Shown here: positions 1-64,000 of the stretch, in pieces
Layout: the number at the start of each line of letters is the position of its first letter
How positions within the stretch are numbered: the first letter of the stretch is position 1
Assembly: GCA_963614215.1 (NCBI GenBank)
Contig: CAVECB010000001.1
Coordinates: 38,604 to 102,603, forward strand
Length of the DNA stretch: 64,000 bases
Origin: Ruthenibacterium lactatiformans
GTDB lineage: Bacteria > Actinomycetota > Coriobacteriia > Coriobacteriales > QAMH01
Direction of reading: 5' to 3'
Notes under the pieces: model-generated
Told to the model about the DNA's origin: nothing
The model's database searches: none
The model's input: only the letters and a program-made list of their open reading frames with translations
Translations under genes and position numbers: made by a program

Positions 1-838
1 TCAGGTCGCTTTCCTGCAAGGTGAAGTTGGCGGCCTTCGAGCCGTGCATGCCCGGCATCCCCAGGCACAGCTTGTGCCCTTCGGGAAAGCAACTCTTGCC
101 CATCAGGCTGACCACAACGGGGGTTTGCAGGGTCTCGGCCAGCGCGAGCAGCTCGTCTTCGGCGCCGCTTGCTATGACGCCGCCGCCCGCGTAGATGACG
201 GGGCGCTTGGCGCGCACGAGGCGCTTGGCCGCTTGGCGCACCTGCTTGGCATTGCCTTTCACCGTGGGCTTGTAGCTGTCCAGCTTCACCGTCTCGGGGT
301 AGCGGTAGGACACCCCCTGCTCTTTCACGAGGTTGCTGGGCAGGTCGATGACCACAGGCCCCGGGCGTCCGGTGCCGGCGATGTAGTAGGCCTCGGCGAT
401 GGTCTTGGGGATGTCGGCCGCGTCGTGCAGCAGGTAGCTGTGCTTGACGATGGGCAAGGTGATGCCCGTCATGTCGCTTTCCTGGAAGGCGTCGCTGCCC
501 AGGCTGGCCGCAGGCACCTGGCCGCAGATGACGACGATAGGCACCGAGTCCATGTAGGCCGTTGCGATGCCCGTGACCGTGTTCGTCGCGCCCGGCCCGC
601 TCGTGACCAGCACGGTCCCCACTTTGCCCGTGGAGCGCGCGTAGCCGTCGGCCGCATGCGCCGCCCCCTGCTCGTGGCGCACGAGTATGTGGTTCAGCTT
701 CTTGCTGTCGTAGAGCGCGTTGTAGATGTCGATTGCCTGGCCGCCGGGGTAGCCAAAGACCGTGTCGACGCCGACGTCTTCCAGCGCGGCGATGAGCGCT
801 TGGGCACCCGTCATCTTCTGTCCGTCGTGTTCGCTCAT
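1..838 (-). CDS. ilvB: acetolactate synthase large subunit (ThDP enzyme), N-terminal ~279 codons; gene continues past the left edge
   Basis: Absent from the ORF track because it has no stop inside the window. Hand translation of the - strand from ATG 836-838 gives MSEHDGQKMTGAQALIAALEDVGVDTVFGYPGGQAIDIYNAL...RHEQGAAHAADGYARSTGKVGTVLVTSGPGATN. GGAGG lies 5 nt upstream of the ATG. The gene sits directly upstream of ilvD on the same strand. The + ORF 44-859 is its antisense shadow. Confidence 0.8.
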   Translation of the reverse strand, partial: MSEHDGQKMTGAQALIAALEDVGVDTVFGYPGGQAIDIYNALYDSKKLNHILVRHEQGAAHAADGYARSTGKVGTVLVTSGPGATNTVTGIATAYMDSVPIVVICGQVPAASLGSDAFQESDMTGITLPIVKHSYLLHDAADIPKTIAEAYYIAGTGRPGPVVIDLPSNLVKEQGVSYRYPETVKLDSYKPTVKGNAKQVRQAAKRLVRAKRPVIYAGGGVIASGAEDELLALAETLQTPVVVSLMGKSCFPEGHKLCLGMPGMHGSKAANFTLQESDL

Positions 839-875
839 GCAAGCCTCCTTTCAGGGTAAAGGGTGTGTTCGTCGC

Positions 876-2600
876 CTAGTCCAAAATCGCGCCCGTGTCG
901 GCGCTTTTCACTAGCCTAGCGTAGCGCGCGAGCACGCCCGTCGTGTACTTGGGCGCCGGCGCCTTCCACGCGGCCCGGCGGCGTTCCAGCTCGGCTTCGT
1001 CCACGTGCAAGTTCACCTGCCCGCCCTCGATGTCGACCTCTATTTCGTCGCCTTCCTCGATGAAGGCGATCGGCCCTCCCGCCGCGGCCTCGGGGCTGAT
1101 GTGCCCGACGCAAGGGCCTTTGCTCGCGCCGGAGAAGCGTCCGTCGGTGATGAGCGCGACCGAGGTGGACAGCCCCATGCCGACGACATTGGCCGTCGGG
1201 GCCAACATCTCGCGCATGCCAGGCCCACCGGAAGGACCTTCGTAGCGGATGACGATGACGTCGCCCGGGTGTATCTCGCCGCCGAGGATGGCCGCGCAGG
1301 CGTCTTCCTCGCATTCGAACACGCGCGCAGGCCCGGTGTGGCGCATCATCTCGGGGGCGACCGCCGAGCGCTTCACCACTGCGCCCTTCGGCGCGAGGTT
1401 GCCGAACATGACCTTCAGGCCGCCTTGCTGGTCGTAGGCGTTTTCCTTCGTGCGCACTATCTCGCCGTCGGCCGGCGGGCAGGCGTCCAGCCATTCTTTC
1501 ATCGTGCCGTGGCAGGTGACGGCGCTTTCGTCGAGCGCGCCGATGCGTCCCAGCTCGCCCATGATGGCACTCACGCCGCCCACTGCGTTCAGGTCCTCGA
1601 TGTGCAGAGGACCGGCCGGCGCGATGCGCGTGAGGTTCGGGGTCTGCTCGCACACGTCCACCCAGTCGTTCATGTCGATGGGGCAACCGGCGGTGGCGGC
1701 GATGGCCGTCAGGTGCAGCATGGTGTTCGTGCTACCGCCGAAGGCCATGTCGAGCGCCATGCCGTTGCGTATGGCGGCCGGCGTGACGATGTCGCGTATC
1801 TTCAGGTCGCGGCGCACGAGGTCCACGACCGTCATGCCGGCGTGTTTTGCCAGCCGGTCGCGCTCGGAGTAGACGGCCGGCACGGTGCCGTTGCCCGGCA
1901 GCGCCAGGCCCAGGGCCTCGGACAGGCAGCAGATGGAGTTCGCGGTGAACATGCCGCTGCAGCTGCCGCAGGTGGGGCAGGCCGTGTGCTCGTAGAACTC
2001 GCAGTCCTCGCGCGTCATCGTGCCCGCCGTGACCTGGCCGACGGCGTCGAAGAGCGTGTTCAGATCCGTCTCCGTCACACGGTCGCGGTCGCGGCCGGCC
2101 AGCATCGGGCCACCCGAGACGAGCACGGTGGGCAGGTTCACCCGCAAGGCACCCATGATCATGCCGGGCACTATCTTGTCGCAGGCCGGAATCAAGACGA
2201 CGCCGTCGAAGGCGTGGCCGTTCACCGCGCACTCGACGGAATCGGCGATGGTTTCGCGGCTGGTCAGCGAGTAGCGCATGCCCTCGTGGTTCATGGCGAT
2301 GCCGTCGCACACGCCGATGGTGCCGAACTGAAACGGCGTGCCGCCCGCCATGTAGACACCGGCCTTCACGTCGTCGACGAGGCGCTGCAGGTGGTTGTGG
2401 CCAGGGATGATGTCGGCCTGGCTGGAGATGATGGCGATCAGCGGGCGGCCGTCGGCGATCTCTTCGTCGGTCTGGCCGTCGGCATACAGCAGGCTGCGGT
2501 GCGGCGCCCGCTCGAGCCCTTTCTTTATCTGGTCGCTGCGCAGCGCCTGCACGCCGCCCTGGCCGTTGCCGTTGCCGTTGCCCGTTTGTGCGTTGCCCAT
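876..2600 (-). CDS. ilvD: dihydroxy-acid dehydratase
   Basis: The ORF carries IlvD hallmarks: [47 protein letters not shown] and [11 protein letters not shown]. The start is uncertain. ATG 2598-2600 (AGGAAAGG upstream) is preferred, but the ORF extends to 2648. Confidence 0.9.
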
Positions 2601-2802
2601 GGAAGTTCGCGCCTTTCCTTTCGATGTCGCCATCTGCTGTCCAGCCATGCGCGCAAGGGGCGCGAAGGTTGGTTGTGGAAGCCCGATTCTACGCTTCTTG
2701 TGCGCCGTGTCCGCGCTCGGTACTATCCTTGCTCGTGGACGTAACGCGGGTTTTTCGTTTCCCGCTTTTTCGCATTCTCAGACGTATCGACTGGAGGCAG
2801 AC

Positions 2803-4302
2803 ATGGACGCCGGTTTCGCAACTTTTCTCGTATCCCTTGCCGCTGCAGGCGCCGCTCTCGTGGCGGCGGTCGCGGCGATTGCCGCCTGCGCGCAGGTGAA
2901 GGCTCTCAAGTCCCGCGACGACACCGAGGCCGCCTTGGCCGACCTGCGAGAAGACCTCGCCGCCAAGATAGAGGAGAGCGCGCGCCTTTCCCAGGCCTTG
3001 GTAAAGGAGCGCTGCGACACTCTCGACGCCGCCTTGTCTGCCGACAATAGAAGGCTCGAGGAGAAGTTCGAGGCCTCGCGCCGCGAGAGTGCCGAGACGA
3101 CGCGCAAAAACAACGAGGCCGTGGGCGCCGAGCTGGAGAGGATGCGCGGGATCGTCGGCGAAAAGCTCACGCAGCGCCTGGCGGAGCAGTCCCGCGAGCT
3201 GCGCGATCACCTCGACAAATTTGACGGGCGCTTCGCCGGCTTCTCGAAGCAGATTCAAGGGTTCCAAGAGCAAATGACCAAGGGCTTGGGCGATGTGCAA
3301 AACACGGTCGGCGCCCAGCTGAAGGACATACGCGAAGACAACGGCAAACAGCTCGAGAAAATGCGCGAGACCGTCGACGAGAAACTTTCCAAGACTTTAA
3401 ACGAGAGGCTGAACTCGTCGTTTACCCGCGTGAGCGAGCAGCTGGAAGCCGTGCACAAGGGGCTGGGGGAGATGAAGAGCGTCGCCCAGGACGTCGGCGG
3501 CCTCAAGCGGGTGCTTTCCAACGTCAAGACGCGCGGGGTGCTGGGCGAGGTGCAGCTCGGCGCGATTTTGGGCGACATCCTCACCGCCAACCAATACGAT
3601 GAAAACGTCGCGACTAGGCCTGGCAGCCGCGAGCGCGTCGAGTTCGCGGTGAAGATCCCCGTCGAGGACGGCTTCATCTACCTCCCCATCGACGCGAAGT
3701 TTCCCGGTGAGGCCTACGACCAGCTGCAGGTTGCGCTGGAGACAGGCGACAAGGCCGCGGTCGACGCCGCGCGCAAGACGCTCGAGCGGCGCATCGAAGG
3801 CGAGGCGAAAGACATCAGCAGCAAGTACATCTCCGTGCCGCAGACGACAAACTTCGCAATTATGTTTCTGCCCTTTGAGGGGCTGTATGCCGAGGTGGTC
3901 AGCCGCCCGGGGCTGATCGAGCACCTGCAGCGCGACTACAAGGTCAACGTCGCCGGGCCTTCGACGATGGCGGCGATACTCAACAGCTTGCAGATGAGCT
4001 ACCAGACACTGGCTCTGCAAAAGCGTGCCGACGAGATTGCGCAGATACTCTCGGCGGTCAAGGCCGAATTCCCCAAGTACCAAAAGGAGCTCGACCGGGC
4101 GCTCAAGCAGATCAACACGGCGGGCAAGACCGTGGAGGGGATCATCACCACGCGCACCCGGGTCATTTCGCGCAAGCTCGACGGCGTGGCGGACATGCAA
4201 GACCCGCAGGCCGCCGAGAGGCTGCTGGGCATCGGCGAGGGTGCCGACGCCGGAGCTGGCGACGAGCCCATCCCGACCGACGCCGTCGTCGACGACGCAT
4301 AA
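2803..4302 (+). CDS. rmuC: DNA recombination protein RmuC
   Basis: ORF 2395-4302 trimmed to ATG 2803 (MDAGFATFLVSLAAAG, an N-terminal TM helix). A long coiled coil is followed by an RmuC-type C-terminal domain (TRGVLGEVQLGAILGDIL, YLPIDAKFP, NFAIMFLPFEGLYAEV). Confidence 0.85.
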   Translation: MDAGFATFLVSLAAAGAALVAAVAAIAACAQVKALKSRDDTEAALADLREDLAAKIEESARLSQALVKERCDTLDAALSADNRRLEEKFEASRRESAETTRKNNEAVGAELERMRGIVGEKLTQRLAEQSRELRDHLDKFDGRFAGFSKQIQGFQEQMTKGLGDVQNTVGAQLKDIREDNGKQLEKMRETVDEKLSKTLNERLNSSFTRVSEQLEAVHKGLGEMKSVAQDVGGLKRVLSNVKTRGVLGEVQLGAILGDILTANQYDENVATRPGSRERVEFAVKIPVEDGFIYLPIDAKFPGEAYDQLQVALETGDKAAVDAARKTLERRIEGEAKDISSKYISVPQTTNFAIMFLPFEGLYAEVVSRPGLIEHLQRDYKVNVAGPSTMAAILNSLQMSYQTLALQKRADEIAQILSAVKAEFPKYQKELDRALKQINTAGKTVEGIITTRTRVISRKLDGVADMQDPQAAERLLGIGEGADAGAGDEPIPTDAVVDDA

Positions 4303-4329
4303 GGCCCCAAGCCCCGTCTGGCCGCCTTT

Positions 4330-4357
4330 CAAGCGTAAATTTTTGCGCTTGATTTTG
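4330..4357 (+). terminator. candidate intrinsic terminator after rmuC
   Basis: A CAAGCG-N10-CGCTTG hairpin is followed by ATTTTG. The stem is weak. It is embedded in short direct repeats arranged A-B-B-A (TTTCAAGCGTAAA at 4327 and 4365; TTTTGCGCT at 4341 and 4353). Confidence 0.3.
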
Positions 4358-4495
4358 CGCTCGATTTCAAGCGTAAACGCAATGGCGAATGCATGTTGTT
4401 CCTCGATACCACCCAAAAGCCCAAGTCGCGGAATCTCGGCATTCATTCATCAGCAGGAAGATATCTCCATGCGCCCACCAGCGCGAATCCACCGA

Positions 4496-4864
4496 TTAGA
4501 GGCCGCGAATCTGCGCCTGCACCTGCTTGTCGAAACTTGCCACCGGCTCGCCTTTGCACGCGTGGCGGGCGACGAGCAGGCAGTCGACGAAATCCATGTT
4601 CACCGTTTCGTACAGATTGAATGCGGTAAGAAGCATTTCGGGGTCGTAGAAGTACATGTAGTCGAGCAGGCGCCTGAACGCCGTGCATATTTCGGAGCGC
4701 GGGCGCTCATAGACGCCGGAGAGGACGTACACGACCTCTGCCAGCACCTCGGGGTAGGTATAGCAATCGCCTTCCTCTTCGATGAGGCGGCGCGCTTTTT
4801 CTGCGGCATCGCCACCGTCCCCCACGAGATAGCGCAAGATGATGTTGGCATCGAGCAGGTGCAT
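4496..4864 (-). CDS. PIN-domain toxin (VapC-like) of a type II TA pair
   Basis: ORF trimmed to ATG 4862-4864 (MHLLDANIILRYL). The PIN acidic residues occur in the expected order (LLDAN, PEVLAEV, MDFVDCLL, SFD). The gene starts 4 nt after the antitoxin stop. Confidence 0.8.
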   Translation of the reverse strand: MHLLDANIILRYLVGDGGDAAEKARRLIEEEGDCYTYPEVLAEVVYVLSGVYERPRSEICTAFRRLLDYMYFYDPEMLLTAFNLYETVNMDFVDCLLVARHACKGEPVASFDKQVQAQIRGL

Positions 4865-4868
4865 TGGC

Positions 4869-5207
4869 TCAAGCCTCTTCGAGGGATGCGTGTTTTTTGC
4901 AGGCGGCACGGCTCCACGCCCCTTTTTCCTGCGCGCGCCTGCTCTCGGAAGCGTGCGCGGCAAACATCGCGAACGCGGAAGCGGCGTTTTCCTCCGCTGC
5001 GAGCATGGGCATCTTTCGCGGGACGCTGTGCGAGGCGTCTTCAGCGCGGCGACCCACCTGAAACGGCATCCTTTGCTCGCGCACGCTTTGGCGGGCGAAT
5101 ATGCGCACCGCCTCGGGCAATGAAGTACCCAAATCGCAAAACAGCGCTTCTGCCTGTCGCTTCAGCCCCGCGTCCATGCGCACCTGCAATGTCGCTTCCT
5201 TTGCCAT
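4869..5207 (-). CDS. RelB/DinJ-family antitoxin
   Basis: MAKEATLQVRMDAGLKRQAEALFCDLGTSLPEAVRIFARQSV matches the RelB/DinJ ribbon-helix-helix N-terminus. GGAGGTAGAGGAG lies upstream of the ATG. The gene is operonic with the PIN gene. Confidence 0.8.
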   Translation of the reverse strand: MAKEATLQVRMDAGLKRQAEALFCDLGTSLPEAVRIFARQSVREQRMPFQVGRRAEDASHSVPRKMPMLAAEENAASAFAMFAAHASESRRAQEKGAWSRAACKKHASLEEA

Positions 5208-5232
5208 GGCTCCTCTACCTCCAAGAGTTGCG

Positions 5233-5265
5233 ATTGCAATACAATCGTACTACATTTGCAATGTA
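5233..5265 (-). promoter_or_regulatory. candidate operator palindromes upstream of the DinJ-like gene
   Basis: An ATTGCAAT palindrome (5233-5240) and a TACATTTGCAATGTA near-palindrome (5251-5265) lie 25-60 nt upstream of the antitoxin start. TA antitoxins typically autoregulate through sites like these. Confidence 0.3.
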
Positions 5266-5348
5266 TTCGGAAGGGTATTCTTTAGCCAGAGCGCCCTCTG
5301 CCGGCGCGGTTTTTTCAGTGCAAGCAGGCTTTGCTGCAGCGGCTTCTT

Positions 5349-6524
5349 TCAGCCCGGCTGTTCACCCACCTCGAGCAAGTATTCCCCGAGCGAAGCGGCG
5401 CGGCAATTGGAGGCGTTGTAGCTGTGCTCGACGTCGAGCAGGACGGCCCGGCTTTCCGGGGGGACGCCGAGAGACTCGGCGGTGGAGAGCAGGGAACGGG
5501 CGTAGCTTTCCCGGTACATGCCCGACGCCTTCACCTCGTAGGCGCGCTTGTCGTCTTGCTGGGTGAAGTCGAGCAGGTCGATCTCGATCTTCGAGTCGTC
5601 TCGATAGAAGTAGAGCTCGGGGTCTTCTCCCGCGTTCAGGTGCCCCTTCAGGGTCTCTGCCACCACGAGGTTTTCGATGACGGCGCCCTTGCGCGGGTGA
5701 GTTTTCAACTCGTCGACTGACTTTATCCCCATCAAGTGGCACAGCAGGCCGGTGTCGTGGAAATAGAGCTTCGGCGTCTTCGTCAGGCGCTTTTTCGCGC
5801 TGGCGTGATAGGGCAGCAGCCGGAAGGCGACGTAGCTGCTCTCGAGCATGGACAGCCAGGATTTGGCGGTGTTAAACGTTATGCCGCAGTCTTTCGCCAG
5901 CTTCGAGAGATTCAGCAGATTGCCCGCCTGCCACGCGCAGCTTTTGAGCATGCGCTCGTAGTCCGCCAGGCGCCGCACGTCGAGAAAGCCCTCGACATCG
6001 CGCTCCAGATAGGTGCGGACGTAGTTCCTGTAGTAGGTGGGTGCGGGTATCTTCGAGTTGTATATGCGCGGGTAGCCCCCGCTGAAGGCGAAATCGTAGA
6101 GGCTCGTGGCCGTCCCGTTGTGCGCGAGCTCCGCAAAGCTGAGGGGCAGAAGGTCGATGTAGGCGCAGCGCCCCGCGAGGCTTTGCCGTATCTTGCTGCT
6201 GAGGAGGAAGTTCTGCGACCCCGAGAGGATGTATTGGCCGGGTTCGCCCGCCTCGTCGCTTGCCACCTGGATGGCGGAGAAAAGCCCGGGCGCCAGCTGA
6301 GCCTCGTCGATGACGAGCCTGCGGGGGCGGTTCTCGATGAAGCTCTGGGGGTCGTCGCGTGCTTGGGTGAGCAGGGGGGCGCGCTCCAAGTTGACGTATT
6401 CGTAGTCGGGAAAGGCCGCTTTGGCCAGGGTCGTCTTGCCGCTTTGGCGCGGGCCTGTGATGGCGAGCACGGGAAACCACGCGGCGAGCTGCAGCGCGTG
6501 TTTGCGTGCGATTCGGTCGATCAT
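5349..6524 (-). CDS. AAA+ ATPase with DUF4143-type C-terminal region (COG1373-like), function unknown
   Basis: Walker A is GPRQSGKTT and Walker B is LVIDEAQ. The overall layout matches the AAA_14 + DUF4143 family as I remember it. ATG 6522-6524 has AGGA 6 nt upstream. The longer ORF reaching 6620 would read through the repeat array. Confidence 0.75.
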   Translation of the reverse strand: MIDRIARKHALQLAAWFPVLAITGPRQSGKTTLAKAAFPDYEYVNLERAPLLTQARDDPQSFIENRPRRLVIDEAQLAPGLFSAIQVASDEAGEPGQYILSGSQNFLLSSKIRQSLAGRCAYIDLLPLSFAELAHNGTATSLYDFAFSGGYPRIYNSKIPAPTYYRNYVRTYLERDVEGFLDVRRLADYERMLKSCAWQAGNLLNLSKLAKDCGITFNTAKSWLSMLESSYVAFRLLPYHASAKKRLTKTPKLYFHDTGLLCHLMGIKSVDELKTHPRKGAVIENLVVAETLKGHLNAGEDPELYFYRDDSKIEIDLLDFTQQDDKRAYEVKASGMYRESYARSLLSTAESLGVPPESRAVLLDVEHSYNASNCRAASLGEYLLEVGEQPG

Positions 6525-6570
6525 AGCGTTCCTCGCGTTTCGGGCGGGCGGTTTTTGGCGTGGGGAAATA

Positions 6571-6656
6571 CCACGATTCGTCAGTAGAGAGTACCATAAT
6601 TCATCAGTAGAAAATGCCATAATTCATCAGTAGCACGTACCATAATTCATCAGTAG
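6571..6656 (-). repeat. four phased 23-bp direct repeats (iteron/operator-like) upstream of the ATPase gene
   Basis: The - strand 17-mer CTACTGATGAATTATGG occurs at 6656-6640, 6633-6617 and 6610-6594. A degenerate copy, CTACTGACGAATCGTGG, lies at 6587-6571. The period is exactly 23 bp and the 6-nt spacers are not conserved. Confidence 0.9.
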
Positions 6657-6762
6657 GAAGAGGCGATGATTGGCGCACGCAGGCATTGACCTTAAATTTT
6701 TCCACGGATACTGTGCTTTTCGCGGGTGGGCGACGTGACGCGACGCTCGCGTGCCACTTCGA

Positions 6763-6791
6763 TTGACGTACGCTTTTGCGTATGCTAGTTT
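6763..6791 (+). promoter_or_regulatory. candidate promoter/operator of the Phd-YoeB operon
   Basis: TTGACG (6763) - N17 - TAGTTT (6786) overlaps the near-palindrome CGTACGC-TTTT-GCGTATG (6767-6784), about 55 nt upstream of the antitoxin ATG. Confidence 0.3.
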
Positions 6792-6841
6792 GGGGTCACT
6801 TGGAAACGCGGTGACAGTCCGCACACGCGAGGAGGATTCCC

Positions 6842-7093
6842 ATGACTTCGATAACGGCGACGGCGGCGCGCAAGGACATCTACAACCTCATCGCGAGCGT
6901 CAACGAGAACTGCGCCCCGGTGACCATCACCAACAACAGGGGCAAAAACGCGGTTCTCGTCAGCGAGGAGGAGTGGTTGGCCATCGAGGAGACGCTGTAC
7001 CTCAACAGCATCCCGGGGATGGCTGAATCGATTATCGAGGGCGGGAAAACGCCGCATTCTGAGTGTGTCGGCAAAGAAGCCTTGAGGTGGTGA
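6842..7093 (+). CDS. Phd/YefM-family antitoxin
   Basis: MTSITATAARKDIYNLIASVNENCAPVTITNNRGKNAVLVSEEEWLAIEETLYL is a typical Phd/YefM fold sequence. GAGGAGG lies upstream. The stop is 2 nt before the toxin ATG. Confidence 0.85.
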   Translation: MTSITATAARKDIYNLIASVNENCAPVTITNNRGKNAVLVSEEEWLAIEETLYLNSIPGMAESIIEGGKTPHSECVGKEALRW

Positions 7094-7095
7094 AG

Positions 7096-7392
7096 ATGTG
7101 GTACGTCGAATTCACCAAACAGGCCATCAAAGATGCGAGAAAGCTTGAGGCCGCAGGCTTTGGCGCAAAGGCGAAAGCTCTTGCCGAGACGGTGGAGTCC
7201 GACCCGTTTGCCGTACCGCCCGCGTACGAGGCGCTCGCCGGCAACCTGAACGGCTTCTATTCCCGCAGGATCAGTCGGCAACACAGATTCGTGTATCAGG
7301 TGATTCAAGAACCTTGTGAAGAAGGTGGCCGCAACTACGATGGCACAATAAAGGTCGTTAGTATGTGGACGTGCTACGAGAACGCCCGATAA
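7096..7392 (+). CDS. YoeB/Txe-family toxin
   Basis: ORF 7063-7392 trimmed to ATG 7096 (MWYVEFTKQAIKDARKL...). The segment FYSRRISRQHRFVYQV resembles the YoeB/Txe core SRRI..EHRLVY. The gene is translationally coupled to the Phd-like gene. Confidence 0.75.
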   Translation: MWYVEFTKQAIKDARKLEAAGFGAKAKALAETVESDPFAVPPAYEALAGNLNGFYSRRISRQHRFVYQVIQEPCEEGGRNYDGTIKVVSMWTCYENAR

Positions 7393-7576
7393 CCCGCAAC
7401 CGGCTCATCACGACACAAAAACGTAGGCGGTTGCAGTCAAACGTCCTCAACTCGAATCTCCTTCATGCGCGATGTATCTGCATCATTTTACCTTCAAATG
7501 ACGTAGATTCCGCGTGAATGATGGAGATAGGATGCCCCGGCGTTCGACGTTCAAAGCGCGGGGCCGCCCGGGGTGT

Positions 7577-8965
7577 TTATGCGGCGCAGGCGGCGCAGTT
7601 CGTCTCGTCGCCGAAAAGCAGCTGGGCCTCCGGGCCGGACAGTGCGTCGCGCGCCTGGTCGCGCAGATTGTTCATCCCCGAGAGGAACTGGCGATACAGC
7701 ACCAGCACGAGGTAGCGGCCGCGCTGCGTCAACTCCAAGGCGTCGCCGTCGCCCGCGTCGCCACCGCCGCCATGTGCCCCCGCGCCCTTGCCGCTTTTAC
7801 TGCCCGCAAAGGCGCCGTGCGCACGCATGTAGGCCATCTCCATGGGCAGGCCAGCCTCCACGCTGCAGCCGAACTCGCGCTTGAACTCGGTCTTGCTGAA
7901 ATCCAGCTGGTAGAGCTTGCGCAGGAAGTGGTAGCGCATCAGGTCGCGCTTGCCCATGACGCATTTGCCCATGATGGACATGTGCCCGGCCTCGATGTGC
8001 GCGTTGTACTCCTCCAGGCTGAAGGTGTTCACGTAGACCGCGCCGTCCAGATGCGAGATCGACCCGCTGCCGATGCCGGGGTACTCGTTGTAGGCCACCT
8101 GCATCTCCTCGGCGTGCAGCTCGCCGCGGCGCCTGCCCGTCTCGTCGAGTCTGTTGAAGGTCCACACCGTGTCGCGCCCGAAGCGCGGGTGCGCCCCGCC
8201 GGCCAGCGTGTCGTCGAGTATGCGGTAGAAGGCAAACTCGCGGTCGTAGTCCACCCTGCCCAGCGCCTCTTCCATTTTGCGCGTCGTGGCGGTGGACACG
8301 TACAGCGGGCTGAAGGTGACCTGTCGTGCCCCGCAGTCGACGATTTTCTCCAGGTCGCGCCGCAAGATCTCCTCGGTTTGGCTGGGAAAGTTGAAGATCA
8401 TGTCCACGTTCAGCGAGTCGAAATGCTTTGCCGCCTCGCCGATGCGCTCGAAAATCTGCTCGCCGCTGCCGTACTTCTTCAGGCGATCCATTTGCGCGAG
8501 CAGCCCGTCGTCGAAGCTTTGCACGCCCACGCTCAGGCGCTGCACGCGGCCCTCCAGCCCGGACAGCCACGGTTCCACGAGGTGGTTGGGGTTGGTCTCG
8601 ACGCCCACTTCCTTCAAGTCGAAATGCGCGCGCGCCACATCGATGGTCTCGCACAGCTCGTCGAGCAAGATGGTGGGCGTGCCGCCGCCGAAGTACAGCG
8701 ACTCGAAGCTCCAACCGCGCTCGGCGAGCATCATCATCTCGGCGCGCAGGTTTTTGAAGTAGCGCCGCGCGAGGTCCTCGCGGTAGACGTAGCGGTTGAA
8801 GCTGCAGTAGGGGCAGAGCACTTGGCAGAATGGAACATGCAGGTAGAGCATGTAGTTTTCGCCCTCGTGCGGGGCGGGGAAGAACTGCTCTTCGGTCGGG
8901 CGCAGATCCAGGTGCGCTTTCGACATCCTCTTCACCACGTCGGTGAGGAAACGTTGTGCGAGCAA
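7577..8965 (-). CDS. radical SAM protein, HemN/HemW (coproporphyrinogen-III oxidase-like) family
   Basis: CQVLCPYC is a CxxxCxxC cluster motif, followed by SLYFGGGTP. The start is ambiguous: TTG 8963-8965 is preceded by GGAGG at 8 nt, and ATG 8924-8926 is the alternative. The ORF extends to 9106. Confidence 0.75.
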   Translation of the reverse strand: MLAQRFLTDVVKRMSKAHLDLRPTEEQFFPAPHEGENYMLYLHVPFCQVLCPYCSFNRYVYREDLARRYFKNLRAEMMMLAERGWSFESLYFGGGTPTILLDELCETIDVARAHFDLKEVGVETNPNHLVEPWLSGLEGRVQRLSVGVQSFDDGLLAQMDRLKKYGSGEQIFERIGEAAKHFDSLNVDMIFNFPSQTEEILRRDLEKIVDCGARQVTFSPLYVSTATTRKMEEALGRVDYDREFAFYRILDDTLAGGAHPRFGRDTVWTFNRLDETGRRRGELHAEEMQVAYNEYPGIGSGSISHLDGAVYVNTFSLEEYNAHIEAGHMSIMGKCVMGKRDLMRYHFLRKLYQLDFSKTEFKREFGCSVEAGLPMEMAYMRAHGAFAGSKSGKGAGAHGGGGDAGDGDALELTQRGRYLVLVLYRQFLSGMNNLRDQARDALSGPEAQLLFGDETNCAACAA

Positions 8966-9154
8966 AGGGCCGCCCTCCAAATATGCACGGGAATATAGCG
9001 CGAGGCATACTAGCAGCACTTGCGCGTTTTGTGCCTCGCAACGAGATAAAAGCGGGGAAAGAGCGTGGATGTTGAAGGGGAGGCGGGCCGGCACAAGCGC
9101 CCGCAAACGCGCCAGGAGAGCCTTTGGGGCGCTCCGTTTGCGCTGGCAGCTGCC

Positions 9155-9559
9155 TTAGTTGGAGAAGAGCAGGGCCTCCGCGCCGCCCGGCTGCGGGTCG
9201 GCCGTCTCCACCGCGCCGTCTTCAGCGCGGCGATAGGGCAGATACCCGCTCCAGGCGTGCTCCATGCCGCGCTCGGCAAACTCGAAGAGCAGCGCCGCGA
9301 CCCCTGCGTCGGCCTCGTCTTGCTGGACCACGCCATCGTAGAGCAGGGCATAGCGCGTGCACTCCCGCCCCAGCTCGGCGACCTGCGCGCATGCCGCCCT
9401 GTAGCAGCCGTCGGGCGTGTCGTCGGAGAAGAGGTAGAGGCGTTCGCTGCAGTCGGCGGCGAGCATGACGGGCAGGGTGTCGCCCGCCTCCATCATGTCG
9501 ATGGCCGTCTCAATCAAAGCGACCGACAGCCGGTCGAGCTCTTCGGATATCTGCGCCAC
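9155..9559 (-). CDS. hypothetical acidic protein (134 aa)
   Basis: GTG start with GAGGAGG about 10 nt upstream. The composition looks like a real protein and not like the Arg/Ala-rich shadow-ORF type. I recognise no motif. Confidence 0.5.
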
Positions 9560-9814
9560 GCCCCTCGCGCCTCCTCGTTGTATCTCGTCTTCGCGCTTTT
9601 GCGCCTTCGCGCCCTCTCGCGTTTTCCCGCGTTTTCCCGCGTGCGGCCTTCGCGCGCTTTCGTGCGCCCCTTCACGCGCTCTTGTGCGCCCCGCCTTCGT
9701 GGTGAGTGTCTGATTTTACGCCATGGCGCACCACGCCGCGCACGGCACTCGCCGACGCTCGTGGTATCGTATACGGCTGTTTGTTTTACGAGTGAAAGAG
9801 GAAAACGCGCCACC

Positions 9815-11638
<1,824 letters not shown>

Positions 11639-11726
11639 GGCGACGTAGCAGGCGCCGGGGCGCGGGCAATGCGCTCGCGGCGCGAGTGCTGGGGGCGCGT
11701 GGCGCAAAAAGAAGGAGGCGGCGCAC

Positions 11727-12506
11727 ATGGCAAAAGAGCTTTTGAACCTGCACGAGGCCGAGGTGCGCATAGACGGGCGGACGATTTTGTCCGTGCCAGA
11801 GTTTTCCATCGACGAAGGCGAGCGCTTGGTTGTCTTGGGCCCCAACGGCTCGGGCAAGTCTACGCTCATCAAGATGCTCACGCGCGAGCTGCAGCCCGTG
11901 TGGAAAGAGGAACCGCCGCTGCTGTTCCGTGGCAGCCGCAACACCTCGCTTGAAGAGATAAACCAGGTCATCGGCGTGGTGTCCACGAGCATCGAGGAGC
12001 GCATGGTCGTGCACCGCAGCGCCCTCGACATCGTGCTCGGCGGCTATTTCGGCAGCGTGGGCGTGCCGTTTCGCCGCGCGGTCACGCCCGAGCAGGACAA
12101 GGCCGCCCGCCAGATTTTGCGCGACATGGGACTGGCGAGTTTGGCCACGCGCGACATGAAGACCTTGTCCACCGGCCAGATGCGCCGCGTCTTGATTGCG
12201 CGCGCGCTGGTGAACGGCCCTGAGGTGATCGTTTTCGACGAGCCGTGCACGGGGCTGGATGTGGCGGCGAAATGGGACCTGCGCGAGACGCTGTCGGCGC
12301 TGGGGCGCGCGGGGCGCACGATGATGCTCGTCACGCACGACGTGGCCGACATCGTGCCGGAATTCGACCGCGTCGTCGTCTTGCGCGAGGGCAAGATCAT
12401 CGCCGACGGTCCGAAGAGCGAGGTGCTGACGACATCTATGCTGCGGCGGCTGTTCGGCGTGCCCGTCACGCTTTACGAGACCGAGGGGCGCTACCACCTG
12501 CAATAG
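11727..12506 (+). CDS. ABC-type ATP-binding protein with no adjacent permease
   Basis: Walker A GPNGSGKST, signature LSTGQMRR and Walker B VIVFDEP. GAAGGAGG lies upstream. Confidence 0.8.
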   Translation: MAKELLNLHEAEVRIDGRTILSVPEFSIDEGERLVVLGPNGSGKSTLIKMLTRELQPVWKEEPPLLFRGSRNTSLEEINQVIGVVSTSIEERMVVHRSALDIVLGGYFGSVGVPFRRAVTPEQDKAARQILRDMGLASLATRDMKTLSTGQMRRVLIARALVNGPEVIVFDEPCTGLDVAAKWDLRETLSALGRAGRTMMLVTHDVADIVPEFDRVVVLREGKIIADGPKSEVLTTSMLRRLFGVPVTLYETEGRYHLQ

Positions 12507-12688
12507 GGCGCGTGTGTGCGTGTGCGCATGCGTGCATCCGCCCACGCAGTGTGCCCGCCCATATGTTGAACGCGTGCGAACGTCTTGTTGTCGTGCCGTC
12601 ACCCATCTTTTGCGCACTCGTCTATACTCGTTTACCTATATGCGGTTGACGCGGCTTTCACGACTGCGACGAGAGGAGCCGAGCGCAC

Positions 12689-15181
<2,493 letters not shown>

Positions 15182-15217
15182 CCTCGCGGATTTCACGAGA
15201 AGAAACGAGGTGGGGGC

Positions 15218-16078
15218 ATGGGCGACGAGCTGGACGGGACACGGCGCGGGGCGGATCCGGTGGCAGGACCTGAGGCCCTCACGCCCGAGCAGGTCGAGGA
15301 ATTCCTCGAGGAGATAAACTCCTTTGCCCGCACCTTGGGCACGCATGAGGGGCACGTGTCGGCCCATCCGTCGACGGCCGCCGTTATCGTGGCCGGCGGC
15401 AGCGGCGAGCGTTTCGGCAACCTCGGCGGCAAGCAGCTGTTCGAGCTTTTGGGCAAGCCCATGCTCACGTGGTCGATCGAGGCGTTCGACGCGGTGGCCG
15501 ATGTGGGTCTGATCGTGGTCGTGTGCCCCCAGGATCGTTGCACCGAGTACCGCGAGGCGGCGGTGGACCCCTTCGAATTCGCCACGCCCATCGAGTTCGC
15601 GCCCGCCGGCGAAATTCGCCAGGAGTCGGCCATGAACGGCGTGGACGCGGTGCCGACCGACTACGACGTGATCGCCGTGCACGACGGGGCGCGCCCGCTC
15701 GTCACCGCCGACATAGTCACGCACGCCATCAGCATGTTGAAGGGCAATCTCGACGCCGACGGCATCGTGGTGGGGCATCCGAGCATCGACACCTTGAAGG
15801 TGGTAAACGAACACGCCATCGCCGGCACGCCGGACCGCAGTATGTTTTGGGTGGCGCAGACCCCGCAGGTGTTTCGTAGCGACATTTGCCGCCGCGCGTA
15901 CTCGACGGCCATGTTCGAGGGCTTTGTCGGCACGGACGATTCGTCGCTGGTCGAGCGCATGGGCGGGCACGTGATGATGCTCGACGGCCCGCGCGACAAC
16001 ATCAAGCTGACGGTCCCGGAAGACATAGGACCGGTGGTCGCGGCGCTGGCAAAGCGCGTGGCGGGCGATGACGCATGA
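15218..16078 (+). CDS. ispD: 2-C-methyl-D-erythritol 4-phosphate cytidylyltransferase
   Basis: AAVIVAGGSGERFG...KQLFELLGKPML matches the IspD core. There is an N-terminal extension of about 55 aa, so the start is uncertain. The stop overlaps the ispF ATG (ATGA). Confidence 0.8.
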   Translation: MGDELDGTRRGADPVAGPEALTPEQVEEFLEEINSFARTLGTHEGHVSAHPSTAAVIVAGGSGERFGNLGGKQLFELLGKPMLTWSIEAFDAVADVGLIVVVCPQDRCTEYREAAVDPFEFATPIEFAPAGEIRQESAMNGVDAVPTDYDVIAVHDGARPLVTADIVTHAISMLKGNLDADGIVVGHPSIDTLKVVNEHAIAGTPDRSMFWVAQTPQVFRSDICRRAYSTAMFEGFVGTDDSSLVERMGGHVMMLDGPRDNIKLTVPEDIGPVVAALAKRVAGDDA

Positions 16079-16620
16079 GGGTGGAAGGCGTGCGAGGCAG
16101 CGAGTGCGGAGCCGGGCAGGCGGCCGAGCCTGGCCGGGCGGGCATGCAGCGCATCGGCCTCGGCTTCGACGTGCATGCGTTTGCCGACGGGCGGCGCCTT
16201 GTGCTGGGCGGCGTGGACGTGCCCTTCGAGCGCGGGCTGGACGGCCATTCGGATGCCGACGTGCTCGTGCACGCCGTCATGGACGCGCTGCTGGGTGCGC
16301 TGCGCGAAGGCGACATCGGCAAGCTCTTCCCCGACGACGACCCGGCCTATGCGGGAGCCGACTCCATTGCGTTGCTGGAGCGCGTCGCGGCGCTCGTGCG
16401 CGAGCGGGGCTGGCGCATCGACGACATCGACAGCGTGCTGGCCTTGCAGGCGCCAAAAATCGCGCCTTTTCGCGAGCAGATGCGCGCCAACATCGCGGCT
16501 GCCTGCGGCATCGACGTCGACCAGGTCGGGGTGAAGGCGACGACGACCGAGCACCTGGGCTTCGAGGGGCGCGGCGAGGGCGCGAGCGCCCAGGCCGTGT
16601 GCCTGCTTTCGCGCAAATGA
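16075..16620 (+). CDS. ispF: 2-C-methyl-D-erythritol 2,4-cyclodiphosphate synthase
   Basis: IGLGFDVHAF and GHSDADVLVHAVMDALLGA motifs are present. An alternative start is ATG 16144 (MQRIGLGFD). Confidence 0.88.
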   Translation: MRVEGVRGSECGAGQAAEPGRAGMQRIGLGFDVHAFADGRRLVLGGVDVPFERGLDGHSDADVLVHAVMDALLGALREGDIGKLFPDDDPAYAGADSIALLERVAALVRERGWRIDDIDSVLALQAPKIAPFREQMRANIAAACGIDVDQVGVKATTTEHLGFEGRGEGASAQAVCLLSRK

Positions 16621-16689
16621 TTTAGAATCTGCGACAAGCTGTTCAACGTGAAACATATTCACCGTGAAGGGAAAGGACGGTTCACCCAC

Positions 16690-17817
16690 ATGGAGACCTA
16701 TGACTATCTGATCGTCGGCGCAGGCCTGACGGGCGCCGTGTTCGCACACGAGGCGACCGCGGCCGGCAAACGCTGCCTGGTCATCGACCGGCGCGAGCAT
16801 ATCGCGGGCAACTGCTTCACCAAGAAGGTCAACGGCATCGACGTGCACGAGTACGGCGCGCACATCTTTCATACCTCCGACCGCGCGGTGTGGGATTACG
16901 TGAACCAGTTCACCGAGTTCAACAACTACGTGAACAGCCCGGTGGCCAACTTTCACGGCACCATCTACAACCTGCCTTTCAACATGAACACCTTCGCGCA
17001 GATGTGGGGCATACGTACGCCGGACGAGGCGCGCGAGATCATCGAGCGGCAAAAGGCCGAGGCCGCCATCGACGGCGAGCCGGCCAACCTGGAGGAGCAG
17101 GCGCTGTCGCTGATTGGGCGCGACATCTTCGAGAAGCTCATCCGCGAGTACACGGAAAAGCAGTGGGGGCGGCCGTGCACCGAGCTGCCGGCCAGCATCA
17201 TCAAGCGCCTGCCCGTGCGCTACATCTACGACAACAACTACTTCAACGACCGTTGGCAGGGCATCCCCATGGGCGGCTACACGCGCATGGTCGAGCGCAT
17301 GCTCGAAGGCGTGGAGGTGCGCTGCGGCGTCGAGTACAAGGAGTTTGCCGCGGCTAACCCCGGCGTGGCCAGCCGCGTCGTCTACACCGGGCCCATCGAC
17401 GAGTACTTCGACTTCTCGCTGGGCAACCTGGAGTGGCGGACCGTGCGTTTCGAGACCGAGCTGCTCGAGGGCGTGGCCAACTGGCAGGGCAACGCCGTGG
17501 TGAACTACACGAGCCACGACGAGCCGTTCACGCGCATCATCGAGCACAAGTGGTTCGAGTTCGGCAAGGGCGAGGACGGCGCCGATTTGCCCGACACGGT
17601 GATCAGCCGCGAGTACTCGAGCGCGTGGAAGCCGGGCGACGAGCCGTACTACCCGGTCAACGACGAGAAGAACACGGCCCTGTTCGAGCGCTACCGCGAG
17701 CTGGGCGCCGCCGAGGAGGGCGTGGTCTTTGCCGGGCGCCTGGGCGCGTACAAGTACTATGACATGGCGCCGTGCATTGCGGCAGCCCTGGAGCTGGCGC
17801 ACGCCGAGCTGGGGTAG
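16690..17817 (+). CDS. glf: UDP-galactopyranose mutase
   Basis: METYDYLIVGAGLTGAVFA is an FAD Rossmann motif. The Glf-typical GAHIFHT, FNMNTF and YYPVND are present. ORF trimmed from GTG 16648 to ATG 16690 (GGGAAAGGA upstream). Confidence 0.88.
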   Translation: METYDYLIVGAGLTGAVFAHEATAAGKRCLVIDRREHIAGNCFTKKVNGIDVHEYGAHIFHTSDRAVWDYVNQFTEFNNYVNSPVANFHGTIYNLPFNMNTFAQMWGIRTPDEAREIIERQKAEAAIDGEPANLEEQALSLIGRDIFEKLIREYTEKQWGRPCTELPASIIKRLPVRYIYDNNYFNDRWQGIPMGGYTRMVERMLEGVEVRCGVEYKEFAAANPGVASRVVYTGPIDEYFDFSLGNLEWRTVRFETELLEGVANWQGNAVVNYTSHDEPFTRIIEHKWFEFGKGEDGADLPDTVISREYSSAWKPGDEPYYPVNDEKNTALFERYRELGAAEEGVVFAGRLGAYKYYDMAPCIAAALELAHAELG

Positions 17818-17833
17818 GGCAGCGGCCGCTGCC
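17818..17833. terminator. perfect 16-nt palindrome between convergent glf and the GT2 gene
   Basis: GGCAGCGGCCGCTGCC bridges the two TAG stop codons. It may be a bidirectional hairpin, but there is no U tract. Confidence 0.3.
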
Positions 17834-18768
17834 TAGCGCCGGGCGCGGTCGTGCTCGTAGAGCTCGTAGACGGCCAGCTCGTATTGTTTGCGGGCGGTGC
17901 GCGCCGCCGAGTCCAGAATCAGGCCGCATATCCAGAACAGCACCGTCAGGACCGCGCAGCCCACCGCCGCGATGGCCAGGGGCACATGCGTGATGTAGGA
18001 GGTCTGGGCGAACTCGACGAGCACGGGGATGCCGCATGCCAGCGTGGCCACGAGAAAGATGACGGCGAGTGTGCCGAAAAAGCGCATGGGCTTGTACTCG
18101 CGAAACAACGAGGCGATGGTGCGCAGCACGAGCATGCCGTCGGAGAAGGTGTTCAGCTTTGAGACCGAGCCTTCCGGACGATCGCGGTAGCCGATGGGCA
18201 CCTGCACGACCTTGAAGGCCTTGTCCAGGCAGTGGATGGACATCTCCGTTTCGACCTCGAAGCCCTCCGAGACCACCGGGTAGCTCTTCACGAACACGCG
18301 TGAGAAGGCGCGATACCCCGTCATGATGTCGGTGAGCTGCGCATGGTAGAGGTGGTTGATCAGCCCGCGCACGAGGTTGTTGCCCAGGCCGTGGAAGGCG
18401 CGCTTGTTCTCCTCGCCGTAGGTGCCGTTGGTCAGGCGGTCGCCGATGACCATGTCGGCCTCGCCGGCCTCGACGGGCGCAATCATGGCGTGGACGTCTT
18501 CAGCGGGGTAGGTGTCGTCGCCGTCCACGAGCACGTAGCAGTCGGCCTCGATGTCGCGAAACATCTGGCGCGTGACGTTGCCCTTGCCCTGGCGGCGCTC
18601 GTGGCGCACGATGGCGCCGTGCTCGGCGGCTATCTCGGCCGTGCCGTCGGTGGAGTTGTTGTCGTAGACGTAGACGTCCGCGTCCGGTAGCTCGCGCTTG
18701 AAGTCGTCCACCACCTTCGCGATGGTGACGGACTCGTTGTAGCACGGTATGAGAACTGCAGTCTTCAC
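17833..18768 (-). CDS. family 2 glycosyltransferase with C-terminal TM helices
   Basis: VLIPCYNES...YVYDNNSTDGT...VLVDGDDTY (DxD), followed by hydrophobic C-terminal segments. Confidence 0.85.
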   Translation of the reverse strand: MKTAVLIPCYNESVTIAKVVDDFKRELPDADVYVYDNNSTDGTAEIAAEHGAIVRHERRQGKGNVTRQMFRDIEADCYVLVDGDDTYPAEDVHAMIAPVEAGEADMVIGDRLTNGTYGEENKRAFHGLGNNLVRGLINHLYHAQLTDIMTGYRAFSRVFVKSYPVVSEGFEVETEMSIHCLDKAFKVVQVPIGYRDRPEGSVSKLNTFSDGMLVLRTIASLFREYKPMRFFGTLAVIFLVATLACGIPVLVEFAQTSYITHVPLAIAAVGCAVLTVLFWICGLILDSAARTARKQYELAVYELYEHDRARR

Positions 18769-18960
18769 TTCTACCCCCTGTATGCGCCGATGCGCGTGTG
18801 CGCCGCGCGGTATCTCGGACGCGGCCGCTTCGGCAATGTCGCTGCGATTGTACGCTAAAGTGTGCGCGCGGCGCGTGCACCGTCGGGCGCTTCATCGGGA
18901 ATCTGGAATTTTGCGAAAGCGCCGCTGCCTAGCGATGGGCGGCGCGGAGTGGAGCGTGCG

Positions 18961-21900
18961 CTAGCGTCGGGCGGCGCGCATCTCGGCGACGATGTCGTCG
19001 AGGGGCTCGACGGCCATGTTGGTCGACGGCATGGCCTGCAAGACCTGCTTCCTATAGCCTTTTCTCTGCAGCCGCCCGTCGGCCAGCACGAGAAAGCCGC
19101 TGTCGTCGGAGCGCCGGATCAGCCGGCCGGCCGCCTGCTTCATCTCCACGATTGTCTTGGGCAGCGAGTAGCGCGCCCAAGCGCTTCTGCCTTCGCGTTG
19201 TGTGCGCTCGCAAAGCAGCGGGTTTTTCGCGCTTTCGAAGGGCAGCCTCGGGATGACGACGCAGCGCAGGGTGTCGCCCGGCGCGTCGAAGCCTTCCCAA
19301 AACGCCTTGAGCGCGAACAGCGACAGCTTCTCTTCGGCGATGAAGCGCTCGCGCACCGCGTGCCTGCCCGCTCCCGGCGGCTGCACGGCCAGCTCAAGCC
19401 CCGCGGCTTCGAGGCGCTCGCGCAGCTCGGCCGCATACGACTGCATTTCATTGCGGTTGGTGAACAGCGTGAGCGTCGAGCCGCCCATGGCCACGTGCAC
19501 CTCGTAGAGCAGCTCGACCAGACGCTCGTGATAGCTGGGGTCGTAGGGGTCGGGCATCTCGGCGGGCAGCAGTATGCGCATGTTGTGGTCGAAGTCGTAG
19601 CTTGACTCGATGGTGCGGCACGAGAAACGCTTCTGCTCGATGCGGTCGAGGCCCACCGCGTGCAAAAACGAGGCAAAGGGCGCGTCGCTTTTGCCGGTGG
19701 CGATGGTCGCCGAGGTGAAGATGACGCTGTCGACATTCGGGTAGAGATACTCGGCAAGCGCGGACCCGATGTCGAGGCGCAGCGCCGACAGAGACTCAAT
19801 CACGCGCTCGGGTTTGCGGTGGACATGCGCCGCATAGGCATAGTCCTTGTTCGCACCGTTCTCGTCGCCCAAGACGAGGGCAAGTGCGCTGCGCATTTCG
19901 CCTACCCGGCAGGCGATGCTGCTGACGTCGCCTTGGGTGACGCCGCCCTCGTCGCTGCATTCCTCGAGTGCGGCGACGAGGTCTTTCAGGGCTTTCGCCA
20001 GCCCCTCGAGATTGTCCGCGAGCACGGCTCCTGTCTGCGCGACCGGATCCCAGGCGGCGCTTTGCCGCAGCTCGTCGCTAATCCAGACGTCCACCTCGTA
20101 GTAGCTGCCCGTGTCTTCGACGCACGAGTACAGGTTTTTTACGAAAGAAAAGAAGCTCTCGGCGCTCTTGCGCACGTCCCCGACGCCGCCCTCGACCTTG
20201 GCCGCCGGGGCATAGAGCACGTTCGCTCCGCTTGTGCCGCCTGCCTTCTTCTTCACTTGCGCGAGCAAGCCGCCGTTGCCGTCGATCTGTCGCAGCAGGT
20301 GCTTTAGGTCGCGCACATCGATTTTCGTCGAGAGCTGGGACCTGGCCTCCTCTTCCACGGCGTGCGCCTCGTCGATCACCCAGTGCCGCGTGCCCTTCGG
20401 CAAGATGGCGCCGTCTGTCTCCATATCGCGGAAGAGCAGGGCGTGGTTCGTGACGATGATGTCGGCCTTCTCGGCGTGCGCGCGCGCCCCGTGCAGATAG
20501 CATTGCTTGAAAAAGGGGCATTTTCTTTTCAGGCAGCTCTCGGGCGTGGGCACCACCTCGTCGCGCAGGTCGTAGGGCCAGCGTATGCGCAGCGCCCCGA
20601 GGTCGCCCCAGGTGGTGTGCGCGGTGAAGCCGAGCAGCGTCGCGACAAACTCGATGCCCTCGACGTCGAGGTCGTCGCGCCTGTACAAGGTCTGGAGCTT
20701 GCGCAGGCACAGATAGTGGTCGTAGCCCTTCAGCGAGACGTAGTCCAGCCCGCCGAGCGCGCGCGCCAAATCGGGCAGCTCGTGGTACATGAGCTGGTCG
20801 GTGAGCGCGTTGGTCTTCGTGGCGACGCCGATGTGCACGCCGTTTGCTCGGGCGATGCGGGCGGCCGGCAGCAGATAGGCCATCGACTTGCCCACGCCTG
20901 TGCCCGCCTCCAGCACGCGGCACTCCCCGTCGCGGAAGGCGTCGAGCACTTCGTGAGCCATCTGCAGCTGCGGCTCGCGTGGCTCGAAGCCGGGGTACAT
21001 CGCGCCCGCGACGCCTTGCGCGGAAAAGTCGGCATCCAGTTCCTCGTCGCTGGGAAACGTGAGCTTTACCCCGTCTTCGCGGTCGTTGCCCTCTTTGGGC
21101 ACAAGCCCGATGCGCGCACGGCGCAAAGACCCGAGGCGGAATTTGCCGCCCTCGCCTTCACCCTCGCCGCCTGTGCCGGCGCTTGCCTGCGCCGCATCGT
21201 GAAAGACGGTGCGCAGCGGCCAGGGCGTGTCGGGCGCGATCGAGGCTATGCGCGCGGCCAGCCCGTCTGGTAGAGCGTAGGCGCCCGCGACGAGTATCGG
21301 CCACAGTGCGGCCAGCGCCGCCACGTCGTCGTCTGCACGGTGCGTGGAGGCGTGCACCCCGAAGGCGCGGGAGAGGTCTTCGAGGCGATGCGATTTCAGG
21401 CGCGGCAAGACGATGTTGGACAAGATGAGGCTGTCCAGCCACTCTTCAGAGACGGTGCCCGCCGCAGCGCGGTGCATGATGAAGCCCCGGTCGAAGCTTG
21501 CGTTGTGCGCGACGATGCGCCTGCCGCCCGCGAATTCGGCGAACTGCTCGACGGCAACGCCTGGGTCGGGGGCGCCGGCCACGTCGTTTTCGGTGATGCC
21601 CGTCAGCTCGGAGATGGCCGGCGGGATGGCGCGCCCGGGGTCGACGAAGGTGTCGAAGTGAGCCACGACCTCGTTGCCGCGTACGATGCAGGCCGATATC
21701 TCTATCAGCTCGTCGTGCACGGGATCCAGCCCTGTCGTCTCCGTGTCCATGACGACGAGTTCCTCGTCGATGAGGCGCCCCGTGCCGGCAGCCGCCCGCG
21801 TGGGCAGCGAGCAGTACAGCTCGACGATGTCGGGGTCGGTTCCCGCGACGACGAGGCTTTCGAGCATGGCGCTGTCGAAGGCGCCGCCCTGCGAGGTGCT

Positions 21901-22014
21901 GGCCTGCGAGGCACCGCCCTGCGCGGGGGCGCTGTCCTGTCCGCCCGCCGCGTTGCCTGCAGCAGCCCCGCCCGCACCCGTGTTGCGTGCCGTCGTTTTC
22001 ACCGTGTCGTCCAT
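18961..22014 (-). CDS. dinG: DinG-family ATP-dependent helicase fused to an N-terminal DnaQ-like 3'-5' exonuclease domain
   Basis: Exo I motif VMDTETTGLDP, Walker A EAGTGVGKS, DEAH box VIDEAHAV and a Cys-rich FeS segment (YLCLRK...CLKRKCPFFKQC). 1017 aa. Confidence 0.88.
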   Translation of the reverse strand: MDDTVKTTARNTGAGGAAAGNAAGGQDSAPAQGGASQASTSQGGAFDSAMLESLVVAGTDPDIVELYCSLPTRAAAGTGRLIDEELVVMDTETTGLDPVHDELIEISACIVRGNEVVAHFDTFVDPGRAIPPAISELTGITENDVAGAPDPGVAVEQFAEFAGGRRIVAHNASFDRGFIMHRAAAGTVSEEWLDSLILSNIVLPRLKSHRLEDLSRAFGVHASTHRADDDVAALAALWPILVAGAYALPDGLAARIASIAPDTPWPLRTVFHDAAQASAGTGGEGEGEGGKFRLGSLRRARIGLVPKEGNDREDGVKLTFPSDEELDADFSAQGVAGAMYPGFEPREPQLQMAHEVLDAFRDGECRVLEAGTGVGKSMAYLLPAARIARANGVHIGVATKTNALTDQLMYHELPDLARALGGLDYVSLKGYDHYLCLRKLQTLYRRDDLDVEGIEFVATLLGFTAHTTWGDLGALRIRWPYDLRDEVVPTPESCLKRKCPFFKQCYLHGARAHAEKADIIVTNHALLFRDMETDGAILPKGTRHWVIDEAHAVEEEARSQLSTKIDVRDLKHLLRQIDGNGGLLAQVKKKAGGTSGANVLYAPAAKVEGGVGDVRKSAESFFSFVKNLYSCVEDTGSYYEVDVWISDELRQSAAWDPVAQTGAVLADNLEGLAKALKDLVAALEECSDEGGVTQGDVSSIACRVGEMRSALALVLGDENGANKDYAYAAHVHRKPERVIESLSALRLDIGSALAEYLYPNVDSVIFTSATIATGKSDAPFASFLHAVGLDRIEQKRFSCRTIESSYDFDHNMRILLPAEMPDPYDPSYHERLVELLYEVHVAMGGSTLTLFTNRNEMQSYAAELRERLEAAGLELAVQPPGAGRHAVRERFIAEEKLSLFALKAFWEGFDAPGDTLRCVVIPRLPFESAKNPLLCERTQREGRSAWARYSLPKTIVEMKQAAGRLIRRSDDSGFLVLADGRLQRKGYRKQVLQAMPSTNMAVEPLDDIVAEMRAARR

Positions 22015-22078
22015 GCTCTCGCTTTCCGTTGTCTGCTCCGTCGCGCGAGCGGCCCTCGCGCCGATGCCGCCCGCTTTC

Positions 22079-23623
22079 CTACCTGCTGTTTTCCGCCCGT
22101 GCGCCCTGCGCCTCGAGCATGCGGTTCAGCGCGTTCACGTAGGCCTTCGCGCTAGACACTGTGATGTCGCCGTCGCTGCCGCGCCCGGTGTAGACCTCGC
22201 CGTCGGGCGCCGTGATGCGTATCGTGACCTCGCCGAGCGCATCGATGCCGCGCGTGACGCTTTGCACCGTGTACTCCGTCAGGTCGTTTTCCGCGCGCAC
22301 CACCTTGTTGATGGCCTTGTACATTGCGTCGACCGGACCCGTACCGAACTCGGCGGACGTGGTCTCGACGCCGTAGCGGTCCTTCAGCGTGACCGTGGCC
22401 GTGGGGGTGAGGGGCTGGCCGCAGCTGATCTGGCAGGCCACGAGCGTGTAGATCGCGTGCTCGTTGCGGTCGTGCTCGCCCATCAGGCTGTGCAGATCCT
22501 CGTCGTAGACTTCCTTTTTGCGGTCGGCCACCTCGAGGAATGCCTCGTAGATGCGGTCGAACTGGTCTTCGGGCACCGTGTAGCCGAGGTCTTCGAGGCG
22601 CTTTTTCAGCGCGGCGTGCCCGCTGCGCGCCGAGAGGATGATCTGGCTACCGGCCGCCCCGACGTCTTCAGGGCCGATGATCTCGTAGGTGGAGCGGTTC
22701 TTGATCACACCGTCTTGGTGGATGCCGCTGGAGTGCGAAAACGCGTTTGCCCCGACGATGGCCTTGTTGGCCTGCACAGGCAGCCCCGTGATGCGGCTGA
22801 CCAGGCGGCTCGCGTGGGTGAATTCGGTGGCCTCGATGTCGGTGTGGGCGTCCAGCTCGTCTTCGTGCAGCTTCATCGCCATGACGACTTCCTCCATGGC
22901 GGTGTTGCCCGCGCGCTCGCCCAGGCCGTTTATCGTGCACTCGACCTGCGTCGCGCCGTTCATGACGCCGGCCAGCGACAGCGCCGTGGCCATGCCGAGG
23001 TCGTTGTGGCAGTGCACGCTCACCTTCACGTTCTCGATGCCGTCCACGTGCTCCATCAGGTACTTGATGCGCTGGCCGAACTCCCAGGGCACAGAAAAGC
23101 CCGTCGTATCGGGGATGTTCACCACCGTGGCGCCGGCTTTCACCACCGCCTGGATCATTTTCGCCAGGTCCTCGTAGGGGGCGCGTCCGGCGTCCTCGGC
23201 GTAGAACTCGACGTCTTCGACGTATTTGCGCGCGTGCTTCACGGCCGCCACGCCGCGCTCGGTGGCCTCGTCGAGCGTCATGCCCTTGAACTTGTACTTC
23301 AGGTGCTCGGGGCTGACGCCGATGCCGGTGTGGATACGCGGACGGGCGGCGGCCTGCAGGGCCTCGGCGCACACGTCGATGTCGTGCTCGACAGCGCGGG
23401 TCAAACCGCAGATGATGCAGGCGTCGCCGGCGGTCTTGGCGATGTCTTGGACGCTTTTGAAATCGCCCGGGCTGGACACGGGAAAACCGGCCTCGATTAC
23501 GTCGACGCCCAGGCGCACGAGCTGCTTGGTGATAACGAGCTTTTCCTGCGCGTTCATCGAGGCGCCGGGCGACTGCTCGCCGTCGCGCAAGGTGGTGTCG
23601 AAGATGTCGATTTTGCGGCTCAT
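22079..23623 (-). CDS. leuA: 2-isopropylmalate synthase
   Basis: ORF trimmed to ATG 23621-23623 (MSRKIDIFDTTLRDGEQSPG). The HCHNDLGMA motif is present. GAAAGGA lies upstream. Confidence 0.9.
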   Translation of the reverse strand: MSRKIDIFDTTLRDGEQSPGASMNAQEKLVITKQLVRLGVDVIEAGFPVSSPGDFKSVQDIAKTAGDACIICGLTRAVEHDIDVCAEALQAAARPRIHTGIGVSPEHLKYKFKGMTLDEATERGVAAVKHARKYVEDVEFYAEDAGRAPYEDLAKMIQAVVKAGATVVNIPDTTGFSVPWEFGQRIKYLMEHVDGIENVKVSVHCHNDLGMATALSLAGVMNGATQVECTINGLGERAGNTAMEEVVMAMKLHEDELDAHTDIEATEFTHASRLVSRITGLPVQANKAIVGANAFSHSSGIHQDGVIKNRSTYEIIGPEDVGAAGSQIILSARSGHAALKKRLEDLGYTVPEDQFDRIYEAFLEVADRKKEVYDEDLHSLMGEHDRNEHAIYTLVACQISCGQPLTPTATVTLKDRYGVETTSAEFGTGPVDAMYKAINKVVRAENDLTEYTVQSVTRGIDALGEVTIRITAPDGEVYTGRGSDGDITVSSAKAYVNALNRMLEAQGARAENSR

Positions 23624-23705
23624 GTCAGGCCGGTCCTTTCCGCGCCATGCAGCAGGCGCGCCTTCTCGGGTGAACAAACGCGCACATTCTAGCGCGAAGC
23701 GCGGA

Positions 23706-23748
23706 CACGAAAAGCCGGCGCGAAAAGCCGGGCGAAAAGCCGGCGCGT
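23706..23748 (-). promoter_or_regulatory. three phased GCCGGCTTTTCG repeats between tRNA-Leu(CAG) and leuA
   Basis: On the + strand, CGAAAAGCCGG occurs at 23708, 23721 and 23733. On the - strand these can form two alternative 5-bp GC hairpins, each followed by TTTT. They lie just upstream of a TAGAAT -10-like hexamer (23686-23691, - strand). Confidence 0.3.
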
Positions 23749-23793
23749 CCGATGATGTGGTGGGGAGGAGGCGCCCGATGGGGGCGGAAAAAT

Positions 23794-23880
23794 TGGTGCG
23801 GGCGAGAGGATTTGAACCTCCACGGGGCTAAGCCCCACTGGCACCTGAAGCCAGCGCGTCTGCCGTTCCGCCACGCCCGC
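23794..23880 (-). tRNA. tRNA-Leu (anticodon CAG)
   Basis: The 87-nt sequence folds by hand. Acceptor GCGGGCG/CGCCCGC, anticodon arm CTGGC-TTCAGGT-GCCAG, a long variable arm, T arm with GGTTCAAATCC, and an encoded CCA. Confidence 0.9.
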
Positions 23881-23933
23881 AAGCCGTGTGCGTGAAAACG
23901 CGAAGACGAATACTAGCACAGATTTTGGTGGCG

Positions 23934-24014
23934 TATAATGGAGGTTCGATTTTTCTCGAGATTTTTATCGGTAAATTTCGGCAAAGCCCTTTTCCCGCAG
24001 CCTGCGGGGTTTTT
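23934..24014 (+). promoter_or_regulatory. consensus -10 (TATAAT) plus an intrinsic-terminator-like hairpin in the citrate synthase leader
   Basis: TATAAT lies at 23934-23939. CCCGCAG-CC-TGCGGGG (23994-24009) followed by TTTTT (24010-24014) ends 16 nt before the ATG at 24031. The interval is conspicuously AT-rich. Confidence 0.45.
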
Positions 24015-24030
24015 AGAAAGCAGGTAGACG

Positions 24031-25452
24031 ATGGCAGATATGCGCGAGTTGGCCGAGGTGAGCAAGAACTTCGGTGCATATAGCGGCTACGACGAGCGCT
24101 ACTACGACCATTTCAACGTCAAGCGCGGCCTGCGCAACGCCGACGGCACGGGTGTGGTTGCCGGCCTGACCTCCGTCTCCAATGTGCACGGCTATCTCAC
24201 CGACGAGGGCGTGAAGATTCCCGACGAAGGGCGCCTGACCCTGCGCGGCTACGACATCGCCGAGCTGGTGGACGCGGCGGTGGCCGAGCAGCGCCCCGGA
24301 TTCGAGGAGCTGGCCTACCTGCTATGGACGGGCGATTTGCCCGAGCGTGCCCAGCTCGAGCGCTTCAGCGCCGACATCGACGCCTACCGCGACCTGCCCT
24401 ACGGCTTCGTCAACAACCTGATTATGAACTACCCGTCCAAAAACGTGATGAACATGGCCGCACGCAGCGTGCTCATGCTCTACGCCGACGACCCCGACAC
24501 CGAGCTGGACACCATCGACCCTGCCCACGAAGTGCAGATTGCCACGCAGGTTCTAAGCCGCCTGCCGCGCCTTTGCGTGCTCAGCTACCTGGCCGAGCGC
24601 CAGCGTGCGGTCGAGGGCGCCGCCATGTACATCAACCCGCCCAAGCCCGGGCTGTCCACGGCCGAGACCGTGCTGCACATGCTGCGCCACGACATGTCCT
24701 GGACGCCCGAAGAGGCGCGCATGCTCGACATCATGCTCATGCTGCATGCCGAGCACGGCGGCGGCAACAACTCCACCTTCACTGTGCGCGTCCTAAGCTC
24801 CAGCGGCACCGACGCCTACAGCGCCTACGCGGGCGGCATATGCTCACTGAAAGGCCCCAAGCACGGCGGCGCGAACATCAAGGTGGCCGCGATGCTGCGC
24901 GATTTGGCCGACACGGTGGGCGAGGGCGCCGACGACGGGCAGGTGGCCGACTATCTGCGCCGTGTGCTGCGCCGCGAGGCCTTCGACGGCACGGGGCTGG
25001 TCTATGGCATGGGGCATGCGGTCTACACGAAATCCGACCCGCGCGCCCGTATCTGCAAGAAGTACGCGCGCAAGCTGGCCGAAGGCACGGAACATGAGGC
25101 ACGCTTCGAGCTGATTGATGCCGTGGAGCGCCTGGCGCCGCAGGTGTTTGCCGAGGAGAAAGGCTCGGCCAAGACGATTTGCGCCAACATCGACATGTAT
25201 TCCGGGCTGGTCTACACGATGCTCGGCATCCCGGAGCGCCTCTTCACCCCGCTGTTTGCCGTGTCGCGCATCGCGGGCTGGGTCGCGCACCGCTTCGAGG
25301 AGCTGGTCGAGGGGCGGCGCATCATCCGTCCTGCGTACAAGTCCATCTACGAGCGCCGTGCCTACGTGCCCATGGATGCGCGCGGCGGCGGCGACCCGGC
25401 GCAAAAACGCAGCGACCTGCCGGCGGAGCAAGGGGATTTCTACAGTGATTGA
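24031..25452 (+). CDS. gltA: citrate synthase
   Basis: LHAEHGGGNNSTF, LKGPKHGGAN and YGMGHAVYTKSDPR correspond to the catalytic His/His/Asp-region motifs of the citrate synthase family. Confidence 0.88.
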   Translation: MADMRELAEVSKNFGAYSGYDERYYDHFNVKRGLRNADGTGVVAGLTSVSNVHGYLTDEGVKIPDEGRLTLRGYDIAELVDAAVAEQRPGFEELAYLLWTGDLPERAQLERFSADIDAYRDLPYGFVNNLIMNYPSKNVMNMAARSVLMLYADDPDTELDTIDPAHEVQIATQVLSRLPRLCVLSYLAERQRAVEGAAMYINPPKPGLSTAETVLHMLRHDMSWTPEEARMLDIMLMLHAEHGGGNNSTFTVRVLSSSGTDAYSAYAGGICSLKGPKHGGANIKVAAMLRDLADTVGEGADDGQVADYLRRVLRREAFDGTGLVYGMGHAVYTKSDPRARICKKYARKLAEGTEHEARFELIDAVERLAPQVFAEEKGSAKTICANIDMYSGLVYTMLGIPERLFTPLFAVSRIAGWVAHRFEELVEGRRIIRPAYKSIYERRAYVPMDARGGGDPAQKRSDLPAEQGDFYSD

Positions 25453-25545
25453 CGCGTGTGCAACGTGCGGGGCCTTAGCCCCTCGCCAAGCAGCGCTTTG
25501 TGGTAAAAGCTATGGTGGAAACGCGGCAAGAGGAAGACGAGAGCC

Positions 25546-26238
25546 ATGATTGAAGAATACGACTTGTCCACGAGCGAAGGCAGGAAAGAGGCGGCCGGGG
25601 CGGCCGGGGCGCACAAGGAGATCCTCGAGGAGGCGGCCGAGATGCTGCGCGGGCCTAGCCGCAAGAAGCGCCAGCAGGCCTCGTCGGTGCTCGCGTTTGC
25701 CGCGCAGGAAGACGTTGCGAGCGTGCAGCCGTATGCCGAGGACGTGGCCGATGCCTTGAACCGCCCGGAGGACCAGACGCGCTGGAACGCCCTAAACGCG
25801 CTCGATTTGATGGGCAAGGCGGGCACGCGCTACCCCGACGACGTGCTGGAGGCGGCCGAAGACGCGATGTATGACGAGGATAGCGGCGTGCTGCGCGAGG
25901 CGGCTTTTCGCTTTTTTTGCGGGTACGCGGCCTCGTCGTCGGAGAACTCGGACAAGGTGTGGCCGCGTATCGACGAGGCCATACAGTGCTACCACGGCAA
26001 CCAGGAGTTCGCGCAGATGCTGTCGGTGCTTGTAGACCTGGCGCAAAGCGACGCAATTTCTGACGACGCGCTGCGCGGGCTGGGCACGCGGATGCGCTTT
26101 GATGCGGGCTCGGCCAAGGGCACGCTGGGGATGCGCTCGCGCCAGATTGTCGAGGCTATGCGCTCGCGCGGCTTGGAGTTTGCCGAGGAGCCTGCGGCGA
26201 AAGGCGAACAGGGCGCAAACGACGAAGACGACGAGTAG
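25546..26238 (+). CDS. hypothetical protein, helical-repeat (HEAT-like), acidic C-terminus
   Basis: 230-aa ORF with protein-like composition and repeated helical segments (ALNALDLMG, LREAAFRFF). I recognise no catalytic motif. Confidence 0.6.
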   Translation: MIEEYDLSTSEGRKEAAGAAGAHKEILEEAAEMLRGPSRKKRQQASSVLAFAAQEDVASVQPYAEDVADALNRPEDQTRWNALNALDLMGKAGTRYPDDVLEAAEDAMYDEDSGVLREAAFRFFCGYAASSSENSDKVWPRIDEAIQCYHGNQEFAQMLSVLVDLAQSDAISDDALRGLGTRMRFDAGSAKGTLGMRSRQIVEAMRSRGLEFAEEPAAKGEQGANDEDDE

Positions 26239-26271
26239 GCCGGCTGACGGCGGCGCTACTCCTGTTCATCA

Positions 26272-26733
26272 TTATCTGAAAACTGGATAATTTTCGCGCA
26301 CCTGCGCGAGCCGTTTGCGCAAATGCTCCGTGCGGCCTTTTCGCACGAACGCCCCCGCGTAGTGGATCATCAGCGAGACGGCCTCGCCGCGCCCGTGGAA
26401 CAGCATGGGGTATTTGCCCAGCATGAACTCGACGAACTCGCATGCGCGCACGTCGAGCGTCAGGTGGAGGCGGCGCTGCGCGGGCGGGCTGCTGAGGGAT
26501 TCGAGCGCGAGATAGCGCTGGGCGCGGATTTTCTGCAGGCGCCGCAGGTAGCGCCCGTCGGCGGCCTCCATGTAGACGCCGCGCTCCCATAAAAGCAACG
26601 TCTCGACCAGCTGGCTTGTGCTGCGGTAGCTGGCATCTGCCTTGCGCAGGGCCGACAGCGTCGCGCAGGCCTGCTCCTCGACGGGGGCCTGGAAGCGCTG
26701 CTTTGCCTGCTCGCGCTGAGGTTTTCCTGCCAT
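26272..26733 (-). CDS. hypothetical protein with a possible C-terminal ribbon-helix-helix
   Basis: ORF trimmed to ATG 26731-26733 (MAGKPQREQ). RRLHLTLDVRACEFVEFMLGKY looks like an RHH beta-strand plus helix. This assignment is by eye only. Confidence 0.5.
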   Translation of the reverse strand: MAGKPQREQAKQRFQAPVEEQACATLSALRKADASYRSTSQLVETLLLWERGVYMEAADGRYLRRLQKIRAQRYLALESLSSPPAQRRLHLTLDVRACEFVEFMLGKYPMLFHGRGEAVSLMIHYAGAFVRKGRTEHLRKRLAQVRENYPVFR

Positions 26734-26936
26734 GGGCGCGTCCCTTCCCGCATGCGCGCGCCGCTTCGCATTCATCTTCGCCCCCGCCTTCGCGGGTGGC
26801 GGCCAAAGGGCTTGGGTCGCAGCCGGCCTGCGCGCGTGTCGCACCATAGGTGAAAACTCAAACAATAGTTGCTGGTCTGCGGAGTTTTCCCTTCACTACT
26901 ATAGGTGCCGCCCGGGGGAGAGGCGGTGCGAAACCC

Positions 26937-27665
26937 ATGTACGAACCGTATGCGGTCACAGTCCTGACGACGGAGGAGCGCTGCGATTTTTTCCGTGCGG
27001 CCATCGGGGAGAAGGCGGATTTCCACTTCGACCCCTACGACGCCATACCCTTGCACCTCTTCTTGACCAACGTCGCGCTGAGCGCGGGCAGCGCCGTCGT
27101 GCTCGACGAGGACTATTTCCTGTCCACGGATTCCATGATGCGCGGGCTGCGCGATTTCCTCGACGACGCCGCGCGGCCGGCACGCGAGCTGCACCTCGTG
27201 CTCGTGTGCTCGCACAGGAAGGCAGGCGACGCGCTGCTGCGACGCGTGGTGAGCTATTTCGGCATCTACGACGTGGTCTACGATTGCACGGTGCGCGAGG
27301 CGGCACACGAGACGGCGCGCGTGCTGGCCAGTCCGAACAGGCGCGTAGACGTGCTGGAGCTGTTTCAGGGCGCGCAAAACGGGGGCGAGGCGAGCGATGC
27401 GCGTGCCTTCGAGGGGGTTGATGCACGCGTCTTCGGAGCGGCCGACCTGCGCGTTTTCGACGCGGGCGCGTCCGGCGGGGCTGGTGGGTTCGGCGGTCTT
27501 GACGGACATGGCGAAGCGCTGGCGGGTGCGCGCGGCGGCGGGGCGAGCGCAATCTCTCGGCGCGGCGAGGGCACGTGCGGCGTTGGGCGCGACGGAACCG
27601 ACGTCACCATAGAGCGCAACGGGTTTCGCGTGGACATCAGCCTAAATATCACGCCGATAGTTTGA
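26937..27665 (+). CDS. hypothetical protein (242 aa)
   Basis: ORF 26850-27665 trimmed to ATG 26937 (MYEPYAVTVLTTEE). The N-terminal ~140 aa are alpha/beta-like. The C-terminal region is Gly/Ala-rich and contains three 24-nt tandem repeats (27396-27467). Confidence 0.55.
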   Translation: MYEPYAVTVLTTEERCDFFRAAIGEKADFHFDPYDAIPLHLFLTNVALSAGSAVVLDEDYFLSTDSMMRGLRDFLDDAARPARELHLVLVCSHRKAGDALLRRVVSYFGIYDVVYDCTVREAAHETARVLASPNRRVDVLELFQGAQNGGEASDARAFEGVDARVFGAADLRVFDAGASGGAGGFGGLDGHGEALAGARGGGASAISRRGEGTCGVGRDGTDVTIERNGFRVDISLNITPIV

Positions 27666-27698
27666 AAAACCACGAGCCGTTGATATTCGGCCTATCGT

Positions 27699-28037
27699 AT
27701 GTGGCAGTTCAACACCTATATGTTGAAAATGCGCCCATTGATGGAAAACACAATGGGAGGTCGGTGCGTGGACACGCTGGAGGCCACATCGAAATGCTAC
27801 GCCGTCAGCTTTCGGCGGCACCGCAAACTCAAAAAACTCACCCAGGAGCAGGCCGCCGAGCGGGCGGGCATCTCGCCGCAGTACGTGAGCAAAATAGAGC
27901 GCGGGATGTGCTCTCCCAGCTTGGAGGTGAGCACGCGCCTGGCCGAGGCTTTGGGGGTGAAGCTTGCGACCATCGTCGACATCGGCGACCCCGAGGAATA
28001 CCTCTACGAGTTCGTGATGATGGACGCCTTCGGCTGA
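27699..28037 (+). CDS. XRE-family helix-turn-helix transcriptional regulator
   Basis: LTQEQAAERAGISPQYVSKIERG is a canonical HTH_3/XRE motif. The start is ambiguous, with several in-frame ATGs between 27699 and 27753. Confidence 0.75.
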   Translation: MWQFNTYMLKMRPLMENTMGGRCVDTLEATSKCYAVSFRRHRKLKKLTQEQAAERAGISPQYVSKIERGMCSPSLEVSTRLAEALGVKLATIVDIGDPEEYLYEFVMMDAFG

Positions 28038-28685
28038 GTCTTTTGTGAAGGGGCGCGCCCGCGCGCAATTCTTGCTTGTAAACCGAACAAATGTTCTGTA
28101 TACTTGCGCTTGTGGATGATACCACAGGCGTATTCTTCGCCGCGCATAAACTTGCGCCTGTCCAATGTGTTTTCCGCATCCCATGAGATAGCGAAAACAC
28201 ACGAGACGATTTCGGTTTGCGCTCCGTGCGCGTCCGGGTCTTTGCCTAGGCTTGCCCCGTTGTGATTGAGGCTTCGGGGGAAGCGGGGAAGACATATGTG
28301 CATCTATGTGCCGCGGGCGCCACAGCCCGCAGAAACGCCGGAAGTGATGGAGCGCCTTCACGGCGTCCAAGCCCTCTTCAAGGGCGAGGGCGCGGGCGGA
28401 AGGCGGCATCTGCGAAAACGGGGAAGGACTCGGGGAAGTCTGGCGGAATCGAACGTCGGCGCTTCTCAAAAGGACGGGGTTTTTCGAGAAACGCGGGCGC
28501 GGTCGAAAAAGGGCGCGGGTGCCCGGGACGGGTACCGCGGTGCGGTGCTACGACGCAAGCTCGCCCCCGCATGCCTCGTGTGCGTGGACATCACCATACT
28601 CGTGGCGGTGCTGTGCGCCCTCTACGCGCCCGAGTCCCTGCCCGCGCAGTTTCTCTCCTCGTTTGCGGCGGGGAGGTGAGCGGCG

Positions 28686-31424
28686 ATGGAAAATAAAGAG
28701 CCGATGTTTGCCGAGTACGTCCCCCGCAACCGCCTCGTCTCCGCGATGCTGCAGGACAGAGGTGTGCTGCGCCTGTTGTCCGCGCCGCACGGATTTGGCA
28801 AGTCGATGCTTGCCCACGAATACGGCACGCGCCTTTTTCCACGCGAGAAGCTGGTGTGGGTGGACGCGCGCGCCCCGGAGTTCTTGCAGGCGCTCGACTG
28901 CGGGCGCATCCTTTCTGCCGGCGCGGCTCAAACCTTAGGCGAGGGTTCCCTGGTCGTCATCGACGACATCCCCTACCTCGACGAGCTGCGGGCAAAGACG
29001 CTCTCCGACGGTATAGACGCGCTGCTTTACGCACGTGTGGAAGTTGTCGTCACCACCCTGCCCTCGCATGATGTGCTGCGCTTTTTGCAACCCGATCGTC
29101 TGCTGTTTCGGGCGGGCGATTTGCTCGTGGACCGCGCGGAGTCCGACGCCTTGCACCCGGCGCGCACCCCAGAGGCGGGTTCTTTGCGCGTGCACACGTG
29201 GCGAAACGCCGAAAAGCGCCTGTTCGGACGCGTGCCGGCGGTCTTCTTTTCCGAGAGCGCGGACGCGGCGCAGGCCTGCCTGGCGGGCTTTTTCAGCGAA
29301 AAGCTCCCGCTTGAGACCCTGCGCTGCGTGTTTGCCATGCTGCTTGTGGCTCGCGGGTCTTTCGAGGACCTCGACGTGCTGGGGGTGGGGATGCGCGGCG
29401 AGTGCGAGGCGATGCTGGCCGACGACTACGCCTTCTTAGGGCTTGACGCGACGCAGCGCTGTTTTGAGGCGCCCGACGTCTCGCCGGAAGTGCTGCGTTC
29501 TTGCGTCGAGCAGGCACATGTCTTGCAGGAACTGCTGGGATGCGAGGGCGGGTTTGCTGGACGCGCGCTTTCGCTGTTGATGTCGTCGGGGCAGGTGGAG
29601 CGGGCAGGCGCTGCGCTCGACGTTTTCTTTTCCGACGAGGAGTGTGGCTTGTGGCTCGAAGAGGAAGGCTGGGAGCTGCTCGACCGCGGGGAGTGCGCGC
29701 TTGCCGACAAGCTCTTCGAGCGCTGCCCCGCGCGCCTGCTCGAGGGCAGCCGGCCACTGCTCGCACTACGCGCGTGGGCTTCCGGGCTTGCAGGAGACGC
29801 GCGCGAGGCGGCCTATTTCGCCCGGACGGCGCTGCAAAAGGGCGCCGGCGAGGGGGAAGGCGCGGGCGCCGACGAGGAAGGAGACGCGAGCGAGAGGCTC
29901 GCCTCGGCATGCGCCTACCTGGCCTTGGTCGCTTTCGACGGGGGAGGCCCTGCGCTTTTTGCCAGAGGCAAATACGGCACGGATGCGATGCCGGCCTGCG
30001 CTGCCGATGTGTTTTGCGCCGTCGTCGACGAATGTGCCGACGAGGAGCTGGACGCCGCGTTCGGGCCGTCTGCTTTCGTGCGCAGCGGCGCGCGCGGCAA
30101 GCTGTGCCGCGAGATGGAGCCGTCGCGCCTGCGCAGCTTCGAGGCGCTGCTGACGGCGGGCGAGCAGCGTTTCGGCGACTCGCTGTGGTACCGCCTCTCC
30201 TTGCATTGCCTCCAATCCATGAACAGCGTGAAGGCACGCATGCTCTTGCAGAGCCTCGGCGCTCCCGCCTTGCCGCGGATGCGCCGCCGCGGCCTGTGCA
30301 ACCTCTCCGAGGCACTGCTGGTGTGCGATTTGTGGGAGGGTGGTTATTTCGGCGCGGTCGGCCTGCGCGCTGCGAAGCGAGACCTCGTCTTGCTCGAAGG
30401 CGCGCACAAGGTCTTGTCGCGCGCGGGCACGCTCGCGGGCGCGGAGTTGCACGTGCCGTGGAAGGAGAAAATGGTGAAGCGGGTGGCTGGCACCGGCGTT
30501 TTCGACATACCGGAACCGGTTTTTACGCTGACAGGCGCCGACGCTGCAAAAGGCGCCGCCTCGGCGCCCGCAGCTGCAGGCTCTGGGGCGGTCGGCGCTT
30601 CTGGCGCAGACCTGAGTCTTGCCGCCGTGTCGTCCGCGCAGTCTGTCCCGCTTCTGCACGTGCGCATGTTCGGCGCCTTTGAAGTGGCCGTCGGCGAGGA
30701 CCTCGTGCTCGAATCGCAGTGGCGCAAAAAGCCGCGCCTGCTCTTCATCATGCTCGCGCTGCGCCTGGGCCGCGATGTGACGCGCCAGGAGATATTCGCC
30801 CAGCTGTGGCCGGATTTCGAGCGCGCGCGGGCCTTGGACAATTTCTACAACGCATGGAGCGCGATGCGCCGGGCGCTGGGCAAAGGCCCCTACGTGCAGC
30901 GCAGCGGGGATTTCTGCCACATCGACCGCCGGCTCGTGAAAAGCGACGTAGGCGAGTTTGACCGCCTGACGCGCGAGATATTGGTGGGGCACGGGGAAGG
31001 CCCGGACCTGCTCGACGCGTACTCGCAGGTGGAGGCTGTCTATCGGGGCGGACTTTTGCCCAGCGAGCGCGACAGCGACTTCGTCGACGCGCAACGTGCG
31101 CATTACCAGCAGCTCTTCGTTGACGCGATGGTGGCGGCCAGCTTCAAGGCCATCGAGGGCAAGGACGCGCGCCTCGCGCTGTGGTTTGCCCACAAGGCTC
31201 ACGAGGCCCAACCGCGCCGCGAGGACGTCTACTACGCACTCATCCGCGCCCAGATCGAGGTGGGCCAGCGCTCCTCTGCCGTGCGCAGCTACGAGCAGTG
31301 CCGCAGTTTCCTGCGCGAGGATCTGGGGCTGGACCCCTGCGCGGACGTGCAGGCGCTCTACGACAGGCTCGTGACGGCAGACCCCGCGCTCGTCGGCTTC
31401 ACCGCAGCGCGGGCGTACGGGTGA
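28686..31424 (+). CDS. large regulator: N-terminal P-loop (STAND/MalT-like) NTPase, helical middle, C-terminal OmpR-type wHTH + BTAD (SARP-like) module
   Basis: Walker A APHGFGKS and Walker B LVVIDDIPYLD. The C-terminus reads HVRMFGAFEVAVG...KPRLLFIMLALRLGRDVTRQEIFAQLWPD (wHTH), followed by a BTAD-like helical domain (LLDAYSQVEAVYRGGLLP...YYALIRAQIEVGQRSSAVRSYEQCRSFLREDLGLDP). Confidence 0.75.
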   Translation: MENKEPMFAEYVPRNRLVSAMLQDRGVLRLLSAPHGFGKSMLAHEYGTRLFPREKLVWVDARAPEFLQALDCGRILSAGAAQTLGEGSLVVIDDIPYLDELRAKTLSDGIDALLYARVEVVVTTLPSHDVLRFLQPDRLLFRAGDLLVDRAESDALHPARTPEAGSLRVHTWRNAEKRLFGRVPAVFFSESADAAQACLAGFFSEKLPLETLRCVFAMLLVARGSFEDLDVLGVGMRGECEAMLADDYAFLGLDATQRCFEAPDVSPEVLRSCVEQAHVLQELLGCEGGFAGRALSLLMSSGQVERAGAALDVFFSDEECGLWLEEEGWELLDRGECALADKLFERCPARLLEGSRPLLALRAWASGLAGDAREAAYFARTALQKGAGEGEGAGADEEGDASERLASACAYLALVAFDGGGPALFARGKYGTDAMPACAADVFCAVVDECADEELDAAFGPSAFVRSGARGKLCREMEPSRLRSFEALLTAGEQRFGDSLWYRLSLHCLQSMNSVKARMLLQSLGAPALPRMRRRGLCNLSEALLVCDLWEGGYFGAVGLRAAKRDLVLLEGAHKVLSRAGTLAGAELHVPWKEKMVKRVAGTGVFDIPEPVFTLTGADAAKGAASAPAAAGSGAVGASGADLSLAAVSSAQSVPLLHVRMFGAFEVAVGEDLVLESQWRKKPRLLFIMLALRLGRDVTRQEIFAQLWPDFERARALDNFYNAWSAMRRALGKGPYVQRSGDFCHIDRRLVKSDVGEFDRLTREILVGHGEGPDLLDAYSQVEAVYRGGLLPSERDSDFVDAQRAHYQQLFVDAMVAASFKAIEGKDARLALWFAHKAHEAQPRREDVYYALIRAQIEVGQRSSAVRSYEQCRSFLREDLGLDPCADVQALYDRLVTADPALVGFTAARAYG

Positions 31425-31573
31425 GGCGCGGGCACGGACTGGCATGGAGTGCGCCGCCACTGCAGATGACGGCTCGCCGCCGCATCCGCGCCGCCGCCGT
31501 CTGCCTTGCCTGCCTGTGCTAGAGTGGACGGGTTTTAGACGACATCAGGCGACGACACACGGAGACGGCGAAC

Positions 31574-34375
<2,802 letters not shown>

Positions 34376-34393
34376 GGCGCGAAGGCGGCGAAG

Positions 34394-35494
34394 ATGGCGG
34401 AAAACTACGCCCCGGAACTGAAGGCGCTGCGCGAGCGCGTCGGCAAGATACGCTCCTACCTGCACATCGACGAGGGGCGCGAGAAAGTGGCCGCGCTCGA
34501 AGAGGAGGCCGCGGCGCCCGGGTTTTGGGACGACGCCGAGACGGCTCGTGCACACATGCGCGCCATCTCGGATTTGCGCGGCGACATCGAGGCCTACGAT
34601 TCTTGCGTGGCGGCCCTCGACGACGCCGAGGCGGCCAACGAGCTGGCCGTGGCCGACGACGACGACGAGATGCAGGCCGAGGCCAAAGAAGCGCTGGACC
34701 GCCTGCGTCTTTTGGCCGACGAGCTGGAGCTGTCCTCGTGGTTTTCCGACGAGTACGACCACGGCGACTGCATCGTGTCCATCAACCCGGGCCAAGGCGG
34801 CCTGGAGGCCCAGGACTGGACGCGCATGCTCTTCGAGATGTACCAGCGCTACTGCGAGCGGCGCGGCTGGAAGGTCACGGTCAACGACGTGGTGGACGGC
34901 GAGGCCATCGGCTTGGACCGCGCCACCTTCACCGTGGAAGGCCACAACGCCTACGGCATGCTGAAAAGCGAGCAGGGCACGCATCGCCTCGTGCGCATCA
35001 GCCCCACCGACGCCAAGGCGCGCCGCCAGACCACCTTTGCCGGCGTCGAGGTGCTGCCCGTCGTGGGCGAGGAAGTCGAGCTGGAGATCGACGAGAAGGA
35101 CCTGCGCATCGACGTCTACCACTCCTCCGGCCACGGCGGCCAAGGGGTGAACACGACAGATTCGGCCGTGCGCATCACCCACCTGCCCACGGGCACGGTC
35201 GTCACCTGCCAAAACGAGCGCAGCCAGCTGCAAAACAAGGCTACGGCCATGGGCATCTTGCGCGCCAAGCTCTACGAGATGGAGCGTCAAAAGCGCGCCG
35301 AGGCCCTCGACGAGCTACGCAACGACGGCGACATATCGTGGGGCAGCCAGATACGCAACTACGTGCTCTACCCCTACCAGATGGTGAAGGACCTGCGCAG
35401 CGGCGTGGAGACGGGCAACACCGACGCGGTGCTCGGCGGCGACCTGGACGCTTTTGTCGTCGGCTATCACAGGTGGAGAGTATCTGAAAGCTAG
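34394..35494 (+). CDS. prfB: peptide chain release factor 2 (single ORF, no frameshift site)
   Basis: RF2-type sequence throughout (FWDD, GGLEAQDW, GTHRLVRISP., SGHGGQGVNTTDSAVRITH, QIRNYVLYPYQMVKDLR). The tripeptide anticodon position reads SPT (35000-35008). Confidence 0.9.
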   Translation: MAENYAPELKALRERVGKIRSYLHIDEGREKVAALEEEAAAPGFWDDAETARAHMRAISDLRGDIEAYDSCVAALDDAEAANELAVADDDDEMQAEAKEALDRLRLLADELELSSWFSDEYDHGDCIVSINPGQGGLEAQDWTRMLFEMYQRYCERRGWKVTVNDVVDGEAIGLDRATFTVEGHNAYGMLKSEQGTHRLVRISPTDAKARRQTTFAGVEVLPVVGEEVELEIDEKDLRIDVYHSSGHGGQGVNTTDSAVRITHLPTGTVVTCQNERSQLQNKATAMGILRAKLYEMERQKRAEALDELRNDGDISWGSQIRNYVLYPYQMVKDLRSGVETGNTDAVLGGDLDAFVVGYHRWRVSES

Positions 35495-35612
35495 CGATGC
35501 CCGCCCGCCCGCGCATGTCTGCATGCGTACAATGGGACGCACGGATTTGACACGCGAGTTGGACGCATGCGCGTGCCATGGCTGTCGAAGAGAGAGGGCT
35601 TGCGGAGCCGAC

Positions 35613-36473
35613 ATGGAAGCAAAAGACATCGCGAATGTCGAGACCGCTGCGCATGCGATGCGCGTCGACATCGTGAAGATGCTCGCCGCCGCGGGCAGCG
35701 GGCACCCAGGCGGATCCCTTTCCGCCGCAGAAATCGTCGCCGCCCTCTATTTTGGCGGCGTGATGCGCCACAGCGCAGACGATGCACACGACCCCCTGCG
35801 CGACCGCTTCATCTTGTCGAAGGGGCATGCCGCGCCCGTGCTCTACGCGGCGCTGGCCGAAGCCGGCTACTTCCCCAAAGACGAGCTGGCCACCCTGCGC
35901 AAGCTGCACTCCCGCCTGCAAGGCCATCCCGACAGCAAGAAGCTGCCGGGCGTCGAGGTCTCTACGGGCTCGCTCGGACAGGGGCTGTCCATATGCTGCG
36001 GGCTTGCGCTGGGGCTGCGCCTCGGGGCGCACGAACAAGGCGAGCACGTGCTGCCGCCGCGCGTCTTCACCCTCATGGGCGACGGCGAGATAGAAGAAGG
36101 CCAGGTCTGGGAGGCGGCGATGTTTGCCGCGCATTACGGGCTGGACAATCTCGTCGCCATCGTGGACCACAACTCGCTGCAGATAGACGGCGACGTCTAT
36201 GCGGTGGGCGGCCTAGACGACATCGTGGCGAAGTTCGCGGCGTTTGGCTGGCAGACCATCGAGGTCGAAGACGGCAACGACGCGGCCGGCGTGCTGCGCG
36301 CCCTGTCTGCCGCCTGCGCGTTGCGGGGCAAGGGAAAACCCGTCGTCATCGTTGCGCACACGGTGAAGGGCAAAGGTGTGTCGTTCATGGAAAACCAGGC
36401 GGGCTGGCACGGCAAGGCGCCGAATGCCGAGCAGGCGGCCGAAGCGCTCGCCGAGCTTGAGGGGGAGGAGTAG
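35613..36473 (+). CDS. tkt: transketolase, N-terminal subunit (split form)
   Basis: ORF trimmed to ATG 35613 (MEAKDIANVE). Motifs GSGHPGGSLSAAEI, ILSKGHAAP and GSLGQGLS are present. Confidence 0.88.
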   Translation: MEAKDIANVETAAHAMRVDIVKMLAAAGSGHPGGSLSAAEIVAALYFGGVMRHSADDAHDPLRDRFILSKGHAAPVLYAALAEAGYFPKDELATLRKLHSRLQGHPDSKKLPGVEVSTGSLGQGLSICCGLALGLRLGAHEQGEHVLPPRVFTLMGDGEIEEGQVWEAAMFAAHYGLDNLVAIVDHNSLQIDGDVYAVGGLDDIVAKFAAFGWQTIEVEDGNDAAGVLRALSAACALRGKGKPVVIVAHTVKGKGVSFMENQAGWHGKAPNAEQAAEALAELEGEE

Positions 36474-36475
36474 CC

Positions 36476-37441
36476 ATGGCGGCACAGAATGGCCGGCCGG
36501 CGCAGGCGACGCGCGCGGGCTACGGCGAGACCCTGGTCGAGCTGGTCGCGGAAGGCCTCGACATCATGGCCGTCGAGGCAGATCTTTCTGGTTCGACCAC
36601 CACGGCAAAGCTCGGAGCAGCCCATCCCGAGCGCCTTGTGAACGTCGGCATCGCCGAGCAGAACATGATCGACGTGGCGGCCGGGCTTGCGCTTGCGGGC
36701 AAGACGGTGTTCACGGGCAGCTTCGCGGCCTTCGGCACGGGGCGCTGCTACGACCAGATACGCAACACGGTGTGCTACGCGGGCCTCGACGTGAAGGTCG
36801 CGCCCACACACTCCGGGGTCACGGTAGGGCCGGACGGCGGCAGCCACCAGATGCTCGAGGACGTGAGCCTCATGCGCGGCCTGCCCGGCATGAACGTGCT
36901 CGTGCCGGCCGACTATTGGTCGGCAAAGCGCGCCATACGCATCGCGGCTACCACCCCTGGCCCTTTCTACATTCGCCTCGGCCGCGCGAAGGTGCCGCAG
37001 GTCTATGGGCCGGACGACGTTTTCGAGCTGGGGCGCTCGCAGGTGCTGCGCACTGGCGCCGATGTCACGCTCGTGGCCGGCGGCGTCGAGGTCGACCAGG
37101 CGCTCGGCGCGGCGGAGCTTCTCGTGGCAGACGGCATCGATGCCGAGGTCATCGACGTGTTCAGCGTCAAGCCCTTCGACAAGGACACCTTGCTGGCCAG
37201 CGTGGCCAAGACCGGCTGCGTTGTTACCTGCGAGGAGCACTCGACGGTGGGCGGCCTGGGCTCGGCGGTGGCCGACATCGTGGGCGAGAACCATCCCGTC
37301 CCGCTCGAGCGCGTGGGCGTGCGCGACGCGTTCGGCACGAGCGGCGAGCCAGACGAGCTTTTGCGCGAGTACGGGCTGGACGCGGCCGGCATCGCCGCCA
37401 AGGCGCGCAACGCGATTCAGAGAAAGAAATCTGGCCTTTGA
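36476..37441 (+). CDS. tkt: transketolase, C-terminal subunit (split form)
   Basis: TRAGYGETLVEL...NVGIAEQNMIDVAAGLA is the typical pyrimidine-binding domain. The gene starts 2 nt after the N-subunit stop. Confidence 0.88.
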   Translation: MAAQNGRPAQATRAGYGETLVELVAEGLDIMAVEADLSGSTTTAKLGAAHPERLVNVGIAEQNMIDVAAGLALAGKTVFTGSFAAFGTGRCYDQIRNTVCYAGLDVKVAPTHSGVTVGPDGGSHQMLEDVSLMRGLPGMNVLVPADYWSAKRAIRIAATTPGPFYIRLGRAKVPQVYGPDDVFELGRSQVLRTGADVTLVAGGVEVDQALGAAELLVADGIDAEVIDVFSVKPFDKDTLLASVAKTGCVVTCEEHSTVGGLGSAVADIVGENHPVPLERVGVRDAFGTSGEPDELLREYGLDAAGIAAKARNAIQRKKSGL

Positions 37442-37494
37442 TACAATGACGCATTGGTCAGACAGAAAACGCATCAACCGATCGAGGTGAGCGA

Positions 37495-38448
37495 GTGGCG
37501 ATATTCGGAAAACAACAGCAAGGGGCGCACGGCAGGCATGCCGCGCAACCCGGACGGGCGCCGGCGCGCGGTGCCGCCCAGCAAGCCGGGCGGACCACTT
37601 TCGCCGAAAAGGCCCGAGCTGCGGCGGCGCGCCAGCAAAGCGCGGCCCAGCGCCAGCAGGCGGGCATGGGCGACATGGCACCTGCTACGGAGGCGACCGG
37701 CTCGTACGCGGATCTGGCCGCCCAGGACACGCAAGGCCGCAAGCTGGGTCCTGTCGTCATCTCGCTGCGCCACGTCACCAAGGTCTACCCGGCTCAGCCC
37801 AAGCGCCCGGCTCTCGCAGACCTCACCCTCGACATACGCGCGGGCGAGTTTTTGTTCCTTGTCGGGCATTCCGGCTCGGGCAAATCCACCTTCATCCGCA
37901 TGCTCAACCGCGAGATTGTGCCCACTTCTGGCGAGCTGATTGTCGCGGGCGAGAACCTGCGCACCATCCGCAACTGGCGCATTCCCTATCTGCGCCGCAA
38001 CGTCGGCTGCGTGTTCCAGGACTTCAAGCTGCTCCCCAACAAGACGGCTTTTGAAAACGTCGCCTTCGCGTTGGAGGTCATCGGCAAGTCCCGCCACGTC
38101 ATCCAAACGCAGGTGCCTGAGGCGCTGCGCCTCGTGGGTCTGGAGGAGAAGATGGACAAGCTGCCCGACCAGCTCTCTGGCGGCGAGCAGCAGCGCGTCT
38201 CCATCGCGCGTTCCATCGTGAACCGCCCGCCGCTGCTCATTTGCGACGAGCCCACGGGCAACCTCGACCCGCAGACCTCGCTCGGCATCATGCGCTTGCT
38301 CGAGCGCATCAACCGCACGGGCACCACGGTGCTCGTGGCCACGCACGACCGCGAGATGGTCGACCAGATGCGCCGGCGCGTGCTCGCCTTGGAAAACGGC
38401 GTGCTCGTGCGCGATCAGAAGAAGGGGGTCTACGGCTACGATGTCTAA
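37495..38448 (+). CDS. ftsE: cell-division ABC ATPase FtsE with a possible ~85-aa Gln/Ala/Arg-rich N-terminal extension
   Basis: Walker A GHSGSGKST, LSGGEQQR and LLICDEPTGNLD. GTG 37495 has GAGGTG 5 nt upstream. An alternative start is ATG 37666. Confidence 0.85.
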   Translation: MAIFGKQQQGAHGRHAAQPGRAPARGAAQQAGRTTFAEKARAAAARQQSAAQRQQAGMGDMAPATEATGSYADLAAQDTQGRKLGPVVISLRHVTKVYPAQPKRPALADLTLDIRAGEFLFLVGHSGSGKSTFIRMLNREIVPTSGELIVAGENLRTIRNWRIPYLRRNVGCVFQDFKLLPNKTAFENVAFALEVIGKSRHVIQTQVPEALRLVGLEEKMDKLPDQLSGGEQQRVSIARSIVNRPPLLICDEPTGNLDPQTSLGIMRLLERINRTGTTVLVATHDREMVDQMRRRVLALENGVLVRDQKKGVYGYDV

Positions 38449-39364
38449 GATTCTCTATTTCCTCAAAGAGTCCATCGTCAGCTCGCGCCGCAACCTCGGC
38501 ACGACCATCGGTGGCATAGTCACGATTTTCCTCGCACTGCTCATGGTCGGCTTGGCCATCATGATGTCGATCATGATCGGCAACGTCGCCACCTCGTTCG
38601 AAAACGAGATCAGCGTGCGCCTCTACATCTCCGACGACGCTTCCGACGAGCAGATCCAGCAGTTCACCACGTACTTGAACTCGCTGAAATCCGACGAGGG
38701 CAACGTCGCCGACGTCGAGTTTAAAGACAAGGATGCCGTGCTGAAGGACTTCCAGGCACAGACGACGAACAACCCCGACATCGTCAACCAGCTCGACGGC
38801 AACCCGTTGCCGCGCACCTACGTGCTCACCTTGCGCAACACGCAGAAGGTGCAGCAGACCGTGGACAAGGTGCTTGCCAACGAGACCTTCAAGTCCATCG
38901 CCGACAACGCCAACGACCCGTCGGATTCGGTGAAGTACGGCCAGGACACGGTCGCGAAGCTGTTCAAGGTCACGAACCTCGTGCGCTACGGGTGCGCCGT
39001 CGCGGTCATCTTGCTCATCTTCATCTCGCTCGTGTTCTTGAACAACACAATTCGCCTGGCCATCCTGGCGCGCCGCCGCGAGATTTCAATCATGCGGCTT
39101 GTGGGCGCGTCCAACGGCTTTATCCGCGGGCCGTTTCTTATGGAGGGCGCGCTGCAGGCCTTGGTGGGCGCAATCTTTGCCATCATCGCGATTGCGTGCA
39201 TCCGCGTCTTTGCGATGCCCAGCTTGGAGAACTTCGTCCAGTTCCTGCCGCTCACCGTCGAAGACGGCGCCTACGGCATGATCTATCTTGTCCTCATCGT
39301 CGGCGGCATCCTCATCGGCATGCTGGGTTCGGCCATCGCGATGAGGCGCTATCTGAAGGTCTGA
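38441..39364 (+). CDS. ftsX: cell-division permease-like protein FtsX
   Basis: The gene overlaps ftsE by 8 nt. It has an N-terminal TM helix, an extracytoplasmic domain and three C-terminal TM helices (FtsX topology). Confidence 0.85.
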   Translation: MSKILYFLKESIVSSRRNLGTTIGGIVTIFLALLMVGLAIMMSIMIGNVATSFENEISVRLYISDDASDEQIQQFTTYLNSLKSDEGNVADVEFKDKDAVLKDFQAQTTNNPDIVNQLDGNPLPRTYVLTLRNTQKVQQTVDKVLANETFKSIADNANDPSDSVKYGQDTVAKLFKVTNLVRYGCAVAVILLIFISLVFLNNTIRLAILARRREISIMRLVGASNGFIRGPFLMEGALQALVGAIFAIIAIACIRVFAMPSLENFVQFLPLTVEDGAYGMIYLVLIVGGILIGMLGSAIAMRRYLKV

Positions 39365-40795
<1,431 letters not shown>

Positions 40796-40819
40796 GGCGA
40801 ACGCTGGGGCGAAGCGCAG

Positions 40820-41431
40820 GTGGCGGCGGCGACGAGAAAACCGAGCAAGAGGCCCAAGCCCTCGCAGGACCTGAAGGAGGCTGCGAAGGAGGGGGCGAAG
40901 GAGGCCGCGAGGAAAGGCGGCGCCGACGCCACGGAAAAGGATGCCGGCGCGCGCAAGCCGCATGGGCGCAAGGGCAAGAAGCCGCGCGAGAAAAAGCGGG
41001 GCAAGAAGGAGAAGAAGGCCGAAAAGGAAAAGAAGGAGAAAAAGGACCCGACGCGCAGGCGCTTTGTCGTCGTCGGGTCCATCGTCGTCGTGCTCGTGTG
41101 CGTGGGGCTTTTGTATCCGGCCGGCCGCACCTATTACGAGTCCGTGCGCACCGACCAGCGCAGCGCTGCGCAACTTGCGGCGATAGAGGCGCGCAACGCC
41201 GAGATTCAGCGGCAAAACGACTATCTCCAGACCGACGAGGGCATCGAAGACCAGGCGCGCAAGGACGGCGGGTACGTGCGCGAGGGCGAGGAAGGCGTCG
41301 TCATCACCAACGGTGGCAGCTCGACGGACAGGAACACGCAGTTGCCCGACCAGGTGGATCTCGACCGGATACACGCGCCCAGCACGTGGTATTACGATAT
41401 CCTAGACGCGTTTTTCTTTGTGCACGTCTAG
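40820..41431 (+). CDS. septum formation initiator family protein (FtsB/DivIC-like) with a Lys-rich N-terminal tail
   Basis: GTG start, a single TM helix (FVVVGSIVVVLVCVGLL), then a coiled coil and GYVREGEEGVVI, typical of DivIC/FtsB. The position after eno is conserved. Confidence 0.7.
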   Translation: MAAATRKPSKRPKPSQDLKEAAKEGAKEAARKGGADATEKDAGARKPHGRKGKKPREKKRGKKEKKAEKEKKEKKDPTRRRFVVVGSIVVVLVCVGLLYPAGRTYYESVRTDQRSAAQLAAIEARNAEIQRQNDYLQTDEGIEDQARKDGGYVREGEEGVVITNGGSSTDRNTQLPDQVDLDRIHAPSTWYYDILDAFFFVHV

Positions 41432-41527
41432 CGCGCTGTCCGGCGCGGCGCGTGAGACGGGCGCGCGGTGCCGCAAGGCGCACAACAGGACGCACGACAT
41501 GCGAGACGGACGTGCGGCATATGGCAC

Positions 41528-41612
41528 GGGGGTGTGGCGGAATCGGCAGACGCAGCGGACTTAAAATCCGCCGCCGCAAGGCATGAGGGTTCGAACCCCT
41601 CCACCCCTACCA
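41528..41612 (+). tRNA. tRNA-Leu (anticodon UAA)
   Basis: The 85-nt sequence folds by hand. Acceptor GGGGGTG/CACCCCT (G1-U72), anticodon arm GCGGA-CTTAAAA-TCCGC, a long variable arm, T arm GAGGG-TTCGAAC-CCCTC, and an encoded CCA. Confidence 0.9.
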
Positions 41613-42089
41613 CTTTCAAAAACGATGCAGGGTTCGAACCCTGCGATGGCGCGACAGCCCGGTGGGCTGTCGCGGGCCGAGGCGCGCGCCCGCGCGCGAG
41701 GCCTGCGGCGATGCGCAGCGCCCGCAGGGCGCGAGCAGGCGCCTCGAACCCCTCCACCCCTACCACTTTCAAAAACGATGCAGGGTTCGAACCCTGCGAT
41801 GGCGCGACAGCCCGGTGGGCTGTCGCGGGCCGAGGCGCGCGCCCGCGCGCGAGGCCTGCGGCGATGCGCAGCGCCCGCAGGGCGCGAGCAGGCGCCTCGA
41901 ACCCCTCCACCCCTACCACTTTCAAAAACGATGCAGGGTTCGAACCCTGCGATGGCGCGACAGCCCGGTGGGCTGTCGCGGGCCGAGGCGCGCGCCCGCG
42001 CGCGAGGCCTGCGGCGATGCGCAGCGCCCGCAGGGCGCGAGCAGGCGCCTCGAACCCCTCCACCCCTACCACCACCTCCACCCCTACCA
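41591..42089 (+). repeat. three identical 153-bp tandem units, each made of the tRNA-Leu 3'-terminal 22-mer plus a 131-bp spacer, followed by a 4th 22-mer and a 5th partial copy
   Basis: TCGAACCCCTCCACCCCTACCA starts at 41591 (inside the tRNA), 41744, 41897 and 42050. The spacers are identical by eye and by the exactly repeating ORF-track translations. A partial copy, CTCCACCCCTACCA, lies at 42076-42089. Confidence 0.95.
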
Positions 42090-42196
42090 ACTCCCCCTTT
42101 CCCCTTTGGGAAACTTGCACCCCGCGCCAGCGCCCCGGTGCCGTACAATGGGGGGCGTCTCAAGTAGGTTTTTTGCTTGCAAGGAGGGGTGCAACC

Positions 42197-42592
42197 ATGG
42201 GTAAAGAAGAAAGGCACGGGATTCCTGACTATCGGGTGGCGGCGTTTGCCTCGTTGGACTTAAAGCAGCACATGACCGACGCTGCGGAGGGCTTCCACTT
42301 CGAGAAGAGCGTCCAGAGCATCGACTGGAAGGTGAAGCACGAGAAGGGCTACTACGTCGCGGAAGGCGAGCTGCGTGTGCCGTTCAAGATGTATTTCACC
42401 GCGCAAGACGACAAGGAAGATGCGCTGTTCGTCGAGCGCGTCGTCTGCAACGGAAAGCGCGTATTCGACGCTCGTGTGAGCGAGGACGAAGACGAAGACG
42501 ATCCGAACTTCGGCATCGACGTGGACAGCGTCCGCGCCGAGAGCTTCGTCCGCTACCAGAGCAACATCGGGGGTCGCAACAAGCAGATATAG
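42197..42592 (+). CDS. hypothetical protein (131 aa)
   Basis: AAGGAGG lies 9 nt upstream of ATG 42197. This is the tail of the artefactual ORF 41468-42592. The stop is 1 nt before the polyprenyl synthase ATG. I recognise no motif. Confidence 0.65.
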   Translation: MGKEERHGIPDYRVAAFASLDLKQHMTDAAEGFHFEKSVQSIDWKVKHEKGYYVAEGELRVPFKMYFTAQDDKEDALFVERVVCNGKRVFDARVSEDEDEDDPNFGIDVDSVRAESFVRYQSNIGGRNKQI

Positions 42593-42593
42593 C

Positions 42594-43613
42594 ATGGCAC
42601 TTTCCATTTTTGAGAAATACCTGAACTCCAAGACGTCCCGCGTCGGCGAGGTCATGGCGAGCTATTTTTCCGAGGGCACGCACCCGGACATGAACCGCTA
42701 TCTCTACGAGCCGCTGGCACGCTATGCGGCAAACGGGGGCAAGCGCCACCGTCCTCTCATCTGCCTGCTCGCCTGTCAGGCGGTGGGCGGCGACGAGGAA
42801 CAGGCGCTGGCGGCCGCCGCCGCGATTGAGCACTTCCACACGGCGGCGCTCATCCACGACGACATCGCCGACGATTCGATGCTGCGCCGCGGCAAGCCCT
42901 GCCTGCACATACAGGAGGGCGAGGGGCTGGCCATCAACGCGGGCGATCTTGCGTTGTCGCTGGTCACGGGCGCCGTGGTAGACGATAAAAGCCTGAGCGA
43001 CGCGGTGAAGCTGCGCGTGCTCAAAGAGCTCGTGGACATGACGACGCGCACCATCGAAGGCCAGGCGCTCGACATCGGCTGGGCACGCGACAAGCGCTTC
43101 GACATCACGGTCGACGACTACGTGGTTATGGCCGAGCACAAGACGGCCTTCTACTCGGGGGGCGTCCCGCTGGCCGTGGGTGCCATCATCGGCGGCGGCA
43201 GCGAGGAGCAAATCGAGGCTCTGCGCGCCTACGGCATGTCGACCGGGCTGGCCTTCCAAATTCAAGACGACCTGCTCAACCTCGTGGGATCGAAGGAGGC
43301 TGCGGAAAAGGACTTCCGCAGCGACATCACCGAGGGAAAGCGCACCATCATCGCCGTGCACGCGCTCGAGCATGCGCCGACTGCCGAACGCGACGAGCTG
43401 CTCGATATACTCTCGACGGCCCAAAGCGAGCCTGCGGTGCTGGAGCGCGCGGTGCAGATCATGCAGGAGGCGGGCTCCATCGACTATGCGCGCGCCTACG
43501 CCATCGAGCTGGCGCACAAGCACCAATGCGACCTCGAAGAGGCTCTGCCGCCCTCGACCGCGCGCAAGCTGTTGTTGGCCATGGGCGACTTTTTCGTCAG
43601 CAGGCTCAGGTAG
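42594..43613 (+). CDS. polyprenyl diphosphate synthase (trans-isoprenyl, GGPP/longer-chain type)
   Basis: The first Asp-rich motif is LIHDDIADDS and the second is FQIQDDLLN. GKRHRP is also present. Confidence 0.88.
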   Translation: MALSIFEKYLNSKTSRVGEVMASYFSEGTHPDMNRYLYEPLARYAANGGKRHRPLICLLACQAVGGDEEQALAAAAAIEHFHTAALIHDDIADDSMLRRGKPCLHIQEGEGLAINAGDLALSLVTGAVVDDKSLSDAVKLRVLKELVDMTTRTIEGQALDIGWARDKRFDITVDDYVVMAEHKTAFYSGGVPLAVGAIIGGGSEEQIEALRAYGMSTGLAFQIQDDLLNLVGSKEAAEKDFRSDITEGKRTIIAVHALEHAPTAERDELLDILSTAQSEPAVLERAVQIMQEAGSIDYARAYAIELAHKHQCDLEEALPPSTARKLLLAMGDFFVSRLR

Positions 43614-43622
43614 GCGGCCGCC

Positions 43623-44531
43623 ATGGACACCATCCGCACGGGCAGCACGGGTTCTGCCGTCTACGATGTGCAGCGGCGCCTGCGCATGCTCGGATACGAG
43701 CTGCAAGTGGACTCCGTGTTCGGCGACAAGACCCGCGCGGCCGTCGAGGCGTTTCGCCAAAGTGAGGGGCTGCCCGCAGGCGACGAGGTGGACGAGGCCA
43801 CGTGGAACGCCCTCGTGGACGCCACCTTTGCGCTGGGAGACCGCATGCTCTATTTGCGCATGCCCTATTTCCATGGCCAGGACGTGCGCTCCCTGCAGGA
43901 CATACTCGACGTGCTCGGCTTCGTCACGGGCGACCCCGACGGCATATTCGGGCCGCACACGGAGCGGGCGCTGCGCGAGTTCCAGGCTTCCGCGGGCATC
44001 ATAGACGACGGCATCGCGGGCGCGAGCACCTATGACGCCATCGAGCGCCTGCGCCATGCGTGGGCCGACAAGCAGGCGGCCGAGGATGTGCCCGCCGACA
44101 GGGCCTATATGGGTCTTGCCCGGGCGTTCGAGGCGCTGCAGGACATGGAGGCGTGCTTCTACGGCCTCGACGAGGCGGGGCGCGCCGTTGCCGCCCGCAT
44201 CGCAAACCTAGCGCGCGCGACCACCCCGACCGCCCGCGTGATGTGCGCAGACGAGCTGGACGGCGTGCCGCATGCTAGCATGCTGCTCGTGGGGGTGGCC
44301 TCGCCCGGAGCCTCGACGCAAGAAGGCGTGCCCATGGTGGCGGTCTCGGCGGACTACTCGTTTTCGAAGAGGCTCGCGACGGCCCTCGAGCTGGCGGGTG
44401 CCGGCGAGCGGCGCCTGGTCGTCGAGTTGCTGCCGCCTGCGGACAGCCTGGCGCAGGTGAGCGCGGAGCAATGGCAGCAGCATCTGGCCGTGCTCGTGCT
44501 CGATGCCTTCTGCAACGCCTTCTCGCGTTGA
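43623..44531 (+). CDS. protein with two peptidoglycan-binding (PG_binding_1-like) repeats and an uncharacterised C-terminal half
   Basis: GSAVYDVQRRLRMLGY...DSVFGDKTRAAVEAFRQSEGL and VRSLQDILDVLGF...DGIFGPHTERALREFQ match the PG-binding domain pattern. Confidence 0.7.
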   Translation: MDTIRTGSTGSAVYDVQRRLRMLGYELQVDSVFGDKTRAAVEAFRQSEGLPAGDEVDEATWNALVDATFALGDRMLYLRMPYFHGQDVRSLQDILDVLGFVTGDPDGIFGPHTERALREFQASAGIIDDGIAGASTYDAIERLRHAWADKQAAEDVPADRAYMGLARAFEALQDMEACFYGLDEAGRAVAARIANLARATTPTARVMCADELDGVPHASMLLVGVASPGASTQEGVPMVAVSADYSFSKRLATALELAGAGERRLVVELLPPADSLAQVSAEQWQQHLAVLVLDAFCNAFSR

Positions 44532-44735
44532 GTTTTCGCCTTTTTGCGGGGCCGCTGGCGAGGGCTGCGCCGCGCTGGCATCCTGACATGGCGGCGCTTT
44601 ACCCCGCCCCGTTTTCGCGTTCAAATGTGAAGGGGATGTGGGCGAAAAGTCTGAAATTTTCGGGCGCGCCTGCAATCGGGTGTACTATGGACTCTCGTAT
44701 GAAGAGCACGACGAACACATGCGGAGGTTTTCAAC

Positions 44736-45848
44736 ATGCCGCTCGAACTTGATCGCAGGTCTTTCACCAAAGCCGCAGCCGTTGTCGCCGGAGCCGCTTT
44801 CGCGCTCGCGCCGCAGCAGGCGCACGCCATCACCTCGGCGGAGAAGCAGGCGGAGGTGCAACAGGTCGCCTCGCAACTCGAATCCATCAACAGCGAGTTC
44901 GAGACCGCTGTCCAACAGTACAACAAGGCGCAAGACGACTACAACAACGCGACGAACGCCGTCGAGGAGTGCGAGGAGAAGATTTCTGCTGCGCAGGAAA
45001 AGATTGGCGGTTTGCAGGGGCGCCTAGAGACGCGCGCCACGAGCATGTATCGCAACGGCTCCATGAGCTATCTGGACGTGCTGCTGGGCACGGCGTCGTT
45101 TGCCGACTTTGCCACCGTTTGGGACACGCTGAACAACCTCAACGAAAACGACGCGGATCTGGTCTCGCAGGCCAAGGCGGCCAAGCAAGAGCTCGAGAAC
45201 ACGCAAGAAGAGCTCGCGGCCAACCAACAGGCGGCAAAGACCGCCGTCGCCGAGGCGAACAGCTACAAGGCCACGGTCGAGCAAAAGCAAAGCGAGTACA
45301 CCAACCTCTACGACAGTCTCTCCTCCGAGTACCAGCAGCTCTTGGAGCAAGAGCAGGCCGAACGCGACCGCGCCGCAGCCGCAGCGGCTGCCGCCTACAC
45401 CCCGACGGTCACCCAGGAAAGCTCCTCCTCGTCCGGCTCGAGCAGCTCTGGGTCCTCGTCGTCTGGCTCGTCGTCTTCTTCTAGCGGCGGCGGGTACGCT
45501 TCCTCCAGCTCCATCCCCACAAACGGCAGCGTCGTGGACTACGCGTACTCGCGCATCGGCTGCCCGTACGTGTGGGGCGCCTCCGGCCCGGACCAGTTCG
45601 ACTGCTCGGGTCTGACCATGTGGTGCTATGCGCAAATTGGCATTTCGCTGCCTCACTACGACGTGTCGCAGAAAAACTGTGCCAAGGCCATCTTGAACCC
45701 TGAGGACGCCGCCCCGGGCGACATCCTGTGGCGCTCCGGCCACGTGGCCATCTCCACCGGCGGCACCAACTACATCCACGCCCCGCACTCGGGTGCCGTG
45801 GTGTGCGAGGGCAGCGGCGGCCGCTGGACCTGTGCCCTGCGCTTTTAA
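44736..45848 (+). CDS. secreted NlpC/P60 peptidoglycan endopeptidase with a coiled-coil N-domain (RipA/CwlO-like)
   Basis: TAT-like signal DRRSFTKAAAVVAGAAF, a long coiled coil, a poly-Ser linker, and the catalytic residues DCSGL...GHVAI...HAPH. GGAGG lies upstream. Confidence 0.88.
   Translation: MPLELDRRSFTKAAAVVAGAAFALAPQQAHAITSAEKQAEVQQVASQLESINSEFETAVQQYNKAQDDYNNATNAVEECEEKISAAQEKIGGLQGRLETRATSMYRNGSMSYLDVLLGTASFADFATVWDTLNNLNENDADLVSQAKAAKQELENTQEELAANQQAAKTAVAEANSYKATVEQKQSEYTNLYDSLSSEYQQLLEQEQAERDRAAAAAAAAYTPTVTQESSSSSGSSSSGSSSSGSSSSSSGGGYASSSSIPTNGSVVDYAYSRIGCPYVWGASGPDQFDCSGLTMWCYAQIGISLPHYDVSQKNCAKAILNPEDAAPGDILWRSGHVAISTGGTNYIHAPHSGAVVCEGSGGRWTCALRF
45030..45164 (+). repeat. left arm of a 135-bp inverted repeat shared with the convergent paralogue
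   Basis: The first 80 nt (45030-45109) are identical to the reverse complement of 46570-46649. The next 55 nt carry 6 mismatches. The repeat encodes TRATSMYRNGSMSYLDVLLGTASFADFATVWDTLNNLNE. Confidence 0.9.
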
Positions 45849-45875
45849 GGGGGTTTCGCGCCTTTCGAGGCTGCG

Positions 45876-46937
45876 CTACATCCGCACGACGCGCCCGCGC
45901 ACTGCCGAGATCTTCACGACGGCGCCCGTGTGCGGCGCCTCGATCATCTGCCCGTTGCCGATGTAGAGGCCGCAGTGGTGGCTGCTGCACGAGACCACGT
46001 CGCCCGGTTGCGGGTTGCTCGCCGTGGGCAGCGAGGCGAAGTCCTGCGCGAGGTAGTGGCGTTTGTGGTCGCCATGCAAGGCGTATCCGACCAGCCCCGA
46101 GCAATCGTAGCCGTTAGGCCCCACGCCGCCCCACACATACGGCAGGCCAAGGCACGAGTACGCGCGATCGACGGCGGCGTTGCCGCTGTAGGACTGCGTG
46201 CCCCCGGATTGCGAGCTGCCCGACGAACCCGACGAGCTCGACGAAGAAGAACTCGAGCTGACGGACGTGACGGCCGGCGTGTAGGCCGCGGCCGCCCGCG
46301 CCTCTTCTTGTCTGCGCGCCTCCTCTTCTTGGGCGACGAGCTGGCGATACTCCTCGTTTAAGCTGTTGTAGAGCGCGTCGTACTCGCTTTTTTTCTGTTC
46401 GATTGTGGCCTTGTACGATTTCGCGTCGGCAAGCGCCTGCTCGGCCTCGGCCTGCTTGTCGTCGAGCGTCTGCTTCGTGGCCTCCAACTCGGCGCGCGCG
46501 CTCTTGTTGCTGGCGACGAGATCCGCATCGTCTTCGTTGAGGTTGTTCAACGTGTCCCAGACGGTGGCGAAGTCGGCAAACGACGCCGTGCCCAGCAGCA
46601 CGTCCAGATAGCTCATGGAGCCGTTGCGATACATGCTCGTGGCGCGCGTGCTCAGTTTGCCCTGCAGGCCGTCGATCTTTGCCTGGGTGCTGTCGATTTT
46701 TTTCTGGCATTCCTCGACTTCGGCGGTGGCCGACTCGTAGGTCATCTGCGCCCTGTTGTAGTCGTCGACGGCGGCCTCGAACTCCGAGTTGAGCGAGTCG
46801 AGTTTTTCCTTCGCCGCCTGCGCCTCGGCCTTTTTCTCGGCAGAAGTCACGCCAAACGCATCGCTTGGCCGCGAGGCAATCGCGATGCCGGCGACGGCTG
46901 CTGCGCCCACAAAAGTTCTGCGGTTCAGCATGTTCAT
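45876..46937 (-). CDS. secreted NlpC/P60 peptidoglycan endopeptidase, paralogue of 44736-45848
   Basis: ORF trimmed to ATG 46935-46937 (MNMLNRRTFVGAAAVAG, TAT-like), with GGAGG 8 nt upstream. The architecture matches the paralogue, with DCSGL...HHCGLY...EAPH. Confidence 0.88.
   Translation of the reverse strand: MNMLNRRTFVGAAAVAGIAIASRPSDAFGVTSAEKKAEAQAAKEKLDSLNSEFEAAVDDYNRAQMTYESATAEVEECQKKIDSTQAKIDGLQGKLSTRATSMYRNGSMSYLDVLLGTASFADFATVWDTLNNLNEDDADLVASNKSARAELEATKQTLDDKQAEAEQALADAKSYKATIEQKKSEYDALYNSLNEEYRQLVAQEEEARRQEEARAAAAYTPAVTSVSSSSSSSSSSGSSGSSQSGGTQSYSGNAAVDRAYSCLGLPYVWGGVGPNGYDCSGLVGYALHGDHKRHYLAQDFASLPTASNPQPGDVVSCSSHHCGLYIGNGQMIEAPHTGAVVKISAVRGRVVRM
46515..46649 (-). repeat. right arm of the 135-bp inverted repeat
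   Basis: See 45030-45164. Both arms start at codon phase 0 (codon 99 of one gene and codon 97 of the other). Confidence 0.9.
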
Positions 46938-47118
46938 ATGTACGACCTCCGAACTAGTTTGCTTCCAGTAGGTCGCCCAATCACAGGAGCGCATATGGTA
47001 GCACGCGCGCTGCGCGCGTCAAGAAGCCCGTGTAGACACCTTGCCTTGCGCATCGCCGCCCACATCGCGCTATCCTTCACCGTGCACTTTTTTCGCGCCT
47101 TCGCCTAAAGGAGCACAT

Positions 47119-49386
47119 GTGACACGCGCCGCAAACAAACTGGTTTATCTTTTCGAGCTCGATTCCGTGCGGGCCTCGCCCATGCAGATCAACGCCGGCC
47201 TGCAGGCCCTCTACGACGAGATTGTCGTGAACGGCAACACGGTTGTGCTCACCTTCAACCAAATCGCCGATTCTGCGCTGTTTTACGAGCTCATGAACAA
47301 AGCGCGTCGTGAAGAGGCCGGCGAGACGTTTGAAAATCTCGTCCGGCTGTTCCAAAACGGCGCGTTGAAGATATCGCAGTTCGCTACGACGAGGACCATC
47401 GTCCAGTTCCTCATCGACAAGCTCGACTCCGATTCGTTCGTGTATTCCGCTTGGCCCATGAAAAGCTCCCAGCCCAAATTGTGCGCCCTGATCAAGCGCT
47501 CCCTGGAGACCTGCGATTTGTCGGAGCTGGCCTATTTCAAGAAAGACGACGTGCCGGCCGACGAGCTGAGAGGCCTGTTTTACGACACCGGCGAGAAGGC
47601 GCGCAAAAAATCCGGCGGGAACCTGCCGAAAGAGTCGCTGGCGTCGCTGCATGAGAAAATCGACATGATCTACTGGCTGGTCCGCTTCGTGCTGCGGATC
47701 AGCATCATCCCCGACATCTACCTTCCGCCCAAGGCTGAGATAGACGACGCCTTCAAGATGCGCGCGCTGCTGAAATTCGTCGTGGAAAACAATATCGACC
47801 CCGCAGTCAATGCCCTGGCGTCGCTTCCCGCTTATATCGAAGGCGACAACACCCGCTCTGCCTACGAAAGCGACATCGACGAGCTTGTCGCCCAAGGCTG
47901 CAGCGAAGAGACCGCCTGCAAGATAAAGCTAATGGTCGACCTGTGCTACAACTATGCAAGCGAGCGCTCGATTTTCGGAATTTCTTTGCACTACGGCTGC
48001 CCGGACGGCAAGAAAGACGCCCCCGGCGAGGACTTTCTGCAAGATTTCACGGCAAGGTTTGCCGACGAGCTTGCGCAGTTTGAAAAAGACGACGCCCGAA
48101 AAGCGCGCGCTTCAAGAGACGAGAAAAGCTACAAGGCCGCAGATCCGGGCGCGATTGCGTTTCCCGACCTTGCCGGCGCGGTGGCAGCCTCCAGGCTCTC
48201 CCACAAAAAGCACAAGGGCGATTTCCAGAACAAGGAGCACGTCTCGGTGGAGACCTACGAGCGGGGCTTTGCCGAGGCGAAGAAGCGGCACCGCAAAAAC
48301 CTGTTCGGCGGCTTTTTCTCGAGGATCCTCTTGCTGTTGCTTTGCCTCTTCATCGCGGTGTGCCTCGATTTTTCCACGGGCGCCCTCGAAGAGGCGGTCT
48401 CTTCGAGCATCCCGTTTTCCGATATCGTGACGGTGATGCTCGAGACCTTGCTGTTTTTGCTCGTTTCGGAATACATCACCGTCTGGCTCTCGAAGAGGAT
48501 TCCGCATTTTGTGTCGTTGTCGGAGGCGATTGCGGAGGTCGTCGTCGCCGGCAAGAACGCTTTTAGGACCTTTCGCAGCGCGTGCACCCATATAAACACC
48601 GCGGGGACGGCAAGCCCGACAAGCCCGACAAACGTGCGCGAGAGCAGGGAGGATGCGGCAAAACTGTGGTTTCCCACCATCTCAAAGAGCCTAAAGAGGA
48701 GCCGGAGTGCTTGGGAGGGCAAGTTCACCGAAGGCGAGCTTGCGCACTACGAGGAGGTGAGCAACAAGAAGCTGGGGCTGGTATATAGCAGCGAATACCA
48801 CGACTTCTACGTCGACCCCGTGGGGCGTGCCGAAAGGAAGGCCGCCCCCGCAGACAAGAAGGCCGCCCCCGCAGACGACGCGGCCGTCACGGGGTTTTAC
48901 GAGCGGCTCGAAAACAGGAACGCGGGCGCCGTCGTCGTCATCCCCGTGCACGAGGGCAAGTTCGTTTTCTTGAAGCAGTTCCGCCATTCCATCTCGGGGG
49001 AGGCGTACTCGCTGCCGCGCGGCTTTGGAGAAAAGGGCGTGTCTGCTGCGAAAAACGTTGCCAAAGAGCTTGGCGAAGAGCTGCACACGGACGTCTTGGG
49101 CACGCCCGTGCACCTCGGCAGGTGCTATCCCGACACGGGAATCATGGGGGCATATGCCGAGGTGTTCCTCGCCGAGGTCGGGAAATGCCGCGTGGAACCC
49201 GGCTACGAGGGGATTCGCGACATCGCGTTTGTCGCGCCGGGCGACGTGGAGGAACTGATGGTAAAAGACTCGCCGTCGGCCCCCTTCGAGCTGCACGACG
49301 GGTTCTCGCTTTGCGCGCTTGCTCTGCTCCACGCAAAGCTTGCGTCTGCAAACCTGAGCCTGGAGCAGCTGCTCGGAGATGCGTAG
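47119..49386 (+). CDS. orphan 755-aa protein: unknown N-terminal domain (~400 aa), two TM helices, C-terminal NudF-like Nudix domain
   Basis: GTG 47119 with AAAGGAG 6 nt upstream. The TM segments are FFSRILLLLLCLFIAVCLDF and IVTVMLETLLFLLVSEYITVWL. The C-terminus reads AVVVIPVHEGKFVFLKQFRHSISGEAYSLPRGFGEKGVSAAKNVAKELGEELH, a Nudix box with the REUxEE core present as KELGEE. GC is visibly lower over ~47.1-48.7 kb. Confidence 0.75.
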   Translation: MTRAANKLVYLFELDSVRASPMQINAGLQALYDEIVVNGNTVVLTFNQIADSALFYELMNKARREEAGETFENLVRLFQNGALKISQFATTRTIVQFLIDKLDSDSFVYSAWPMKSSQPKLCALIKRSLETCDLSELAYFKKDDVPADELRGLFYDTGEKARKKSGGNLPKESLASLHEKIDMIYWLVRFVLRISIIPDIYLPPKAEIDDAFKMRALLKFVVENNIDPAVNALASLPAYIEGDNTRSAYESDIDELVAQGCSEETACKIKLMVDLCYNYASERSIFGISLHYGCPDGKKDAPGEDFLQDFTARFADELAQFEKDDARKARASRDEKSYKAADPGAIAFPDLAGAVAASRLSHKKHKGDFQNKEHVSVETYERGFAEAKKRHRKNLFGGFFSRILLLLLCLFIAVCLDFSTGALEEAVSSSIPFSDIVTVMLETLLFLLVSEYITVWLSKRIPHFVSLSEAIAEVVVAGKNAFRTFRSACTHINTAGTASPTSPTNVRESREDAAKLWFPTISKSLKRSRSAWEGKFTEGELAHYEEVSNKKLGLVYSSEYHDFYVDPVGRAERKAAPADKKAAPADDAAVTGFYERLENRNAGAVVVIPVHEGKFVFLKQFRHSISGEAYSLPRGFGEKGVSAAKNVAKELGEELHTDVLGTPVHLGRCYPDTGIMGAYAEVFLAEVGKCRVEPGYEGIRDIAFVAPGDVEELMVKDSPSAPFELHDGFSLCALALLHAKLASANLSLEQLLGDA

Positions 49387-49488
49387 GGCAAAGGCCGGGG
49401 GAAAGCGCCGGGCAAAAAGCCGGGTAAAAACCACGCGCCTTTGCCACGTCTGATGCAATCGGAGCCGGGGGGCGGCTACAATGGGCGC

Positions 49489-49953
49489 ATGGCGCTTCTC
49501 GGTATCATATCGGACACGCACGGCACGCTCGATGCGGCCGTCTATGACGCGTTTGCGAACGTGGACGCGATTGTGCACGCGGGCGACATCGGTCCACGTA
49601 GCCTGCTGTGGGAGCTAGAGACCATTGCGCCGACCATCGCCGTCAGGGGCAACAACGACTGGGGCGACTACGGCTCGGCTGTCGGCGAGAGCGCGACGCC
49701 CGAGATAGGCGGGGTGGAGCTGTTCGTCTCGCATTTCCCGGAAGACGCCGAAGAAGCGGCGCGCTCGGGCGAGTACGACCTGGTCGTCCACGGGCATACG
49801 CACGTCCCGCGCGAGGAGCTCGTCGGCACGACCAAGCTGCTGAACCCCGGCTCGGCGACCCGCCCGCGTGCCGGCAGCGACCCGTCCGTCATGCTCGTTT
49901 CCCTGAAAGACGGCGTCGTCGGTCCGGTGCGCCTCGTCAGCCTGCTCGACTAG
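49489..49953 (+). CDS. YfcE/MJ0936-family metallophosphoesterase
   Basis: ORF trimmed to ATG 49489 (MALLGIISDTHG). Motifs HAGD, GNND and VHGHTH are present. Confidence 0.8.
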   Translation: MALLGIISDTHGTLDAAVYDAFANVDAIVHAGDIGPRSLLWELETIAPTIAVRGNNDWGDYGSAVGESATPEIGGVELFVSHFPEDAEEAARSGEYDLVVHGHTHVPREELVGTTKLLNPGSATRPRAGSDPSVMLVSLKDGVVGPVRLVSLLD

Positions 49954-50147
49954 CCTGACCGCCGCACCCGCCTTTTGGGCGCGTCATGTGGGCACGGCGC
50001 TTTCCTGCGCCGCCAAGGGGTGTTTTCGCAGGTTTGCTGTGGATTTCGCCGTTTTTTCGTTTTACGCTAGAATTACCAAGTTAATGTTCGTTTCGCGGCA
50101 GGCGGCGCGCCGAGGATGCGCCGCGCCCGAAGAGAGGAACGCGAGAA

Positions 50148-50678
50148 ATGGCACTCTACACTCCGGACTACAAGCCCAACGGCAACGAGGTCGCCGTCAT
50201 CACGACGGACAAGGGCACCATCAAGGTTCAGCTGCACGGCGCCGACGCCCCCATTCACGTGGGCAACTTCGTCGAGCTGGCGCAAAAGGGCTTCTACGAC
50301 GGCCTGAAATTTCACCGCTACGAGCCCGGATTCGTCATCCAGGGCGGCTGCCCCCATACGCGCGACATGAGCCAGGCCGACGTCGCGGCGGGCAAGTTCG
50401 GGCCTTCCGGCCGTCCTGGCACGGGCGGTCCGGGATATGCAATTAAAGGCGAGTGGATGACCAACCCCCACAACGAGCACAAGGACGGCACGCTGGCCAT
50501 GGCGCGCAGCCAGGCACCGGATTCCGCGGGCAGCCAGTTCTACTTCTGCTTGGGCGACCAGCCGTTCCTCGATTCCAACTACACGGTTTTCGGCGACACG
50601 CTCGAAGGCCTCGACGTCATCGGCCAGTTGCGCGCCGGCGACCTGATCGAGTCCGTGCGTATCGAGGGCGCCAACTAA
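50148..50678 (+). CDS. ppiB: peptidyl-prolyl cis-trans isomerase (cyclophilin type)
   Basis: FHRYEPGFVIQGG, GTLAMAR...SQFYFCL and YTVFGDTLEG are cyclophilin signatures. Confidence 0.88.
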   Translation: MALYTPDYKPNGNEVAVITTDKGTIKVQLHGADAPIHVGNFVELAQKGFYDGLKFHRYEPGFVIQGGCPHTRDMSQADVAAGKFGPSGRPGTGGPGYAIKGEWMTNPHNEHKDGTLAMARSQAPDSAGSQFYFCLGDQPFLDSNYTVFGDTLEGLDVIGQLRAGDLIESVRIEGAN

Positions 50679-50710
50679 AAAAGACGACCGATTGCATCGG
50701 GAGGCGCATT

Positions 50711-52216
50711 TTGAACGTCACGGCATTCAAACAGGCACGCGAGGCGTATGCGGCCAAAGACTACAAGACGGCGCTGGCGGGCTTTCTCGCCTGCTCGCAC
50801 GAGCTCGACGGCTTGAGCGGGGAGGACAAGGCGAAGTTCTTCCAGCTGCTGGGCAACTGCCGCATCAAGACCGGCGACGCCCGCCGCGCGGCCGAGAGCT
50901 ACACCCGCGCGCTCTCCAGTGCTTCCGACGAGCGCAAACCCGCGCTGTACGCCAGCCTGGGCACCGCCTTGCTGGGCGTCAAGGACTACGACGAGGCGCT
51001 GGCCGCGTTCAACAAGGCGCTCGACTGCCCCGGCTACCGCACGCCCTACAAGGCTTACAGCGGCATCGGCGCAGCGCAGCTCGCGTTGGGCAAGACCGAG
51101 GAGGCGGGCGCGGCGTGGCGCGAGGCGGCGCTGGACCCGAACAATCCGAAACCGGCAAAGGCGCTGGTGAACCTGGGCGCGTGCTTCATGGAACTTGCGC
51201 GGCCCAAGGATGCGGTCGTCAGCTACGAGACGGCGCTTGACCTCGGGCTGGACAAGCCAGCGGCCGACAAGGCGTGGGCGGCCTTGGGTCAAGCGTACAT
51301 GGCCGAAGGGCGGGTGAAGCGCGCGATCGCCGCCTTCGAGGAGGCCACGGCCGACGGCAGCTACAAGCTCTCGCCGATGGCCGCGCACGACCTCGAAGTG
51401 GCGCGCGGCTTAGAAAAGCGCCTCGAGGCCAAGGCTCCGGGCATACTCGACACTGCGAGCTTGCCGGTCGTCCCCGCAGACGACGCGGACGCGGCAGGCG
51501 ACACAGGCGACGCGGCCACACGCGATGAGCAGTCCGACCCCTTCACCCCGCAGACGCGCGCGCAAGACGACGCGCAGTCCTTTTCCGGCACCACGGGCAG
51601 CATGGAGGCCTACCGCGACGAGGGCTACTCGCTGAGCTATGCCGCCTCCGACGGTCTGGCAGACGCGCATGGCTTCGACGATGCCGGACGCATGCCCGGC
51701 GGATATGCTCCCGGCCAGACCGGCGACATCCCCTCGCCGGAGCTGTCGGGCTTTTTCGACACGAGCGAGGAGCAAATAGACGAAGAGGCGGAAATGATGC
51801 GCCGCCGCAAGAAGCACCGCTCGGGCGGCGTCGGCTTGAAGGTGGCCATCGCCGTCGTGGCGGTGTTAATCGTGTTGGTGGCCGCGGCCATCGGCGCGTA
51901 CGCGGCCGGATATGGCTACCCGTCGGCGGAAAGCGTGGCGCAGGACTTCTTCACCTCTGCGCAGTCCAAGAAGTCGGCGGACGCCTACTGGGACTCCTCG
52001 GTGGACGCCAGCTCGCGCAGCTCGCAGATCGCCGCTTTGTCGGGCACGAGCGGCTGCAGCGTCGAGGCAGTTGAGCGCGGCATGGCGCAGTCCAAGGTCT
52101 ACGTGAAATCTACGCTGCAAGAAGGCGGCGACATTTCCTACGAGGTGGGGTTGGGCCGCGACGGTCTGGGCTGGAAGGTCCTCTACGTGTCGCTGTACTT
52201 CCCATCCAGGCAATAG
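50711..52216 (+). CDS. TPR-repeat protein with a C-terminal TM anchor and extracytoplasmic tail
   Basis: Several TPR-like units (YKTALAGFLAC, AAESYTRAL, YDEALAAFNKAL, AIAAFEEA), an acidic linker and a TM helix (VAIAVVAVLIVLVAAAIGAYAA). The start is uncertain (TTG 50711). ORF 50453-52216 overlaps ppiB. Confidence 0.6.
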   Translation: MNVTAFKQAREAYAAKDYKTALAGFLACSHELDGLSGEDKAKFFQLLGNCRIKTGDARRAAESYTRALSSASDERKPALYASLGTALLGVKDYDEALAAFNKALDCPGYRTPYKAYSGIGAAQLALGKTEEAGAAWREAALDPNNPKPAKALVNLGACFMELARPKDAVVSYETALDLGLDKPAADKAWAALGQAYMAEGRVKRAIAAFEEATADGSYKLSPMAAHDLEVARGLEKRLEAKAPGILDTASLPVVPADDADAAGDTGDAATRDEQSDPFTPQTRAQDDAQSFSGTTGSMEAYRDEGYSLSYAASDGLADAHGFDDAGRMPGGYAPGQTGDIPSPELSGFFDTSEEQIDEEAEMMRRRKKHRSGGVGLKVAIAVVAVLIVLVAAAIGAYAAGYGYPSAESVAQDFFTSAQSKKSADAYWDSSVDASSRSSQIAALSGTSGCSVEAVERGMAQSKVYVKSTLQEGGDISYEVGLGRDGLGWKVLYVSLYFPSRQ

Positions 52217-52306
52217 CCTCTCGGCCCGCGCGTCCGGCCGCGTTCACGCGCGGACCGCATGCGGGTCTTCGGCGATATACGAGACGATAAAAGGAGCAAC
52301 GAGAAC

Positions 52307-52714
52307 ATGGCAATCGAGAAAACCTACACGATGATCAAGCCCGACGGCGTGCGCAACGGCCATATCGGCCAGATCGTGGGTCGCTTCGAAAACGTCGGCC
52401 TGACGGTGGAGCGCATGGAGCTGGCGCAGGTCAGCCAAGAGCAGGCCGAGGCCAACTACGCCGAGCACAAGGGCAAGCCGTTCTACGACGGCCTGATCGA
52501 GTACGTGACCAGCGGTCCGGTGGTGAAGATGGTCGTGTCCGGCGAAAACGCCGTGGCCACGGTGCGCAAACTCATGGGCGCCACCAACCCCGCCGACGCC
52601 GCCCCCGGCACCATCCGCGGCGATTTCGGCCTGACCATGGACGAAAATGTCATCCACGGTAGCGATTCTGTGGAGAGCGCGCAACGCGAAATTGGCGTTT
52701 TCTTCGGCGCCTAG
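52307..52714 (+). CDS. ndk: nucleoside diphosphate kinase
   Basis: ORF trimmed to ATG 52307 (MAIEKTYTMIKPDGV). NVIHGSDS contains the active-site His. Confidence 0.92.
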   Translation: MAIEKTYTMIKPDGVRNGHIGQIVGRFENVGLTVERMELAQVSQEQAEANYAEHKGKPFYDGLIEYVTSGPVVKMVVSGENAVATVRKLMGATNPADAAPGTIRGDFGLTMDENVIHGSDSVESAQREIGVFFGA

Positions 52715-52760
52715 GAGCGCGTGCTACACTCGGTTTTCGCGTAGGCGATTGTTGTGTCGA

Positions 52761-52791
52761 AGCGCGGCCGCAGGTCTGCGGCGGCGCTTTT
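52761..52791 (+). terminator. intrinsic terminator after ndk
   Basis: AGCGCGGCCGCAG-GTC-CTGCGGCGGCGCT (12 of 13 bp paired) followed by TTTT. Confidence 0.6.
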
Positions 52792-52831
52792 GGCATCTTG
52801 AATAGGGCACGGCGAGGAGAAAGTCTAAGAC

Positions 52832-53872
<1,041 letters not shown>

Positions 53873-53882
53873 TTTCGGGCAT

Positions 53883-55076
53883 ATGCCGGGCCTGTCCTTC
53901 AACAACAACCAAGGCCAGCAGCGACGACCGGGAGGATGGATCATCTCGGTCGTTTTGGTTGTGCTTTCCGTCCTACTGGTCACGCTGTGCGTGCGCTCGG
54001 ATGGCGGCGGCGCGTTTGCGGCCGTGCGCGACGGAGTGCAGACCGTGACCAAGCCCATGGCAAACGCGCTTTCCGTCATCTCCGGGCCGTTTCGTGCCGT
54101 GGGCGCGTCCAGCTCGGACGGCTCGAACATGAGCGAGGAGGACACGGCCAACCTGAAAGAGGAAAACGAGCAGCTGCGCACGCTGGTGGGCGAGCTGGAG
54201 GAGTACCGCCAGCAAGACAAGCGCCTGACCAGCCTGCTTTCCCTGCGCGACGCCTACAACCTCTCGACGCTGCCCGTCAACATCACGGGCATCACCTCCG
54301 GCTGGGAGCAGACGGCTACCATCGACAAGGGCAAAGACGACGGCGTGCGAGAAGGCCAGGGCGTCATGAGCTCGTGCGGCCTGTTCGGGCAGGTTGAATC
54401 CGCACAGGCCCACACGGCCACGGTGCGCCTCATCACCGACGCGCAAAGCTCGGTGTCGGCCAGGGTGCAAAGCTCGCGGGCGACGGGCATTCTGCGCGGC
54501 AGCTACGACGGCACGCTCGTCTTGGAGTACGTTTCCATCGACACGACGGTGGGAGCCGGCGACGTGATCGTCACTAGCGGCGACGGCGGCGCGTATCCGG
54601 GCGGCATCATCTTGGGGCGCGTGCGCACGGTCGACCAAGACTCCTCGAAGCTTTACTACCGCTTGACGGTCGCGCCCATCTACGACATCGCCTCGTGCCA
54701 AGAGGGGTTTGTCCTGACGGGCAACGAGGACGAGACCGCCAACCTGCTCTCCGACGACGTGATAAACGCGATCGCGGGCACGACCAGCGCGTCTGCCGAA
54801 AGCAACGCCGTCATCGGCGTGCGCATCCAAGAAGAGCAGCAAAAGCGCGAGGAAGCCGAGGCGAAGGTGACGGAGCTGGAAAACAAGGTCAAGGAGCTGG
54901 AGGCGGAGCTGAAGGCAGAGAGAGCCAGCTCGTCGTCGAGCTCGTCTGCGTCGTCGACGTCTTCTTCTAGCACGTCTAGCTCGGGCAGCTCGAGCACGAA
55001 CACGTCGGGCACGTCTTCGGCATCCGGCACCTCCGGCACCACCTCGACGGACGCGGCTGCGACGGGAGGCAACTAA
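53883..55076 (+). CDS. mreC: rod shape-determining protein MreC with a coiled-coil and Ser/Thr-rich C-terminal extension
   Basis: N-terminal TM helix, coiled coil (ENEQLRTLVGELEEYR) and an MreC beta domain (GDVIVTSGDGGAYPGGIILGRV). The position after mreB supports the call. Confidence 0.88.
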   Translation: MPGLSFNNNQGQQRRPGGWIISVVLVVLSVLLVTLCVRSDGGGAFAAVRDGVQTVTKPMANALSVISGPFRAVGASSSDGSNMSEEDTANLKEENEQLRTLVGELEEYRQQDKRLTSLLSLRDAYNLSTLPVNITGITSGWEQTATIDKGKDDGVREGQGVMSSCGLFGQVESAQAHTATVRLITDAQSSVSARVQSSRATGILRGSYDGTLVLEYVSIDTTVGAGDVIVTSGDGGAYPGGIILGRVRTVDQDSSKLYYRLTVAPIYDIASCQEGFVLTGNEDETANLLSDDVINAIAGTTSASAESNAVIGVRIQEEQQKREEAEAKVTELENKVKELEAELKAERASSSSSSSASSTSSSSTSSSGSSSTNTSGTSSASGTSGTTSTDAAATGGN

Positions 55077-55078
55077 CC

Positions 55079-55660
55079 ATGCTGGGAAAACCGCTCGTAT
55101 ACGCCATCACCTTCGTCGTCTGCATACTGCTGCAGGCCGCCATCGCGCCCAACATCGCGCTCTTCGGCGCGCAACCGAACTTCCTCCTCATCCCCGTCTT
55201 GCTCGTGGCGCTGCGTTCGGGCACAGGTCCTGCCTCCATCGCGGGCTTTTGCCTGGGCGTGCTCTACGACGCGATGACGAGCGGCACTATCGGGTGCATG
55301 GCGCTCGTGCTCGTGCTAGTCGCGTGGGTGGCCGGCGCCCTGAGCGCCAACATCGCCGCGGACAACGTGGCGGTCGCGCTGGTATACGCGGTGGTGGGCG
55401 CGCTGTTCACCGAATGCCTCTACGCCGTGTCCGTGCTGCTCACCACGACGGACAGCTCCGGTGCGCTTGGCGCCTTCGTCGGGCACGCGCTGCCCGGTTT
55501 TCTCTACACCGCCGTTTTCGCCTGCATCGGGCTGGCCACCATCACCCTCGCGATGGGCGAGGGGACGAGTTATCAGCCGCGCGCGGGGCAGGGCGGCGGC
55601 GCGCGCAAGAGGCCGGGCGGCAGGAAATCCGGCACCCCGCTCGACTCGCGCCTGCACTAG
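55079..55660 (+). CDS. mreD: rod shape-determining protein MreD (by position and topology)
   Basis: Polytopic hydrophobic protein of about 190 aa starting 2 nt after the mreC stop. The sequence itself is poorly diagnostic. Confidence 0.65.
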   Translation: MLGKPLVYAITFVVCILLQAAIAPNIALFGAQPNFLLIPVLLVALRSGTGPASIAGFCLGVLYDAMTSGTIGCMALVLVLVAWVAGALSANIAADNVAVALVYAVVGALFTECLYAVSVLLTTTDSSGALGAFVGHALPGFLYTAVFACIGLATITLAMGEGTSYQPRAGQGGGARKRPGGRKSGTPLDSRLH

Positions 55661-55706
55661 GAGCGGCTTTGCCCGCCTTGCCACAGAAAAGGGAAAGGAG
55701 GAACGC

Positions 55707-57746
55707 ATGACCCAGGCGGTCTTGGCATCGATAGTCGTGTTGCTGCTCGTCGCGGCGGTGTGCCTGATCGTGCTCGTCGTGCGTTCCGGCAATACGAAGC
55801 GCGCGCGCATCTCGCTGGGCGAGGAGCGCCAAAAGGGCATGCCCTCGGGCACGGAATCGCTCAACGGCGCGGGCACCAACGCCGATCGCAGCGTTTCCAG
55901 GCGCCTCTTCATCCTTTTTGGATTTGTCGTTGCAGCGCTTGGGTCGCTGTTCGTGCGCCTGTGGTCCATGCAGCTCGTCTCCGGCAAGGACTACACCGCG
56001 CAGGCCGAGTCCAACCGCACGACCGAGTACAAGACGGCGGCCTCGCGTGGGCGCATCTACGACCGCAACGGCAAGGAGCTGGTGGGCAACCGCTCCAGTT
56101 TTGCCGTGCTCGTGAATTCCGAGGTCCAATACGACGAGGGCACTATCCAGCGCCTTTCCAATGTGTTGGGCATTCCACGTGAAACAGTCGCGCAGCTCGC
56201 GGCCAGCCAGTCGGAGGGCGCGCAGGCCGACCGCCTGATATCGCTCGACGTCTCGGATAGATCCGTGGCTTTCATCAGCGAGCATCCGAGCGCCTTTCCC
56301 GGCGTGCAGGTCGAGGCTCGCACCGTGCGCACCTATCCGATGGGCAGCCTGGCCGCGCACATACTGGGCTACACGGGCACCATTTCGGCCGAAGAGCTGA
56401 AGAACCAGACGCTGGGGATGACCTATGAAAGCGGCGACACCGTGGGCAAGGATGGCGCCGAACAAGCTTTCGAGGGCTACCTGCAAGGCGACCACGGCGT
56501 GAAGCGCGTGGAGATCAATGCGGCGGGCGAGGTGGTGAGCCAGCTGGACACGGTCGACCCCGTGCAGGGCAACGACGTGCGCCTGACCATCGACGCCGAC
56601 ATCCAGAAGGTGGCCGAAGACGCCTTGCAGCAGGCCTTCGACGACGCGCGCACGAACAAGTACCTGAACGCGCAGGCCGGTGCCATCGTGTGTATGGACT
56701 GCACGAACGGCGAGATTATCGCGATGGCCTCGGCGCCCACCTACGACCCTGCCGAGTTCATCGGCGGCATATCCAGCGAGACCTGGGAGCGCCTGACCGA
56801 TGAGGATTCGGGATACCCGCTGTCGAATCGCTGCATCGCCGGCCAGTACCCGGCGGCCTCGACCTTCAAGGGCTTCACCGGCCTGGCGGGTTTGCAGTAC
56901 GGCTACGCCTCGGAGGGCAGTACCTGGCATTGCGCGGGCACCTGGACCGGGTTCGGCGAGGCGTGGCCGCAGAAATGTTGGAACACCGAAGGGCACGGCG
57001 ACATCGGTTTCCACATGGGCATCGTCGAGTCCTGCGACGTCGTCTTCTACGAGATAGCCAAGCGTTTCTACGACGAGGACACCACCAACGTGGCGCTCCA
57101 GACCTACCTACAGAGCTGGGGTTTTGGCTCAAAGACCGGCATCGAGTTGCCGGGCGAGGCGGCAGGACGCGTGCCCACCCCGGAGTGGAAGAAAAACTAC
57201 AACCGCGACGCGCCCGAAAACCAGGCCTGGCAGCCGGGCGACATGTCCAACCTCATCATCGGCCAGGGCGATTTGCTGGTCAGCCCCCTGCAGATTGCCT
57301 GCGGGTATGCCGGCCTTGCCACGGGGCGCATCCCCAAGCCCGTGTTGCTGCACTCGGTCGTGAGTGCCGACGGCAAAACCAACGTCGTGGACGGCGCGAA
57401 GTTCCAGGGCTCGACCTATTCGCCGCAGTTCGAGCAGGCCAACATCGAGATCATGCGCAACGGTTTTCGCGGGGTGGTGGCCGACGGGTCGGTGAAGTCG
57501 GTGTTTGCCGACATGGCCACGACGACCTCGGGAAAGACGGGCACGGGCGAGGTGGCCGGCAAGGACAACTTCGGCTGGTACGTGGGGTTTGGACCTTCCG
57601 ACAATCCGAAATACGTGTGCGCCTGCTGCATCGAGGAAGGCGGCTCCGGCGGCTCGTGCGCCGCGCCGGCCGTGCGCCAGGTGCTCTCCGCGGCCTTCGG
57701 CGAGGAAGTCAAGCACATATTCGTCCAGTCCACGAGGGAGCGCTGA
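55707..57746 (+). CDS. mrdA: penicillin-binding protein 2 (elongasome transpeptidase)
   Basis: ORF trimmed to ATG 55707 (AAAGGAGG upstream). Motifs RGRIYDRNGKELV, the SxxK motif ASTFKG, SCD and KTGTGE are present. Confidence 0.88.
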   Translation: MTQAVLASIVVLLLVAAVCLIVLVVRSGNTKRARISLGEERQKGMPSGTESLNGAGTNADRSVSRRLFILFGFVVAALGSLFVRLWSMQLVSGKDYTAQAESNRTTEYKTAASRGRIYDRNGKELVGNRSSFAVLVNSEVQYDEGTIQRLSNVLGIPRETVAQLAASQSEGAQADRLISLDVSDRSVAFISEHPSAFPGVQVEARTVRTYPMGSLAAHILGYTGTISAEELKNQTLGMTYESGDTVGKDGAEQAFEGYLQGDHGVKRVEINAAGEVVSQLDTVDPVQGNDVRLTIDADIQKVAEDALQQAFDDARTNKYLNAQAGAIVCMDCTNGEIIAMASAPTYDPAEFIGGISSETWERLTDEDSGYPLSNRCIAGQYPAASTFKGFTGLAGLQYGYASEGSTWHCAGTWTGFGEAWPQKCWNTEGHGDIGFHMGIVESCDVVFYEIAKRFYDEDTTNVALQTYLQSWGFGSKTGIELPGEAAGRVPTPEWKKNYNRDAPENQAWQPGDMSNLIIGQGDLLVSPLQIACGYAGLATGRIPKPVLLHSVVSADGKTNVVDGAKFQGSTYSPQFEQANIEIMRNGFRGVVADGSVKSVFADMATTTSGKTGTGEVAGKDNFGWYVGFGPSDNPKYVCACCIEEGGSGGSCAAPAVRQVLSAAFGEEVKHIFVQSTRER

Positions 57747-57753
57747 GGCCACC

Positions 57754-59004
57754 ATGCCCTTTTCCCTGCCACGGCGCGAGCCGAAAGTGCACCAGCGCGA
57801 GGGCGTCGCACAAAAGCGCCCCCTGCCCGGCGCGAACTCAACCATCAACTTCTTGCTGCTGGCTGCCGTGCTTGCCTTGTTGGTCACGGGTGTGATTACC
57901 CTCTATGCCGTCACGCGCACCTCGACCGAGTACTCGCTGTGGCGCCAGATTGGCGGCATCGGCCTCGGCGTCGTGGCCATGGCGGCGTTTTGGGCCTTCG
58001 ACTACCGACGCTTTTCCGAGTGGTTCGTGCCCCTGTTCATCCTCGACATCGTCCTCATACTGCTGCCGCAGGTGCCGGGCCTGGGCGTCGAGGTGAACGG
58101 CGCGACCTCGTGGATCCGCGTAGGGTCGCTGTCGTTTCAGCCCTCCGAAATTGCAAAGCCCGTGACCATCGTCGCCATCGCGGCGTTTGCGGCGCGCTTC
58201 GAGGGCCAGATTGACTCCGGGTCGGCCTACCTGAAGCTGCTCGGCGCCCTGCTCGTGCCTGTCGTCTTGCTCGTGCGCGAGGACTTCGGCTCGGCGCTTG
58301 TCATCTTCATCGTCGGCTTCGTCATCATCTGCGTGGCCGGCGCGGCGCGGCGCTGGATCCTCATCACCGTCATCACGCTTGCCGTGGCGGCGGCGGGCGC
58401 CTTGTGCATGAACGGCTGGATTAGCGATTGGACCGGCGGCAAGGTGCAGCTGATCAAGCCCTACCAGATGTCGCGTCTGCTCGTCTTCATCGACCAGGAC
58501 AACCCCGACTACGCCGACGACGCTTACAACTTGAACCAGGCAAAGATCGCGGTGGGCAGCGGCGAGGTCACGGGCAAGGGCTTCGGCAACGCCACGCAAA
58601 GCTCCGGCGGCTTTTTGCCCGAGTCCGCCACCGACTTCATCTTCTGCGTCTATGCCGAGCAGTTCGGCTTTTTGGGCTCGGTCATATTGCTGGGACTCTA
58701 CCTTGCGCTGCTGGGGGCGGCGCTGTCTGTCGGCCTTGCCGCCGGCGATTTGTTCGGTACGCTCATCACGGCAGGCGTCATGGCTATGTGGCTGTTCCAG
58801 ATTATGGAAAACATCGGTATGGACCTAGGCCTCATGCCCATCACGGGCATCCCGTTGCCGTTCATGAGCTACGGCTCGTCGTTTATGATTACCAACTTTA
58901 TCTGCGTGGGGCTGCTATGCTCTGTGTGGGGCCGCCGCATGGATGTCGGCGGGAACGCCAAAACGAGAAAGGCGGGGTTGAGCAATGCCCAAGATGCCCA
59001 TTGA
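57754..59004 (+). CDS. rodA: SEDS-family peptidoglycan polymerase RodA
   Basis: ORF trimmed to ATG 57754. SLSFQPSEIAKP, PESATDFIF and GLMPITGIPLPFMSYGSS are FtsW/RodA signatures. The position after mrdA supports the call. Confidence 0.88.
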   Translation: MPFSLPRREPKVHQREGVAQKRPLPGANSTINFLLLAAVLALLVTGVITLYAVTRTSTEYSLWRQIGGIGLGVVAMAAFWAFDYRRFSEWFVPLFILDIVLILLPQVPGLGVEVNGATSWIRVGSLSFQPSEIAKPVTIVAIAAFAARFEGQIDSGSAYLKLLGALLVPVVLLVREDFGSALVIFIVGFVIICVAGAARRWILITVITLAVAAAGALCMNGWISDWTGGKVQLIKPYQMSRLLVFIDQDNPDYADDAYNLNQAKIAVGSGEVTGKGFGNATQSSGGFLPESATDFIFCVYAEQFGFLGSVILLGLYLALLGAALSVGLAAGDLFGTLITAGVMAMWLFQIMENIGMDLGLMPITGIPLPFMSYGSSFMITNFICVGLLCSVWGRRMDVGGNAKTRKAGLSNAQDAH

Positions 59005-60037
59005 CGTGAAACAGATCCTCGAGGCCGCTGTCGGGTTCGGCCAGGAGCGCGACGCGGCGCTGCTGGTGGACGTGGTCTTTGACGCGACGGCATCCGATGC
59101 CCTGATCGGGGCGCTGACGACCGCATTGTGCGAGGACGTGCAGGCGGCAAACGCCGATGTGGCGCATTATGTGCTTTCTGGCGGGCTGCCCGCGCTGCGT
59201 GCGGACGCGGATTTGTGCGTGGTCGTGGGAGGGCAGTCGAGAAAGCTCGGCAACGTCATGGGCACGGCGCGCAACAACGGCACGGCGGCCGTGTGCGTGA
59301 TAGAGCGCAACGTGACTTTCTTCACGGAAGGCGGCACGGGCGCGGGCATTGCGGGCGCCGGTGCTGCAGGTGTTGCGGGCGCTGTTGCGGGCGCCGCCGT
59401 CGGTGAAGCGGGTACCGCGGCAGGTGAAGCGGGGGCGGGTGCCGTCGCGTTGGCGCCGAGCGTTTTCATCCCCAACGAGACGGAGTACATTGCCGCCATC
59501 GACGTTGACGACATCGTGGACGTGGACCTCTCCGAGGAGCGTCCGCTCGACGCCCTGGCCACGTGGGCATCTTCGCGCCTGCCGAAAAAGCAACTGGCGA
59601 TGGGCGCGGCCTTTCCCTTCATGCGCCACGTCCTCGCCCGCGAGCTCACCCAAAGCAACGCCATCGCCAACGGCGCAATTGGCGTGGTGGCCTTCGTGCC
59701 GGGATCGGACATGCCGCTCATCACCGCCAATCAAGTGAAGCTCGTCTTGCAGATGGCGGCCGTGTACGGCAAGGAAATTGACCGCGCCCGGGTGAAGGAG
59801 GCCGTCGCGGTCGTGCTTGGCGCGTTTGGGTGGCGTGCGCTTGCGCGGCGCCTTACGCGCTTTGTGCCGGTGCTGGGCGTGCCGGTGAAGACGGCGGTCG
59901 CGTACACGGGCACCTTGGCCGTGGGGCATGCGGCCTGCGTCTACTTCGAGAACGGCGGCGAGGAGAAGTGCGAGAAGGCCGTCGAGACGGTCGTGGAGAA
60001 GGGCAGGGAGCTGCTCGCGCGCACGGACGCCGCGTGA
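58985..60037 (+). CDS. hypothetical protein; the C-terminal half resembles DUF697/YcjF-like membrane-associated domains
   Basis: The gene overlaps the rodA 3' end by 20 nt. It has a Gly/Ala low-complexity insert. The segment AFVPGSDMPLITANQVKLVLQMAAVYGKEID resembles DUF697. This assignment is from memory only. Confidence 0.55.
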   Translation: MPKMPIDVKQILEAAVGFGQERDAALLVDVVFDATASDALIGALTTALCEDVQAANADVAHYVLSGGLPALRADADLCVVVGGQSRKLGNVMGTARNNGTAAVCVIERNVTFFTEGGTGAGIAGAGAAGVAGAVAGAAVGEAGTAAGEAGAGAVALAPSVFIPNETEYIAAIDVDDIVDVDLSEERPLDALATWASSRLPKKQLAMGAAFPFMRHVLARELTQSNAIANGAIGVVAFVPGSDMPLITANQVKLVLQMAAVYGKEIDRARVKEAVAVVLGAFGWRALARRLTRFVPVLGVPVKTAVAYTGTLAVGHAACVYFENGGEEKCEKAVETVVEKGRELLARTDAA

Positions 60038-61194
60038 AGGCGGAGCATGCGTCCGTGCAGGTGTTAGACGCCAATCTTGAGATAGACCTCGCGGGCGAGC
60101 TGGGCGGCGGGGCGTTTATGGACGACGACGCCACGGGTTGCGCGCTTGCGCTCGTGGCAGATGGCGTGGCGACGACGGGTTGCGAGCGGGTCGTCTTGGA
60201 AGGCGCGCGGCGCGTGCCTGGCCTCGATGTGTCCGAACTTGCGCGGCGCCTAGGGCCTGCGCTCGCGGCTGATGTGAGCATATTCGTCCGCGAGGATGCC
60301 GGCGGCGACGAAGACGGCGGCGACGGTGCCGGCGACGGCGCTGGAGGCGCTGACGATGGCAAAGCTGCCGACGACGGCAAGGCTGCTGCCTGCGCACGCG
60401 AGTCTGCGCCCCTCACGCTGCTGGCGCGGGGCTGCGCCGGCATGTCGGGCGGTTTGGACATGGGCGGCGATTTTTCTTTACGCATCGTGTATGCAAAGGA
60501 CGGCGAGGCGCGCGCCCTCTCGCACAGGGACACCATGCGCGAGCTGGAGCGCTGCGTGCGCCGGGCGCGGCTGCCCTACGACGTCAGCCACGGTGCCCGC
60601 CCGCACATGAGGACGGTGCCAGGACCTGCCCTGCCGCCGGACTGCATCGGGCGTGCCGAGCCTTTCGACGTGCGTCTGTGCGCGTACGTGCCCGCGCGCA
60701 GGGTATGCGACGCCTTGAACCACGTGGCGCCTGCGGGGCTTGCGTTCGTATCGTGCGCGTACACGGACCTGCACGCCGCGAGCGCCGCGCAGGCCTTTCC
60801 TGAAAGCATATGGGAGGCGCGTGTGACAGGCGTTTTGCCAGACGCGCTGCAGGCCGCGCTTGACGGCCTTGTGGAGCAGGGCTTTCTCGAGCTGAAAAAG
60901 GTGAAGCAGACGAAGGCCGGGCCAATCGAGCAGGTAAAGCGCGTCGATTTCGCCGGCCGCCTCGTCTCGGCACCGCAGGTCGCCGTGGTAGAAGGCGGCA
61001 ACGGCGCTTCATCGGCAGGAGCATGCTCTAGCCTGCGATGCACATGGGAGACGCATGATGCGGGGAACGGCGCTCTGCGCGCGGACCTGTTCATGACCGA
61101 GGCGCTCTCGCGTGTGCCCGGCGCGCGGCTCGTCTCGATTACCCGCACGGCCCTGCGCGGCGAAGCATGCGACGAGGCGCACGGGAAAGCCTGA
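60034..61194 (+). CDS. DUF2344 / TIGR03936-like (radical-SAM-linked) protein with an N-terminal extension
   Basis: LRIVYAKDGEARALSHRDTMRELERCVRRARLPYDVSHGARPHM matches the family core (R.F.K.G..R..SH.D......R...RA.LP...S.GF.P). The GTG start overlaps the upstream stop (GTGA). The start is uncertain. Confidence 0.55.
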   Translation: MKAEHASVQVLDANLEIDLAGELGGGAFMDDDATGCALALVADGVATTGCERVVLEGARRVPGLDVSELARRLGPALAADVSIFVREDAGGDEDGGDGAGDGAGGADDGKAADDGKAAACARESAPLTLLARGCAGMSGGLDMGGDFSLRIVYAKDGEARALSHRDTMRELERCVRRARLPYDVSHGARPHMRTVPGPALPPDCIGRAEPFDVRLCAYVPARRVCDALNHVAPAGLAFVSCAYTDLHAASAAQAFPESIWEARVTGVLPDALQAALDGLVEQGFLELKKVKQTKAGPIEQVKRVDFAGRLVSAPQVAVVEGGNGASSAGACSSLRCTWETHDAGNGALRADLFMTEALSRVPGARLVSITRTALRGEACDEAHGKA

Positions 61195-61309
61195 CGCAGG
61201 CGGCGCTTCGCGCGTTTGCCCGGCCGCCGCTTGAAAAGCGAGGGAAAAACGAAAAGAATGGAAAACCCACGCGCGCCGCGCGCGCATCCACGACATGCGA
61301 GGAGCAGAT

Positions 61310-62335
61310 ATGAGCTGGACGAAGAAGATGCCCGCACGCCCGGTCGTCGCCGTGTGCGGGGCGACAGGCGCCGTCGGCCGCGAGATGCTGAAGGTGCTCG
61401 AGCAACGCGCCTTTCCCGCCGCAGAGGTCCGCGCGCTCGCCTCGGCGCGTTCCGCTGGCAGCACGCTGCCCTTTGCGGGCGGCGAGCTAGTTGTCGCCGA
61501 GATGGGCGAGGACAGCTTCGCCGGCGTGGACATCGCGCTGTTCAGCGCGGGCGCATCCATCTCTAAGCGCTTCCGTGAGTCGGTTGTGACGGCCGGCGCC
61601 GTAATGATCGACAACTCTAGCGCGTTTCGCCAGGACGCCGATGTGCCGCTCGTGGTGCCCGAGGTGAATGCGCACGACCTCGCCTGGCATTCCGGCGTCA
61701 TCGCCAACCCCAACTGCTCGACGATTGAGATGGTCGTGCCCTTGAAGGCGCTTGCCGATGCGGCGGGCGGCATCCGGCGCGTCGTCGTGTCCACCTACCA
61801 GGCGGCAAGCGGCGCGGGCGCGAAAGGCATGGACGAGCTCTACAACCAGACGCGCGAGTTCTTGGACGAACGTCCGCTTTCCATATCGGCCTTCAGCGAC
61901 CAGATTGCCTTTAACGTCATCCCCCACATCGACGTGCCCGTTGCCGACGGGTACTACAAGGAAGAGTGGAAGATGGTCGTCGAGACGCAGAAGATCTTCG
62001 GCGACGACTCCATCCAGGTCGCGCCCACCTGCGTGCGCGTGCCGGTCTTGCGCTGCCATGCCGAATCGCTCAACGTCGAGTTCAACGAGCCTATCTCGGC
62101 CGAGCGTGCCCGCGAGGTGCTGGCAGCTGCGCCGGGTGTTGCCGTGGAAGACGACTACGAGCAGCTGCTCTATCCCATGCCCGGCCTGAAGCAGGGCAGC
62201 GACGAGGTGTTCGTCGGGCGCATACGCAAAGACCACACGGTGGAAAACGGACTGGCGTTTTGGCTGGTCATGGACCAGGTCCGCAAGGGCGCTGCGCTAA
62301 ACGCTGTCCAGATCGCCGAGGCCCTGTTGCTGTAG
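61310..62335 (+). CDS. asd: aspartate-semialdehyde dehydrogenase
   Basis: VAVCGATGAVGREM, the active-site NPNCSTI and STYQAASGAG are present. ORF trimmed to ATG 61310. Confidence 0.92.
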   Translation: MSWTKKMPARPVVAVCGATGAVGREMLKVLEQRAFPAAEVRALASARSAGSTLPFAGGELVVAEMGEDSFAGVDIALFSAGASISKRFRESVVTAGAVMIDNSSAFRQDADVPLVVPEVNAHDLAWHSGVIANPNCSTIEMVVPLKALADAAGGIRRVVVSTYQAASGAGAKGMDELYNQTREFLDERPLSISAFSDQIAFNVIPHIDVPVADGYYKEEWKMVVETQKIFGDDSIQVAPTCVRVPVLRCHAESLNVEFNEPISAERAREVLAAAPGVAVEDDYEQLLYPMPGLKQGSDEVFVGRIRKDHTVENGLAFWLVMDQVRKGAALNAVQIAEALLL

Positions 62336-62362
62336 TCGCTGTTCGTATGCGTGCGGCGGCAA

Positions 62363-62467
62363 GGGCGCGGGGGCGTGTCCCGTGCTCAGACAGTCCTCGC
62401 TTTGGCAAGCAGCCCACTGGGCTGCTTGCGTCGCTGTGGAACTGCGCCGGGACACGCCCCCGCGCCC
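62363..62467. repeat. nested palindrome: 20-bp perfect outer stem enclosing an 11-bp hairpin
   Basis: GGGCGCGGGGGCGTGTCCCG (62363-62382) pairs with CGGGACACGCCCCCGCGCCC (62448-62467). The inner hairpin is GCAAGCAGCCC-ACT-GGGCTGCTTGC (62405-62429). The element lies between the asd stop and tRNA-Val. Confidence 0.85.
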
Positions 62468-62537
62468 CGTTTCGCCCATGCTTGACGGCGACCTTCGCGC
62501 AGGCGTGCGCTGCACGGGTATAATGTCGCGCGTGCGT

Positions 62538-62612
62538 GGGCGATTGGCGCAGCGGTAGCGCAGCTGCTTTACACGCAGAAGGTCGCAGGTTCGAACCCTG
62601 CATCGCCCACCA
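62538..62612 (+). tRNA. tRNA-Val (anticodon UAC)
   Basis: The 75-nt sequence folds by hand. Acceptor GGGCGAT/ATCGCCC, anticodon loop TTTACAC, T arm GCAGG-TTCGAAC-CCTGC, and an encoded CCA. TATAAT lies 15 nt upstream. Confidence 0.9.
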
Positions 62613-62731
62613 ACATGCATGCCTGCACGCCGCGCAGCACCGCCGCGCGCATCGTGCGGCCTGCGCGACGCACCCGCACTTTCGCCCGCCCCCTTTCACC
62701 TGCCGCACACTCCTCAAGAAAGAACGTGAAG

Positions 62732-63460
62732 ATGTCGCAACCCGACCAGACCCAAAGTTTCGAGATGCTCGTCGAGTTCACCAAAGACGACGACCCCAAG
62801 GCGCGCGCCCTGGCCGTCATGGGGCTGGCGCGCACGGCGGGTGCGGCCGCCTTCGCCCCCGTCGTGGTTGCGTTGTTCGACCCGGTAGACGAGGTGCGCA
62901 CTACCTGCGCCGCCGCTCTTGGGGTGATGAACGACGAACGTGCCTTGGAGCCGCTGCTCGAAGGGGTGAAAGACCCGTGCGAGCAGACGTCGGCCAACTG
63001 CGTGTGGGCGCTCGGTCAGATCGACGCGAAGCGCTGCCTAGATGCGGTGCTCGACCTGCTGGCCGACGTCTCGCGTCCCGCCCACGTGCGCATCGCGGCG
63101 GCCACGGCCATAGGCGAGCGCTGTGAGAAACCGGGCAGCGACATCGCCGCCCACGTCTCCGTACAAGAGCGCGCCCGCCGCGCCCTTTTGTCCGTGCTCG
63201 AAGAGGAACCGGGCATCGATGCCCTGCGCGGCGCGTCCGTTTGGTCGCTTGGGCACCTACCCTTCGACAAGCAGACGGTCGGCACCTGCATCGACCTGCT
63301 CGAAGATGCCTCCACCTGGACCGTGCGCTACGCCATCGAGGCACTCGCGAACTTCAAGGCCCTAGAGGCCTTGAGCCCGCTCGAGGAGCTGGCCGACAGC
63401 CCCGACGAGGAGACCGCGCGTCTGGCCGCGCAGGCAATCGAGGCCATTCACCTGCACTGA
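62732..63460 (+). CDS. HEAT-repeat (PBS-lyase-like) protein
   Basis: ORF trimmed to ATG 62732. It contains repeated units of the type D..VR..AA.ALG......A...L (DEVRTTCAAALGVM, AHVRIAAATAIGE, WTVRYAIEALAN). Confidence 0.7.
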   Translation: MSQPDQTQSFEMLVEFTKDDDPKARALAVMGLARTAGAAAFAPVVVALFDPVDEVRTTCAAALGVMNDERALEPLLEGVKDPCEQTSANCVWALGQIDAKRCLDAVLDLLADVSRPAHVRIAAATAIGERCEKPGSDIAAHVSVQERARRALLSVLEEEPGIDALRGASVWSLGHLPFDKQTVGTCIDLLEDASTWTVRYAIEALANFKALEALSPLEELADSPDEETARLAAQAIEAIHLH

Positions 63461-63581
63461 CCTCGTCCATCATCAAATCTGCACGCTTGCGGTTCATACT
63501 CGCCCGCGCATATTGCCTGAAAGAGGGCACGTGGTAGAATCCCTCTTCATGTTTCGAGTGTGTGTCGTCGAGGAGAGACAT

Positions 63582-64000
63582 TTGCCCGAAGGTGTTGAAC
63601 ATACGAATCCCGAGAGCCGCGAGGACGCAGGCGAGATGTCGCACGCCGATGCCGCCCCCGCCCCCGAAAAGCGCCCCATCGCCGTCGAGTTCAAGGACGT
63701 GACGAAGCGCTACAGGCTCTACGCCAACGACCGCGCGCGCATTCTCGGCCTGCTCTTCAAGCGCATCCCCTACGAGGAGGTATGCGCCAACAACAACCTG
63801 AGCTTTCAGATACGCCAAGGCGAGGCCGTCGCCTTCTTGGGTCCCAACGGCGCGGGCAAATCCACCGCCTTGAAAATGATCACCGGCGTGGTCTACCCCA
63901 ACGAGGGCGAAATCACGGTCAACGGTCGCGTTTCGGCTTTGCTGGAGCTGGGCGCCGGCTTCGACAACGGCCTGACCGGCCGCCAAAACATCTACCTGCG
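63582..64000 (+). CDS. ABC transporter ATP-binding protein, polysaccharide/teichoic-acid export (TagH/Wzt-like), 5' part only
   Basis: Not in the ORF track because the gene runs off the right edge. Hand translation gives ...MSHADAAPAPEKRPIAVEFKDVTKRYRLY...GEAVAFLGPNGAGKSTALKMITG...GRVSALLELGAGFDNGLTGRQNIYL. TTG 63582 is preceded by AGGAG at 6 nt. An alternative start is ATG 63636. Confidence 0.75.
   Translation, partial: MPEGVEHTNPESREDAGEMSHADAAPAPEKRPIAVEFKDVTKRYRLYANDRARILGLLFKRIPYEEVCANNNLSFQIRQGEAVAFLGPNGAGKSTALKMITGVVYPNEGEITVNGRVSALLELGAGFDNGLTGRQNIYL

Follow-up and report, generated by a model that had tools for sequence, protein, structure and literature searches.

tRNA genes are the main landing sites of islands and prophages, and partial tRNA copies are routinely taken for att scars. 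In CTX-phi-type IMEX, which depend on Xer for integration at dif, attP has two target-like sites in inverted orientation, separated by about 90 nt, and as single-stranded DNA it folds into a mimic of the target. Within tRNA genes, the canonical sublocations of integrases are the anticodon loop, the T-loop and the 3' end, of which the T-loop is associated with repeats of 20-25 bp (bioRxiv 10.1101/2020.11.02.365908). Tycheposons integrate serially at one tRNA gene and are separated there by partial tRNAs (bioRxiv 10.1101/2020.12.28.424599). CIMEs lack an integrase, are flanked by attL and attR, reside at tRNA 3' ends and are often found in accretion with ICEs or IMEs (PMC5704250). Some casposons target the 3' end of tRNA-Leu and duplicate part of the tRNA as their TSD, and casposons in tandem arrays share one TSD; these elements are large and self-synthesising, encode Cas1 and PolB, carry TIRs of their own and have a TSD of constant length in each lineage (14 bp in M. 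mazei), whereas bacterial casposons of family 3 insert in intergenic regions (PMC4779613).

The subject of this study is a non-coding element of about 110-200 bp, which we analyzed starting from an array in the window (the whole stretch of DNA under study, 64,000 nucleotides long). It resembles CIMEs in having no coding capacity for integration, in being bounded by direct repeats of a tRNA 3' end (22 nt in the window, 17-22 nt in the family), in standing in tandem with other elements at one tRNA (locus L010) and in regenerating its target, which would lead to accumulation. However, CIMEs are kilobase-sized and recognisably related to an ICE or IME parent, whereas no parent of the element was found. 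Moreover, one and the same core recurs next to five tRNA species, in each case together with the cognate 3' end, and the element also has covarying hairpins and an inverted copy of the T-arm. With tycheposons and other islands of the T-loop class it shares the tRNA 3' half as the target, repeats of 17-25 nt that run from the T-loop, the use of several tRNAs per family, successive integrations with nothing but partial tRNAs between them, and tandem-repeat junctions that occur as population variants. Those islands are kilobases long and bring their own integrase and cargo, whereas no integrase is linked to the element; neither an inverted T-arm nor a conserved hairpin core has been reported for any of them, and the duplicated block of the element differs from theirs in its variable right end.

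Similar to MITEs, the element has no genes, is of small size, folds strongly on itself and presumably depends on an enzyme in trans for its movement, and its tRNA-derived arms might be viewed as terminal inverted repeats of 6-10 bp. The TIRs of MITEs are nevertheless element-specific, whereas these arms come from tRNAs, and the target duplication of MITEs is short and fixed, whereas here it varies from 17 to about 70 nt. MITEs and REP/BIME sequences are also numerous and dispersed, in contrast to the one or two tRNA-linked loci per genome observed here. Casposons have in common with the element the tRNA-Leu 3' end as a target, the partial tRNA duplication and the tandem arrays, but the element has no coding capacity and its duplication is variable (casposon TSD, 14-15 bp). 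The layout of the CTX-phi-type attP resembles the distal end of the element, where a target-like site in inverted orientation is followed by about 100 nt of structured spacer and by a direct, partial target site; in addition, the distal site restores the distal half of the target, the hairpins are perfect and have DNA-type triloops, and tandem arrays are formed. The target of the element, however, is a tRNA T-arm and not dif, and no phage genome is attached. We found no published description of the element family.

The array at tRNA-Leu(UAA) and its copy number

Both ARAGORN and Rfam (57.6 bits) call the tRNA-Leu(UAA) gene at the head of the array, with the boundaries given in Table 1. A first-pass annotation had described a perfect tandem array seeded by the 3' end of this gene, and the description proved accurate. 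The 22-mer TCGAACCCCTCCACCCCTACCA occurs in exact copies at 41591, 41744, 41897 and 42050, and a search of the 64 kb with up to 3 mismatches allowed returned no fifth site (chance expectation 0). The period is exactly 153 bp (TRF, 41591-42072, 3.2 copies, 100% matches, no indels), identical 131-nt spacers begin at 41613, 41766 and 41919, and the partial copy CTCCACCCCTACCA is located at 42076-42089. A repeat search of the window returned three copies of 176 nt with 100% identity. The 18-nt palindrome at 41627-41644, which on the minus strand reads as a hairpin followed by ATCGTTTTTG, and the hairpins at 41651-41673 and 41718-41732 were likewise recovered. Each strand of the unit folded more stably than all 200 shuffles (z -3.9 and -4.8), and the supposed rarity of the UUA codon was borne out by a count of 2 TTA among 229 Leu codons in 9 genes.

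No plausible ORF was found in the 131-200 bp of the element, and no integrase or other mobile gene within about 6 kb on each side of the array, where Pfam matches were to housekeeping families only. A CRISPR-like array was dropped, as the "spacers" are identical and cas genes are absent, and so was a tRNA-like gene on the minus strand, for which acceptor pairing is absent in the window.

Table 1. Positions of the tRNA genes, units and unit parts in the window.
Feature	Coordinates	Strand	Remarks
tRNA-Leu(UAA)	41528..41612	+	last 22 nt (41591-41612) = first direct-repeat copy
Unit 1	41613..41765	+	linker, inverted T-arm hairpin, three-hairpin core, 22-nt duplicate 41744-41765
Linker CTTTCAAAAA	41613..41622	+	sole A/T-rich segment of unit
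5' arm / HP1 CGAT-GCAGGGTTCGAACCCTGC-GA	41623..41646	+	inverted tRNA-Val(UAC) T-arm and part of acceptor strand
P2 hairpin CGCGACAGCCC-GGT-GGGCTGTCGCG	41650..41674	+	11 bp, triloop
P3 hairpin GGCC-GAG-GCGCGC-GCCC-GCGCGC-GA-GGCC	41675..41703	+	outer 4-bp stem, GA/GA-type internal loop
Junction TGCGGCGATGCGCA	41704..41717	+	core subfamily A signature
P4 hairpin GCGCCC-GCA-GGGCGC	41718..41732	+	C-GCA-G triloop
3' tail of core GAGCAGGCGCC	41733..41743	+	adjoins duplicate; subfamily A signature
Unit 2	41766..41918	+	identical to unit 1; all sub-features at +153
Unit 3	41919..42071	+	identical to unit 1; sub-features at +306; distal 22-nt duplicate 42050-42071
Extra CCA and 15-nt partial repeat CCTCCACCCCTACCA	42072..42089	+	otherwise seen only in L004
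tRNA-Val(UAC)	62538..62612	+	no element of its own; apparent source of Leu-linked inverted arm

Under an integration model, the distal duplicate of unit 3 would be the original 3' end of the tRNA, displaced; distal duplicates are mutated in other strains (L001 and L007). The end of the array reads ...ACCA-CCA-CC..., which is not a clean tandem duplication. On the minus strand the linker forms the T-run after HP1, and it differs between strains (CTTGAAAAAA, one A-run indel). Strain SNPs were also found in the loop of P3, the inner stem and loop of which are variable, and in the loop of P4 (GCA to GTA). The junction TGCGGCGATGCGCA is also present in the tRNA-Glu elements L025, L026 and L043-L047.

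Copy-number variation between strains, which the first-pass annotation had proposed to look for, was found at the Leu locus. Related assemblies contain one unit (L001-L003, L005 and L008-L010) or two (L004 and L007), and the window contains three, an assembled count that long reads would be needed to fix. Elsewhere, the tRNA-Glu locus has one unit in L046 and at least two in L026, and the tRNA-Val locus has two in L030; the unit number is strain-variable at three tRNA loci. At the Leu locus each strain keeps at least one unit, and comparisons within species revealed no site that was precisely empty. It is hardly credible that the tandem copies are an artefact, i.e. mis-assembled single-copy sequence, even though the copies are perfectly identical, the copy number from short reads is uncertain for a 153-bp unit, which exceeds the usual k-mer length of assemblers, and the related contigs L026, L036 and L037 stop inside arrays. 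The junction between repeat and linker needs at least two units and occurs in independent assemblies from different samples, indicating that the amplification is real. Each of the two-unit assemblies has a private variant that is present in both copies, arrays are found at tRNA-Val and tRNA-Glu as well, and the two different tandem units of L032 can be a product of neither collapse nor expansion.

Related units behind other tRNA genes in Coriobacteriia

Elements of the same family were found directly 3' of tRNA-Leu(UAA), Leu(CAA), Glu(UUC), Val(UAC) and Ser(CGA) in Coriobacteriia, in a small sample of roughly a dozen independent loci that were all assembled from metagenomes. Their anatomy is constant: the tRNA is followed by a linker (about 10-60 nt) and an inverted T-arm, to which part of the acceptor strand may be joined, then by the hairpins P2, P3 and P4, which are structured on the tRNA-sense strand, and last by the direct repeat of the tRNA 3' end. 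The orientation is constant as well, always on the tRNA-sense strand and directly downstream. A scan for P2 placed it just 3' of a tRNA in 4 of 6 genome loci and 7 of 16 metagenome loci, the remaining 9 metagenome matches being due to chance and mostly within coding sequence. A covariance model, run with filters off, detected only the three array copies in the 64-kb window and, with a single exception (L024), only tRNA-linked copies in 188 kb of related loci; in the sole genome with two matches, these are two separate loci. The first-pass annotation had named, as a case that would refute it, a REP-type element that is dispersed and unlinked to tRNA genes, and the searches of the window and of the 188 kb refute that case. 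The 131 bp, which had been taken there for a "mini-cargo" between att scars, is not peculiar to this locus and turned out to be a conserved structured module behind five tRNA species in several Coriobacteriia.

The core subfamilies track the host lineage and not the tRNA. Subfamily A is found at Leu(UAA) and Glu(UUC), both within one genome in the case of L011 and L025 (one MAG), and subfamily B at Leu(CAA) and Ser(CGA). Two different cores stand in tandem at the tRNA-Ser locus L032, and L021 contains a second, truncated unit farther downstream. Eroded states were also observed, with the core absent in L048 and L050 and P2 absent in L047, while L043 and L049 each have one unit and a coreless hairpin. 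Species whose proteins are 82-92% identical retain the element at their orthologous Leu and Glu loci. An outgroup tRNA-Glu locus has a terminator only and no element; for the Leu locus, the farther homologues of the 131-aa protein, sought as an outgroup, have no upstream tRNA.

Every locus has 17-22 nt of the tRNA 3' end repeated in direct orientation and 12-18 nt of the T-arm repeated in inverted orientation. On its left side the direct duplicate begins at T-loop positions 55-60 at all loci, whereas on the right it extends 0, 4, 5, 44 or about 30-47 nt past CCA, and the duplicated blocks measure 20, 22, 22, 26, 66 and about 50-70 nt. The junction between the core and the T-loop has no T-stem-like half-site. 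The tRNA att-site geometry, pointed out from the window alone, extends to the family, in which the repeats run from the T-loop to CCA over 17-22 nt.

The 5' arm in the window matches the reverse complement of the tRNA-Val(UAC) gene of the same genome at 23 of 24 positions, with one gap and 18 nt exact, as compared with 13 nt only for the adjacent tRNA-Leu. The palindrome that had been noted as a generic T-arm look-alike is instead an inverted tRNA-Val fragment, and this comparison showed that a 5' arm can be left over from a tRNA gene that the element occupied before. In 8 of 10 cases the inverted arm fits the adjacent tRNA, or an orthologue of it, best. The arm of L030 is closer to the tRNA-Val of another lineage than to its own, and in L011 both the arm and the duplicate follow the T-loop SNP of that species. 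Since the T-loops of Val, Leu(CAA) and L011 are not palindromic, the 5' arm is truly inverted; an origin from a minihelix in sense orientation was dropped. The two tRNA-derived arms are unequal in length and can pair over 6-10 bp (up to about 23 bp, imperfectly, at tRNA-Glu).

The 131-nt spacer had no BLAST match in phage and plasmid collections, and P2 had none among the 2.9 million viral contigs of IMG/VR. Rfam (Rfam 15) detected only tRNAs in the window at the gathering threshold, and permissive searches returned nothing credible at E<=10 for the window region or at E<=1 for six other loci. In an all-against-all BLASTP comparison of ORFs across the loci, only syntenic housekeeping genes were shared, and no protein family was common to non-syntenic loci. 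An integrase remnant adjoins a core in L022, and a homology search with it retrieved the same pseudogene fragments only, with no intact relative. In L010, a tyrosine-integrase island is located in the same tRNA-Leu(UAA), next to a unit. The att of this island is 52 nt long, from the anticodon loop to CCA, and is therefore too long for the island to explain the 22-mer. P2 as an integration site was rejected: where the P2 loop is broken, in L021 and L022, the sequence that follows is unrelated, and the 3' half never reappears. An element of the IS200/IS605 or TnpB-omega-RNA type was also dropped, because the insertion of such elements is precise and makes no duplication, and because a restored tRNA would be self-targeted.

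These findings bear on the reading of the 131 bp as a plain att scar, i.e. the leftover, between attL and attR and without properties of its own, of a decayed integrase-borne island that was later amplified by unequal crossing-over. This reading would account for direct tRNA 3'-end repeats that begin in the T-loop, for the integrase sequences in L010 and L022 and for the copy-number variation, and CIMEs are a known product of such decay (PMC5704250). However, independent decays would not leave the same three-hairpin core behind five tRNAs in different genera. The 25-nt P2 is identical in all copies but one, the stems covary, spacer polymorphism is low (see below), the att of the L010 integrase is not the 22-mer, and phage, plasmid and viral contigs contain nothing similar. 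The att scar is already disfavoured by these data, and we consider it quite improbable.

Hairpin structure and sequence constraint

The P2 stems are identical in sequence in 10 of 11 aligned family members, from hosts with 58-69% GC. A further strain, L044, has a single mismatch in the P2 stem, and unit 2 of L032 has four fully compensatory pair changes; none of 500 shuffles reached the observed covariation of P2. The outer stem of P3 occurs in five versions and the inner one in seven, and P4 has seven stem versions, with the GCA loop in most; all of these stems are Watson-Crick paired. Altogether, the core stems, with 2-7 versions each, contain 292 Watson-Crick pairs, 1 G-T pair and 0 mismatches. 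RNAalifold, applied to a MAFFT alignment, recovered P2 alone because the variable hairpins misalign, and therefore the P3 and P4 stems were parsed by hand and checked by independent single-sequence MFE folding, which agreed with the parse.

The spacer has 0.053 segregating sites per site as compared with 0.17-0.19 at third codon positions in two of the three neighbouring genes, so that its polymorphism is about 3-fold below that of synonymous sites in these two genes. All 7 variable sites of the spacer are located in the linker or in loops or form G-T pairs. The tRNA-Leu(UAA) gene itself has one segregating site among 9 strains. Judged by this comparison, the spacer is under constraint.

Low polymorphism would also be expected if the unit were a resident structured RNA, a functional part of the tRNA transcription unit. 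Such an RNA could be a 3'-trailer small RNA, a terminator or insulator poor in U-tracts, or a molecule that imitates the tRNA 3' end or acts as its decoy; its tRNA-derived arms could be functional, paired over 6-10 bp with a single-stranded ...NCCA tail, and copy number could set the dose. Several features of the plus strand agree with this explanation. It is the more stable strand in 6 of 7 cores, it has a tandem GA/GA internal loop and GNRA-like loops, and the strain SNPs avoid stems or make G-T on it. C-GNA-G triloops are, however, more typical of DNA hairpins, and their dominance, together with a single G-T among 293 stem pairs, is rather DNA-like. In the window, unit 1 follows tRNA-Leu(UAA) without a terminator, the element in the in-group stands in place of the canonical terminator of the outgroup, and it is invariably in tRNA sense. 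On the other hand, tRNA and element are separated by a canonical intrinsic terminator in L030, L032, L037 and at the second unit of L021, evidence against obligatory co-transcription, and the array of the window yielded no promoter-like site. Retention across species at the Leu and Glu loci would fit a host function, but the core or P2 has been lost in L048 and L047 while the locus remains. Moreover, no Rfam family matches, and a resident RNA would leave unexplained both a Val-derived arm at a Leu gene and two unrelated tandem cores at one tRNA. We regard this explanation as somewhat unlikely.

Origin and spread of the element

On balance, the array is probably a local and strain-variable amplification of a small, hairpin-rich, non-autonomous mobile element that resides 3' of tRNA genes. 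Movement of such an element between tRNAs is suggested by the lineage-tracking cores, the Val-derived arm, the tandem cores at tRNA-Ser and the clean outgroup. Insertion would proceed by recombination with one fixed end in the T-loop of the tRNA gene. The tRNA would stay intact because the proximal copy of its 3' end is functional, whereas the other copy would become the distal repeat. The intact T-arm target regenerated in this way would allow more copies to enter the same site. The flanking repeats, and later whole 153-bp units, would be substrates for unequal recombination or slippage, and these processes together with re-entry would yield arrays of 1-3 identical units. The conserved P2 is a likely recognition site for a trans-acting enzyme encoded elsewhere, for which the most conventional candidate class would be a T-loop-class tyrosine integrase (no such enzyme was found). 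Some observations do not sit easily with a mobile element of this kind. The junction wanders over T-loop positions 55-60 without a half-site, which is loose for a tyrosine recombinase. A classical attP alone cannot give one core the correct 3' ends of five tRNAs, and it cannot explain the inverted 5' arm. Finally, persistence across species and low polymorphism could reflect a host function.

A wandering junction is what would be expected if the units spread without an enzyme, by replication template switching via microhomology in the near-universal T-loop/T-stem sequence (GGTTCGAAYCC). While copying a donor element, a nascent strand would jump to the T-loop of a different tRNA gene; correction of quasi-palindromes would then keep the hairpins perfect and fit the inverted arm to the nearby tRNA. 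Consistent with this, the second junction is variable too, the hairpins are perfectly Watson-Crick paired in any sequence version, and the Val-type arm and the T-arm of tRNA-Leu have 13 nt in common. The T-loop SNP carried by both the arm and the duplicate of L011, the palindromised segments in L022 and the failure to find an enzyme also agree with template switching. Given the rarity of such events, it counts against this reading that the element has reached at least five tRNA species and hit the same tRNA again. The conservation of the P2 sequence across hosts of very different GC would remain unexplained, and no intermediate products were seen. Spread by template switching is, in our judgement, distinctly unlikely.

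A mobile element might also be self-targeting, with nucleic-acid pairing, beyond protein recognition alone, selecting the target; we consider this unlikely. The inverted tRNA-derived arm would then act as a homing guide to T-arms, which would explain the jump from tRNA-Val to tRNA-Leu by the 13 nt they have in common, and P2-P4 would serve as a scaffold that a putative enzyme recognises in the form of ssDNA or RNA. One version would involve an RNA intermediate, with the unit ending in a tRNA-like ...NCCA tail. The duplicate would in that case correspond to a T-loop-cleaved tRNA 3' fragment, with which it agrees in length, and the terminal ...ACCA-CCA-... in the window would suggest that a second CCA was added prior to copying.

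For the favoured reading, a non-autonomous mobile element, the consequence is that a tiny non-coding module colonises several tRNA genes and leaves each tRNA intact with a cognate spare 3' end. Such units will mislead predictors of islands and att sites as well as the annotation of tRNA fragments, and they break short-read assemblies, as several contigs in this study end in arrays. The unit number is a strain-level marker in gut Coriobacteriia. The family also poses a defined problem, namely which enzyme recognises the P2 hairpin and the T-loop. If true, targeting by a tRNA-derived arm would be a new principle of site selection, with engineering interest. For the host, a spare tRNA 3' end and stable hairpins may possibly affect the termination, processing and dosage of the rare-codon tRNA-Leu(UAA).

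The tandem array at tRNA-Leu(UAA)

The last 22 nt of tRNA-Leu(UAA) are repeated exactly three times behind the gene, as the first-pass annotation had described, and the other parts of that description also held: the three copies of the 131-nt spacer in the window are identical, the 14-nt partial copy of the repeat is present, and so are the palindrome and both hairpins. Tandem Repeats Finder returned a period of 153, 3.2 copies and 100% identity. The dense structure read from the unit was borne out on folding, where either strand beat every shuffle. Even allowing three mismatches, no further copy of the 22-mer was found elsewhere in the window. The array ends in ...CCCCTACCA-CCA-CCTCCACCCCTACCA, a 15-nt repeat with an extra CCA between (CCACCA); this type of end is common to the related locus L004 only and is not a clean slippage product.

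Positions of features in the window and in related loci of other assemblies (L handles)
Sequence	Positions	Feature
Window	6565-6660	23-bp tandem repeat
Window	39086-41374	762-aa open frame, minus strand
Window	41432-41527	96-nt gap, DivIC-like gene to tRNA
Window	41528-41612	tRNA-Leu(UAA)
Window	41591-42072	array
Window	41627-41644	palindrome
Window	41651-41673	hairpin
Window	41718-41732	hairpin
Window	41744, 41897, 42050	22-nt repeats (starts)
Window	42054-42092	distal end of array
Window	42076-42089	partial copy of repeat
Window	~42106	breakpoint relative to L006/L014
Window	42197-42592	131-aa gene
L006	1-6000	tRNA-Leu and whole array missing
L010	1-660	integrase C-terminus, partial tRNA-Leu, one unit
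L014	1-1960	tRNA-Leu and whole array missing
L021	4153-4360	~210-bp insert
L022	1090-1500	rearranged region
L024	2734-2987	P2+P3 module

The surroundings of the array are ordinary chromosome, with FtsE, FtsX, enolase and a DivIC-like gene upstream and an orphan 131-aa gene, polyprenyl synthase and PcsB-like hydrolases downstream. No Pfam domain was recognised in the 131-aa protein, which has just seven clusters of homologues (64–95% identity) among 5.8 billion proteins and is an orphan limited to the clade of the window; the polyprenyl synthase gene always comes next. The 762-aa open frame, which runs opposite the enolase and DivIC-like genes and matches nothing in Pfam, was rejected as a spurious high-GC ORF. 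The 23-bp tandem repeat (4.2 copies, 81% matches) lies in a lower-GC stretch.

Ten related loci were obtained from assemblies encoding exactly the same 131-aa protein. Seven carry one unit (L001, L002, L003, L005, L008, L009 and L010), two carry two (L004 and L007) and one lacks both tRNA and array (L006), while the window has three units as assembled. With one, two or three units in related assemblies, the array is real and varies in copy number between strains; that it was created by misassembly is unlikely. In each two-unit assembly a private variant is common to both copies (a 7-A run in L007, CCCTGT in L004), and amplification was therefore local and occurred more than once. Mutations were found in the distal repeat copies of L001 and L007, as expected if selection acts on the tRNA-proximal copy alone. 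In L006 and L014, a defence/toxin–antitoxin-type block (GmrSD, PIN_3, AAA_14/DUF4143 and an IF-2B-family gene; TacA1 and GNAT in L014) stands upstream of the 131-aa gene instead of the tRNA and array. Homology returns at TTTGGGAAACTTGC, ~17 nt past the last repeat, and no att copy was found at this junction.

A family of elements behind tRNA genes

The locus of the sister species represented by L011/L012 (84% protein identity) is organised like that of the window; its duplicate carries that species' own T-loop variant and runs 44 nt past CCA. The P2 hairpin of the unit was sought in 185,579 species genomes and in metagenomes from JGI. Real matches came from Coriobacteriia-type contigs only (one of which had been binned with an Oscillibacter MAG), and apart from L024 each lay immediately 3′ of a tRNA gene. 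The tRNAs are Leu(CAA) (L021), Glu(UUC) (L025, in the genome shared with L011, and L026), Val(UAC) (L022, recovered again as L028, L035 and L038, and L030/L036), Ser(CGA) (L032) and, in another species, Leu(UAA) (L037). Every tRNA-linked locus consists of a linker, an inverted copy of a T-arm (12–18 nt exact), a core and a direct duplicate of the last 17–22 nt of the neighbouring tRNA. tRNAs with non-palindromic T-loops reveal the orientation, so this 5′ arm is truly inverted. The duplicate begins in the T-loop in all loci (positions 55–60) and ends abruptly 0, 4, 5, 44 or about 30–47 nt past CCA.

The possibility of a dispersed REP-type repeat, raised in the first-pass annotation, was not borne out, since a covariance model built on the conserved module picked out the three array copies and nothing else in the window, and retrieved known copies alone from 188 kb of related loci. 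No match was obtained for the spacer by BLAST against phages and plasmids, for P2 in IMG/VR, or for the element among Rfam families. The L024 module has no tRNA within its 8-kb locus and lies inside a 254-bp segment with 18-bp inverted repeats at both ends, of which the left occurs in three tandem copies (CCCCACTGTCATCCCGG x3).

Core hairpins and constraint

The core comprises three hairpins: P2, of 11 bp with a triloop; P3, in which a GA/GA-type internal loop separates an outer 4-bp stem from a variable inner stem; and P4, in most cases with a C-GCA-G triloop. Ten of 11 aligned family members (hosts 58–69% GC) share one P2 stem sequence, and a further strain, L044, shows one mismatch in the stem. 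In unit 2 of L032, four P2 pairs are changed on both sides, a covariation reached by none of 500 shuffles. P3a occurs in five versions, P3b in seven and P4 in seven, all perfectly paired; a hand parse of the stems gave 292 Watson–Crick pairs, one G-T pair and no mismatches. Folding each sequence alone yielded the same hairpins in 6 of 7 cores, and RNAalifold on a MAFFT alignment recovered P2 alone. The GA/GA motif and purine-rich loops lie on the tRNA-sense strand, whereas GNA triloops and a near-absence of wobble pairs are more typical of DNA hairpins; the core could thus be folded as ssDNA or as RNA.

Across nine strains, the spacer shows 0.053 segregating sites per site, compared with 0.17–0.19 at third codon positions of two flanking genes, 0.06 at those of the 131-aa gene, and 0.10 and 0.53 in the downstream and upstream intergenic regions. 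Its seven variable sites fall in the linker or loops or yield a G-T pair. The gap upstream of the tRNA is hypervariable (51 of 96 sites segregate, versus one in the tRNA and seven in the element). The uniformity of the unit reflects either selection or turnover via re-insertion or gene conversion.

Signs of movement and a possible mechanism

Subfamily A of the core, marked by the junction GGCGAYGCGCA and the tail GAGCAGGCGCC, is found at Leu(UAA) and Glu(UUC), in one genome at both, and subfamily B at Leu(CAA) and Ser(CGA); the core follows host lineage rather than tRNA. The 5′ arm in the window is the reverse complement of the genome's own tRNA-Val(UAC) (23 of 24 nt, 18 exact), compared with 13 nt for tRNA-Leu, and that tRNA-Val today has no element. 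The L030 arm likewise fits the tRNA-Val of another lineage better than its own. The arm is therefore carried along, and the duplicate is always cognate. Two different cores stand in tandem after one tRNA in L032, and L021 carries another unit, truncated, at some distance downstream. The L021 insert, with 44-bp terminal inverted repeats, splits this truncated unit in the P2 loop just upstream of infC and looks like an unrelated MITE.

At the tRNA-Glu/PNP locus, every occupancy state exists among relatives: tRNA and canonical terminator only in the outgroup (L051), one unit (L025, L044-L046), at least two (L026), a core without P2 (L047), both arms joined as a coreless hairpin (L048, L050), and one unit followed by such a hairpin (L043, L049). 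The comparison of loci thus shows the anatomy, the tRNA linkage, these empty, filled and eroded states, the variation in copy number and the carried arm. A plain scar is unlikely. An insertion anchored in the T-loop would leave the tRNA intact and a spare 3′ end behind, regenerating the target, and arrays may have been built by re-insertion, or by unequal recombination and slippage between repeats. Three precedents fit T-loop-anchored insertion: islands with att beginning in the T-loop, which have 20–25-bp repeats (bioRxiv 10.1101/2020.11.02.365908), tycheposons, with serial integrations and partial tRNAs between (bioRxiv 10.1101/2020.12.28.424599), and the integrase-less CIMEs (PMC5704250).

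Integrases do use these tRNAs. In L010, a tyrosine-integrase C-terminus (a weak Pfam Phage_integrase match, under the curated cut-off) precedes a 52-nt partial tRNA-Leu, which spans the anticodon loop through CCA, and one unit follows. It is a classical island in this tRNA-Leu, with a different and longer att. In L022, an integrase remnant separates tRNA-Val from a core. Rearrangement there is heavy: P2 is joined to the 3′ remnant of the integrase, a tRNA-Val 3′ end is degenerate, a second unit is interrupted within its P2 loop, and one integrase segment recurs in palindromised form, AACTGGGACACCAT-ACCGGGC-ATGGTGTCCCAGTT. Several observations speak against a simple integrase model: no enzyme is linked to the element, the junction shifts within the T-loop without a half-site, the duplicate varies in where it ends on the right, cognate 3′ ends at five tRNAs are beyond the reach of a fixed attP, and the inverted arm is left unexplained. 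A resident functional RNA, and template switching at the universal T-loop with no enzyme involved, are less probable rivals to a mobile element.

Among known kinds, CIMEs and islands that target tRNAs come nearest, followed by MITEs, casposons (fixed 14-bp TSD, Cas1; PMC4779613) and, in topology only, CTX-type folded attP, but the element lacks defining features of each, and no description of this architecture was found in searches of full-text literature. We consider it rather improbable that a new pairing-guided or RNA-mediated principle lies behind it. UUA/TTA is indeed rare, as had been supposed (2 of 229 Leu codons in nine genes), and nothing ties the array to regulation of tRNA-Leu(UAA) in the manner of bldA. 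We rate the element as a non-autonomous one that targets tRNA genes.
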